Shown: piece after piece, positions 1-64,000 of the stretch
How the letters are laid out: each line of letters starts with the position of its first letter
How positions within the stretch are numbered: the first letter of the stretch is position 1
Virus record (IMG/VR): IMGVR_UViG_3300050821_018050
Coordinates: 64,001 to 128,000 of that record
DNA: 64,000 bases
Direction: 5' to 3' (one strand)
Source: a virus
Notes under the pieces: generated by a model
Seen by the model: only the letters and a program-made list of their open reading frames with translations
What the model was told of the DNA's origin: nothing
Databases searched by the model: none
Made by a program: the position numbers and the translations under genes

Positions 1-1906
1 GAATTCAAAAGTTCGTTTGTGTTTCGAAATGCATAAAGATAAAATGTATTATGATTGTACTTTGAATAATTTTACTTTGAATAAAATTGCGGGCACATTG
101 GAATACGAATACAGTATTGACCTTACCGCTTGGAGACGCCAACCACATCCACCAAGTGGTGATTACCCTGTACAGTCAAGCAATGGAAGCCAAGCAAACG
201 CCATCAATAAGCTAGCTCAGATTACCCAAGCATTAATTCAAACTCGCGCTCTTCTTTCAGATTCATTTAACGTTTTGGCTGGTATAAGAGCTGATGTAAA
301 TAGTGTATTTATTGAACCTCTTAGAGAGGCGATTTTATTAGGAGGTACTCTTGTTTCGGGGGTGCTATCACTTTCCAGTTTCCCTCAGTCTATCATTAAT
401 TCATCCAAAGCGGGAATTATATCGGCCCTAAAGTCTTCTCAAGGAGATGTTAGATTAGCGACAATTAAGGCTTCTATGATTAAAGCTGGATATTATTCTA
501 ATGACAATAATTCTCCCAACTATGGATTAGTAAATCCCACTACGTCTGTTTTAAATTCTGAATTCCGAGAAACAAATGATACTAACCAGGCAGAGCTAAA
601 CGGAATTAATAATGATGGCTCTGGCTTCCAATTAGCCCTCAATGATCCTTCTGTGGCTATTCCCATGCTTGATCAATTCACAATTGATGAAATTCCCATG
701 ACTTCAGCTCAACAAACGGCTGTACAAAATGAGATTAATCGGGTTCAATCATTAACGGCCACTGACCTTCGTAATCGAAGAACATCTATGGAATCTTTTG
801 CGAATTCAATTGCGCAAGCCTTTGGTGGGGGTTCTACTACATTTAATAGAGTTAATAATTATACAAATTCTCCTACGACTAAAAAATTACAAATATCGGA
901 CATTATTCTTATGTCTCAGATTAATGATGCTATTATGGCTTATGATTCATTGATTGCACAGATGGAAAGTAACGTGTCTGCAGGTAATGATGATTATTAT
1001 TCTTATTATGCGAACGTCGCTAGAGAAAACAATATCGCATTTACCCAAAGTCAATCAAAGTATTATGTACCTTTCCCATATGGCATGACCATGGAAGCGT
1101 TAGCTGTGCAATATTTGGGGGACGCTCAAAGATGGATTGAGATCGCGGCAATTAATGGACTTCAAGAACCATATATCGACGAATCTGGATTTAATATTTT
1201 ATTCCAAGGCAATGGCGCAGGCAACACATTGACTTTGCCAAATGCAGATGATCTTTTTATCGGCCAAACCATTCTCATTACTTCCAATACTCAATCAGCG
1301 ACTTCTCGCAAAATCACCGGGATCACTGTTGAATCTGCTGTTGAATCCATTGTCACGGTAGACGGTGATCCAACCATGTCTTTATATCGTACTGCTGACA
1401 GCGCTAGTCTAAAAGCTTTTTTGCCAAATACTTTGAATTCTTTAAAGATGGTAGCAATTCCTTCGAATGATCCAGTAGGTGTGCCTCAACAATTAAAAAT
1501 AACCCCCGGTGCTAATGATTTAGATCCAATCATGGTTGTGGCTCAGACTGATTTCTTGTTGTTATCTAGTGGAGATTTGGCTATTGATGCGGCGGGTAAT
1601 GTTGGGATAGCTACCGGAGTCCAAAATCTGACCCAAGCGGCTAAATTAAAACTTCTGACCAAAGCAGGATCGCTAGTGAATGATCCTAGTTGGGGTAACC
1701 CTGTAAGTGCCGGTCAATCGACTGCAGAAACTAATGCCCCAGATATTCTTTCAAAGATCTCTTCAATGTTTGCCCAAGATCCTAGATTTGGTAAGATCCT
1801 GGCTGGCTCAGTTTCAAAGTTTGGCCCGAGTGCGGAGATTAGCATTTTAGTGAAAATCGCCGGTACTAACCTCAATTTACCGCTCGTGGTACAAGCTCCA
1901 TTATAA
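1..1906 (+). CDS. Baseplate protein with LysM-like segment and C-terminal gp25/GPW-like wedge domain (5' truncated by window edge)
   Basis: The motif TMEALAVQYLGDAQRWIEIAAINGLQEPYI is LysM/tail-X-like. The C-terminal GVQNLTQAAKLKLLTKAGSLVNDPSWG...FAQDPRF resembles gp25/W wedge subunits. It lies upstream of a J-like gene. The frame is open from the window start. Confidence 0.7.
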   Translation, partial: NSKVRLCFEMHKDKMYYDCTLNNFTLNKIAGTLEYEYSIDLTAWRRQPHPPSGDYPVQSSNGSQANAINKLAQITQALIQTRALLSDSFNVLAGIRADVNSVFIEPLREAILLGGTLVSGVLSLSSFPQSIINSSKAGIISALKSSQGDVRLATIKASMIKAGYYSNDNNSPNYGLVNPTTSVLNSEFRETNDTNQAELNGINNDGSGFQLALNDPSVAIPMLDQFTIDEIPMTSAQQTAVQNEINRVQSLTATDLRNRRTSMESFANSIAQAFGGGSTTFNRVNNYTNSPTTKKLQISDIILMSQINDAIMAYDSLIAQMESNVSAGNDDYYSYYANVARENNIAFTQSQSKYYVPFPYGMTMEALAVQYLGDAQRWIEIAAINGLQEPYIDESGFNILFQGNGAGNTLTLPNADDLFIGQTILITSNTQSATSRKITGITVESAVESIVTVDGDPTMSLYRTADSASLKAFLPNTLNSLKMVAIPSNDPVGVPQQLKITPGANDLDPIMVVAQTDFLLLSSGDLAIDAAGNVGIATGVQNLTQAAKLKLLTKAGSLVNDPSWGNPVSAGQSTAETNAPDILSKISSMFAQDPRFGKILAGSVSKFGPSAEISILVKIAGTNLNLPLVVQAPL

Positions 1907-2065
1907 AATCCTTCGGCGTTGATTATTAACGCCTAAGAAAACTCGCCCACCGCAATAATGTTTCAAATATAAGAATAACATAAAAAATCTGCCAGGAACT
2001 GCTAGGGTACCACCTAGATCATGGTCGAGAATCTCTTCAAAAATACGCTTTTCAAATGGCGTCAT
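1901..2065 (-). CDS. Leaderless micro-protein, 54 aa (MTPFEKRIFEEILD...)
   Basis: ATG at 2065 lies 7 nt after the -10 box TAAACT, so the true start is probably 2065, not 2086. The stop overlaps the stop of the upstream + gene. Confidence 0.65.
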   Translation of the reverse strand: MTPFEKRIFEEILDHDLGGTLAVPGRFFMLFLYLKHYCGGRVFLGVNNQRRRIL

Positions 2066-2072
2066 ATACGTG

Positions 2073-2101
2073 AGTTTACAATACAATTAGGTTAAAGTCA
2101 A
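2073..2101 (-). promoter_or_regulatory. sigma70-type early promoter TTGACT-17-TAAACT, leaderless ATG 7 nt downstream
   Basis: Reverse complement of 2063-2101 reads TTGACT ttaacctaattgtattg TAAACT cacgtat ATG. Confidence 0.8.
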
Positions 2102-2103
2102 GA

Positions 2104-2112
2104 CCTAATATT
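2104..2112 (+). promoter_or_regulatory. Putative late promoter motif CCTAATATT
   Basis: The same 9-mer precedes five + strand structural segments (2104, 12739, 37915, 54906, 60352). Confidence 0.7.
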
Positions 2113-2129
2113 CCTTATGAGGGTTATCT

Positions 2130-5100
2130 ATGGCCGACCAGCCTGTTTTACGATCGCAACCACAAATCGCCGGGGATTTAACGGACGGCTTCTTAAGTCG
2201 GGCCACTTCAGTTACCGATTTATCACAACAATCTGTATTAAGTCAGTTTATCACTGCGATATCACAGTCAAATTTTCGTGCATCTGCAGCTATTATTCAG
2301 ATGCTTGATGCACTTTCGATAGACCGCGCAGTAGGGGGCGCTCTTCAGACTTTAGCCCGTGATCGCCAAGTACCCATTCTTTCAGGTAATGCTTCAACTG
2401 GTAATGTTGATATTACAGATAATACATTTTCTAAAATTGAAACAGGTATTTACGCTGGTCAGCCAGCTCCCGTAGCTGGATCTGCAACTATTTACGTAGT
2501 GGATGCGTCGGCCTTCAATCCTACAGGTCAAGTTTATATTGGTCGTACTACCCCCAATGTCGAGGGGCCATTAACTTACACGAGTGTGACGGCTCAAGCT
2601 GGTGGAGCATATTGGGCTATTAATTTGGCAGGGTCTTCTTTGACTACAAAATTCCATAATCTCGGTGAACGAGTGATCATGGCCCAAGGTGGAAATAGAC
2701 TAATTAGATCAGGCTCTTCAGTTCAAACTGCTTCTGGATCCAATTCATCTCCTATAGTTTTTAATACGACCTCTAACGCGACTATTCAAGATGGTGAGAC
2801 CACTGTTAGCGCTGTACCGATCGTGTGCGCTCAGTCGGGCACAGATGGAAATGTACCCAAATCTGCAATTGTTGAAACCGTATCTTTCCCATTTTCTTCT
2901 AGTTGTGTGAATAGTCAGCCATTTACCAATGGTAAAGCTCCAGATGATGACGATACTTTAAGGGAACGTATTAAGGCTTATGAGCAAGCTAAATCAAAAG
3001 GAACTGCTCAAGCGATCGAAACAGCTTCTATTGATGTTTTTTCGCCAGATGACCTTAAAAGAGTCAGTTCGGCTAATATCGTTACTTACGCGGATACTTC
3101 ATCGGCATTGGTATTTGATGATGGAACGGGCTATGAAGCAATTTTTACGGGAGTCGGCTTAGAAACGGTAGTTGATTCTGCATTGGGTGGAGAAATAAAT
3201 CTTCAACTAAGACAATATCCAATTCTCCAGGCCCGTGTTATAAATAATCTTGCCGGACCTTTTAATATTTTACAGAACGACGCTATTGATGTAGAAATCC
3301 AAGGTGATCGTAGGACACATTTTTTCAACTCTACAGACTTTTTAGTCCCAGGAGCTGGAACCGTTAGTGAAATCGCGAATTCAATCAATTCTGATCCTAA
3401 CTTTCATGCATATGCGACTACTGCGACTAATACCTCTCGTATTGCTTTATATCCTCGTAACCGTCTTCAGAATGAGATCACTGTTGTCGCTCGTGGTACA
3501 ACAGACGACGCCAGCGTCAAAATCGGATTCCCATTAAATACTGAATATACAATTCGTTTGTACAAAAATGATATTCCATTATTCCAAGATGGTCAATATG
3601 CGACAGTTGCAACTACTTCTAATGCTAACTGGTTAAACACCATTACTGATGGCGATACTCTAATTTATTCTGTAGATAAAGCTCCTCCAATCACTGCTAC
3701 ATTTACAACTGCATTATTTCAAACAATTGATATTACTGCCACGGTCAGTTCTCAAACTGCATTAAGTACTTGGGTAGCTGTAATGAATTTAATTATGTCA
3801 GGAGTTACGGCGTCTATCAATGGTGATACCATTAATTTGACTTCTAATTTAGGATTGAACAATAGAGCATCAATTGAAATCCAAGGCGGAACGCTACTTT
3901 CTAAAATGTTCCCAGTTAATGTTGATGTAATATCGACCGGTCGCGGATCTGATTACACTCTTAATCGTCAAACTGGTCAATTTGCATTAAACGTGGCACT
4001 AATTAAAGGTGATTCAGTTACTGCTGGATCTTCGTTTACTCGCGCAAACATAATCACATCTTCAATACCTTCTGGTCCAACCATTGATGGAAACACGTGG
4101 ATGGTAGTGGATGGCGCTGCTAAATTAATACCAAATGGTCTTAAGTTAAATACCCAAGTATTTTTTGAATCCTATGCTACAGGGAAAATGCGCATTCGAG
4201 GAGAGTCCGCTACGCTTACTCCAGAAGGTTTCGAAAATGTTGCTATCAACGATTGGATACTTATTTGGGGAGAAGCTAGCGACGCTACAGCATACCCAAT
4301 CATGTACGCTAATCGCGGATACTGGCGTGTAGAGTCTATCGATGGCGGATTGATTGTAAATATCGATGGAAACTTCAGTCCAACATTTGGATCTGAACCA
4401 TCTGTGCCTCTTGACAGAATAGTTGCTGTAGAAACCCTGGCTCCAATTCAACATTTAGGGTATACTGCGGCAAGCATTGGTGGGTTCATTACGCAAATTA
4501 CTACCGATTTACTTGGTGTAGATGCCGATGCAATAGGCTCATCTGTTCGCCTATCTTCTCAAACCTCTGGCGCTTATGGCGAGATTCTTATTGTAGCTGC
4601 AGACAGTGGTGCTAAGTCTATTGGCATTAATCCAGCAACTATATCAGATAACATCACCTCTCATTATGGATTTATTGTAACGGCTGATTCAGAGGCTGGA
4701 ACTCCTTTGTTTACTCATAGTGTTTTTGGTACTAAAACAGATGACCACACTTTTCAAGATTCCAATTACGAAACCTTTGGCGGTAAATTAGATAATTTTG
4801 CAGAAATACTAAATGATTATGAAGCAGATGTAAGTAATTTCCGAGAGTTGCCGGATTCAAATAAGTCTCGTCGGGTATACACGGAAGACTTTAATGAAAG
4901 CACCAATAATATTACATTAAAGATCCCTCCCTATATGACTAGCGCGGAAAGCCCTATTCAAACAGGTGATCGTTATTTTTTGCGTGAATCTTATCAGTTT
5001 GACTCTACAGATGATCTTACATTTATCGTAGATGGTGACGACACTACAAAAACATATACTGCCCCAGTAGCTCGAAATGTTATTGTGGACAATCATTCAA

Positions 5101-8100
5101 CTCCTAGTACGCAAGATTTTTCAGCTTCTGATGCTCAGTCCAGTTTAGCACTAGCTGATCCATCTTCGTTTTTTAACTTTGATTTCTCTGATTTCAAAGT
5201 TTGGCGTCAAGCAGGTGTTGAATTATTAAATGGCACTAATTCGATTAGAATAAAATTTGGTATTTTCGGTCCCGCAGGTAATAGTGTCAGGGTGGGTTAT
5301 GTTTATCCGTCTAATAATACTCAAACTTCATTGTCTTATACGACCCTTAATAATGAAGCTGGGGCAATTGGTATTGTGTTGCCGGTTACAACTCCAAGAA
5401 CACCTAACTGGGACGGAACTACTTCCTTCACTACCGATGTAGTTACTACTGGCGGAAAAGATACCGTCACATATACTTACAGAGTTGGCACACAGCCAAA
5501 TTTTGGTGTTGGCGGTGCTGCAATTAATAATGGTGATATTGCAATGATAGATCCTACTTCTGATCAGTTGAGCCAGAATAAAAATTTCTCTGCTCGCGTT
5601 TCAACTGTATCAGCCACTACATTTTCTATTCAACGCCCAACAGGTACCGCTATAAGCGATAATATCCCTATTGCATCGATGCAAAATATTAATGGAGTGG
5701 TAACAGCTGTCACGGCCCAACCTCACCTCATTCTTCAAGGCGACCGCATCGGTATTTGGGGAACCTCTTCGGTAGATGGATTCAATTATCCATTTCAAAC
5801 CACTTATTATCCTACTGTAGTAAATTCCACCACTTTTACATTTAGTGCGCCCGTTGGGACTCCTGGTGGGGCAATCATTTCGGCTACTCATGCGGCTAAC
5901 ATCGTCACCGTTACAGCATCTGCACATGGGCTACAGGTCGGTAATGTAATAATTGTTTCAGGAATATCTAATCCTAACTATAATGGTACACATACCGTAT
6001 CAGCAGTTTTATCTTCTAGTCAATTTCAATACATCGTAACTGGGTCGGACGCTTCAGTAGTTGGTGGTCGTTTTGACTTCCAAAGCTATGCATTAGATCC
6101 AGCTTCAACAACTTCCATCCAGTCAATCACAAAGACTGGCTATTCAGTAACTGTAAATAGTACCGGCGAAAGTATCGCTGTGGGTGAACTAGTTCAGATT
6201 GCTGGTGCGCAATGGTCAACTTATAATTCTGCTACAACTTATGGTACAAATGATACCGTTTTTTATAGCGGTATTAATTATGTTTCTTTAGTGTCCGGCA
6301 ATACCTCAAATCAGCCAGACATCTCTCCAGCGCAGTGGGCAATTACCTCTTTGACCCTCAATGGCAACTATGTTGTTACGTCCACTGTGCCTGGAGTAAG
6401 TTTAACCTTCGTCACAGATTTCTTAGGAAATGGATCTGCTACGACAGGTACGGCGACAGCCATTAGAACCGCTGCTAGAATTGCACGCTCATTGGGACCA
6501 AATGCTGCGATGTTGCAATTTGCGCAAGTTTCGACAACAGCTCAAGCAATTATAGACTATGCTACGACTCAAATTCCTGATTTACTTGGCGCTGCTTTAG
6601 ACGGCGGCACATCTTCTGATGTGATTAATCTTTCTACCGCCGATACGACTCTTTCTGGTAATTATTACACAGCTACCGTAACTGCGATGGCTGCGACTGA
6701 AGGATCTAGCTTATTGAATATCACCGTTAATGCAAACATACCTGCAGGTTCAGATATATCACTGACTACAGACGCAACTGGGTATAGCGACAGTTATGTG
6801 GTGCTTACCTCTACTCAAGTGGGATCTTCTTGGGTATTATCTATTAGAACTAGAATCGTTTCTCCTACCACTGGCCCAGTAACTTTTACTACGGGTAATA
6901 TCGTGGGCGCACCAAATTATTTAATGATGACTGATGGCGAAAACTTTGTTAAAAGTTCAAACCTTCAATCAGTTCCTACTTTACCTCAGTTTTCTTGCAA
7001 ACGTGCCTGGATTGAAGCGCCAGCTATTGGCGAAGAACTGAGATTGATTGCTTCTACTACTGAACAATTAACAAGATTTTGGAATGTTTTAACTGTAACT
7101 GGTTTGTCTAATGTCGCAACGATTGATAATTCTGATTATGGTCGTCAATTACAAGTCCGTACTCAAACATTCGGAGCTTCTGGATCAATCCAGGCGACTG
7201 GTGGAAATGCTTCTGGTGGCCAAATAGCTATCGTTGGTGCTGGGAATGAAATTGACAGTAAAACCGGTTCTTTGACAATCCCTTTTGCCGCGCACGATGG
7301 GTTGAATGGCGGGTCATGGATTCAAATTACTCAAAATACCAGACAAAACAAAATACTTGGATTTGACGGCACAACAGTAATTAATACTTCTTCAAATGGA
7401 TTGACTTTAGCCGGTGGTTCTGGATCATTTCAAACCGCTCGCGTAACAACTCAAGATTCTACAACTAAAATGAAAGTTGAACGCCAAGGTAATTATATGG
7501 CATTCATAGGTGTATATGGCACATCATTAGGACTCGCATCAGATCCTGTTCAGTATGTTCGTGAAGGTGATTGGGTAAGATTATCTAATACGGCAGCGGG
7601 ATCTGCCTGGTCTGCTTCAGTTACTTATAGTCCCGGCGCAAGAGTTGACTACATTGGTTATCAATGGCTACAAATTTCTGGTGGTCCAGTACTAGCAGAT
7701 ATCCCAGGCACTGACACTAGTTGGCAACGATTAGGTGTATCTTTTTCAAATGAAGGGATTTTCCAGGTAGTAAGAGTTTTCGGTCAAAACACTTTTTATA
7801 TTCAAAACACTTTAGGTATCGATGAAATGGTTCAACTGGGAGCAGGGTCGGAACTCAGCTTTTACAGTTATGACTCTGTTATGCCGGGAGATACCTTGGT
7901 AATCGCTGGCAATATTCTTAACAGCCTGAATGTTGGCAGATACACTGTTCTGGATCAAAATGCTGGTCCTGGCTATGCTTTCCCTACGGCAACCCGAATT
8001 TATACTCTTCCTATCCCAGTCGTTCAAGGTAATACAGTTTTGGGTGATAGCTTTATACAAGTAAACATTGAAGAAGCTAATCCGCTTCAATTACTGAAAC

Positions 8101-8675
8101 GCATTGTAACGATCGCTCCGTCTGATGTAGGCTACGCAAATGTAATTGTAGATTCTTTTAATCTCATCAATAAAGTTTCTTCTTCACTTGGAGCTGCGAT
8201 GGTATTCCAAAATAAAATTGCTTACAATAATGCAATTGCATTTGGAGTAGATTCTTACCGTTATTATGGCGGATTGGTTGAAGAGCTTAATCGAGTGATT
8301 TATGGCGATCCCACTGATCCATTGAATTTCCCAGGCATTCGTGCTGCGGGAACTAATGTAGATATTAAACCGGCATTAGTCAAACGCATCACCGTAGCAT
8401 TAGCAGTTAGGCTTAAGTCGGGTGTTCCGTTCATTGAACTCCGCGATCGTATCAAGGCATCAGTAGCAGGATATGTCAATAGCTTGGGTGTAGGTGATCA
8501 AGTATCTTTAAGTAGTATTGTAGATGCTGCCGGTAAGATCAATGGAGTTACGTCAGTCGTAATTACTTCACCTACCTACGACGTGACACAAGATCAAATC
8601 TTTGTGGGATCCGACATGAGAGCTGCCGTGGTTAATCCAACAAACGATGTTGTGGTTGCTTCCCTGACCTCTTGA
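2130..8675 (+). CDS. Giant baseplate J-like wedge protein (2181 aa) with large beta-rich insertion
   Basis: The N-terminus is J-like (SIDRAVGGALQTLARD...VCAQSGTDGNV...TNGKAPDDDDTLRERIK...KGTAQAIE). The C-terminus is also J-like (IKASVAGYVNSLGVGDQVSLSSIVDAAGKINGVTSV). Internal AHGLxxG beta-barrel repeats and CBM5/12-like modules are present. An SD (GAGGG) lies upstream. Confidence 0.8.
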   Translation: MADQPVLRSQPQIAGDLTDGFLSRATSVTDLSQQSVLSQFITAISQSNFRASAAIIQMLDALSIDRAVGGALQTLARDRQVPILSGNASTGNVDITDNTFSKIETGIYAGQPAPVAGSATIYVVDASAFNPTGQVYIGRTTPNVEGPLTYTSVTAQAGGAYWAINLAGSSLTTKFHNLGERVIMAQGGNRLIRSGSSVQTASGSNSSPIVFNTTSNATIQDGETTVSAVPIVCAQSGTDGNVPKSAIVETVSFPFSSSCVNSQPFTNGKAPDDDDTLRERIKAYEQAKSKGTAQAIETASIDVFSPDDLKRVSSANIVTYADTSSALVFDDGTGYEAIFTGVGLETVVDSALGGEINLQLRQYPILQARVINNLAGPFNILQNDAIDVEIQGDRRTHFFNSTDFLVPGAGTVSEIANSINSDPNFHAYATTATNTSRIALYPRNRLQNEITVVARGTTDDASVKIGFPLNTEYTIRLYKNDIPLFQDGQYATVATTSNANWLNTITDGDTLIYSVDKAPPITATFTTALFQTIDITATVSSQTALSTWVAVMNLIMSGVTASINGDTINLTSNLGLNNRASIEIQGGTLLSKMFPVNVDVISTGRGSDYTLNRQTGQFALNVALIKGDSVTAGSSFTRANIITSSIPSGPTIDGNTWMVVDGAAKLIPNGLKLNTQVFFESYATGKMRIRGESATLTPEGFENVAINDWILIWGEASDATAYPIMYANRGYWRVESIDGGLIVNIDGNFSPTFGSEPSVPLDRIVAVETLAPIQHLGYTAASIGGFITQITTDLLGVDADAIGSSVRLSSQTSGAYGEILIVAADSGAKSIGINPATISDNITSHYGFIVTADSEAGTPLFTHSVFGTKTDDHTFQDSNYETFGGKLDNFAEILNDYEADVSNFRELPDSNKSRRVYTEDFNESTNNITLKIPPYMTSAESPIQTGDRYFLRESYQFDSTDDLTFIVDGDDTTKTYTAPVARNVIVDNHSTPSTQDFSASDAQSSLALADPSSFFNFDFSDFKVWRQAGVELLNGTNSIRIKFGIFGPAGNSVRVGYVYPSNNTQTSLSYTTLNNEAGAIGIVLPVTTPRTPNWDGTTSFTTDVVTTGGKDTVTYTYRVGTQPNFGVGGAAINNGDIAMIDPTSDQLSQNKNFSARVSTVSATTFSIQRPTGTAISDNIPIASMQNINGVVTAVTAQPHLILQGDRIGIWGTSSVDGFNYPFQTTYYPTVVNSTTFTFSAPVGTPGGAIISATHAANIVTVTASAHGLQVGNVIIVSGISNPNYNGTHTVSAVLSSSQFQYIVTGSDASVVGGRFDFQSYALDPASTTSIQSITKTGYSVTVNSTGESIAVGELVQIAGAQWSTYNSATTYGTNDTVFYSGINYVSLVSGNTSNQPDISPAQWAITSLTLNGNYVVTSTVPGVSLTFVTDFLGNGSATTGTATAIRTAARIARSLGPNAAMLQFAQVSTTAQAIIDYATTQIPDLLGAALDGGTSSDVINLSTADTTLSGNYYTATVTAMAATEGSSLLNITVNANIPAGSDISLTTDATGYSDSYVVLTSTQVGSSWVLSIRTRIVSPTTGPVTFTTGNIVGAPNYLMMTDGENFVKSSNLQSVPTLPQFSCKRAWIEAPAIGEELRLIASTTEQLTRFWNVLTVTGLSNVATIDNSDYGRQLQVRTQTFGASGSIQATGGNASGGQIAIVGAGNEIDSKTGSLTIPFAAHDGLNGGSWIQITQNTRQNKILGFDGTTVINTSSNGLTLAGGSGSFQTARVTTQDSTTKMKVERQGNYMAFIGVYGTSLGLASDPVQYVREGDWVRLSNTAAGSAWSASVTYSPGARVDYIGYQWLQISGGPVLADIPGTDTSWQRLGVSFSNEGIFQVVRVFGQNTFYIQNTLGIDEMVQLGAGSELSFYSYDSVMPGDTLVIAGNILNSLNVGRYTVLDQNAGPGYAFPTATRIYTLPIPVVQGNTVLGDSFIQVNIEEANPLQLLKRIVTIAPSDVGYANVIVDSFNLINKVSSSLGAAMVFQNKIAYNNAIAFGVDSYRYYGGLVEELNRVIYGDPTDPLNFPGIRAAGTNVDIKPALVKRITVALAVRLKSGVPFIELRDRIKASVAGYVNSLGVGDQVSLSSIVDAAGKINGVTSVVITSPTYDVTQDQIFVGSDMRAAVVNPTNDVVVASLTS

Positions 8676-8678
8676 TTT

Positions 8679-8981
8679 TTATTCATAATCATACCATACT
8701 TGAACTTCTCGCCAGGATGTTTCAGAATATTCACCTAATTTCACTTCGATTCTTCTTTTGATTTTTACCCAATGTTCTTCGCTTTTATCCGTGAATTTAT
8801 ATGGATTAAAAATAATTGAGCCGCTGTCTAAAAGTTCGGCCTTTATTTTTTTTAGATTACCGTTTTTATCTAATCCTACCCATTTCACTTGTGCATAACA
8901 TGTGTCGAACCAGTAGGTGCTGCGGATCAAATCCCCCTTTTTCGGATTAATGCTTGAAAGTTTGTTATATTTAGGATTCAT
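8679..8981 (-). CDS. Hypothetical protein, 100 aa (possibly SH3/KOW-like N-terminus PKKGDLI)
   Basis: ORF track; ATGA overlap with the upstream ORF. Confidence 0.6.
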   Translation of the reverse strand: MNPKYNKLSSINPKKGDLIRSTYWFDTCYAQVKWVGLDKNGNLKKIKAELLDSGSIIFNPYKFTDKSEEHWVKIKRRIEVKLGEYSETSWREVQVWYDYE

Positions 8982-9486
8982 TTTAGTTGAATTATATAAT
9001 AATTAAAACGAGGCTGTTTGCCTTCACAATCGTATGACTCGTAACGGGATCGCCACGATTTCTTTGGTTTATGCCAATAATGACTTGATTCCCATTCTTT
9101 CTGCTCCTCCACTATAAAATACCCATCTGGAATTCGAATATTTATTTTTTCCATTTCTGGCATTCCTTTATGTATTGTATAGGTCGATAATCAATGACTA
9201 TACTATATACAGTTTTAGTGCGAGGTTTATATCCATCAAAATCAATTGAAAGCGGAGTAATGTTCTCTGTTTTGTAGGCGTGCGGAGGAATATAATAGTT
9301 ATACTTTTTGCTTACTCCCCAAAAGTGAACTCGCCAATATTTACTCATCGATAGTCTCTATTGTGAATAAATAATCCATGGTAATGGATACTCCCCATTT
9401 ATCTTCAAAACGAGTGTTAATACCGCCCCATTCTCCTATTAATACCCACCTCTGTACAGATTTTGGAGTATCCCAATAATAAACTT

Positions 9487-9744
9487 TCATGGCGTCGGAG
9501 ATGGTGAGGGACTTGGAATTGGTTCTGCACTAGAAGCAGTTAAGATTGCCAAGAACTGATCGTAACATTGACTAGCGCAAGTAGTATTGCCGCTGCACTG
9601 CGAAGAACAAAATTGCTGTGCTAATGCATAGTTAATGGTGGTAGAGACCTGAACTTGCAGGGGATCTACTTTTACTGGATCTGAATGAACCTGTAATCCA
9701 CAACCAGAAGCTAACAAAAAACATAAGCTAGTGAAATATTTCAT
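9487..9744 (-). CDS. Small lipoprotein with Cys cluster and Pro/Ser-rich tail
   Basis: Signal peptide MKYFTSLCFLLASG|C with lipobox, four further Cys (CxxxC...CxxxC), and a PIPSPSPSPTP tail. Confidence 0.7.
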   Translation of the reverse strand: MKYFTSLCFLLASGCGLQVHSDPVKVDPLQVQVSTTINYALAQQFCSSQCSGNTTCASQCYDQFLAILTASSAEPIPSPSPSPTP

Positions 9745-9748
9745 AATA

Positions 9749-9922
9749 TTAGCTATCCAATCTGGCAGGCTGCCAATTACGTAAAAAATTAGTCAAGATT
9801 TCACCAAATTTTTGTAGAGCTTCTTTTTTGGTTTTAGCTTCTGTCATAGGCAATACAGCGAATACGCGTCCAGCAGAGCTAATTTCATATTGTTTTTTGT
9901 CTTCATTTAATTTCACGTTCAT
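9749..9922 (-). CDS. Leaderless micro-protein, 57 aa (MNVKLNEDKKQYEISSAGRVF...)
   Basis: Translated by hand. ATG is 6 nt after the -10 box TAGAGT. Confidence 0.65.
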   Translation of the reverse strand: MNVKLNEDKKQYEISSAGRVFAVLPMTEAKTKKEALQKFGEILTNFLRNWQPARLDS

Positions 9923-9928
9923 ATATTA

Positions 9929-9957
9929 ACTCTAACCTCAATCTGTCGGACCGTCAA
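9929..9957 (-). promoter_or_regulatory. sigma70-type promoter TTGACG-17-TAGAGT (leaderless)
   Basis: Exact 17-bp spacer; ATG 6 nt downstream. Confidence 0.75.
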
Positions 9958-10983
9958 GGAAAATCTCGAAACAGTACTCGACTTTAGAATATTGATAAGG
10001 AATATCATAGGAAGTCATCCATGCCCAACCCCCAATGTCAAATACATCCAAGTAAAATGAACTATCATCAATTAACTCATCTATATATTTCATTTAAAAT
10101 AAATCACGTATTGAAGTCTGAAACCAAGTACCTGGCCTCCGTATAAAGTAATCCACCTGTATGTTTTCGATCCCCGAAACTCTTCTACGATGTGATAAGT
10201 AGCATTATCCATTTTCGGGCACCTCTTTGAAAGAGATTTCCATTCTGTAGGTCCAGGTAGCTAATGGTCCAAGTGCCCAGTCTCCATGGGTGCCTATATT
10301 TACGGTACCCCAGTCGTAAATACGATCACCAGGGACTTCGTAACAATGAATTCCGCGTTTATGTACAGAAGGATATAGGTCATTGACCCATTTGTCCCAT
10401 CCTGCCCAGCTTCCCGTGGTTTTAATTTTTTTCATTTCTTAAGCAGTTTCTTTTTGGTTTTGGCCAATTGATCCGCAGCACAAAATAGTGTGTATTTGAA
10501 AGTTAGAATCGTCGCAATAGAAGTCATCACGGTAGCTATTATGATTTGCGATGCCACAGAATTTAATTTCTTTTTCACTCTTATATAATACCATTATTTT
10601 AGATCGATTCTGATATAATTTGTTTGCCATTCGTTTTCATTCGCACAAACCACATACGCGATAGCAGTTACGCCCCCTCCGCGTCGAACAACTGGTAAAA
10701 CAATGTAGTCTATTTTCTTGCCCGCATCCACGCTTTGTTCCTTTCAACTTGGTGCATGACCCAAAATTCACCACAACCCATTTCAATTATAATAACGCCA
10801 ATAGGGGTGACCACAGATATTGAAGTCAACCCTACGTGAAAATAGTATGCTTTAAAGTTATCTAATTGGTCCATATTTCCCAAATTTCAAGATTATCGGT
10901 AGTCCAAAAAATAGTAGGAGTAGCATTTAGTAAAACTATTTTTTGAATTACGGGATTGACGGGAGCCCAATAGTAATTTTTCA

Positions 10984-11178
10984 CTATTCCGCAATTCTTT
11001 CAGCTTCCAGAGAGAACTCATTCATTTCATCTAAGAATTGAGCCATTGGATCAATGGTACATTTAAAATTAGGATTCGTATTATCGACGATAAGATAAAG
11101 CTTACCAGCGCGAGGAGACAATTCAGGAGCGTCATTGCAAACTACCAAAGTATTATTAACGTATTTATGAGTGATCAT
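10984..11178 (-). CDS. Hypothetical protein, 64 aa, own promoter and strong SD
   Basis: SD AAGAGGT upstream; promoter TTTACA-17-TATTCT. Confidence 0.7.
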   Translation of the reverse strand: MITHKYVNNTLVVCNDAPELSPRAGKLYLIVDNTNPNFKCTIDPMAQFLDEMNEFSLEAERIAE

Positions 11179-11196
11179 GGGTTACCTCTTAATAAA

Positions 11197-11225
11197 AGAA
11201 TACCATACTAAAATAGGAATGTAAA
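11197..11225 (-). promoter_or_regulatory. sigma70-type promoter TTTACA-17-(TGg)TATTCT with short SD-containing leader
   Basis: Reverse complement of 11197-11225; extended -10 TG present. Confidence 0.7.
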
Positions 11226-11442
11226 GAAAATTATCGCAGGACCGACATTTTTCTGGCATATGACATTAAACGAATTCTCACTACTATTTCACCCTCTTCT
11301 AAATACGTAGTATAACTGCATAATTTATTTTCTTTCCAATTTAAGCTAGAAGATTTTGCCATTTGATGATAGAAATCTGACGCCACTTCGTCTTCTTCCG
11401 GGCTCCGCTCGATGCGAATATAAATACCGGTATGATCAATCA

Positions 11443-11952
11443 TTATAATAGATTCCAATCTAATTCGGGATTCTTGGGCTTTTTACTCAAAGGTTTAACT
11501 GAAAAGATTACATCACCATTATCTGGAGCCGCGACGATTAACTCATAGTTTGTGTTATGCTGAGCGAATATGTTTTTCAAATCACAGGCACTGATATAAA
11601 ATAGCATTTGCGACATTGGCCCTTCTACATAAATAGGCATAAGATCTGTGCCAAGGGCACCATTAATAGCGTAAACACTGCAATTCCACAATCCCTTAAC
11701 CTTTAGAGGATTGCCATGGCGATCTTCGAAGTCGAACTCGGTACCACCAAATCCATTTTCATTCTTAGCGTTATGGCCATAAATCTGTTTAAACGGATGG
11801 GAATCATGGCTACCGATGTAAATTGTTTCTAATTCATTGATCTTACTTGTTTCATAATGAAACGGCAAAGTTACTTGATCCACTTCTAAGGTGATTTTAG
11901 GTTCGGCCAACTGACCCTCCTGCATGTCGATCTCTATGTTTTTAATTATCAT
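11443..11952 (-). CDS. Hypothetical protein, 169 aa
   Basis: ORF track; upstream GGAAAG. Confidence 0.7.
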   Translation of the reverse strand: MIIKNIEIDMQEGQLAEPKITLEVDQVTLPFHYETSKINELETIYIGSHDSHPFKQIYGHNAKNENGFGGTEFDFEDRHGNPLKVKGLWNCSVYAINGALGTDLMPIYVEGPMSQMLFYISACDLKNIFAQHNTNYELIVAAPDNGDVIFSVKPLSKKPKNPELDWNLL

Positions 11953-12254
11953 TTTTTGCTTTCCAAAGAGATTCTCTTAATACTAATTTTGATCCAATTG
12001 AGAAACGCCAGGGAGCATTCCCTTGCCTAATATAATCGTCGGTCATTATCGAGTCCATAAACTGCATAAAAGAATTTTCATCAAGGTAAAAATGAAACCA
12101 CATTATTTTAACCCTCGAAGATATATTTTTGAGTTATTGGTGTCACCCTCTAAAAACCAGTCAATAGTATTATTTAGATGAGGTACATCCCCAGCACAAC
12201 AATCTTGGAATATGCCATAAAAGGCATTTTCTTCTACGCTAAATACATAAGTTT

Positions 12255-12434
12255 TCATACTGAAAGAATCTCGATAATCGGTTTTTCATCCAAACCAACT
12301 CTCCATTCGACTTTATAAACAGAAGACTTGCGAGATGTTTCTATAATTCCTTCTCTGATATAGTCTGTCACAGCAAAAGTCCATTTAACCGTAAACTGAT
12401 CTAAAGATACTTCGCCGTATTGCCATTCAACCAT
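12255..12434 (-). CDS. Leaderless micro-protein, 59 aa (MVEWQYGEVSLDQFTVKWTF...)
   Basis: Translated by hand. ATG is 7 nt after TAGAAT. ATGA-coupled to the next ORF. Confidence 0.6.
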   Translation of the reverse strand: MVEWQYGEVSLDQFTVKWTFAVTDYIREGIIETSRKSSVYKVEWRVGLDEKPIIEILSV

Positions 12435-12441
12435 TCATTAA

Positions 12442-12470
12442 ATTCTAGCATAATTAAAATCAGAAGTCAA
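12442..12470 (-). promoter_or_regulatory. sigma70-type promoter TTGACT-17-(TGc)TAGAAT
   Basis: Reverse complement of 12442-12470. Confidence 0.75.
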
Positions 12471-12478
12471 GGAATTTA

Positions 12479-12487
12479 TGGTATACT
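12479..12487 (+). promoter_or_regulatory. Extended -10 promoter TGgTATACT for leaderless ORF 12494
   Basis: TGGTATACT accatt ATG (6 nt); no good -35 box. Confidence 0.6.
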
Positions 12488-12493
12488 ACCATT

Positions 12494-12736
12494 ATGAAAC
12501 AAGTAACAGTTAATGCAGTACATTTTAAATCAAGTGGAGATGTAGAATCCACAAAATCAACCCGCCATCAATTGGGATACCGATTGGACGTAAGCGCAAC
12601 CAATGATTATCCTTATGATAAATATGAGTTGACTTACGGGGAAAAGCCTGGAACTACAACTCTTTTAGTTAAAAATAATAAAGAGCAGCTCCTGGCTAAA
12701 TACGAACTCGTCCCAGACGAAGATCAACCCGAATAA
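12494..12736 (+). CDS. Hypothetical protein, 80 aa, leaderless
   Basis: ORF track; ATG is 6 nt after TATACT. Confidence 0.7.
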   Translation: MKQVTVNAVHFKSSGDVESTKSTRHQLGYRLDVSATNDYPYDKYELTYGEKPGTTTLLVKNNKEQLLAKYELVPDEDQPE

Positions 12737-12738
12737 CT

Positions 12739-12747
12739 CCTAATATT
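12739..12747 (+). promoter_or_regulatory. Putative late promoter motif CCTAATATT
   Basis: Recurrent 9-mer upstream of a structural gene. Confidence 0.7.
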
Positions 12748-12792
12748 ACCTATGCTGTTCTGGGGCAACTCTTATCCCACATTTGTGGGCAA

Positions 12793-15228
12793 ATGAATCC
12801 CCGGTTTTCACTCTATCATATGGTAATATCAGACACAAATTCAGACCAGTACAAATGGGTGCGCCAGTTTATCAGCGATTTCATCGGTGGTGAGAACGCT
12901 GACGCATTCCTATTGTCATTGGCGGACGAGCACCAAAATCTTTCCAACCTGTCTGTTGCTGTTAACAATTCCTTAACAATTTCAATGTCCGGTGGGGAAT
13001 ACCTCGATCGAGTATTAGCTGGCTATGGCATCACCCGTCCAGCAGACCTTGGTCTATCTGACGATGCCTTCCGCAAGATCGGTATCGCGATCAATGCACA
13101 AAAACAGATCACTGACGTAATTCACACGATCTTAGAGATCTTCTTCGGGGAAGAGTCAGTCCGCGCATACGCTCAGTCTACAGTGGCAGGCCCATATGCA
13201 TTCGAAGATGGCGACGAACTATTCGTCGAACTCGAAAACGGCACAATCTATAACATCCCATTTGACTTGACTAATTTTACCGACCCCAGCCAAGTTTCCG
13301 CGCAGGAAGCTAGCGATGTGATCACTAGGTTTTTCTCAAGCCAAAGCTTAAACGCATATTCCAAGGTTTACACCGATTCATCTACGCAGCTCCAATACGT
13401 TAGAATATTCGGATCAGCCAAGGGGCCATACTCGTTAGTGCAAATCCAGGGTGGTCGCGTGCAATCAGTAATGCAGTTCCCAGACATGCGCCCAACTGAA
13501 TTAGCGGTAAACACTACTGTGTGGCAAGTGACGAGAAACGTATCTTCCACGATCCGATTCAGATGGTATTCAGGTCCTAAGCCAGCGCTCGAATCTTTAT
13601 TCCCAAATGATATAGCTAATATATTTGGTCAACCATTCGTATTAGCAGGTATCGACGGATCATTCCCGATCACGAACGTCAGAGCAGCCGGGGTTTCACC
13701 AGAAGTTGACTCAGGCTATTTCGAAGTATCGATCCCGGAATTAAGCGGCCTAAATTCTATCCAAGTAGACACAATACCTCCACCTAATTCAGGCGGCAAT
13801 ATCTATTCTTTCCTCGTCAACCAAGGTGCCTACGAAGATCTAACCTTCTTCGCACCAAAGAAGAACGTACCTTACGGTCAAAGCCGATTCGCATTAGCAT
13901 TCGAAGCAGTGAGCGGTACCCTACAAATTTACTTACCAGCAACCACCCAAGTCGTAGAACGCGCTTTGACCGGTGGGATGCATATGCACATGAAATATAC
14001 CGAACAAGATCTCGACGGTACTTTCGGTTCAAGTTTAACGAACGATACCAAAAACCAAATTATTATCATCTCTGACATGGCGTTCAAATACCCAGCTTTG
14101 GGTTATGACATGGATTCAACAGGTGGGGAAGTGACTATCAATGCACCAAGCCCTTACACTATTCCAGTCAACTATTGTTTCAGAGAACAAGGCTACACCA
14201 CCGTAGTCTGCGCACAGCCACATGGTCTACCTGACCAATCGTGGAGCCCAAACACAAATTACTCAATCGGAAACATCGCCTACTACCAAGGAGCTACTTA
14301 TCAGGCGCTCCAAGCTACAGGTCCATTAAGTATGGTTGAACCTCCAGCAGACAATCCCGTCTTCTGGCAATTCCAGGAGTATAGCCAAAATTATTCGGAC
14401 TATACTATCACACTCGACGTAGATTTCGTTGAATCAGATGATCCTGCTAACCCATTTCTGGGGAGCTACATCGTAGACCCAGCAGCCGGTTACGCATTAA
14501 CATCTGATATGGTAACGACTAGAGAAGCATTAAGAGCTGGCCAAAGGAAGAGTACATTGTACTGCCAAGGCGAACTCCCAAATGCTGCAGGTATTTTGTT
14601 ATTCGGTTTAAACACTGACCAACAAGAAGGACCAGTCAATTACTTCGGTGCCCAAGTCGCGGGCGCTGCAACAGCTATCCCATTAACTTCAGCTTCCCAA
14701 GTCGGTACTACCATAACGGTGGTCACGACCCAAACCAATGGAGCAATCCCTGGTTCAACTGTAGTTATTGCCGGTACAGGAACACCTATCGACGGTACGT
14801 ATGTGGTTACTAACGTTATCAGTCCAACTGTATATCAATGCACAGCAGGAAGCCCAGGCATTTATTCATCGGTTGGAGTTGGTACGAGCACCACCCAAGT
14901 GAATGGGGTTACATCGACTTTACTGATCGACCCTTCATACTCATTTAAGTATGACCACGCAATCGCAACCGACGTTACGGTACTATCGAGCCAATTCGCT
15001 TATGTACCAGCCCCTGACGGTTCAGATTATTCACCTTATATCACAGGTTCACCAGACGGACGCATTTATTGCCAAAGCCTGATAGACCAGATTGTAGCGT
15101 GCGGCATTAATCTGAATATCACAGTGGTATATCCTGGATCAACGGGTGTAGGTAATGATACGGATGGCACATTGGCAACGTCTGTTCCACAAAACGACAT
15201 TGTTTGGATTTACGGTGGGGACACATAG
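12793..15228 (+). CDS. Baseplate wedge protein, P2 gpI-like N-terminus with beta-rich extension (start may be 12820)
   Basis: GEYLDRVLAGYGITRPADLGLSDDAFRK resembles gpI-type wedge proteins. It has a CBM5/12-like module (WSPNTNYSIGNIAYYQGATYQAL...PVFW) and is the next structural gene after the J-like gene. Confidence 0.65.
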   Translation: MNPRFSLYHMVISDTNSDQYKWVRQFISDFIGGENADAFLLSLADEHQNLSNLSVAVNNSLTISMSGGEYLDRVLAGYGITRPADLGLSDDAFRKIGIAINAQKQITDVIHTILEIFFGEESVRAYAQSTVAGPYAFEDGDELFVELENGTIYNIPFDLTNFTDPSQVSAQEASDVITRFFSSQSLNAYSKVYTDSSTQLQYVRIFGSAKGPYSLVQIQGGRVQSVMQFPDMRPTELAVNTTVWQVTRNVSSTIRFRWYSGPKPALESLFPNDIANIFGQPFVLAGIDGSFPITNVRAAGVSPEVDSGYFEVSIPELSGLNSIQVDTIPPPNSGGNIYSFLVNQGAYEDLTFFAPKKNVPYGQSRFALAFEAVSGTLQIYLPATTQVVERALTGGMHMHMKYTEQDLDGTFGSSLTNDTKNQIIIISDMAFKYPALGYDMDSTGGEVTINAPSPYTIPVNYCFREQGYTTVVCAQPHGLPDQSWSPNTNYSIGNIAYYQGATYQALQATGPLSMVEPPADNPVFWQFQEYSQNYSDYTITLDVDFVESDDPANPFLGSYIVDPAAGYALTSDMVTTREALRAGQRKSTLYCQGELPNAAGILLFGLNTDQQEGPVNYFGAQVAGAATAIPLTSASQVGTTITVVTTQTNGAIPGSTVVIAGTGTPIDGTYVVTNVISPTVYQCTAGSPGIYSSVGVGTSTTQVNGVTSTLLIDPSYSFKYDHAIATDVTVLSSQFAYVPAPDGSDYSPYITGSPDGRIYCQSLIDQIVACGINLNITVVYPGSTGVGNDTDGTLATSVPQNDIVWIYGGDT

Positions 15229-15447
15229 ATGACTAGATTTGTATATCTTTCATTATACATGAGAACGATGTACAGCTTATACGATTTGTTAGAAAAGGTT
15301 TATATGTACGACACCACTTCAATGCTTATTACTCAGCGCAACATCACAGGAGTAACTAAGTTCTATGAAGCTTTGCGTTTAATCAACCTCAAAGGCGATC
15401 TAAGAAAGACTATGCCAATGATCGGTCAGACTATGGGGAGTTGCTAG
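15229..15447 (+). CDS. Hypothetical protein, 72 aa
   Basis: ATG directly follows the upstream TAG. Confidence 0.45.
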   Translation: MTRFVYLSLYMRTMYSLYDLLEKVYMYDTTSMLITQRNITGVTKFYEALRLINLKGDLRKTMPMIGQTMGSC

Positions 15448-15473
15448 ATTTACAGCGAATTTAGTGATAAGGT

Positions 15474-16277
15474 ATGAATATGAATAAATCTAAATGGACG
15501 TTAGAAGCATGCAAAGAAGATGCCCTTAAGTATACATCACGATGGGCATGGAATAAAGCTTCTAATAATCGGCCATACAAGACCGCTCGCGTTAATGGAT
15601 GGCTGGATATTTGCTGTGCGCATATGCCTCAAATTAATAAGCCACCAAATTACTGGACCATAAAAGAAAATTGTATTATTGATGCACATAAATTTAACGA
15701 TAGAACAATATGGCAAATTACTTCGCACTCAGCCTATAAAAGCGCATGCGATAACGGCTGGCTGAGTGAATGTACGATGCATATGATAGACAAGATTAAG
15801 CCAAAAGGGACATGGACTTTGCAGACTTGTAAGATCGATGCAAAGATATACAAAACTATTTCTGCATGGCAAGAGGGGTCTCCTTCTGGATATCAAACTG
15901 CGTTTAAAAGAGGATGGCTAGCAGAATGTTCTGAGCACATGACGAAGAGCTGTTTATCTAGGCCGGAACAAAGCCTTAGAGAAGAAATTAAAGCATTATA
16001 TCCTAATGCTGATTCCAAATTTTTCACCCAAAACGGTAAAAGAATGCAATTGGATATTTATATACCGGAACTTAATAAAGGTATTGAATTTAATGGGGAT
16101 TATTGGCATGGCGAAGGAATGATCAGACAAGGAATTAACCCTCATCAATATCATGCAAACAAGAAACAATTTTTCCAGTCAATTAATATTAGTTACATAG
16201 AAATTTGGGAATCCGAATGGAATACCAATAAAGATCTTTGCTTAAGCAAAGCGAAGGAGTTTTTATTCAATCCGTAA
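15474..16277 (+). CDS. Free-standing homing endonuclease-like protein: three W-C-HM repeats plus C-terminal Vsr/DUF559-like PD-(D/E)xK nuclease
   Basis: Three repeats of WTxxxCxxDAxxY/F...W...AxxxGWLxxCxxHM, then SRPE...LDIYIPELNKGIEFNGDYWHG...IEIWESEW. Confidence 0.75.
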   Translation: MNMNKSKWTLEACKEDALKYTSRWAWNKASNNRPYKTARVNGWLDICCAHMPQINKPPNYWTIKENCIIDAHKFNDRTIWQITSHSAYKSACDNGWLSECTMHMIDKIKPKGTWTLQTCKIDAKIYKTISAWQEGSPSGYQTAFKRGWLAECSEHMTKSCLSRPEQSLREEIKALYPNADSKFFTQNGKRMQLDIYIPELNKGIEFNGDYWHGEGMIRQGINPHQYHANKKQFFQSINISYIEIWESEWNTNKDLCLSKAKEFLFNP

Positions 16278-16756
16278 TACGCACAGGTGCCCGATTGCAG
16301 TTAAAGGTGTATGATGGCAATGAAGAACGACTAATAGGTTATTGCACGGCTATTAACTATACAGTAAGTTCCGGCCAGAAATCCATTTATGTGGTCGACA
16401 GTCCATTCCCAGCAGAAATCGCGCAGGGGGCTGGCCCATCGCAGGTACGTGGCTCGATGACCATCTACATGCTTCAGAACACAACGCCTGAGATCTTAGG
16501 CTTAGTTCCATTCCGCACATCAGGCACTGCCGCTTCAGGTGACCTGTCGCCTAGCCCAGGTGACTCAACCAATATGTTCAACATGGCATATTCGAAATCA
16601 ATTTTCTTACGTTTGTATGACCGCAATAGTGGGACTCTATTTACTTCACTCGATTACCTAAAAGTCGGATCATACTCCGTAGCAGTGACTGCCAAAGGGA
16701 TCGTAAAGGCTGATTTAGCTTTTGAGGCTCGTTACGCGACTCCTGGCCAAGGATAA
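16265..16756 (+). CDS. Tail tube-like / tube-initiator protein; probable ATT start
   Basis: RTGARLQLKV...LIGYCTAINYTVSSGQKSIYVVDSPFPAEIAQG resembles myophage tube-fold proteins. SD AAGGAG (16254-16259) sits 5 nt before an in-frame ATT at 16265. Confidence 0.6.
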   Translation: MQSVIRTGARLQLKVYDGNEERLIGYCTAINYTVSSGQKSIYVVDSPFPAEIAQGAGPSQVRGSMTIYMLQNTTPEILGLVPFRTSGTAASGDLSPSPGDSTNMFNMAYSKSIFLRLYDRNSGTLFTSLDYLKVGSYSVAVTAKGIVKADLAFEARYATPGQG

Positions 16757-16952
16757 TAGCAAAACAAAGTTCGTTAGTTGAATAACTCATGCCTTGACCA
16801 ATTGAATAAATAAATAGAATTACTGCAGTAATCAAAACTTGACCAACTTCTCCAATACCTTTGGATTCAATAAATTTAAAACTTATGAAATACACTGGTA
16901 ATTGCAATGATAATCCTACAATCCATCTTAAAACTTTTTGGAATTTGCTCAT
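16641..16952 (-). CDS. Small membrane protein (two predicted TM helices), leaderless
   Basis: Hydrophobic stretches WIVGLSLQLPVYFISF and VLITAVILFIYSIG. ATG is 6 nt after TAGGAT. The 3' end overlaps the tube-like gene. Confidence 0.65.
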   Translation of the reverse strand: MSKFQKVLRWIVGLSLQLPVYFISFKFIESKGIGEVGQVLITAVILFIYSIGQGMSYSTNELCFAIILGQESRNEPQKLNQPLRSLWQSLLRSMIRLLGNRVK

Positions 16953-16958
16953 ACCCTA

Positions 16959-16987
16959 ATCCTATCATCGCCAAGCGTTTTTGTCAA
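16959..16987 (-). promoter_or_regulatory. sigma70-type promoter TTGACA-17-(TGa)TAGGAT (leaderless)
   Basis: Reverse complement reads TTGACA aaaacgcttggcgatga TAGGAT tagggt ATG. Confidence 0.8.
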
Positions 16988-17428
16988 TAATTCTTTCTTC
17001 GACGGAAAAGCATCAACGTGATGGCCCACTATTCAATAAGTTACGGTACGAAGACTGAGCAGCGTCCTCAACTCGCAAACGACTCCAGTAATGTAATTGA
17101 TAATTGGGATAAATTTCGTCGTCCCATTGCTGTTCCCAATCTATCTCTATGTAATAATTAGTGTAATAAATATTATCCAATGCCGTAATCCTCCACCGTA
17201 AATGTGTAAACGTGCCACGGGCGAATGCCAATGCGCGGATAGCACAAAAGACCTGACCTATCTTGAATCCAGAAGTGTGTTATCATTTGTACCCATTATT
17301 CATTATAACTTGCAGCCAGTTAGTGTTCCAATAAAATTCGCCCACTTGAAATACTTTGAGGTATTCCAAAGATCCGGTGGCCCGCTCTCCACGACGATTG
17401 ATCAAGTCAATTTTAAATGTGTATTTAA

Positions 17429-17584
17429 TCACCATTCTTTACATCGCAATCTACTATAAACTATAACCATATCAACACTACTGTATTCATATACACGCCA
17501 TTGTCGGTTAGCCCATTCATGGCACCACTTACGATATTCACGCAGTTCCTGGTGCGATTGAAATAACAAGAAAAATTCGATCAT
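17429..17584 (-). CDS. Micro-protein, 51 aa (MIEFFLLFQSHQELREYRKWCHEW...)
   Basis: Hand-translated; ATGA overlap upstream, GTGA overlap downstream. Confidence 0.6.
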   Translation of the reverse strand: MIEFFLLFQSHQELREYRKWCHEWANRQWRVYEYSSVDMVIVYSRLRCKEW

Positions 17585-17715
17585 AAATTATAACTCAAGA
17601 AATAACGGCCATACGTGGACGCGCCCATAGTCCAACTCATTCTATTAGATAACCACACTTTGCGGAAGCTTTCGAACTCGTGCTCACTATCGAATTGCAC
17701 ATAAATTAAGATCAT
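17581..17715 (-). CDS. Micro-protein, 44 aa (MILIYVQFDSEHEFESFRKVW...)
   Basis: Hand-translated; TAATG and ATGA overlaps; resembles the neighbouring ORF 17429-17584. Confidence 0.6.
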   Translation of the reverse strand: MILIYVQFDSEHEFESFRKVWLSNRMSWTMGASTYGRYFLSYNL

Positions 17716-18152
17716 TAATAAATCCTGTTAGCAAATGAAATATACTTAAATGGCACTATGACTATGTGTTTCCCCAAATATTCTTCTGATGCCGCTGAAA
17801 TACTCCAGCCATGATCAGGTAAACTCAATAAAAAATCCGCATCATGGGCTTTATAGTCCATCAAAATATAAATCACAAAACCACCAAAAAGCAATAGCGA
17901 TTTCTAGTAACAAGAAGCATTTTTTCATAAGACTCTAGCGCCGCCAGAACATTTTTAGTGGCAGACCAATAATTTAAGTCACATGGGTGCAGAAAATCTG
18001 AGTCAATGTAATAGCAAGCATATTTGAATTCAGTCATTTGCCGTTTACCACTATGCTATAATGGCTATCGGTCAGGAAAAAGTAATTGATATTGCTGTAG
18101 ATTATATAAAGCAGATCGCTACTGACCATATAACTGTCGACCCTATAATTGT

Positions 18153-18389
18153 TCATTCATCCACCATTACGACGACCGGCTGGTAGCCTACGAAACAAAA
18201 ATGGATTGCTCTTTCAATATCATTTGGCGTGCCGCTAGGGACTTTCGCAATCCAATCCAAATACTCTTTCTTATCGTCAAAAGCCTTTTTACATTCTTCA
18301 AACGTTGAATACATGTTTTCGTCAGCGAGTTTAGCGTGAGACCACCGATCGTCCATGTATACGAATTTCAAGAACGTTTTGGCTTTCAT
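18153..18389 (-). CDS. Hypothetical protein, 78 aa
   Basis: ORF track. Confidence 0.6.
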   Translation of the reverse strand: MKAKTFLKFVYMDDRWSHAKLADENMYSTFEECKKAFDDKKEYLDWIAKVPSGTPNDIERAIHFCFVGYQPVVVMVDE

Positions 18390-21300
18390 TTTAAAGCTTC
18401 CGCAACCGCTAAGATGCTCATTATCACTACAAACACAATTACGTGGTTTACCATATTTTTATTCATTTTATTGCTCCAATTCAAATATATACCTGGTTCT
18501 GTGAGAAAATCCACTAAAATCGAAAAATAATTCTATGCGAGAGAAATTCTTCCAGTTCTCGGGTTTCATGTGGACTTTCCAGAAGTCATGGTCCCACGCT
18601 GCATACAAATACATTTCACCGTTAAGAGCTTTCATCGTAAATATCCGCGATATCCATATAATCTTCTTCATTGAAAAAAATATTATATTCTGTCCATGTA
18701 CTTCCATTGTAACTGTTTACGGTAATGGAGCAGCTAATTCGATCTGGCGTGAATTGATGTTCGTTACCCATAAGCTATCTCAATCTGATATCTAATGATT
18801 GGATATTGGAGTAGTCGAGCTGGCACTTCGTAAAGATTATACCTGTGTCGCATCCACGGAGCACTTGTAATAGTGATATATTTAACTTTCATATTGTACC
18901 ACTATTTCAAATTTAAGTCGCCACCCATCTTTTTCCCTCATTTTGTCGAAAAACTCATAGTACCTGCGCGATAGATAAGGACGAGTAAAATAGTCTGACC
19001 AGTAGTTTTCCTTTTGCCTGACATTTTTAAACATTATCGCCCCAACCTAATCGAAACCACCAATTACCCAACCGCTCAAATAAATTAAGTTTGCCAGCAG
19101 TGTAAAATATAAGCACGGCATATCCGCTATAAAATCGGTTGCCGAAAGTAAGTTTCAATTCTATGTGAGCCCACTTGCTGTCGAAACGCTGCAGTGAGCG
19201 TACTTCGTTCCGATCCGCTAGAATGATGATCCGGCAATATTCCTCTCGCTTTGGAGTGTATTGGAAAACTTGTTCTGGTCCGCCCTTCATTTGTCCTTCT
19301 TTTGACAGTCATCACACTTTTTGACGCGCTTGCCTTTACGCCAAGCCTTGCCTTGGCTACCTTTAATGTAAGTGACAATTACTTTCTTCCATTCGTATTC
19401 GCATTTGCAATTCATTTGACTCTCGCCACAGTCATATTGTTTTTATAATCCTCTGTCAGGTTGCTCATACCATCATATTTGCCAAACCACCAAGCTATTT
19501 GTCCAATTTTGTATCGAGTATTCCAGGTTTGCCTGAAAAAGAAATCCCATCCTGATTTATCCATTTTTATGGTAAAATATTTCATTTTGTATCCCATTTA
19601 GTCCATAGGAGTGTGCCAGCACGCCATCGATAGGTATTGTATGCCTCAGAAAATTCATACCTGAATGGCGATGTTCTGCGATCCCAACTAATGGTAAATT
19701 CCCAAGTGATGTTATTCATTTGGCCACCACAAATGTGTACGCATTACTCATTAACCCCTGCACGAATTGAGTATTAACCAAGTCAGCATCATGCATAGAT
19801 TGTTCCAAAGACCAGCGCTGAAGCAATCCTTCGTCAAAGCGAATATAGAGACAGTAAAAGAAATTATTTAGGTTGCTATCTATCATACTTCCACCATAAA
19901 TGCGATTCTAACCTCAACAGATCGGGATAATTGCCTATAATCTACTTCGTCGGCAGTATGCCATGACCAAGGTGAATAGTCTATTATTTTATTGTAAAGA
20001 TCATTAAAATGGATATAATAAAGTTTAATCATGATCGTCCTTATCAAGTATATCACCAAATTGCAACATGTACAAGCCCGTTTTCATATTTCTACGGATC
20101 CCCCATGGAGTGCCATTCATAACTTCAAGAAGCTCCCTCAATTCTCTTAGGTGGGTTGGGCATGACCACTCGCCGCCTTCGGGGATGTCTAAATGAATGA
20201 CTATCATAGTTTCCAGAGCCCCAGGGCCACGCGAGAAGCTAGTGAGTGTGACCACCTCTTTTCTTTCGACCATAAACCCAATTGGAACATGCCTCTACCA
20301 TCTGCTATCAATAAGAATTGGTATCGCACGATCATGCGGACCACCATGTAAGGAATATTTCATTCCCATGCCCTAAATGATAATCCCAATGCATAAAATA
20401 ATCTTTAGTTTCAACATCATACACTTTAAGTCCTGCCCGATAAAGTGTGGGTGTGTCATATGCGAGATAAAGTATAATTCTGATCGGTTCACGTTTCATA
20501 AATTTGTAAATAAACTACGTTGGCCGCATTTACCAGCCGTTGAGAAGTGTAATTCCATTTCTTCTCGAAGTCCCATGCATTCTTACCTTCGAAGAACCAT
20601 TCAACGTAATGAGCTTCTTCATCATCCTTGCATGCGATTTTAAATATGAAATTAATCATTTTGCCCGTGCCCAATCTCTGATCAAAGCGGCTGATCGCAC
20701 GCATTTATTATTTAGCGCTTCCTGGGTGGTAACCATGCCTATTACTCCCGTATCTCCCTGAATACTATAAGTTAATGTAATGATCCAGTAATAACACATT
20801 TATTGCATCCCCAATGCTATCCAGCCTAATGTGAAGGCATACCATTGAAAACCTAAATCTTCTCGCTTCGCCATATTGTGATAACGATACTCTGTTTGCA
20901 GGCCATTGTCCAGCAGACAAACGAAGATATATTTAATCACCATACATACCGCCACCGATGTATTTTTTGCTCATTGGTCGGTCGACACAAATGATGAATT
21001 TAATAGTGAATGGAAGCGGTGGGGGTGAATTCCAAATGATAAAATTATAAGCACCTTGGCCTATTTGGTAGTTCTTTTTATAGTTGTGTAGTGCTGAATC
21101 TCCGGCCACATTCCACCCCTTTCTATTTTATATTTAGAATATCCCAATGCATATATTCTAAACATTTGGTACCAGACTCCCAGACCGACTCCCTGGCGCA
21201 TCTCGAATGTAAATTTCATGTATATTTAACAGCCTCTCGGATCAACCAGCCAACAGCACCCCAGATGCAGAACGGAATGAATCTTTCAAAGAAAAACTTA

Positions 21301-22243
21301 GTCCACTTAGATTGTATCACTTTTTCGAAGGTTGTCAATGGTGGGGGATTGAATTCGTAATATTGCTTGTAGGGGGAATGCTCGTATACATATATGACAG
21401 CTAATGGTATTTGTCTGCCCTCCCAAGGAGTGTCTCTAAATTCAGGGCTCACCCACCAACCGTATTTCACAAGACTTGCTCTCCCATTTTTATCATAAAT
21501 CTGTCCTTACTTAACCTGAAATTAGACCCGCTCCCTGTCCAGAAATGACCTTTAGCATCCAAAACGCCCTTAAGCGCAAATAACCTCGCTGAATCGAATG
21601 CATAATAAGCCCAAATCTCTTCTTTTTCGTTTTCAAAGTCTAATTCAAAGTTCCAAATTATTATACTACGGGGCGCATTCATTTAGTCCTCTTGATATCC
21701 AAGCCAAGCGCCCGTAAAGATGAAGTCGAATGGCTCCATGCATTATCTAGGATGAGATAATCCAGGCCAAAGGGGCCATAATTTTTGTGCATTAAAGTGA
21801 ATTTGTATCGAAAAATTGTCATTTAACAAATATCTCCCATTTGGGATAGGTCAGAGATCCGATACCTATAGGCTCAATACGGTGTATAGAAATTAATCCG
21901 AACCTCATACTAGGCCACACGACGTGATTGTAATTATTGGGCCAATGGCTTTTAATCACAGTAATTCCTTATTAATTTAGATAGCCAAATAGGAACCAAA
22001 AAACAAACAGTGCTTCCACCTGTGCCAGGCTTAGCGACAAAATATTGAAAATGAGTAGGACTTGAGCACCAGGTTTTCATTTTCTGGGCATTTCCTTTTT
22101 AATAGTTACAATTGCTTCGCCTTCTTCATCTTCCATAATACTGCCATCGTAACTGATCCCATTGGTAGGTAGCCCAAGGCTTGGCCTATTACCGCTCTCA
22201 AAATCTTCCGGCGTTATTTTGCTTATTAAAATTATGAAAGTCT

Positions 22244-22450
22244 TCATTTTCTAAACATTTCCTTAAACCAACGCCAGTGAGCCGCTTTGAATAATTCGGG
22301 ATGAAACATGTCGGAGCCCGAAGGGGGGAAACTTAGGGGGTTACTTTTAATCAATGAATCTACATGAGATTTATATTTGTCCCACCAATCATTAGCCTTT
22401 TGCTTGATTTCTTGCTGCTCGGAGAATTCTAAGTCTGACCATTGTTTCAT
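22244..22450 (-). CDS. Hypothetical protein, 68 aa, leaderless
   Basis: ATG is 6 nt after TATGAT. Confidence 0.7.
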   Translation of the reverse strand: MKQWSDLEFSEQQEIKQKANDWWDKYKSHVDSLIKSNPLSFPPSGSDMFHPELFKAAHWRWFKEMFRK

Positions 22451-22456
22451 AAGTTA

Positions 22457-22485
22457 ATCATATCATACACTACGATCGTTGTCAA
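22457..22485 (-). promoter_or_regulatory. sigma70-type promoter TTGACA-17-(TGa)TATGAT (leaderless)
   Basis: Reverse complement reads TTGACA acgatcgtagtgtatga TATGAT taactt ATG. Confidence 0.85.
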
Positions 22486-23504
22486 GATTTAAGTGTGCTT
22501 TTCAATTCTTATCTGGTAATTGCCAATATAAATGAACATCTTAGGGCGAGCCCATACGTATCCATCAAGCGCTTCTAAAGTGGAGGGCGTAAAGTTCCAA
22601 TCCCTTTCTCTCTCAGTGAATCCCCACAAGAATTTATATTTGCACTTCATTTATACCTAACGATCGACAGCAGCCCAAATGGCAGCCTAGTGACATTTTT
22701 ACCATCGTCATCCAAGTACCAGGCAGCTTTCCTCGGCCCTAATGTACCACCATCCCACCGTTCGAGTCTCCTGATCATTGGGATGTCTTTTTTGCTATTA
22801 AATAAGATTAATATAGTAATTCTCATCGTTTAATGCCCATCCAATGTCTGAGTATGACTGACATGACCCAAGAGTATTTCCCCGATAAACGCCTACTTAA
22901 ATGGATTGTGGCGTTGCGTGGTACGCTATATCTATTAACGAATGCGAGCTTGAAAGTGTATTCATTATCTGACATATTTCCCCAGCAATGTCGAGACATA
23001 TGGCCCACTGACCCGCCATTCGTACTCTTTAAATGTATGGGAATACGAATAAGTGGCTGATGAATAGTTGCCATCGGAATCAGTGGCAACGAAATAAATA
23101 GTGTAATCCGGGTATTGTTTCATTTGATGCGGAACCTTCGCATTGTGCCTTTTGTGCTCATGGCGATTAAATCCCAAGCGTGAAAGGCATTAACCCACCT
23201 ACCTTTAGGAAATAAAAAGTCTTCTTCAGGAGTAAGATATACCTCGAATGCGAATGATTTAGTCATTTTTTATTCTTGGGAAGATTAGAAGTTTTTTGAA
23301 TAAATTTTGAATTATCGGCAGCTTTTTGTTTTTTAGCTATTAATTCATCAATACAATCTAGGCATGTTCCAGGCCCTTTGTACGTTACTTTGTCGCACTT
23401 ATCACAGCGAGATCTTTTTTCAAAAAACATCATATTTTATCCTCGGCAAAACCAACATTTACATGCATGATCGTGATCATAATCTTCGGAGACTTGTTTA
23501 CCCA

Positions 23505-23948
23505 TTAAAATCCCGCTTTCTTGAGATCACCGATAAGTTTTTTGATGGCGTTCTTAAAACGAACTCCCTTACCTTTGTATTCAGGCATTTCGCGGTTAAA
23601 CCTGTCGCTGCCACTCAATCTGTACAAGTCATCATGGATGCCGAGATACTCAAAAGCGGTATCGCATTCACCCATGCGAAATAAATCAATGGCTCTTAAG
23701 GCATAATGATTGTGATCACCAAAAACTTCTGGGTGTACAGTTTTTGTCTTGGGAGTTTTCAGGGTGCGAGCCATAACGGCTCCTGCCAGACAGACCGAGC
23801 AAGTGTCAGAGCTACTGTAAGATGCCTGATGGTAGTCCCACATATCAATCCTATAATCTTTCTTGAGTTTCTCAACCTTTTGAAGGTCTTTAAGAGCGAT
23901 TGTTAATAATTTAGACGGTTTATACGGAAGTTTTACTTTTTTAGCCAT
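23505..23948 (-). CDS. Hypothetical protein, 147 aa (CSVCLAGAV motif)
   Basis: ORF track; CxxC-containing phage-type hypothetical. Confidence 0.7.
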   Translation of the reverse strand: MAKKVKLPYKPSKLLTIALKDLQKVEKLKKDYRIDMWDYHQASYSSSDTCSVCLAGAVMARTLKTPKTKTVHPEVFGDHNHYALRAIDLFRMGECDTAFEYLGIHDDLYRLSGSDRFNREMPEYKGKGVRFKNAIKKLIGDLKKAGF

Positions 23949-25030
23949 ACCAATATTCTACTTCAATCTACGTATTTTGTCAAGGATTTTCTGTACCCAA
24001 TTTTGTGTTGCAGCCTGCCAGTCGGCTTCCCAATCGGTGACCGCGTATTCGACTTCATATTTAGGTGGATTGTTTGGGTGAGTTATATTACCAATAGAAT
24101 TGGCGTACCAGCCACCCCCGGCTCCAGTCCCGACCCATTTAAACCATTTTCCGCGCTCCCAATATCGAGCCTGTCGTTCATCCCATACATCAACCTCAAG
24201 ATAAACTATAGCGTAGTACTTCATTTGTTGTTGCTTTCTAAAAACGCTTGGTAAATAGTGTACTTGACCATTACTTTTATAAGGTGACTGGGTGATGTTG
24301 TTAAATATGGCACACTAAGCCAATCTTTTACGAACCACCGGCTAAGTAAAGGAATCATGAATCTTTCCTCATTGCGAGTACACTCTATAGAGATTCTAAT
24401 TATTTCGACGTTCATAGTTCTATGTACCAATCTGGTCCTTCGAATTCATCGCTATAGTAACGTATAGCATATACACGATCTTTATTGTCGGCGTAATAAC
24501 ATGCTCGTAGTTTAAATGGATAGATCATTGTTTCACCATGAAAATAAAACTTACATCCCAAGATTGAAGATTTTTAAAATGCATTTCCGCAACAGGAAAC
24601 TGTCCTTTATCGGTCGGCACCTCTGATAATGTTGTGTACATCTTTATCCTATTCCTCATATGGCTATTATGAATGAAATACAGCACTATCATACATTTTT
24701 CCCCATCAGGAAATATACTTCGGTTGAGAAATCATTCGATTGCACAGCGATTACTTCTACAATGGTAGCACTACTAAATGTCGTATTGAAAGTAAATTCG
24801 TCCATGGGATGGAAAAATTTACCGGAGCGGTATTGGCAGACCCATTCATAATTCATGAAATGATGCTCCTGGTGAACGCGGAACATTTACCCATTTAAAA
24901 ATTATACGACGGTTTAAGTTCGGTAACATGCCAGCGAACTGCCAATAGGAATGATAAATTCCTAGCTTAAATGGCCAATTGCAATTGTAGTAAGGCGATC
25001 CTTCGGCTTCGATACAGATTCTAACGTATT

Positions 25031-25189
25031 TCACGACAGGTGCTCCCAATAGGTTTGATAATGGAGGGTAATTATTCCAGCTAAATGGTCAGCTTGTACC
25101 CCACAAAATAGATCTGAAGATTGTTTATTAAAAAACTCAGAGCCTTCTTCGTCAGAAACACTAATATCCAAATAATATTTAATCATCAT
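25031..25189 (-). CDS. Micro-protein, 52 aa (MMIKYYLDISVSDEEGSEFF...)
   Basis: Hand-translated; ATGA and GTGA overlaps. Confidence 0.55.
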   Translation of the reverse strand: MMIKYYLDISVSDEEGSEFFNKQSSDLFCGVQADHLAGIITLHYQTYWEHLS

Positions 25190-26958
25190 CGAGCCTGCTC
25201 CCAACTAAAAAAGCAATGAAGGGTGCTCACGCCAGATCCTACCCTACTCGAAACAGCTAAACTCATCCAACGGCTCCTCTTAAGAAAAAACATGTTAATT
25301 GTTTTTCTGTCATATTCAGCTTCAATCATATATCGTTTTTCAATCACAGTTTTACTCGATCCCAATGAAAAAAGTATTCTATCAGTCTGATATCCTGCCA
25401 AGAATTGCCCTTACCTTTACATTTCATCCATTGGCTTTCCTTATGGAAAAATTGTATGACTTCTGGCCGATTTACTCCCACATGAATTTCGTAACGCCTC
25501 ACACAAGTCATCGGATGCCCCAAATATATTCGAATCCCATACTGCACGTGTGATGGTAATTTAGTCCGCTTTGTGGATATGGTGTATGAAAACGAATATC
25601 ACCAGCAATACGAGAAGAATTCCATTCCCGTCGCTTGACGGTGATGATAAACATCGCATCTTTCATAATAAGCCCAATCTTTTCTTCGCAGCTTGCCCAA
25701 TGTGCCAATCGTAGTTCCTTCTCCCGATCCGTACACGGCAATCCAGCCAGGTTGTTCCCCAAGCGTCTTGGTAGGCTACTTCGAATTGCCATACTAATTT
25801 TTTACCCATAAATTACCCTACCCCTAAAAAGTTCCAAAGTCTACTCGGAGCCATAAATTTGTGTTTGGATGCACGAGTGTGCCATTGGAGCCTCATCCAT
25901 GGTTCATTCCAAATCCCGTACATATCTTCCGTGATGGGATTAAATTCAAACGTCCAACAAAGATCTTTATCTTTTTCAATATTAATTGCGATCATCAATA
26001 TGATGCCCCCAAATAATCAGCCATCATATGGCTCATGGTCCAACCCCAGTCTTGTTCAATTGTGCCATATTGGTTGCCCATATGGATCCAACCTCTGTAT
26101 TTATGTTCTGGCAACAGAATATGAAATTCAAATAGCGTGAGCTTCATTATTTATTCCCTATAATACGCAGAAAATTAGTGGAAGTATACATTCGATATGC
26201 ATAACCGATCGGGATATAATTGCTGAAGTAAGAAAGGTGGCCAACAAAGTCTCGGTGAATGTATTCTCCACCGACTACGAAATCAAATTGAATGGAATTA
26301 ACCATAAGACCCCATTATATGGGAGGCGTAGCCTGTGTGTGCAACTCGGTACTGGCGCTTAAAGAGTGGGTGTGGGTACACGATAAATGTAATTTCACCA
26401 TGAGCAAGGTAGTTATGCTTCAAAACTCCTGATATAGTGATGGTGATTGAGTCGAAAAAGTTCATTTTGTAGCCTGCCATAATCTAGTAAATGATCTGCT
26501 AGTGAAACGTTGATATTTTTTACCAAACACAGCAGGATGCCATGCAAAAGTAAGTGTTGTTCTCACCCAATGGCGCTCACTGATATTGCCTTCGAATGTA
26601 AAAGTATATGTTTGACGTTTCATCTCTTGCGTTTCCCTGACCACGCTTTTCGGATTAGACGACTCATATTGTCTGGGTGTATCGGATAAAACATGATGTG
26701 AGGATCTTTTTGGTGAGCCTTAAACGCATCGCCCACATGCCAAAACAATGACAAGGCCATGCGATTAATGGCAGGCCAGTCTTCCGTTTTAACGCACACT
26801 TCTATGGCGATAGACTCAATTTGCATGATACTCCAGACAGAACGTACTTTTTTGCCAATCTATATAAACTCCCCATGGATCATTACGCCACCCCAAATCT
26901 GGTAACCACTCCAGATCATTCGTACCACGAATGTAATTTAGGGTGATTTTGATGATCA

Positions 26959-27201
26959 TTATTTAATTTTAAAAGTAGATTTATGGAGTTTTGCTAGTGA
27001 CTTTTCAAGGCTCGCAATTTTATTGGCTTTCATTTTGTTGTAGATCGCTTCAGCCTCTTCTAAACTTTGAGTCCATTGGCCTTTATGGTAATAGCTATAT
27101 GGTCCAACTTTGATCATGTTATCGAAACCTGGCCCGCAATGCTCAGCATTAGTCGAGTAAATACCTTTTGTAAGAGCAAATTTCAGAATATAAACTTTCA
27201 T
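26959..27201 (-). CDS. Hypothetical protein, 80 aa, leaderless, coiled C-terminus
   Basis: ATG is 6 nt after TAAAGT. Confidence 0.75.
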   Translation of the reverse strand: MKVYILKFALTKGIYSTNAEHCGPGFDNMIKVGPYSYYHKGQWTQSLEEAEAIYNKMKANKIASLEKSLAKLHKSTFKIK

Positions 27202-27207
27202 ATATAA

Positions 27208-27236
27208 ACTTTACCATACTAATTCGATTAAGTCAA
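27208..27236 (-). promoter_or_regulatory. sigma70-type promoter TTGACT-17-(TGg)TAAAGT (leaderless)
   Basis: Reverse complement reads TTGACT taatcgaattagtatgg TAAAGT ttatat ATG. Confidence 0.8.
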
Positions 27237-28440
27237 TATTTAATATCTGTAAGTTAAAACAAAGTGATATGGACTAATTACAATGGGGATCGACCATTTG
27301 CTGCGGGCCTGATGAGCCACGCTCCAGAAGTCGCCGTAGTTTTTTAATTTTTCTACGGCTATCTCAATCTTAATCATGAGTAGAATATTCCCAATAACTG
27401 TCCATAAAATTCCAATAAAGAGTCCATCGACCATAAGATTGTGAGATAGCCGTCATTGATACGTTTTGGGTCCAATACGGGAATGCTCGGACTTGTATGG
27501 TGAATTTCATACGGTATAATAAGTCCAAATTCTAGCCACTGTGTCCCATCGGCTAATGAAGTTGGGGCTCACTTTGTGACCATCAGGCATAATCTCTGCC
27601 ATAGTTATCTTGCTAGAATGATGGTGAGTAACAAATATTTTAAAAATGGAATTTCGCAATTACGGCCTCATCCCCAGCTACAAAATGATAGCCATTATAA
27701 TCCATCCATTTGCATAACACGGGTTTATCATCGATTACTATGTCACTAAACCATTCCCAATCTTTTCGGTCAACGATTACATAAATGATGCCGTGACTCA
27801 ATACTTCGCCCATTTTTTATAGTCCTTTACATCGATCTGATAAATGTTCCCACGCTTGGTCGTATACCAGCCTTTGTAAACATGGCGGTACCGTCTTTTG
27901 GTTTCAGGTTTAGTGCGCTCATGGCGACCAAACATGTTAAATTCTTTTGGGGTTGCATAAACTTTGATTACGAATGTCATGTGAGGTAAAATTCCCAGTT
28001 TTCACTTTCGTGATTGTATTTGATTTCCCAATATTTGGCTAGAAAATTGGGTGAAAATACCAAAAGTTTCCCCTGCAAAGATGGTTCCCACGATATTGAC
28101 TTCATAGTAATAAGTATTTCTATTTTCATCCTCTAAACACAATCCCTAAATGCCGCGCTGCATCGCCGCTAAAATACCATCCAGAATAGGTCCCGTGGTA
28201 TTTTGGGTAAAGTCGACCAAAACCCCAACCAACAGTACCCCATTCAACCTTAAAATCCCAAACCGTCAAATAATCTTTCACTTAAACCTCATCTCGATGA
28301 TAATTTTAGTGTATCCGTGATTGCCCCACAGTTGATAACCTACAATTGGTATTTTCAAGGCTTTGCAGCGTTGAAGCGTGACGCTATCTGCCCTTCGATA
28401 GTAATCATCGCGGTGGCCCCTGAATTCCCATTCGTATGGC

Positions 28441-28596
28441 TTAGATTTGAGGATGACCATTTTGATCCTCATATATGGCCAAAATATATATTCCACTTCG
28501 ATACTTTACGATTCTGGTCTTTACGATTCTGGTATAGTAAAGGAACGGAAAACATGCGGAGATCTCATTATAAAATTCAAATGACCAGGTTTTCAT
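28441..28596 (-). CDS. Micro-protein, 51 aa, with internal TRIVK-TRIVK duplication
   Basis: Hand translation: MKTWSFEFYNEISACFPFLYYTRIVKTRIVKYRSGIYILAIYEDQNGHPQI. Confidence 0.55.
   Translation of the reverse strand: MKTWSFEFYNEISACFPFLYYTRIVKTRIVKYRSGIYILAIYEDQNGHPQI
28504..28533. repeat. Perfect 15-bp tandem duplication (ctttacgattctggt x2)
   Basis: Read directly from the sequence. Confidence 0.9.
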
Positions 28597-30674
28597 AATT
28601 TATCTCGGGTATAAGCGTCTATCGTATAAACAATGGAGGAATCATGCATAAATTCATTCTTAGTAATGGTTATACTATAAAAGTAATCCCTTACCCATTC
28701 CCTGCACCAATAATTACCGTGATCAACTCCTCTCGCCATCGGAATACCTTACTGCATCACTGGTGATGCTCATAATATACATACCAAAATAATAAATAGC
28801 AACCCGGTTATGTGGACGAACAATGCCAGGGAATTCCGGCCCTAAACAATCATTAAATTCAATTAGGTAATTATATCTGGCATACCTCCTACATTTCATT
28901 CGCTCACCTCAAACCACCAATGCGCCCCAACATTAAAATCGGGCAATGACGGATAAGTATGAAAAACAATACTGATCACGCCTTCGTCAAATGGTTCGCA
29001 AACAAAACCCAATTTATCATAGAAAGTGTATTCTCCGACAGTTCCATTAAATCTCATATACTGGATCCCTTTTTAACTCTATCACAAAAAAGTATTCTGG
29101 TAAACGACCAAACTTAACGTGCAGAAACATCTCAAGATATTTATCATTGCTGAATGTACAGGCTTCAATATCGTCACCATCGAAAAATGCTATAGTCGTA
29201 GTGTACTTATTCACTTTGGCATTCTCCCTAAGAATTGCCATATTTCGATAGATGCAAAGCCCCAAGCCCATCCCTCGCGACATTGATCTACTTCTATACT
29301 TCCAGATCCAAATGGTTCAAAATATATCCTGATTTTGTATTTCATTGGCCAATCTCTATTTCGTAGCAAGGATCCTTCCAATTATCTTTACTGGTTTTAA
29401 TGTAAATCTTACTTGTTAAACTGAGCATGTCTAGGTTCCACAGAGTATAATAGCCTGCTAGCCAAGGATAGGTGTACAGCCATTTGGTCATATTACCTCG
29501 AAATCAAAATGCATCCAATTGTCGTTTTGCCATACCCTATATTCGACGATTCTTTTGTTCATTATGGTTTTATAAAGGAATGCGCGGTCGCTTTTAACGT
29601 GATCGAATGCCATTTCATTTTCAAACCTGACTAGCCACTGATAGATCATTGCTTCACCTTAATTTGGCAATACCCACCATAATAAGTATACTTAAACGTT
29701 CCATCGTATTCGTGAAAAGTGTGCATAAATGCCGGTCTATCGCAGCGATAAAAATTAACACTACCAGCTGGTTTAAATGACCACCCATGGAATCTCATTA
29801 GAATGACTTCCATTCGATGGTAATATAACGCCATCGATTGAAATATGGGTAAAATCTTACTTCAATAGTGTTCATAAACGGGTCAGCCCAAATGTATTTT
29901 TTGCTCATTGGCCCGTTACTCCAAAGATTCCGACTATCCATTTCTTACCTCGATTATATAATATCCGTTCCAAGGATTACTTGTTTTGTCAAACTTGATC
30001 TGATATTCGTACATTTTAGGCCAGCGGACCTGACCTCCCCAAACAAGATCTCCAAAATAACCACTAGACATTCTAAAAATTCTGTAGATTCTTTTCATTT
30101 TAACTCAATTTTAAAAGACATCGGATATGGATTATCTTGGTTCCACATAAAATATGACCAATCTCCACTTTTATACCAAAAATATTTTTCTTTTACCAAT
30201 CCCATACTTCCCATACTGTTCTGAAAATCGGATTCGGTCTTACGCGGTACGAAGTACACCTAGCCCTATATTCGTAACATTTTTTAAAACTGTAGGTTTG
30301 TGACGGCTTTCCCTCGTCAAATTCAATAGAAAATTTCTTAAAAATCATTGATACCAATCCAACCTACCGAACTTATTTCAAATGTTATCCATGTATCCCA
30401 ATGACCCACATATAAAGAGTACTCTGCTCGCGCCCATGTGTCAAAGTGTTTTTCATCAAGGGTGTATCTACCTAGCTGGGGCTTTGGCGTAAATTCCCAA
30501 AGATAATAGGAATATCTCATGTGGGTCATGTTGGCTCCATGTCAAAGCTCCAGAGTTTTTCGGAAGCTTTCCCGATAACTATTATATGGTATATGTTAGC
30601 AAAATCATCAAAATGCGTCGAAGAAACAAAATAAGTTCTAGGATCGTAAGGGAACTTCATCCAAGTGGCGTACC

Positions 30675-30815
30675 TCATAATTCCCTTTCAAGTGTTAAGA
30701 TAATATAATTTTTCAAATAACTTTCTAGTGATGATTTCCAATACCGATCAACCCAAGCTCTGTTCAGGAAATCATAGTCTTCTTTATTGGTGCAAATAAT
30801 ATCAATTCTGATCAT
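30675..30815 (-). CDS. Micro-protein, 46 aa (MIRIDIICTNKEDYDFLNRAW...)
   Basis: Hand-translated; ATGA overlap downstream. Confidence 0.55.
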   Translation of the reverse strand: MIRIDIICTNKEDYDFLNRAWVDRYWKSSLESYLKNYIILTLEREL

Positions 30816-32346
30816 GAAATGCCTTTTTTAGCCGTACCATTATGCCATCTGTGTGTCCGTATTCTAAAGTTCTGTCCCACTCCATTACAGTCAATGCGGT
30901 TAAGAAAACTGTGTGATTGATGCCAAAAGGTAAAAATACGATCATTGTTATTATTTTGTCCATATCGTCACGTCGTACCCCAGTCCCCAAGAATTGGCTC
31001 CGCTCCATTTGTGATTTCCGATAACATTATTCACCATGAAAAAATCATCTGCGCCGTCTGAAGACAAGATTAACTGTATTTCAAACCAATGCCTCATTTG
31101 CGCTTTGTCCATATGATGACCTCGCTCTCATCACTCCACCTGCGAGTCCCGGCCCATAGGTCATCTTTCCCGTACATAAGAATGTCCATGAAATCTCTAC
31201 CGACAGGCGGAATGCCAATTTGGATGATTATGGTAAAGCGCAAATCTTTCAGCATTTCATCACCCATGAGTCTCCAATAGCAACCAATAAAATCCAGTAT
31301 ACATGAACCATTTCGAGCTGCGAGCATTTTTGCCATGCCACTCTCGCCCATCATGTCCATAATCTATATAAATTTGGTATCGACGTTTGAATTTATCCAC
31401 GATACCCCGCAATGTGATCTTGTGGATAAAGAAAAATCGTAGCCGTTACATGAGAGAATTCCCATATGTACGTAGCATTTATGCACCGACTCGACAGTCC
31501 CATTTCATCGTCGTCAAGCTCTATTATTATCATAAACCATAAAAATATACATTTCTGGATGGTCAACCGTAGTACTCCACCTGGAATATATGGGAGGGAG
31601 ATCCAGTATCAGTTCAAACATGCTTTCATCTAGCGTAACATCAAATTTGTAATAAGTCATTAGCGATACCATTCCAATACTAAATAATCTTTAGTGCCAC
31701 ATGCGTGCCATCGCTCAGACTCTAAAACGGCCTCAACAAATGGATCGTCACTTCTCTTAAGAATGACGAAGATTTCAATTTTCATTCACCCACCTTACCA
31801 TAATAATTGCTATGACTTATATGCGGGTAAAATGCGAAATGATCTGGGCGACCGTGGATGCTCCACAGATCGCTATTAAACTGGTCCAGTATGAAATGGA
31901 GTTCATCTCGATCTTTCCACATCACAATGATAACGATTTTAGAAACGTTCACCAACTCTCCTAACGTGGAAAAGCAGCCAGTGTAAAGTTTGATTTGGTT
32001 TTTGATCTCGCATCAGTAAGCTTCGATAAAATGAATCATCGAGGTTGTCGTCAAGTTCTATGTCGATTTTAATCATTCATACTCCACTATAAAATAACCT
32101 TTGGTTAAGACGGCAGAATTAAATATATTTTGAATAATTTTTGTATCATCGTATCGTGCGCTGTACGCCCAATACCTATTACTATTCCACGCGTAAACCA
32201 TTACCATGGGTCAAAATGTCCATAATAAGCCTTACTTAACTTTACTTCATTGCCCCACCAATGAAAAGGATGTATTCGCCGCCATGTTTTATAAATAGTT
32301 GCCAGCCAAACATGCTCTGATTCTTTGCCGTCTACTAATATTTCGA

Positions 32347-32583
32347 TCATCGTACCGCCAGCAATTGCCTTTGTGCTTCAGCCAGCTCCTCGCGCAGGAT
32401 TTGATTTTCTTGCAATAATATAATCACTTCTTGCTCTGCGGTGCTTAATTCCTTAGCCATCATTGGGCTTAAGCCCTCGAAGCTCAGTGGGGTAGGGAAT
32501 ACGATATTCCAGTTTCCCTCTTTGGTGGACCCTGTAGCGATTAAGCGGAACAGTTTTTCAGCGAATGTTTGTAGTTTTTTCAT
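32347..32583 (-). CDS. Hypothetical protein, 78 aa, C-terminal coiled coil
   Basis: ORF track; SD AAGGA upstream. Confidence 0.65.
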   Translation of the reverse strand: MKKLQTFAEKLFRLIATGSTKEGNWNIVFPTPLSFEGLSPMMAKELSTAEQEVIILLQENQILREELAEAQRQLLAVR

Positions 32584-41600: not shown

Positions 41601-43456
41601 AAGGTTTCTACGACGTAGTAACCGTAGCGCCTCATTGGCTAGTTGATGCTAGTGCGGATATTTATTGGATCGCGATACGTCGTGATAATGGTTCATCCAA
41701 GTCGCGCATTTATACCCGCGCCTTAGAATTAGACTTAGGTGAAGTTCGGGTGATCGATAGTCCAGAACCAGCGAATCTTTTAGTGTACACTGGTGCAGGA
41801 TCAGATGCTGCGGTTAATCCAAATTATTCTGTAATCGATCAAACCGGCCAATACCAAGCCACTCAATCTGTACAAGTTGGATCTAATTCTACTGACATCG
41901 ACGTATTTAGCCGCCAAGTAACATTTATTTCCTCGCCTGATTTGGGATTCCAAGCAGGTGATTTGATCACAAAAACTGTAGGTTCTTCGAGCTACACTTA
42001 TGTAATCGATCATCTCGTGACTAATCTTACTGTTGTGATGTCTACTGACGTGTCCACTCTTTCACCAGGCGATTCCGTAGTTTATTCTCGTGTAGATTAT
42101 GTGGTTAGAGATCCTGACAATTTGACTTTAGGTATTCGCAAAGAAGATCGCGAATTAGCAAAAGTAAATACGGCTTTAACTAGACCGATCTACGACGAAA
42201 ATGTTTATTTGCAACAAATTAATTTAAATGCAGGTGGCGGAGCTGTTTTTATCAAGTCCGGCTCTTTCATTTATAAAGGCACTCAATCTTCTCCAACTGC
42301 TTTGGCTTGGGTACTTCATGGTACTTCGAACCAAACAGAGACGATCGAAGGCTTCAACATCGGCATGCCGGGAGGTAAATTCGGTGCCACTTCGATATTA
42401 GTTAATATCATCACAGGTTCATTTTTAGATGGCGACACAATTTTTCAAAACGGCGCTAGTTCGCTCTATACCGTTAATAATCCAGGTAACCCAGCTTTTG
42501 TATCTCCTGCTATCTTAGCCACAAGTAACGTAGAAATTGTTCTACCGCCAAATAAGCGCACACAAACAGTTGGCTCTAGTTATGTGGTATGGCCTACAAA
42601 TGCATCATACAAGGCATCTCTGGACAGTAACTTGGCCGGTGAAGAGCTTTTAGTAATTGCAAATGATTCAATTCGCCAAGCTAATTTAGATTATATTGAA
42701 ACTTACGGTGGACCTAAAGGTAAAATTGAGTTTGCTCGTGACTTACCAGCAAATACTCGCATGCGTTTTCGTTGTTTGCCTTCCTACGGTTCTGCTCTGA
42801 TTAAAACTTCCGGTGCGATCACTATGCAGTTAGCTTATGATGGCGGAAATATCGTATCAGTATTACCAGGCCGCCCCGCTTCTTATATCAGTGGCGATGG
42901 AATTACTACTTTCAATGTGACTGGCGATTTCCAAATGTCATCTTCTAATGTTGGTGGCGTTTCACTAAAAGGTTCTATCGACAGAGCTTTCAATGTGGGC
43001 ACGTCTGCATTACGAGCTAATCAAGTATGGGCTGCGATGCAAAACATCAAAACCAATACTGGATATACTGGATCACAAGCTACGCAATTCACTGCAGCAG
43101 GTACTTCGACCACAACCGCAGCCTTCATTATTCCTAACTCAAACATTACTCTTGTAACTGGTCAAGCCGCCAATATTGTAATAACAGGCGTCGCTCGCAG
43201 ATCTGAAGGAGTCACGCTTCCAACCACACCAGGCGCAGCTTCCTTCCGACTGGAAGGGTGTTTTTATAATAACGGGGCTACCGCAGCAGCCGGTTCTCCA
43301 TACAGTTTGATCGGTGGTGCATACGGCGATGGTATAAGCTATGCACTTACGTTCGGAGTCTCCGGTAACGATGTAGTCGCGGTTGCTTTCGGTGAGAATG
43401 CCGCTGTCGAATGGGCCATTAATATCGAAGTTCAGATGGTTTCTCTCCCTACTTAG
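38690..43456 (+). CDS. Large virion protein (baseplate / proximal tail fibre), 1588 aa
   Basis: Rich in Thr/Ser/Gly/Val beta-type sequence, with AHGLSVG/GHSLTTG/PHGY beta-barrel repeats. Strong SD AAGGAG. It follows the J- and I-like genes in module order. Confidence 0.7.
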   Translation: MSVKRRLKVISGQRLDTPHLRSVESSVANDFDSAMRGLVTGLNTPYLIRGFNIIIPTSAIPASSLQVQVSDSAILHSTAAEAGTILSVPAGTVNDILSSSSANVLGAFQNGVPNYVSLAYVRQTDQSTVDNVQVWSQSQQSEFSRIAPIGDVLSYQYVISTSGFSTNLPLYIVGTTNTGAVSYITKAVPSLFRLGRGGAVPDPYYSFDYHSQENTTQSPTDPRREWINGNTSVTPNPVTVSPGDPPAAFLYGDFNISSMKEWMDAMMTRFKEITGSTYWYTDAALPASSPSLFNTWYDSVGSVLTGTGNMSYNLVLETSAPSYGEYESSFTDPEINVGDSYITGVTSGNQATISAFNGNQLIINSLLKSGFIPNEVLYNRRIYRPDLTKYSLTSTAQGSNTIAILQRTALNSNPDIPISSWSFAPLGASATATDITVNFTSAHGLSVGNYVEFRSMDIASEAPNGVYMIKSVPSTTQVIYSTSYRPSGTPGVIGGSTVARLDIKVKHPYMPEFSVESWSYTGTAISLIAPGHSLTTGETVVVYGLVSTTNAPNGRFTITVNPDQSINFTAGATPTGPATVSGATVLPDLVTFLLTVDGATPTDYNLVNTLATAASDTDLVYTIGPSSLPSIPAASGAITLDGVVAISSVIDPAIVNSIAYDAAPVTATGSIVINTTTVTIPSTAIIAPNMTVSGTGIQAGSIVANIIDSTHFALNLNATATNASVALTFTSPSLLVTTASPHGYNTIAGPIDFTIYGNPALSPYITTYTNVSIIYDSPTTFQIVGNSITNQGTYTNSGFDQTYARFPNNPYAGPLQWTSDMIVKGIIGDKYIKIPQSATATGTPLANKFNINGLTGTAYLQNGEVAYVLMERNQLLSAGATYTTIGGSAAVVGSTVPTYVGGTVLCVGDFVKWEDESETQWLRVSNEGYPSLNDGDQLPSNATTFYLITDSGQPPTLAQRPAKAGRMVYTKGFYDVVTVAPHWLVDASADIYWIAIRRDNGSSKSRIYTRALELDLGEVRVIDSPEPANLLVYTGAGSDAAVNPNYSVIDQTGQYQATQSVQVGSNSTDIDVFSRQVTFISSPDLGFQAGDLITKTVGSSSYTYVIDHLVTNLTVVMSTDVSTLSPGDSVVYSRVDYVVRDPDNLTLGIRKEDRELAKVNTALTRPIYDENVYLQQINLNAGGGAVFIKSGSFIYKGTQSSPTALAWVLHGTSNQTETIEGFNIGMPGGKFGATSILVNIITGSFLDGDTIFQNGASSLYTVNNPGNPAFVSPAILATSNVEIVLPPNKRTQTVGSSYVVWPTNASYKASLDSNLAGEELLVIANDSIRQANLDYIETYGGPKGKIEFARDLPANTRMRFRCLPSYGSALIKTSGAITMQLAYDGGNIVSVLPGRPASYISGDGITTFNVTGDFQMSSSNVGGVSLKGSIDRAFNVGTSALRANQVWAAMQNIKTNTGYTGSQATQFTAAGTSTTTAAFIIPNSNITLVTGQAANIVITGVARRSEGVTLPTTPGAASFRLEGCFYNNGATAAAGSPYSLIGGAYGDGISYALTFGVSGNDVVAVAFGENAAVEWAINIEVQMVSLPT

Positions 43457-44238
43457 TATCAATTTCAAACTTCCAACTGTAGCGCCCTATAATTCCGTTT
43501 GCTTTTTGCCAAACAATTAAATTCCACCACTTTACGTACTCGAATAGATCCCCGGATCGTTTATTCCACTCATAATTACTTATCATATAATCCAAAATTC
43601 GCCGTTGCTGGTGGTCTGATTTCACGTAAACTTACGATTATTTTAATGGTACCATTGTAAAACTCAAGCCAATTAAAATCTGTTTTATCGAAATTAATAT
43701 TACCAGTTCGTTGTGACCATTTTACTGTATGTCCGACTATAGAGTATTTTTTCATTTCGTAAAATTTATATAAATTGTTCGACACCAGTCATCGATTACA
43801 TGTGGCCTTAATTTGTGTTTATCCCAGACACTCGGGCCATGCTGTAACCAACGATATGTAGCTCTGCCATTATAGATGATCATTTTTTGAATGCCACTCG
43901 ATTACAGATGCTGCGTAAAACATCACCGAAGCCAGAGCTGATAGCCAACCCGTAAGTCCACCGGAAATAATTCCACAAGCGCACCAAATCATGCAGGCCG
44001 TTAATCTGATTCGTAAAATATTAATTGGCCGCATATTTTTTTACCCTTGTATTTTCTTTAGTAGACAAATAATTTAAATTTTTATCCCACAATTCAATTC
44101 TGTATAATCGTGCAGTCCCAGACCGTGATTTTGTTAAACTTCCTGGTGCATGCGAGCAATAGAGCATGTCAGCATACTGGAATTTAATATCCATTTCGTC
44201 TGTAGGGGCATCTAATTGTGAATAATATTTGGGTCTTT

Positions 44239-44493
44239 TCATTTTTTAATACCCAGAACTTTTAAAAATTCTTCAATTCCATCTCCACTAAATTTAGTCT
44301 TCATGTGAATAAAAGTTCCGGTTGAAGGCCAGTAATCATACTGTCTGCACCGAATATGGTAATCATTTATCCATCGAAATTTAATATTATTTTTTTCAAG
44401 CTGCGCAACTGCATTAGCTTTTCGTTTTTCGTTTTTATTGCGCAAATATTGTTTATGTTCTCTCCATTCATCGCCAATATCAGTCATTTCCAC
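44239..44493 (-). CDS. Hypothetical phage protein, 84 aa (YDYWPSTGTF motif)
   Basis: ORF track. Confidence 0.65.
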   Translation of the reverse strand: MEMTDIGDEWREHKQYLRNKNEKRKANAVAQLEKNNIKFRWINDYHIRCRQYDYWPSTGTFIHMKTKFSGDGIEEFLKVLGIKK

Positions 44494-44829
44494 TCCAATT
44501 CAAACGATACTGTATAAATACCGTCATCTATATGCCAATGCATGTAATGCCATTGATGCCATCTATAAAACATTATTTATGTAACCAGTGCCTATACAAA
44601 AGATTATCGTCCGCTCGCCATGACCATGGACTATATTGACCACTGGTGATACCATTTTCCTCATAGAATTGCGACAAAAAGTGTCTATAGTGTTTTCCAG
44701 ATGGATCTTTGTTTAAACTAAAAACAAATTCAACTTTCATATTATGGTTGAATGAAAATTCCAATTAGTAGAGAGATCCCAACAACCAAAATGATACCTA
44801 AAACGAATAAACTTGCCTTTTTCAGCATA

Positions 44830-45165
44830 TTACACCACTGTTTCGCGATAAGCCGCAATCAATCGTTCTTTTAAAGCGATTTCAGAAGGTGATCCAACAA
44901 GCTCATTCGAAGTTAAATCTCGACCTAACGCTTGAGAGACCGCGAAGGTGCTGGTAACGCCCAGATAAGCATATCCGCCTCCTGGCCCCCGCTTAACGAG
45001 TACCAGATTGGCAACCTTAAGCTTGCGCATCGTTTGTTCAACGAATGCCACGGTAGAGTCAACGCCCTTAGCCAGTTGCTCGCAGGTTAAATACCCGGCA
45101 CCTTCAGCTTGTTTTAAGATTTGTAACGATCGTACTGCAATTTCGAACTGTCTATTTAATTTCAT
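44830..45165 (-). CDS. Rrf2-family (IscR/NsrR/CymR-like) winged-helix regulator, leaderless
   Basis: MKL...AVRSL...LTCEQLA...FVEQTMRKLKVANLVLVKRGPGGGYAY matches the Rrf2 signature LxxxxLVxxxRGxxGGY. Confidence 0.85.
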   Translation of the reverse strand: MKLNRQFEIAVRSLQILKQAEGAGYLTCEQLAKGVDSTVAFVEQTMRKLKVANLVLVKRGPGGGYAYLGVTSTFAVSQALGRDLTSNELVGSPSEIALKERLIAAYRETVV

Positions 45166-45171
45166 ATTACC

Positions 45172-45200
45172 AGCATCTCATGGTTTTTGGGGATAGTCAA
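45172..45200 (-). promoter_or_regulatory. sigma70-type promoter TTGACT-17-(TGa)GATGCT (leaderless, Rrf2 gene)
   Basis: 17-bp spacer, ATG 6 nt downstream; the -10 box is weaker. Confidence 0.6.
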
Positions 45201-45798
45201 CTACTTTTTTAAAACTCAAACGTAAAATATTGTCCAAAGGCTTGTTTAGGGAGAGTCCATAATAGTAAGTGCCTAATTTTAAATCGATTAAATTCAAGTA
45301 CTGGATAATAGTCGAGGTATGAACAATATTTGTTTAATCCAACACTATCAGTACCGATATATTCGTATTTAAAATCCATGATTAATAATTTATCCAAAAC
45401 GTGATATACGCATTACTATGCTGTGGTTCCATAGCTTTGCTACCAATATACATAATAGGCCATTTTTTAACTTCTGGGTATTTAGAGATTTCACGGCCAA
45501 TTCCCGAGCCCAACTCTTTGACCCCGTGCCACCTATAAAGTATTTTAATGTTCATTTATATCTCAACATACTCGGACGCCAAAAATCGGTAAGGGTGGTA
45601 ATATAAATGGATACCCCATCCCCAAAATTATTAACTCTAATTCTGTAGAAGAAATCTTGACGATCATCGGCAAGAAAATATGCGGGCACCCAATAATGTT
45701 TTTTCATAGTTTAAGTTCAAACATGTAACTGTGGGACCAATGCTCAGTCGCCGGTCCCACATGGTAAATTGCCACTAATCGAATCCATTCATAATTCA

Positions 45799-46041
45799 TT
45801 AATAATCTTTAGTTACTTGCCAAAAGATGCCAATTAAAAATGTAGTCAAAAGTGCCGTTAGATAAAAACTGTATGGGTGAGCGATAGAGGGAAGCAAATA
45901 AGTCACAATTAAGACACTTAAGGCAATCGAAAGACCCAAAAACGCTACAAATAATACAGAAGTGAGCAATAGTATGCCTATATATAAAAGCATAATAAAG
46001 CCACTATAGAAAATATTCTGAACAAAGCGTAATATTGACAT
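45799..46041 (-). CDS. Small hydrophobic membrane protein, leaderless
   Basis: Almost wholly hydrophobic; ATG is 6 nt after TACTAT. Confidence 0.7.
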   Translation of the reverse strand: MSILRFVQNIFYSGFIMLLYIGILLLTSVLFVAFLGLSIALSVLIVTYLLPSIAHPYSFYLTALLTTFLIGIFWQVTKDY

Positions 46042-46047
46042 TCTTTA

Positions 46048-46076
46048 ATAGTAATATAATTTTTGCATGAAGTCAA
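46048..46076 (-). promoter_or_regulatory. sigma70-type promoter TTGACT-17-TACTAT (leaderless)
   Basis: Reverse complement reads TTGACT tcatgcaaaaattatat TACTAT taaaga ATG. Confidence 0.75.
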
Positions 46077-48662
46077 ATGTTTTCGAATGACAAATAGCGC
46101 ACCGGTCGAAATAAAAGGTTACTTTTAAATCTTTTTCATCAACTATATGTAATACTTGTTCAAATATGCTACATTTTGAGCAGTGCTGGTGGGTTATTGA
46201 ACCTCGCCGAAATGTATATTTCATTTCCAGTCCCGATCATCGATATAGTCCATTTGAAAATCCCAAGTAAGCATTACTCCATCCTTGGTGGGTCCCATTA
46301 CCCATTTATATGGTGACCCAATGCCATAACCCCAAACATACTGGGCTCCAGTAATGGTCGTGATTTTGTTCATTATCCGAATCCCGCGCAGTTCTTGCGG
46401 TGGAGATGCGCCCATAAGGCAAACATATACAGATTTCCCTTGCCTTGGATTTCAATTATTTCTTTGTAAACTCTTCTTTCAAAATCCGTCATGGCTCCCA
46501 CACAATTAGTATTTTTACTTTGTCAATATGCTTGCCGCCGCTTTGCACATATTTATAACAGTTCCCTAGTGGTCGTCCAGTCATGATAATGTCAATTATA
46601 CTATCTACGGTATTTTCCGTAGTCCACAAATAAATCTGCTTCACGACAAAAATTCCATCGTAAACCAATTATGTGATTTAATATTATTTTGATCAAAATA
46701 AATCAATTGAGTCCAATGGTTATAACCATTTTTATTTTGCTGAACCATAGTCACAAATACTGGGCTAAATGCGTATTTCATTCGTCCTTTCCTCCAAAAT
46801 AAACAAAATCAAAAATCACTTTCTTTTTAGAAGATTCGTACACTCTAATGTAGGCATGTCGTCCATATTGATTGGCCCCAGCCCTTTGAGAAAATACTAT
46901 GCTCCAGGCGTAATTGTCACTCATCGAACGATTCCTCGCTAAATGATTCTGTAAGGGTAAGCCTACAAGCACTGTAAAATCCGCCTGATCTGTAAATCTC
47001 TAATACAAATCCCTGTATTGTCCATCCATATTCATACCATTTATAATTCATAATTACGGCAGATCCATGCTATCTATATAAACTTCCCACTGCGTACCGA
47101 ATTTTTCTATGGGGTAAATTACTGACCGAAACCTATAAACATAATAATAATGCCCAATAATATTACCATATTGCCACGTACCTTCTCTAACCCAATTCAT
47201 TTTTTATCCTCATTGGCAATTTTGTCCAAATAATTTAATCTGCTGGAAGTTAAACGTTGGTACCGCCACCACCAAAGCCTTAGACGAGTATAGAAACTGA
47301 TTTTCATTTTGATTAATTGGCCCATTTTAATGAATATCTATCTGAATTACATTTGTTTTAACGTTATCATATACTCTGAAACTTGTCCAGTTGTTTATAT
47401 TTAATATGGGGTTCCGCTGCCAGACTTCATAGCCTTGATGCGCATTTATAAGTTTACCGTATACCGTCATTCCATCCCAATTAATTTGCATAATTAACCA
47501 AAATCCTAATGTAGAGCTTGGCTAATGTATAAGTAAACGGGATATATTCTCCGCTTACTAAATCCAGATATGGTCCATTTGGCATCCAAGTGTATTTCAT
47601 CGGAATAATAACCAAGTAAAAAATATCGCTAAAATACCAAAAATTACTGCCAAAATAACTGCTGCATAAAAAAGATGGTCAAAATCGTGATCAAAATTTG
47701 GAAGTTCACGATGAACAAATCTAATCAAGCATTTTTTGTCGCTAACAAAAGATTGATGATAACCTCTTTCCCATTCATAATTTTTCACGCCAGGGTACCC
47801 ATGCCTTTAATCATAGCATGCACTTTAGGAAACTTTTCGGCATACAGCTTTAAGTCCGCCAAGAGATGTTTATAGTTCTTTTCAGCCCTAGCTAGCTGAA
47901 CTATTTGCATCAACAAAATAAACCCGTCATCCTCATTAAGCGGCTTTGTCGTATCCGTAGAAGATAAAGGTGAATCTAAGGCTGGAGGTCCAATCAGAGA
48001 TAACGTAAGTGTCTTCATAGTGGTATAAGTCCCATTCATAATTTTTATTTTTAACTAATCTAACCATTTAAATACCCAATAATTGCAATACAATAAAGGA
48101 GAGCGCCTACAAAAAAGAACTACTGATTCCTTTTGGACGCTACTCCATGCATAATCTTTATTCAAAATATTTCACCATAAACTCAATACCATCAAATATT
48201 GTTGATCGAACAAAAATCACACGGACGGTTTGCACATCTGCAGCATAAACCTTAGACCAATAGTATTGGGCATCTAAATGGAAAAAATTATCATTCGTCT
48301 TCAATTTCGAACTCCACTATATATAGGCCATCAAATTCCGTGACCTGCAATGCGCGAAAATCTTCCATGTGATCGGCGATAATTTTTACTTCACTATTAT
48401 CAAACGGCATGCAATCGTAAAAATGAGTCCCTGACCATAAAAATTTCATTAGTATCCCAAATAGCCATCTTCCATGGCGCACGTCAAGGAATACCACTCG
48501 TCCATCGCATTCGCGGAAGTCTTCCCCGGCACTATGATCAATTCAATGACATAACCAGAAACCCATAAGTCGCCCCGCATATACTCCTGATACGAATTAC
48601 AGAAATCCACGGTAAATGACCCATCATTAAAAGGTATTGTGTTGTGGTAATACTTGAGTTTT

Positions 48663-49259
48663 TTAAGCGCCGCCATATTTACTTAATTTTTTAAGCGTCT
48701 TTTCGTAGTGCTTAATTTTTGTTTCAATTGCTAAGATTTTGCTGCACTCATATTCTGATAATTCATCCTGCAGACCTTTTGGAGATTTTTTAAAATTCAC
48801 CATCATTAAACCGCTAAAATCCAGATCATGTTTGGCACGCCATAATTTCTCTCGAACGCGATCGTATTTAATGTTTTCCACATTATCGTATTTTCCTAGT
48901 TTGCGATCCCATTTTGTTCCTCCCCACCCTTGATTGGGGTCCCTGGCAGAAACGGTTTTGGGCACACTTTTAAAGCATTTTCGATGTACGGCTGCGATAC
49001 CAGTATTGATTTTCTCCCGAAACATTAAATCGCAGACCTTACTCCAGTCAAGCTTCCACTCACGACTTTGGCGTAAATCTTTTCGACCATCTTCGCGAGT
49101 ACCGTTGATAAATACTCGGCCATAACTATTGTATGGGCCGTGCATCTCATCGATAACTTTGCCAGCTTTGAGTAGGTACAGGCTTACATTTTGTCCGCTA
49201 AATGAGCTAGATTCAATTCCATCACCACACTCCACGCACTTAAAACTAAAACAACCCAT
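48663..49259 (-). CDS. Hypothetical protein, 198 aa (MGCFSFKCVECG...HRKC, possible Zn site)
   Basis: ORF track; SD AAGGAG; CxxC and HxxC motifs. Confidence 0.75.
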   Translation of the reverse strand: MGCFSFKCVECGDGIESSSFSGQNVSLYLLKAGKVIDEMHGPYNSYGRVFINGTREDGRKDLRQSREWKLDWSKVCDLMFREKINTGIAAVHRKCFKSVPKTVSARDPNQGWGGTKWDRKLGKYDNVENIKYDRVREKLWRAKHDLDFSGLMMVNFKKSPKGLQDELSEYECSKILAIETKIKHYEKTLKKLSKYGGA

Positions 49260-49368
49260 AAATTCTCCTTATCCGATTAATTTGAGGAACCCGATTACGG
49301 CGATCACAACTAACGCTACACTCACAATGAATTTAGTATCAAAACCAAACATAATTTACCTCTAAGCT

Positions 49369-49397
49369 AGTATAGGCCATTCGGCACTTATTGTAAA
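49369..49397 (-). promoter_or_regulatory. sigma70-type promoter TTTACA-17-TATACT with short SD (GAGGT) leader
   Basis: Reverse complement of 49350-49397 reads TTTACA ataagtgccgaatggcc TATACT agcttaGAGGTaaatt ATG. Confidence 0.75.
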
Positions 49398-50420
49398 GTA
49401 AATAGTGATAATTTTTGTTTCCAAATGATTACCTACGGTTATAACGCTATAATAACCGGACATGTCAATGTCTTTTTCCCAATAATTACGAAAATATTGG
49501 TAGTTATGAAATTGTGTCTTACATGGAGTAAATGACCTCACAAAAAACCTACCGTAGATTCAAACTCAAACGAGTAAACGGTCTGATAATTAAAAATATT
49601 TCCATTGTAGACATACAATTCGCCGCTAAACCCATAGTCCCAATTATAAATCCATTTATTATCTTTCAAGGGTAAATCCCCATTCTATAAGCTTGTAGCA
49701 ATCCCAACATGTCACATAGCATACATCGCCATAAAATTCATCCGAAAGCTCCTCTAAATGAAAAAGTTCCCAGGCAGTCCCGCTATCAGCAATTTCCCAC
49801 AAATAATCATTATTCACGACGATTAATCTCTACGTTGACAGTTATCCATTGTAACTTAATCAAATGAGCTGTATACTGATGGGTGGCATCATTGATGTAA
49901 TCAAAATAGCGGTACTCGATTTCATCTTTAACGTGTTTATTATAAAGATATCCGTTTTCCTCATCTCGCACGTAAATACTATTTTGATGCATGACGAGGC
50001 GATCATAATTTTTATTTAACATCAATCTTCCATTTCCGCCATCGCGCATGCTCCTGATCAGATACATGCCATTCCACTATGCGATATTTTCTATCAGGCC
50101 ACCACGTAACGTTTCTCATATTAAAATGATCGGACCAGGCGCAGCCCCATTTATAAATAAGCACTTTTTTCTCGATTTAAATAATATGCAGCTTTGTGAT
50201 CATAAAAAATGAAATTAAATCTAACTACGTAATCCGCTGCCATAGAAATCTGTTTAGAGTCCCACTCTGTCCAGTAAATTCTATTCCCGTAATATCTTTT
50301 AAATTTCATTTTTTATAAATTCTCCATTATCGAGAATAAATACCCATTTACTTTTATAGGGTTCATATTCCACAAGTAAACAAAAGTTCAATGACCATTG
50401 GTTCCAATAGTATTTGTTTT

Positions 50421-50567
50421 TCATATTTTTGTCAACTCGAACGCATAAAAGTAATCACTGCCACTTTGATCCATAACTAGGCCATCGTATACCCATGGCA
50501 TATTTTTCGGGAATTTCCAGGTATTGACATGCGTTAAAGTAAACAGCCCCTTCCATTGATAATTCAT
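50421..50567 (-). CDS. Micro-protein, 48 aa (MNYQWKGLF...YFYAFELTKI)
   Basis: Hand-translated. Confidence 0.55.
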   Translation of the reverse strand: MNYQWKGLFTLTHVNTWKFPKNMPWVYDGLVMDQSGSDYFYAFELTKI

Positions 50568-50571
50568 TTGA

Positions 50572-50709
50572 TTAATTTTCGTCCTCTACGTATCCTTCTA
50601 ATGGTTCTACAAATTCAAAATGATACCAATATTTAGTGTTACCCCAGACAGGCGATTTTTCGAATACATACCAGAAACTTGGACTAAAGTCTTGCCACCA
50701 GTATTCCAT
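50572..50709 (-). CDS. Micro-protein, 45 aa (MEYWWQDF...WYHFEFVEP...)
   Basis: Hand-translated; TAATG overlap. Confidence 0.55.
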   Translation of the reverse strand: MEYWWQDFSPSFWYVFEKSPVWGNTKYWYHFEFVEPLEGYVEDEN

Positions 50710-50840
50710 TATTGCTCCCAAGGCTCGCTCATCGTAAATTGAAAAGCGATATCGGACATCATTGTGTCTTCATCTATTTTGTATAAATCTGAGTGAAGGT
50801 ATATTACTAGGTACCCAGGGAACCAGCCATAATTTTTCAT
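50709..50840 (-). CDS. Micro-protein, 43 aa (MKNYGWFPG...IAFQFTMSEPWEQ)
   Basis: Hand-translated. Confidence 0.55.
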   Translation of the reverse strand: MKNYGWFPGYLVIYLHSDLYKIDEDTMMSDIAFQFTMSEPWEQ

Positions 50841-51897
50841 AGAGTTTCCGCTACAATCACCTGAATATCTATATAAACGCTATGCCCATCGTAATGTTCT
50901 GATGCTTGATAAAACCAACCATAAGGAATTCTATCGATGTACCAAGTATATTCGCTAAGCAGTGAATTCATCGATTTGAACTCTTTCTACGAACACAGTT
51001 AAATAAATCCCAATACCATAGAATTCTAGTACGCGCCATACCCCATGTTCTTTTGGAGAACTCGGGGAGTAACCACTATAAGTTTTGTATGACCAAGCAC
51101 TACGATAATTATTCACTTATAACCATATTTCGAATTTACCCGAACAGTGGCACCATTCACTGATAACCCATACCCTTACCCATTCTGAATTATCTTTTAA
51201 TTCGCCAGGCGGCCATAATCTGATTTCTCCGTTAATTTTCCAATTATTCATTTGCCGTAACCCACCTCAAACCTGAATTCACGATCTCCAGGCCTGAGAG
51301 CATTAAGCGGTGATTCGGTTATGGCAACCCAATCACAAGACATAAAGGTTGGTAATCTAGTTTGGCTCAGCCACCCACTAATCTTATTATCTGCCCCGCT
51401 TGGACCATCACACCATCCGGCCAAATAAGAATAAGGTTTCATACTTAACAATCATCGCCATCTATAAAATTTTGAATCAAATCATGCAAATATTTTTTCC
51501 AGCTACCTAAAACTCCAGAAATACCTAAAATACTAACTCCCGCTGTCGAGATGGCTATTCCAATAAAAGTTAATGACAGATAAGTTAAAAATAGGGGCAG
51601 CCCTACCAACAAAGCCACTAAGATCCCGATCGTTGCTCTCACATAAATTTTGATGTTTTTAAGAAGCATTATTTTCTCCACCAAGGCAGTTTTGCTTGGA
51701 GATCCCGAATTTGATCTTGTGCTTCCCTAAGCTGTTTCGTTAGCCACATATTTTGTGACGCCAATTCGTGGCACCGAATTTCCCATCGTTTAATGGCATG
51801 AGCCATTTTTCTCAAATGACTTCTACGACTCAAAGCCCGCTGTTCTTTGTGCTTTTTATTAAGCTCTGCGTGAGTAAGCTTATCTTCAGATTTTTCA

Positions 51898-52329
51898 TTA
51901 GGTTTTGGCTTTAGCATTGATCGGAACCTTCTTCTCTACTAGAGACTGTTTATTCGTATCTTGTAATTGGATGACAATATTTTTAACATACTCTGGAGAA
52001 TCGAGATTTTCATAAAGATCTGGAATATTAACGCCAAATCGTTTTAATGCATAATATGCACCTCTATCTGCACGCATAAATTTTGAAGCGGTCTCATGTG
52101 TAAAAACCTTCATTAGTGCAGTAGAATAATCCAAAGTTTTAATAATATAGGTGTTTTTTTTACTGGAAGGAACCATGTGTTGACAAAATTCATCAAGCTT
52201 TCCCCTAGAATAGGCTGCTGTGTAACTATTAACATGTTTTTTCTGCCATTCGCTTCGACTATTATATTTTAATGCTATCTTATGTATTTCGGCATCCGGC
52301 CAACATTTATACTGTTGTCTTTTTTTCAT
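51898..52329 (-). CDS. Protein with W-KY-W-AY-G-CxHM repeat (homing endonuclease DNA-binding type) but no nuclease
   Basis: WPDAEIHKIALKYNSRSEWQKKHVNSYTAAYSRGKLDEFCQHM aligns with the repeats of 15474 and 37968. Confidence 0.65.
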   Translation of the reverse strand: MKKRQQYKCWPDAEIHKIALKYNSRSEWQKKHVNSYTAAYSRGKLDEFCQHMVPSSKKNTYIIKTLDYSTALMKVFTHETASKFMRADRGAYYALKRFGVNIPDLYENLDSPEYVKNIVIQLQDTNKQSLVEKKVPINAKAKT

Positions 52330-52586
52330 TTTTTAGCGCCCTTCTTTTTGGATTTTTTCGCTAATGTTAATTTTCTTTTTAATTCTAAGTTTTCGTTAAA
52401 AAGTCGATCGACTTCATTCGTTAAGTCATAACGTATTCGACGTAAGGCGGAGGTGCGTAAACGATAATATAATTTCCAATCAGTGTTATACTGAACCGAT
52501 TTTTCTAATTTTTTAAATTCACTAAATAATAAGTGAATTACGTAAGCCCCCGATAACCCCAGCAATGTATATAAAACGATTTCCAT
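52326..52586 (-). CDS. N-terminal TM plus coiled-coil protein with basic tail
   Basis: MEIVLYTLLGLSGAYVIHLLF, heptad-like region, KKSKKKGAKK. Confidence 0.65.
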   Translation of the reverse strand: MEIVLYTLLGLSGAYVIHLLFSEFKKLEKSVQYNTDWKLYYRLRTSALRRIRYDLTNEVDRLFNENLELKRKLTLAKKSKKKGAKK

Positions 52587-52847
52587 ATTTTCTCCATTTA
52601 TAATGCGGTTAATTCCGCAAGACTGTTAAAATTTCTCTTGCAAAAATACCCACGCCGAAGCCAAATATGCCTATCATCCAAAAAGCAATAATGACTATAC
52701 CCGCAGCTCTTTGCCGAGTCGGACTTTTAATAAATGATGTTTGTCCATCGCTTGATGGTCGAAGAGGTTGCGGCCTTCCATTTGTTTGCAATTTACGAGT
52801 GGGACAGCTCGTTTTATGGTAATCTTCGGTGCATCCACAAGGAAAAA

Positions 52848-53195
52848 TCATTTTTTGCCTTTCTTTTTAGGCTGTTTGATTTTTCTCTCTAACCGTTTAA
52901 TGCGGCGTTCATAAATTTCTTCATTTCCGTTAGCTACTTTAACTTGGAGATCTAAAAAATCTATCTTTTGTGTCAATTCGTAATTCATTTTATTGCTTTC
53001 AACCAAAGATTTATTCAACTCTTCGATATTATAATAAAGCTGTTTCATGATCAAATGTTGTTTTGAACCACTTTCCTTCCAAAATTCCGCATCTGTAAGT
53101 CTTTGAACACTAAGCTCTTGTGTATCTATAATTTTAGAGTATTGAATCAAACATATACCAAATAAAGCTGCTGATAAAATTAATAAAAAAGTCAT
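52848..53195 (-). CDS. N-terminal TM plus coiled-coil protein with basic tail
   Basis: MTFLLILSAALFGICLI, coiled coil, KQPKKKGKK. Confidence 0.7.
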   Translation of the reverse strand: MTFLLILSAALFGICLIQYSKIIDTQELSVQRLTDAEFWKESGSKQHLIMKQLYYNIEELNKSLVESNKMNYELTQKIDFLDLQVKVANGNEEIYERRIKRLERKIKQPKKKGKK

Positions 53196-53452
53196 TTTCG
53201 TTCTCCATACGTAGCCATTAGTTCACCAAAATTCATAGTTTTTACAAATTCATTGGTGCGAGTATCAAACCATTTGCCATCACGCTTGACTAAATAACTC
53301 GGCCATTCACCGTAGGTAGCGCGATGGCACCCACTTCTGGGTCGATGGCCGCCCATGGCAATAGATCTTTCGAAGCCGCCCAGCATTGCAATGAGAATAA
53401 ATGGAGACAGTCCCAACGTCACAAGACCAGCGATAAATAAGATTTCATGCAT
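53192..53452 (-). CDS. Small membrane-anchored protein, leaderless
   Basis: N-terminal TM; ATG is 7 nt after TACGAT. Confidence 0.65.
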   Translation of the reverse strand: MHEILFIAGLVTLGLSPFILIAMLGGFERSIAMGGHRPRSGCHRATYGEWPSYLVKRDGKWFDTRTNEFVKTMNFGELMATYGERK

Positions 53453-53459
53453 AATAATT

Positions 53460-53488
53460 ATCGTATCCTATTGTAAATAAAAATGCAA
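53460..53488 (-). promoter_or_regulatory. sigma70-type promoter TTGCAT-17-TACGAT (leaderless)
   Basis: Reverse complement of 53450-53488. Confidence 0.65.
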
Positions 53489-53885
53489 CATCTTTATTCT
53501 GGAATAATTTGATGTGCAATCCGTTACGATTTCGCCATGTATAACTTATGGACATTTTAAAGTACTCAATTCTTCATCCAGCTCTATTTTATAGATAGGC
53601 TCATAATATTTTTTCCAAACGCCATTCTCTGCGCTAAATATTTTCCACAATGCCGCAATATCTCTAAGTCTACGATCCGGTAGATAATAAGGTCCATCGA
53701 TACAAAAACTTTTCATTCACCGCTGGCCTGTAGGCAACCTGTGCCAAAAGTTTTAAAAAGTTTCTTTAATTCTTTATCTTCTGTGATTTTAGCTTTTTGG
53801 CATGCAGCCAAAGTAGGATATCTGTGATAACCTGATTGATAGCCGCCCCCAGACAAAGTAATAAAAACGTAAAGAATCCAAGGAG

Positions 53886-54062
53886 TCATTTCTTTTTCAC
53901 TTTCAGTAACTTAATGCAAGTTTTACAAGTGACATATTTTTTAGTTTTGCGGCAACAGGCAGCGCGGTCAGGGTTCTTTTCTTCTAAAACGATATTTGGA
54001 TTACCGCAAAGATGTTCGGTAGGTGTGTCTTCGATAAAAAAGTGACGTACTGGTTTTTTCAT
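53886..54062 (-). CDS. Zinc-finger-like micro-protein, 58 aa (H...LCG...VTCKTC)
   Basis: Hand translation: MKKPVRHFFIEDTPTEHLCGNPNIVLEEKNPDRAACCRKTKKYVTCKTCIKLLKVKKK. ATGA overlaps at both ends. Confidence 0.6.
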   Translation of the reverse strand: MKKPVRHFFIEDTPTEHLCGNPNIVLEEKNPDRAACCRKTKKYVTCKTCIKLLKVKKK

Positions 54063-54272
54063 TTTAGTCCTTTAATCGGATCTTTATACCCGATGAATTT
54101 GAGTTTATTTTTAACGGCGAACTTGTATGGGAAACAATTTAAGATTTTAAAGGTAGGTTTACCGTAATGCAATTGCGAATGCATGACCGTTTCACCGCCA
54201 CAATAGCATTTTTGGACTAAAAAGAATTGTTTGGTCTTAAGGTTCTGATAATAACGATTTTTGTTGGCCATA

Positions 54273-54635
54273 TTAATAATCCTCTTCGAGAAATGTGTTG
54301 ATCCAAATCTGATTATCCTGGTAGGTTAATCCGGTAACTTTAAGCTGAGATGCGTTTCCCCATTTAGATGCCCAAACTGGTGTTTTTGAATTATAAGTAA
54401 ATTCTCCACCTTTATATCCAGTAAATTCTTTACCATTTAATGCTTCTTCAAGTTGTGCAATTAATGTACCAACCGTATTAAAATCGTTTGTTGTGGGTAC
54501 CAGAGCCACATGGTCGTAATAGCCTCTATAACTGCTAATGTCGCCTAAATTAACGGTTTCACCGTAATATTTGGTAACTACTGGATAATTAAGATTAAAT
54601 TTTTTGAGTTCATCTACAAGTTGTCCTAATCTCAT
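54273..54635 (-). CDS. Hypothetical phage protein, 120 aa (SYRGYY...GYKGGEF...TPVW)
   Basis: ORF track; SD AAGGA. Confidence 0.75.
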   Translation of the reverse strand: MRLGQLVDELKKFNLNYPVVTKYYGETVNLGDISSYRGYYDHVALVPTTNDFNTVGTLIAQLEEALNGKEFTGYKGGEFTYNSKTPVWASKWGNASQLKVTGLTYQDNQIWINTFLEEDY

Positions 54636-54748
54636 TATTTTTCCTTCCTGCCCCGAATTCTATATGAGGCGTCCATGGCAGCTAATACAACATTAGATCC
54701 TATTAACAGGAAAATAGAAAGACCGGGGTGCTGTAAAAAGAATTCCAA
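54635..54748 (-). CDS. Hydrophobic peptide, 37 aa (TTG start; MEFFLQHPGLSIFLLIGSNVVLAAM...)
   Basis: GAAAGG SD immediately after the RNA stem; TAATG overlap with ORF 54635. Confidence 0.5.
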   Translation of the reverse strand: MEFFLQHPGLSIFLLIGSNVVLAAMDASYRIRGRKEK

Positions 54749-54766
54749 TGGCTACCTTTCAAAAGT

Positions 54767-54860
54767 TAGGCGCTAGAGTCCGCTTGGATTGGTCTGCCAC
54801 CCAATAACTTCGAAAGGGGGATTAAGAGGTGAGGTAGCAGACTTGCACTCCAGCGCCTAC
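54767..54860 (-). ncRNA. Structured RNA (~95 nt; small RNA or 5' leader) with two stems and a pyrimidine-rich anti-SD-like loop
   Basis: Outer stem UAGGCGCUGGAGU/ACUCUAGCGCCUA (13 bp) and inner stem GUCUGCUACC/GGUGGCAGAC (10 bp). Each has one G-U pair on the - strand that would be an A-C mismatch on the + strand. It starts at the predicted +1 of the promoter at 54865-54893. Confidence 0.7.
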
Positions 54861-54864
54861 AATA

Positions 54865-54893
54865 AGAATACCATGGATTTGGCAGAAAAGCAA
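54865..54893 (-). promoter_or_regulatory. sigma70-type promoter TTGCTT-17-(TGg)TATTCT driving the structured RNA and array 3
   Basis: Reverse complement of 54865-54893. Confidence 0.7.
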
Positions 54894-54905
54894 GAACAAA
54901 ATTTA

Positions 54906-54914
54906 CCTAATATT
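54906..54914 (+). promoter_or_regulatory. Putative late promoter motif CCTAATATT
   Basis: Recurrent 9-mer; ATG at 54922 follows with no SD. Confidence 0.7.
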
Positions 54915-54921
54915 TCAATTG

Positions 54922-55566
54922 ATGTCTGTTCAAAAAGTGGATTCCCTTATCATCGGTAAAGGGGCGATTAATTCTAATGCCCAATCAGCTCAAATCTTCG
55001 CTTCAACGCTGGCTGTAGGCGTTTATAGCGCTTCTACGTCGTATGTGGATCAGGCATGTGTTGAATATTCCGGTGCTATTTATCGTTCTATAGGCGGCTC
55101 TAATCTGGGCAATACACCTTCTTCGAGCCCTACTGTTTGGGAAGTCATAATCAAAACGATTCAAGACGGAGATGCGTGTTTTGTCGTAAATAGTGGGAAT
55201 TCTGATTTACAGATCCGATTAAACGGCGTTTGGTCATCCTTTGGCGGCAAACCATACAGTCTCTCTTTAAACGATAATCAGACATCACCGATTGCGGCCT
55301 TTAGTTATCCAGGGTCTGCGATGCCATATGCCATTTTAGAGGTTCGCGTCCGAAGAAACAACGGATTCTCTTCAGCAAAAGTTTACACATACAATGTTGT
55401 GACCGATGGGTCTAACGTGCAATATTCCTCATCTGGTGTTGACCTTGGAGTTGATACGGGAGTTACTTTTACCGTCGCCATAGTTACCGGTCAAGTTCAA
55501 TTCCAATATACATCCACTAACTTAGGTCAAAGCATTCAACTTGACTATAGCATAAAAGGATTTTAA
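54922..55566 (+). CDS. Virion/tail fibre-associated protein (CBM5/12-like module plus C-terminal beta-sandwich)
   Basis: YSASTSYVDQACVEYSGAIYRS...NTPSSSPTVW; C-terminal domain shared with 56883 and 58191. Confidence 0.65.
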   Translation: MSVQKVDSLIIGKGAINSNAQSAQIFASTLAVGVYSASTSYVDQACVEYSGAIYRSIGGSNLGNTPSSSPTVWEVIIKTIQDGDACFVVNSGNSDLQIRLNGVWSSFGGKPYSLSLNDNQTSPIAAFSYPGSAMPYAILEVRVRRNNGFSSAKVYTYNVVTDGSNVQYSSSGVDLGVDTGVTFTVAIVTGQVQFQYTSTNLGQSIQLDYSIKGF

Positions 55567-55568
55567 GT

Positions 55569-56873
55569 ATGTCTCAAATACCACCAAATCAAGGAGCAAT
55601 TAAGTCGTCAGAAATAGCTACTGATTCTGCGATCTCGGCCATTGGCTCTACTTCTGGGACCGATCTATTTTCTGTTGTTGGACAAATACAACAATTAGCT
55701 CTTGATGCTTTCTTTAAACAAAGTCTTTCGCCTTTTTCTTTGGGTGAGCTTTTTTGGGACGGCACGCAGGTTTTCTTTAATCAAAATGGTCGCGGCAATA
55801 ATTTAATGGTTCGGGTTTTACAGACTCAAGATGCTTCGCTAAGAACGATCGATCTAATGATGACCGGAAGTAATTCTGGAAACACTGCAACAACTTTTTT
55901 CAATATTCCTCTAAATAATAATGATCTAATGTATCTTGAAATTGATAGAGCTACACTATTATCAGCGCCAGGTGGGATCTTAACGATTCAAAATAACGCT
56001 TCGGGTGGATCTTTGGTGGCCGGAAAAACTTTAAAAGTTATTAATATGACTTCTTCCACCGGATTGCCTCAATTAACTTCTATGCTGGACGGCACGGGCA
56101 CTTCTTTGTATATTCCTATCGCTTATCGTTATGATTGGACTGACGGAGTTACAAATTTTCAAGATTTAAATTGGGCCATTAATCGTGAACGCTGGCCAAT
56201 GAATACAATTTCTTATCTGGGTACTCCTGTTGCAGGAGGAATTGAGCCGACCGGAACAGGATTAGATTTCTGGGGTCCAACTGCTCCGGTGGGTTACGTT
56301 ATGGCGTCTGGAAGAACAATTGGTAATGCTGGTACTAATGCATCCGAACGTGCAAATTCTGATACTGCCGCTTTATTTACTTTATTTTGGACTAATTATT
56401 CTGATGCTACATTACCGATGTACACAAATTCAGGATTCCCTCAAGCTCGCGGAGCCAGCGCGGCTGCTGATTTTGCAGCTAGTATGTTAATGACCATTCC
56501 TGATAAGCGCGGCAGAGTTTCTGTCGGAAAAGATGACATGGGCGGAACTGCAGCAAATAGAATTACTGCTGGCGGATCTGGCGTTCCGGGCACAACTCTT
56601 GGCGGCGCTGGTGGTGAAGAAACGCACACTCTATCACAAGGGGAGATGCCCGTTCACGCACATTCAGTTAACGATCCATCTCACGCTCATAATCTTCAAT
56701 CTCAAAATGGTGGTGGCGGTAATCCTGGAAGCAATTATGGTACTGGCGCTAACGCATTAACTTGGCATACCGCTGCTGCAGTAACAGGCATATCGCTTAA
56801 TAATGCTGGTGGTGGTGCCCCACACAATAATACTCAGCCAACAATAATTTGTAATTACATTATCAAGCTTTAA
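55569..56873 (+). CDS. Short tail fibre-type protein with tail collar domain and HxH tip
   Basis: PTGTGLDFWGPTAPVGYVMASGRTI...LF...IPDKRGRVSVG (collar), then GGEETHTLSQGEMPVHAH...HAH...PHNNTQPTIICNYIIKL. Confidence 0.85.
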   Translation: MSQIPPNQGAIKSSEIATDSAISAIGSTSGTDLFSVVGQIQQLALDAFFKQSLSPFSLGELFWDGTQVFFNQNGRGNNLMVRVLQTQDASLRTIDLMMTGSNSGNTATTFFNIPLNNNDLMYLEIDRATLLSAPGGILTIQNNASGGSLVAGKTLKVINMTSSTGLPQLTSMLDGTGTSLYIPIAYRYDWTDGVTNFQDLNWAINRERWPMNTISYLGTPVAGGIEPTGTGLDFWGPTAPVGYVMASGRTIGNAGTNASERANSDTAALFTLFWTNYSDATLPMYTNSGFPQARGASAAADFAASMLMTIPDKRGRVSVGKDDMGGTAANRITAGGSGVPGTTLGGAGGEETHTLSQGEMPVHAHSVNDPSHAHNLQSQNGGGGNPGSNYGTGANALTWHTAAAVTGISLNNAGGGAPHNNTQPTIICNYIIKL

Positions 56874-56882
56874 AGGTTAACT

Positions 56883-58181
56883 ATGGAAAATAATTTTCGC
56901 CGGTTTGAGGGCGGCTTCAGCGTAAAAGGAACTTTTTCAAGCGATCCGGCACAAGGAACGTCTGGAGACGTATATTATAACACCACCTTAAATACTTTTA
57001 AATATTATAATGGAACGCATTGGGCACCAATGGGTGGCGGATCTGGTGGAGTAATTAAAGTAACTTTAATTGATCAAGTTACTTCAAGTCTGCCTTCTTC
57101 TACGCCTTACACTATTGACTCAGTGGCATTAGCTGATCAAGATACTGTTCTTTTCACTAATTTAACGAGTGGAGCAAATGAAATTTATCAAGCAAGTATT
57201 TCTGGGTCCACGATTACTTGGACTCTTACTACTCCATTTGCCGGAGGATTGAACGCGGCTCCTGCAGCAAGCGATCAGGTTATTATTGCTCAGGGTACTG
57301 CATTTGCCCAACAAGTCGGCACATTCAATGGCACTAATTGGGCATTTAATCAATACGTAAGATATTTTAATGGATTAGATTATTGGGAGCAATCTGCTAC
57401 ACAAACATCAAATTTAATTGACAATAATCAAAATGATGTTTTTACGATGAACGTAAGTGGATCTGAAAATCTTAAAGTAGATTATTCTGTTTCAAGGGGT
57501 GGCACTAAATCTGTCGGTACTCTTCATATTACTTCAGATGATACCAATGTAAGTTTGGCTGATACCGGAACCGATCTTGGTGATACCGGAGTAAGCTTCT
57601 CTGCGTTAGTTATTTCTGGTGTTTTACACGTACAATATACCACAACGTCTACCGGTTTTGCTGGTGTAATGAAATATGACATCAAGCGCTGGTCGGACGC
57701 CCCTGGTGGGCCTGCGGGAGTGCCTTCTTATACAGGTGGAACATCTGGGATCGGCGCAGCCGGTACCAATACACAAGTTCAATACAATGATTCTGGTGAT
57801 CTAGGAGCTGACGCAAATTTTACATGGGATAAAACTACACAAATGCTTCAAGTAGGCGGTCAAGTGGTAAGTTCTGTTAACAGTTTGACATTACTAGATA
57901 ATCAACCGACAGATCAACCGCTTTTCTCATATAATGCAGCAGCTTATCCTAATATGATAGTCAACTACAGCATCGCTCGTGGGGGAGATGTAGAAGTAGG
58001 CCGCATGTTACTTCCAAACAATGGTACGACAGTTGTAATTACTACTGAATCATCATTTACAGGAGTTGTGGGCATAAATTTTTCGGCAATAATTTCAGGG
58101 GGCAACGTACAGGTACAGTACACAAGCTCATCAACAGGTTCCGGGGGAACTTTTCAGTACTACATCAACGCGTGGGCGTAA
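56883..58181 (+). CDS. Tail fibre / adaptor protein
   Basis: N-terminal DPxxGxxGDVYYNTTxxxFKYYNGxxW module; two copies of the shared beta-sandwich; GTNTQVQYNDSG fibre motif. Confidence 0.7.
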   Translation: MENNFRRFEGGFSVKGTFSSDPAQGTSGDVYYNTTLNTFKYYNGTHWAPMGGGSGGVIKVTLIDQVTSSLPSSTPYTIDSVALADQDTVLFTNLTSGANEIYQASISGSTITWTLTTPFAGGLNAAPAASDQVIIAQGTAFAQQVGTFNGTNWAFNQYVRYFNGLDYWEQSATQTSNLIDNNQNDVFTMNVSGSENLKVDYSVSRGGTKSVGTLHITSDDTNVSLADTGTDLGDTGVSFSALVISGVLHVQYTTTSTGFAGVMKYDIKRWSDAPGGPAGVPSYTGGTSGIGAAGTNTQVQYNDSGDLGADANFTWDKTTQMLQVGGQVVSSVNSLTLLDNQPTDQPLFSYNAAAYPNMIVNYSIARGGDVEVGRMLLPNNGTTVVITTESSFTGVVGINFSAIISGGNVQVQYTSSSTGSGGTFQYYINAWA

Positions 58182-58190
58182 GGAATTTTT

Positions 58191-60350
58191 ATGGCAAATA
58201 ACATTTTCAAATTATCGGGTATTTTACAAGTAGCAGTTTTAACTGCAGATCCATCGGGCGGAGCAGCCGGTTCTATTTATTACAATAGCACTAGTGGCAC
58301 CTTCCGTATGTATAACGGAAGCGGCTGGAATGATACTGCGATCGGAACATTGAGTCTCACTGGGCAACCTTTGGCGACTTCTGATGTGATCGTCGGGAAT
58401 GGTTCTGGAAATTCTGCCGCTGTGGCAACTTCTGGAGTCGGCGATATCCTTGCTGATGCTACGAACGGTTTAACCATTAAATCTGGTGTGATCGTAAACG
58501 CTGAAATTAATGCCAGCGCAGCGATCGATTTCTCAAAATTAGCTTCTTTAACTAGTGGATCAATTTTGGTTGGTAATGGTTCTAATGTTCCGACTGCTGT
58601 TGCGATGTCTGGTGACGTAGCAATCGTTGCTTCTGGTGCAACTACAATTCAACCTGCGGTTGTTTCAAATTCAAAATTGGCTAATATGGCCACTCAAACA
58701 TTCAAAGGTCGTAATACTGCGGGTACAGGATCTCCAGAAGATCTTTCTGCTGCTACTGCTGCCGCAATTCTTCCAGCATTCGTTGGAGCTTCTGGTGGAA
58801 CTACTGCCGGAACAAAAGGTTCGGTCCCAGCTCCAGCAATCGGCGATGATACTGCCGGTAAATTTTTGAAAGCTGATGGTACATGGACGACTCCTTCTAG
58901 CACAGCAACTACTGCACTCGATGGAACTTTCGTAATCGAAAATTCTAGTGACAATACTAAAAAATTAGCTTTTAGCGCTGCTGGTATTGCAACCGGAACA
59001 ACTCATACTATCACGATGCCAAATGCTGATGTTGACTTAGGCAATTTGACTAATAGTAATATTAGTTCATCTGCTGCCATCGCTGTTAGCAAACTCGCTG
59101 CCCAAACCGCCAGTAAAGCGTTGGCAAGCGATGCATCTGGATTTATTACACCATCAACCACCACTTCTACAGAACTTGGTTATGTATCTGGTGTTACTTC
59201 AGCAATCCAAACGCAATTAAATGCTACAGAAAAAACAGCAAATAAAGGCGCTGCAAATGGTTATGCTGGACTAGATGGTGGTGGTAAGGTCCCGGCTGCT
59301 CAATTACCTAGCACGTTAATGAATTTCAGAGGAGCATGGAATGCTTCTACTAATAGTCCGACTCTCGCAGACGGTACAGGTGCCAACGGTGACGTTTGGC
59401 GTGCATCAGTAGCAGGTACTCAAAACTTAGGTTCGGGTTCACAAACTTGGGCGGTCGGCGATTTCGCGATTTACAATGGCACCATTTGGCAGCATTCTCC
59501 AGCCGCTGACGGTGTATCTTCTGTAAATGGAAATACCGGTGCAGTAACCGTAAATGCAATTAATCAATTGTCTGGTGATGTTACTACTTCTGCCGCTTCT
59601 GGATCACAATCTGAAGCTGCTACAATTTCTGCAGGCGCAGTAACTGCCGCAAAACTCGGTACTGTAACTGACGGAGTGACCCTCGACCAATCAGGGGCGG
59701 GCGGAACTTTAGAAGTAAAAACTGGTGGTATCGCGAATGCTCAAATTGCTTCTGCTGCTGCTATCGCAGTAAATAAATTAGCGGCTCAAACCGCCAGTAA
59801 AGCGTTAGCGAGTGATGCATCTGGATTTATTACACCATCAACCACCACTTCTACAGAACTTGGTTATGTATCTGGTGTTACTTCAGCAATCCAAACACAA
59901 ATTAATGGCAAGATTGCTTCAGTTAGTGCAGATACCACACCTTCTTTGGGTGGGGATTTGAATGCTAACGGTCATGCAATTTACGGCAATTTAAAAATTG
60001 CTGCTACTTCAGGTGCAACGGATTTCTTAACCGAATTCTATATGCCTGCTACCACTTTAACTGGTGGAACTACTGCAGCATTGACTACTTTCGCTTCAGG
60101 AACTTATTCGGCCATGGAATTCACTTATACTATCGAAGACACTTCGGCTTCTCCTTCAAATATGCGCGTGGGTAAACTTCGCGTGATTTGTAATGGTACA
60201 GCTATCGGATTAAGTGATGATTATGCTGAAACTGCTGATTGCGGTACTACCTGGAATGCTGCGGTAGCTACTGGGACTGTCACGATCAGTTACACGACCA
60301 CTGCCAGCAATAAAACGTTCAGAGCTTCCGTTAAGCAATTCTTAGCGTAA
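58191..60350 (+). CDS. Tail fibre protein
   Basis: Fibre shaft motifs (AAIAVSKLA, TELGYVSGVTSAIQTQ, KGAANGYAGLDGGGKVP, GVSSVNGNTGAV, DTTPSLGGDLNANG) and an internal repeat. Confidence 0.8.
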   Translation: MANNIFKLSGILQVAVLTADPSGGAAGSIYYNSTSGTFRMYNGSGWNDTAIGTLSLTGQPLATSDVIVGNGSGNSAAVATSGVGDILADATNGLTIKSGVIVNAEINASAAIDFSKLASLTSGSILVGNGSNVPTAVAMSGDVAIVASGATTIQPAVVSNSKLANMATQTFKGRNTAGTGSPEDLSAATAAAILPAFVGASGGTTAGTKGSVPAPAIGDDTAGKFLKADGTWTTPSSTATTALDGTFVIENSSDNTKKLAFSAAGIATGTTHTITMPNADVDLGNLTNSNISSSAAIAVSKLAAQTASKALASDASGFITPSTTTSTELGYVSGVTSAIQTQLNATEKTANKGAANGYAGLDGGGKVPAAQLPSTLMNFRGAWNASTNSPTLADGTGANGDVWRASVAGTQNLGSGSQTWAVGDFAIYNGTIWQHSPAADGVSSVNGNTGAVTVNAINQLSGDVTTSAASGSQSEAATISAGAVTAAKLGTVTDGVTLDQSGAGGTLEVKTGGIANAQIASAAAIAVNKLAAQTASKALASDASGFITPSTTTSTELGYVSGVTSAIQTQINGKIASVSADTTPSLGGDLNANGHAIYGNLKIAATSGATDFLTEFYMPATTLTGGTTAALTTFASGTYSAMEFTYTIEDTSASPSNMRVGKLRVICNGTAIGLSDDYAETADCGTTWNAAVATGTVTISYTTTASNKTFRASVKQFLA
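59103..59212 (+). repeat. Direct repeat copy 1 (copy 2 at 59787-59896); 83 bp identical
   Basis: 59130-59212 is identical to 59814-59896 (offset 684). Confidence 0.9.
59787..59896 (+). repeat. Direct repeat copy 2
   Basis: See copy 1. Confidence 0.9.
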
Positions 60351-60351
60351 T

Positions 60352-60360
60352 CCTAATATT
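60352..60360 (+). promoter_or_regulatory. Putative late promoter motif CCTAATATT
   Basis: Intergenic, right after the stop of 58191; followed by a TTAGGGA/TCCCTAA hairpin. Confidence 0.65.
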
Positions 60361-60438
60361 TTAGTTACTTAGGGAAATTACTTAGGTGGTCTCCCTAAAT
60401 ATAATTTACAAAAAACTCTTCAAGGAAAGTGATTTGAA

Positions 60439-61191
60439 ATGAGTCAAAATAGTTTTAAGATAGATAAAAGTTTAGTTCTTAAGCCGCAAGGCACTGCGCC
60501 AACCAGCCCTGAAAAGGGGCAGATGTATGTTAATTCGTCTACCAATTTACTCAATTATTATGACGGCACGAATTGGAATCCAGTTGGATATGCCGTTGGT
60601 ATTTTTGCTCCCACTATTGCCACTGATGCAACTACCGGGACTGCAGTCGCCCTAGCCCAGCCAGCTACTGGTGTCGTAGAAATAACGAGCGGTACGCTCG
60701 TTTCTGTTAATAACATCCCAGCACCTACAAGTGGATCTTTAGAATTTATTCTCGTTAATCGCACAGGAGTAACAGTCACCATTACTAATAATAGTGGAGG
60801 AACTGCGGCTAACCGTATTCAAACTGGTACTGGCGCGGATATTCCGCTTCTTAATCGTGCGTCCTTATTTTTAACTTATAGTACAAATGAATCTCGCTGG
60901 ATGGTTGTCGGTGGAACGGGCGCTGCTCCGACCCTTAGTTCTTTAGGAATCAGAGCTGGGTCACAATCGGTTAGTTCTGGCGCTACGAGCGTTAGTGTTA
61001 CTTTCAGTACAACCTTGGGCTCTACCAGTTACGCATTGAATCCTATTTTTATTAATACTGTAGATGCTAGTCCACAATATCAACCAATAACAGTTTCTGC
61101 CCAAAGTGCTACAGGTGCAACCTTTTCATGGAATGCTCCAACCGGGTCTGCAAACTATTCAATCCAATATACGGCAATTTTAAATAGTTAG
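60439..61191 (+). CDS. Tail fibre / adaptor protein
   Basis: N-terminal PTSPEKGQMYVNSSTNLLNYYDGTNW module; C-terminal small beta domain (VSVTFSTTLGSTSY...ATGATF). Confidence 0.7.
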   Translation: MSQNSFKIDKSLVLKPQGTAPTSPEKGQMYVNSSTNLLNYYDGTNWNPVGYAVGIFAPTIATDATTGTAVALAQPATGVVEITSGTLVSVNNIPAPTSGSLEFILVNRTGVTVTITNNSGGTAANRIQTGTGADIPLLNRASLFLTYSTNESRWMVVGGTGAAPTLSSLGIRAGSQSVSSGATSVSVTFSTTLGSTSYALNPIFINTVDASPQYQPITVSAQSATGATFSWNAPTGSANYSIQYTAILNS

Positions 61192-61199
61192 GAACTAAT

Positions 61200-63875
61200 A
61201 TGGCAAATTTTATAAATGGCGGACTTCAAGAACAGATTAATGTCACGGCAACTGCAGGTGGTACGACCACATTAGTAGGCAGCACGGCCACTAGCGCAAC
61301 TCTTGGCAAACAGATGCAAGTTTTCACCGGTACTCTCGGGCAGACCGTTGTATTGCCAGATGCAACTACGATGAAAGTTGGCCAAAAATTTGAATTTTAT
61401 AATCAATCAACTGGAATTTTAACATTACAATTTAATGGGGCAACTCCATTTACTGATGCAAGCGGTTTGCCGTATGGCAGTATTCCTGCTCATGGATGTT
61501 TGATAGTTAAATTACAAACCAATGGAACCACTGCAGGCACATGGACTGTAATTTCTGCTTCTGCAGGGGCTGGTCCTTATGCTCCTACGGTTAGTACTCT
61601 TGCTTACGGAAGTGGGCCAGGGAGTTATACTCATACTGGGAATTTTAATGCTTCTGGAACTTATACTACTCCATCTAACTGTTTATTTATTGAAGTAAAA
61701 ATGGTCGGTGGTGGAGCCGGAGGCGTCGGTGGTGGTACTGGTACTGCGGGCAATGGTACTGCGGGATCTGCAACTACGTTCGGAACTTCTTTATTGGTTG
61801 CTAATGGTGGTAATGCCGGTACGAATCAAAGTGTTCCCGGAACTGGTGGTACTGCATCTTTAGGCAGCGGCCCGAGTGGTATAGCTCTTACTGGTAACAA
61901 TGGAACTATGGGCCAATACGAAGGTGCTGGGATGGCCATAGCTTCTATTGGCGGTCAAGGTGGGTCTACTTATTTTGGTGGCCCTGGTTTACAAAATCAA
62001 TTTGGCGGTCCTTCAGCAACGGCAGCTAATACTGGTGCCGGTGGTTGCGGTGGTAATAATAATCAAAGTCCTTCTGGATATGCCGGTGGCGGAGGCGGAG
62101 CTGGAGGTTTCGTTGATGCATATATAACTGCTTTATCACCTTCTTACACTTGCGCTATCGGATCTGGCGGATCTGGTGGAGCTGCGGGTGGCGGTAATGG
62201 ATCTGCCGGTGGAGCCGGTGGTTCTGGGTATATTGAAGTGACTGAATACTATGCACCAACTTCTGCAGCTGCAGGTGGCGGCGGAGCATATACTCCTACC
62301 ATTAGTAAAGCTCTTGGGCCTACAACTGCTGTAGGAACTGGCGGATTTTCTGCTACTGGCGTTTATACAACTCCTGCAAATGTAATTTCTCTTAGGGTTA
62401 GAATGATTGGTGGAGGCGGTGGTGGTGCTGGCTCTGGGACAGCTTCAAGCAGTTCAAATGGTGGTAATGGTACAGCCTCTACATTTGGTACTTCTCTATT
62501 ATCCGCAGGCGGTGGTGGTGGAGCAGTTTTTGGAGACGGTACGGGTGGTACCGGAGGTACTTCGAGTTTAGGATCTGGACCTATAGGTCTGGCATTAACC
62601 GGAATGACAGGTATCGCCGCAGGATATAACAATACAACTGGATTTTATGCTGATGGGGGAATGGGAGGAGTGGCTCCATACTTTAGCGGGGCAGGATCGG
62701 GCGGACCTCCCAATACTGCAGGTACAAATGCATTAGCAAATTCTGGTTCGGGTGGCGGTGGAGGAGGAACTGGTTCTATCGCAGCAAACAACAGTGGTGG
62801 TGGTGGTGGATCGGGTGGTTTTATCGAGGCATTCATCAATTCACCTGCCTCAACTTATAATTTTTCAGTGGGGGCCGCAGGTAGCGGTGGAAATGCAGGA
62901 ACAAATGGTTTTGCAGGCGGCTCGGGTGCAATAGGTTACATTGAAGTGACTGAATACTATGCAAATGGTTCGGTTGGAACTGCTACTACTTTAACTGGAG
63001 TCATTGTACCGGCTAATATTACCAATTCTTCTTTATTTACTCCTAATGTTCAAACATTTACTTCTGGCACAGCAGCAACTTATGGTCTTTCATATTGGTT
63101 TGGCGTTGTCGCCGCTAATGCGACTGTCGGAGCCGTCTACACAAACAATGGAAATAGTTTTACTGTAGCAAAAACAATTGCTGGCGGTACTTTTTTACTT
63201 TGTACGAGCAACGGCGCTCCAGCCGCAACAGGAATACTAACAAAATCAAGTGGTACTGGGGATTCAACGATCACTTTTACCTCTACTAGAGCGCCGCTGT
63301 ATATTGAAGTACAGATGGTTGCTGGTGGTGGTGGCGGCGGTGGCGGCGGAAATAGCGGGGCTCCATCTGCTGGAACTACTGGGAATAATACGATATTTGG
63401 TACCTCACTTTTAACTGCGGTTGGCGGTGGCCCTGGTGGATATGCGACGGGTGGAAGTGGTGGCGGTCCAGGAACAGTGGCATCACCCGCGATTTTAATT
63501 AAAAATGTTGCTGGTGGTGGTGGCGGCGGTGGATCTATCGCAGTTCCTTCAGGTCAATATGGTATGACAGGTGCAGGCGGAAATTCTGCTCTTGGTGGTG
63601 GAGGCGCTGGAAGTACTGGGGCCAGTCCAGGGGCTGGAGTAGCTAATACTGGTGGTGGCGGAGCTGGTGGAACTGCTGGCCAACCTGGCGGTTTTGCTGG
63701 AGCGACCGGTGGCGGAGCTGGTAATTATATTGAAGCTATTATTTATAATCCGTCAAGCACTTACACTTATACAGTTGCAGCATCTGCTGCCGGTGGAGCG
63801 GCTTCTGGTGGAACATCTGTGGCAGGCGCAGCCGGTGGTTCTGGATTAATCGTCGTTAAAGAATTCTTTCAATAA
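61200..63875 (+). CDS. Tail fibre / receptor-binding protein with three glycine-rich domains
   Basis: Three repeats of (IEV/LRV)xMxxGGxGG...FGTSLLxAxGG...GGGxGxxxxAxI...GxIxVxEYY/FF. Confidence 0.75.
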   Translation: MANFINGGLQEQINVTATAGGTTTLVGSTATSATLGKQMQVFTGTLGQTVVLPDATTMKVGQKFEFYNQSTGILTLQFNGATPFTDASGLPYGSIPAHGCLIVKLQTNGTTAGTWTVISASAGAGPYAPTVSTLAYGSGPGSYTHTGNFNASGTYTTPSNCLFIEVKMVGGGAGGVGGGTGTAGNGTAGSATTFGTSLLVANGGNAGTNQSVPGTGGTASLGSGPSGIALTGNNGTMGQYEGAGMAIASIGGQGGSTYFGGPGLQNQFGGPSATAANTGAGGCGGNNNQSPSGYAGGGGGAGGFVDAYITALSPSYTCAIGSGGSGGAAGGGNGSAGGAGGSGYIEVTEYYAPTSAAAGGGGAYTPTISKALGPTTAVGTGGFSATGVYTTPANVISLRVRMIGGGGGGAGSGTASSSSNGGNGTASTFGTSLLSAGGGGGAVFGDGTGGTGGTSSLGSGPIGLALTGMTGIAAGYNNTTGFYADGGMGGVAPYFSGAGSGGPPNTAGTNALANSGSGGGGGGTGSIAANNSGGGGGSGGFIEAFINSPASTYNFSVGAAGSGGNAGTNGFAGGSGAIGYIEVTEYYANGSVGTATTLTGVIVPANITNSSLFTPNVQTFTSGTAATYGLSYWFGVVAANATVGAVYTNNGNSFTVAKTIAGGTFLLCTSNGAPAATGILTKSSGTGDSTITFTSTRAPLYIEVQMVAGGGGGGGGGNSGAPSAGTTGNNTIFGTSLLTAVGGGPGGYATGGSGGGPGTVASPAILIKNVAGGGGGGGSIAVPSGQYGMTGAGGNSALGGGGAGSTGASPGAGVANTGGGGAGGTAGQPGGFAGATGGGAGNYIEAIIYNPSSTYTYTVAASAAGGAASGGTSVAGAAGGSGLIVVKEFFQ

Positions 63876-64000
63876 TTTATCGCTAAGGTTGCGATTGCGT
63901 GGCTTTAGCGGAATTATTTTCTTCAACTACTAAATGATTGATCGAAAACCAGGTTTGAGCCAGTGCGCTTAGAACTAATACTGGCCAGCCAGCAAAAATA

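Follow-up and report, generated by a model that had tools for sequence, protein, structure and literature searches.

Small RNAs that bind Shine-Dalgarno (SD) sequences through unpaired UCCC motifs are established in bacteria, as in RsaE and RNAIII of S. aureus and RoxS of B. subtilis (PMC2790875). A pyrimidine loop resembling an anti-SD is carried by Cuckoo, ar14, and CcsR of Alphaproteobacteria (PMC4615179), and SprX and SprY of S. aureus phi12 are phage-borne regulatory RNAs of about 100-130 nt (PMC8501977). Among the bacterial Y RNAs, YrlB and Yrn2 are long hairpins with pyrimidine-rich loops, GNCGAAN0-1G is a putative Rsr motif, and YrlA genes are reported within 4 kb of Ro60 (PMC4201824). 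Little is known about regulatory RNAs in large phages of the lytic type. Here we describe a previously undescribed, covariation-supported RNA that is predicted to open an early transcript of an uncultured phage, and compare it with these systems.

The locus was analyzed in a window of 64,000 nt, which covers bases 64001-128000 of the record of a phage with a 159.8-kb genome (G000); the relatives and contigs compared with it were G001, G002, L026, L047, L051, L052, and L027. The closest isolate is Myxococcus phage Mx1 (52% for the capsid). The phage-encoded subtilase (Peptidase_S8; L002:10758-11594, minus strand), which has a signal-like N-terminus, stands at 38% to Bdellovibrio proteins and points weakly to Bdellovibrionota as the host. 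An Rrf2-family transcription regulator is also encoded by the phage (window 44830-45165, minus strand). The structural genes lie on the plus strand behind the motif CCTAATATT, and the small-gene arrays lie on the minus strand behind promoters of the form TTGACN-14-TGN-TANNNT. The RNA site is a strand switch, where the late motif faces the tail genes and an early promoter, back to back with it, faces a small-gene array. Around 20 further CCTAATATT sites were found in G000 and in G001, several of them back to back with a divergent early -35.

Table 1 Features of the RNA locus and its surroundings (window coordinates).
Feature	Position	Strand	Remark
-35 hexamer TTGCTT, early sigma70-type promoter	54888-54893	-	L026, G001, and L047 have TTGACT at this position
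Extended -10, TGG + TATTCT (TATTCT 54870-54865)	54865-54873	-	Hexamer identical in L026; fits the phage consensus
Predicted +1 (A)	54858	-	Seventh base past the -10, flush with the outer helix
P1 (outer helix), 5' strand	54847-54859	-	12 bp from +1, 13 with 54859
P1, 3' strand	54767-54779	-	11/12 pairs kept in L026
GCAA linker	54843-54846	-	Unpaired; conserved in register with L026
P2 (inner helix, 10 bp), 5' strand	54833-54842	-	Pairing lost in L026
P2, 3' strand	54792-54801	-	From the fold
Internal loop (4x12), 3' side, 12 nt	54780-54791	-	From the fold
Terminal loop, 31 nt	54802-54832	-	6 nt longer than first quoted
16S-tail-like segment of the loop	54832-54823	-	Not conserved
C-tract UCCCCCU of the loop	54821-54815	-	From fold and composition
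CUU-U-CGAAG motif of the loop	54816-54808	-	Conserved in L026
U4 run, 2-3 nt past P1	54761-54764	-	U5 in L026; candidate leaky 3' end
Spacer, 125 nt	54636-54760	-	Unstructured (z +0.38); without similarity to the L026 spacer; no convincing internal promoter
Opening gene (120 aa) of the early array downstream	54273-54635	-	PHROG 12889, function not assigned
Late-promoter motif CCTAATATT, divergent	54906-54914	+	Back to back with the early -35; precedes structural genes in G000 and G001
Tail-region gene, 214 aa	54922-55566	+	Synteny anchor

A preliminary description of this locus, made from the sequence, had proposed a promoter-driven structured RNA whose loop mimics the anti-SD tail of 16S rRNA. 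Its promoter, TTGCTT-17-TATTCT, both helices, the internal loop, and the minus-strand orientation were all reproduced in place. The promoter agrees with the E. coli consensus at only 7 of 12 positions and was missed by a generic promoter scan. Its credibility comes from the phage's own extended -10 consensus with the TG extension, and from synteny, since an early promoter sits at the same site in all relatives seen. In strong early promoters, an ATG or GTG lies at the seventh base after the -10 in 6 of 18 cases in G000 and 8 of 20 in G001. This is the commonest leaderless start position in the phage family, and a tRNA-like gene begins there too; we therefore placed the +1 at A54858. No convincing promoter was found between the RNA and the first array gene, so the same transcript would also have to read through into the array.

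That this is the only early promoter starting with a structure holds within the window; genome-wide, however, the tRNA-like RNA (L001:10760-10854, minus strand) also begins at the +1 of a strong early promoter. It lies outside the window at genome positions 54760-54854 (the coordinate match is coincidental) and has a 7-bp acceptor, a 5-bp D-stem, a long variable arm, and a T-arm, with no Rfam match. The homologue L044:14081-14169 was identified, and the RNA is kept in G001 with a differing anticodon loop (TGC or GCT reading versus CAT), a difference that points to a mimic of tRNA more than to a tRNA used in decoding. Another intergenic multi-stem RNA with a U-rich end follows a ribonucleotide-reductase-like gene (L003:6735-6860, minus strand; genome ~154735-154860) and has no Rfam match at gathering score.

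The minus-strand fold has a free energy of -40.9 kcal/mol and a z-score of -4.52, with 0 of 200 shuffles as good, in agreement with the folding check that had been proposed. The plus strand of the same site reaches a z-score of -2.63, and G-U pairs are present in the minus-strand fold, as in the original argument for this strand. The predicted RNA is ~95 nt long, and its first ~91 nt form an end-paired fold. P1 is the longest promoter-linked 5'/3' closing helix of the 160-kb genome, and a helix like it at +1 occurs in 0.07% of shuffles. The terminal loop lies where it had been described but is larger than originally given, and the CUCUU within it is predicted to be partly paired. The most open part of the loop is the C5 run, with a predicted unpaired probability of ~0.9 both here and in the RNA of the relative L026. 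The first 22 nt of the loop contain 10 C and 18 pyrimidines, which is equalled by 0.02% of genome windows. A standard intrinsic terminator hairpin was not found after the window RNA; a U4-U5 run follows the long-range helix in both RNAs. By these predictions, a promoter-linked structured RNA at the site is confirmed as real.

The site was read through the adjacent 214-aa gene in five relatives with the promoter in place and enough sequence after it (L026, G001, L047, L051, and L052); L027 was not counted because its sequence ends too early. The closest relative is L026, a Logan contig, in which the neighboring tail gene is 71% identical and the fourfold-degenerate sites of the neighboring gene are saturated against the window (27% identity). 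L026 contains an end-paired RNA of ~100 nt at the same offset from the promoter (z-score -2.5). P1 is kept there in register from +1, with six double and two single compensatory changes in 11 pairs, so the covariation anticipated in the preliminary description was found in this one relative. GCAA directly follows the helix in both RNAs, CUU(N1-2)CGAAG is located at nt 43-52 in both, and both have a short U-run at the 3' end. The first 51 nt of the two RNAs align at 27/52 (p ~3e-4, with an end point picked post hoc; p 0.14 at full length). The spacers downstream are unrelated, and no conserved small open reading frame was found. These observations support the view that L026 has kept a homologous RNA at the same promoter, and the pattern across the two copies suggests constraint in a narrow clade. 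The neighboring proteins are all singletons at 90%, which leaves no strain-level variants to compare.

The interior of the RNA has diverged. The window RNA folds into P2 and a large loop versus a three-way junction in L026. An unpaired C-rich tract is common to both, each with UCCCCCU and CCUCU, and a UCCC motif, the class trait of the SD-binding RNAs RsaE, RoxS, and RNAIII, is predicted to be unpaired in both. The shared C-tract 7-mer is by itself not significant (p 0.14), and the tract in L026 is its own 17-nt unpaired stretch further 3', off the aligned position (n=2). In the four more distant relatives (G001, L047, L051, and L052), no such RNA was found at the site and the promoter serves a protein gene instead. 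A small cysteine-rich protein (CxxxCxxCxCxCxxC) is encoded at or just after the same promoter in relatives without the RNA (L034:1273-1443 and L047:1-78, both minus strand). The absence from four relatives and the changed inner fold would suit a non-functional or vestigial structure. Nevertheless, a covarying 11-bp helix and in-register motifs persist across saturated neutral divergence, and a helix of at least 11 bp at +1 arises in just 0.27% of L026 shuffles, and we consider a vestigial structure scarcely probable.

A second possibility is that the structure acts in cis as a 5' leader, in which the end-paired helix would shield the 5' end of the polycistronic early mRNA, the U-run would serve as an attenuator, and the loop may pair with the ribosome-binding site of the first gene. 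The need of the array for read-through and the position of the helix flush with +1 are consistent with it, and so is the predicted duplex of -12.6 kcal/mol between the window loop and the first gene's start region. However, this pairing is not kept in L026 (-4.2 kcal/mol) and is missing from the fold of the whole leader. The two phages have kept the RNA but carry different genes downstream of it, four relatives have the same promoter without the RNA, and a hairpin that served for stabilization would require neither a length of 90 nt nor conserved motifs in its loop. A leader function is possible but unlikely. The pairing of the two ends right from +1, the U-run, and the fact that the RNA does not depend on the genes downstream favor a free RNA over a leader. 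The tRNA-like RNA has the same arrangement at the head of another early operon.

The preliminary description had further noted that the loop is one C short of the E. coli 16S 3' end. The difference is exactly as stated, but without that C the CCUCC core is lost. The 7-nt identity, which also holds for the Bdellovibrio 16S tail, is reached by 0.7% of genome windows and has a p value of 0.07-0.10 given the loop composition. With an ideal long SD, the window loop forms a predicted duplex of -13.9 kcal/mol (-17.5 for the real tail) and beats 97-99% of loop shuffles. The common AGGAG sites give only -5, and the best duplexes, at -14 to -15 kcal/mol, are formed with AGAGGUG and AGGGGG sites. For targets and SD statistics, Bdellovibrio was used as a stand-in for the true host, and gene starts were taken from our own simple gene caller and are approximate. 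Against real start regions from this phage, G001, and the stand-in, the loop performs slightly worse than its own shuffles and no target set stands out, which is unlike the expectation for a general SD blocker. Among the phage start regions, the window loop pairs best with an AGGGGGA ribosome-binding site, which is also strong for the L026 loop and belongs to the gene ahead of the major capsid gene (L004:17766-17772, plus strand); this may be chance. Phage SDs appeared to avoid the loop, but the same was seen in G001 and Bdellovibrio, and we discarded the signal as a property of the loop sequence.

These results bear on the proposal that the RNA mimics the 16S 3' tail and broadly occludes SD-led mRNAs, favoring leaderless phage transcripts. 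The proposal draws on the tail identity, on the strength of the duplex with a full-length SD, and on the weaker SDs of the phages, since GGAGG is present at ~1% of phage starts (G000 and G001) versus 14% in the stand-in and the host would suffer more. In the homologue, however, an unrelated U/G-rich sequence is aligned to the UCACCUCUUA segment, the longest match to the 16S tail is 4 nt, and CCUCC is lacking from that loop as well. In G001, where no such RNA was found, leaderless early genes are just as numerous and the SDs equally weak; these traits of the family therefore do not depend on the RNA, and the suggested link between the RNA and leaderless early genes is not supported. The majority of the array and late genes are internal, and many of them carry SD-like sites, the latter as the preliminary description had pointed out. 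Hence, the structured RNA of the preliminary description is supported, with its covariation and shared unpaired C-rich tract, but the 16S-tail mimicry is not, and we regard broad occlusion as very improbable.

We tentatively prefer to read the locus as the source of an immediate-early, non-coding small RNA, helix-closed and C-rich, which would block some of the G-rich ribosome-binding sites, a reading we rate as plausible though short of probable. The host sigma70 RNA polymerase would initiate at ~54858, and folding of the first ~91 nt would bring the 5' and 3' ends together in a 12-bp helix, protecting both. Either processing or a leaky stop at the U-run may free a ~95-nt species, and the small early genes of the array would be fed by read-through. 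The C-rich single strand, kept open by the scaffold, would pair in trans with certain G-rich sites for ribosome binding (AGGGGG or AGAGGUG types) in host and some phage mRNAs, which would lower the translation of the targets in the manner of RsaE and RoxS. The action would thus be that of a selective small RNA, not of a general copy of the 16S tail.

The stable fold, the pyrimidine richness, and the unpaired tracts in both RNAs argue for this small RNA, as does the L026 homologue at the same promoter with a covarying P1 despite saturated neutral sites and an unrelated spacer. The U-run after both RNAs, the lack of a conserved short open reading frame, and the strong duplexes with AGAGGUG and AGGGGG, the best phage site being ahead of the capsid gene, are also consistent with it. 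On the other side, just two copies are known, the C-tract is off the homologous position and the inner fold differs, real start regions are bound no better than by shuffles, a standard terminator is lacking, and pairing with mRNA does not account for the conserved GCAA and CUU..CGAAG. If the small-RNA reading is true, pairing to G-rich ribosome-binding sites would offer a compact test of RNA-based host takeover.

The conserved motifs may instead be read by a protein. As a Y-RNA-like scaffold or decoy, the RNA would present the helix, GCAA, and CUU..CGAAG to a host protein (e.g., Ro60/Rsr, a nuclease, or a defense protein), and the pyrimidine tract would be a protein landing strand, not an antisense seed. 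In-register conservation indeed falls on the helix and two short motifs and not on the anti-SD; GNCGAAN0-1G is exact in L026 and has one mismatch in the window copy; and the phage has a further conserved RNA, the tRNA-like one, with a variable anticodon loop. Against this, the motif lies at ~nt 45-52, mid-molecule and not near the 5' end, no TROVE (PF05731, Ro60) match was found in the phage genome or in two Bdellovibrio genomes, no Rfam Y RNA, YrlA, or YrlB model matches the RNA even at E 10, and the phage has no reverse transcriptase. We judge a protein-binding role rather unlikely. Its narrower form is improbable, namely an orphan Y-RNA-like decoy or hijacker, made at the first moment of infection by a phage without the partner gene, whose helix, GCAA, and CGAAG would engage a host RNA-binding or defense protein such as Ro60/Rsr. 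If the conserved motifs bind protein, the RNA would represent a new kind of RNA decoy.

Searches for further members and for known classes returned only the two copies. Rfam searches at gathering score and at E 10, run on the window, on the site itself, on L026, and on the remainder of the genome, gave nothing relevant, and BLAST of both RNAs against isolate phages gave chance matches or none. In IMG/VR and the JGI metagenomes, scans for exact sequences and for patterns gave 68 motif matches, all without the helix, and no third copy was found in the relatives or in these collections. A covariance model built from the window RNA alone, which scores the true L026 homologue at only E 2.4, found nothing in G001, G002, Mx1, and 151 Bdellovibrionota genomes; its single match lies inside a coding gene and was discarded, and given the poor score of the true homologue these negatives carry little weight. 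A descriptor fitted to both RNAs matches those two only, and not G001; as regards the two positives this result is circular. The C-rich stretch at window 22311-22345 looks similar but is part of a 68-aa open reading frame and is not a paralog.

Several classes were rejected. Neither ARAGORN nor Rfam gave a tRNA, tmRNA, SRP RNA, or 6S RNA match. For a retron msr-msd, no PF00078 (reverse transcriptase) match was found in the genome and no msd-like hairpin in either fold; the only retron-like trait is an end helix followed by G. The loops of Cuckoo and ar14 carry the motif CCUCCUCCC, and neither repeated hairpins with CCUCCUCCC loops nor a match to their Rfam models was found here. The class of 16S anti-SD mimics does not apply, since the CCUCC core is absent from both loops and the mimicry is not conserved, and membership of the bacterial Y RNA family fails for want of a Ro60 gene in the phage.

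Compared with the known systems, the window RNA resembles YrlB and Yrn2 in its paired 5'/3' ends, long hairpin, pyrimidine-rich loop, and CGAAG motif like the putative Rsr motif, but it belongs to a phage without a Ro60 gene, has no bulged Ro helix and no Rfam match, and its motif is not near the 5' end (PMC4201824). SprX and SprY share the phage origin and the approximate length, yet they come from a prophage, end at terminators of their own, and have known RNA partners, whereas the window RNA is found in a large phage, next to an early promoter (PMC8501977). The pyrimidine loop recalls the anti-SD-like loops of Cuckoo, ar14, and CcsR, without their motif, run of repeated hairpins, or Rfam match (PMC4615179). 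The closest likeness is with RsaE, RNAIII, and RoxS (PMC2790875), in the length of ~100 nt, the own promoter, the unpaired UCCC-type tract, the two C-rich motifs, and the possible pairing to G-rich sites. The window RNA is unrelated to them in sequence and by Rfam, has a long-range 5'/3' helix in place of a 5' hairpin and terminator, and heads a phage early operon, with a C-tract whose position is not fixed and targets that are only predicted. In conclusion, the sequence family of this RNA is undescribed, and its end-paired, operon-leading layout differs from that of the classical C-rich small RNAs.
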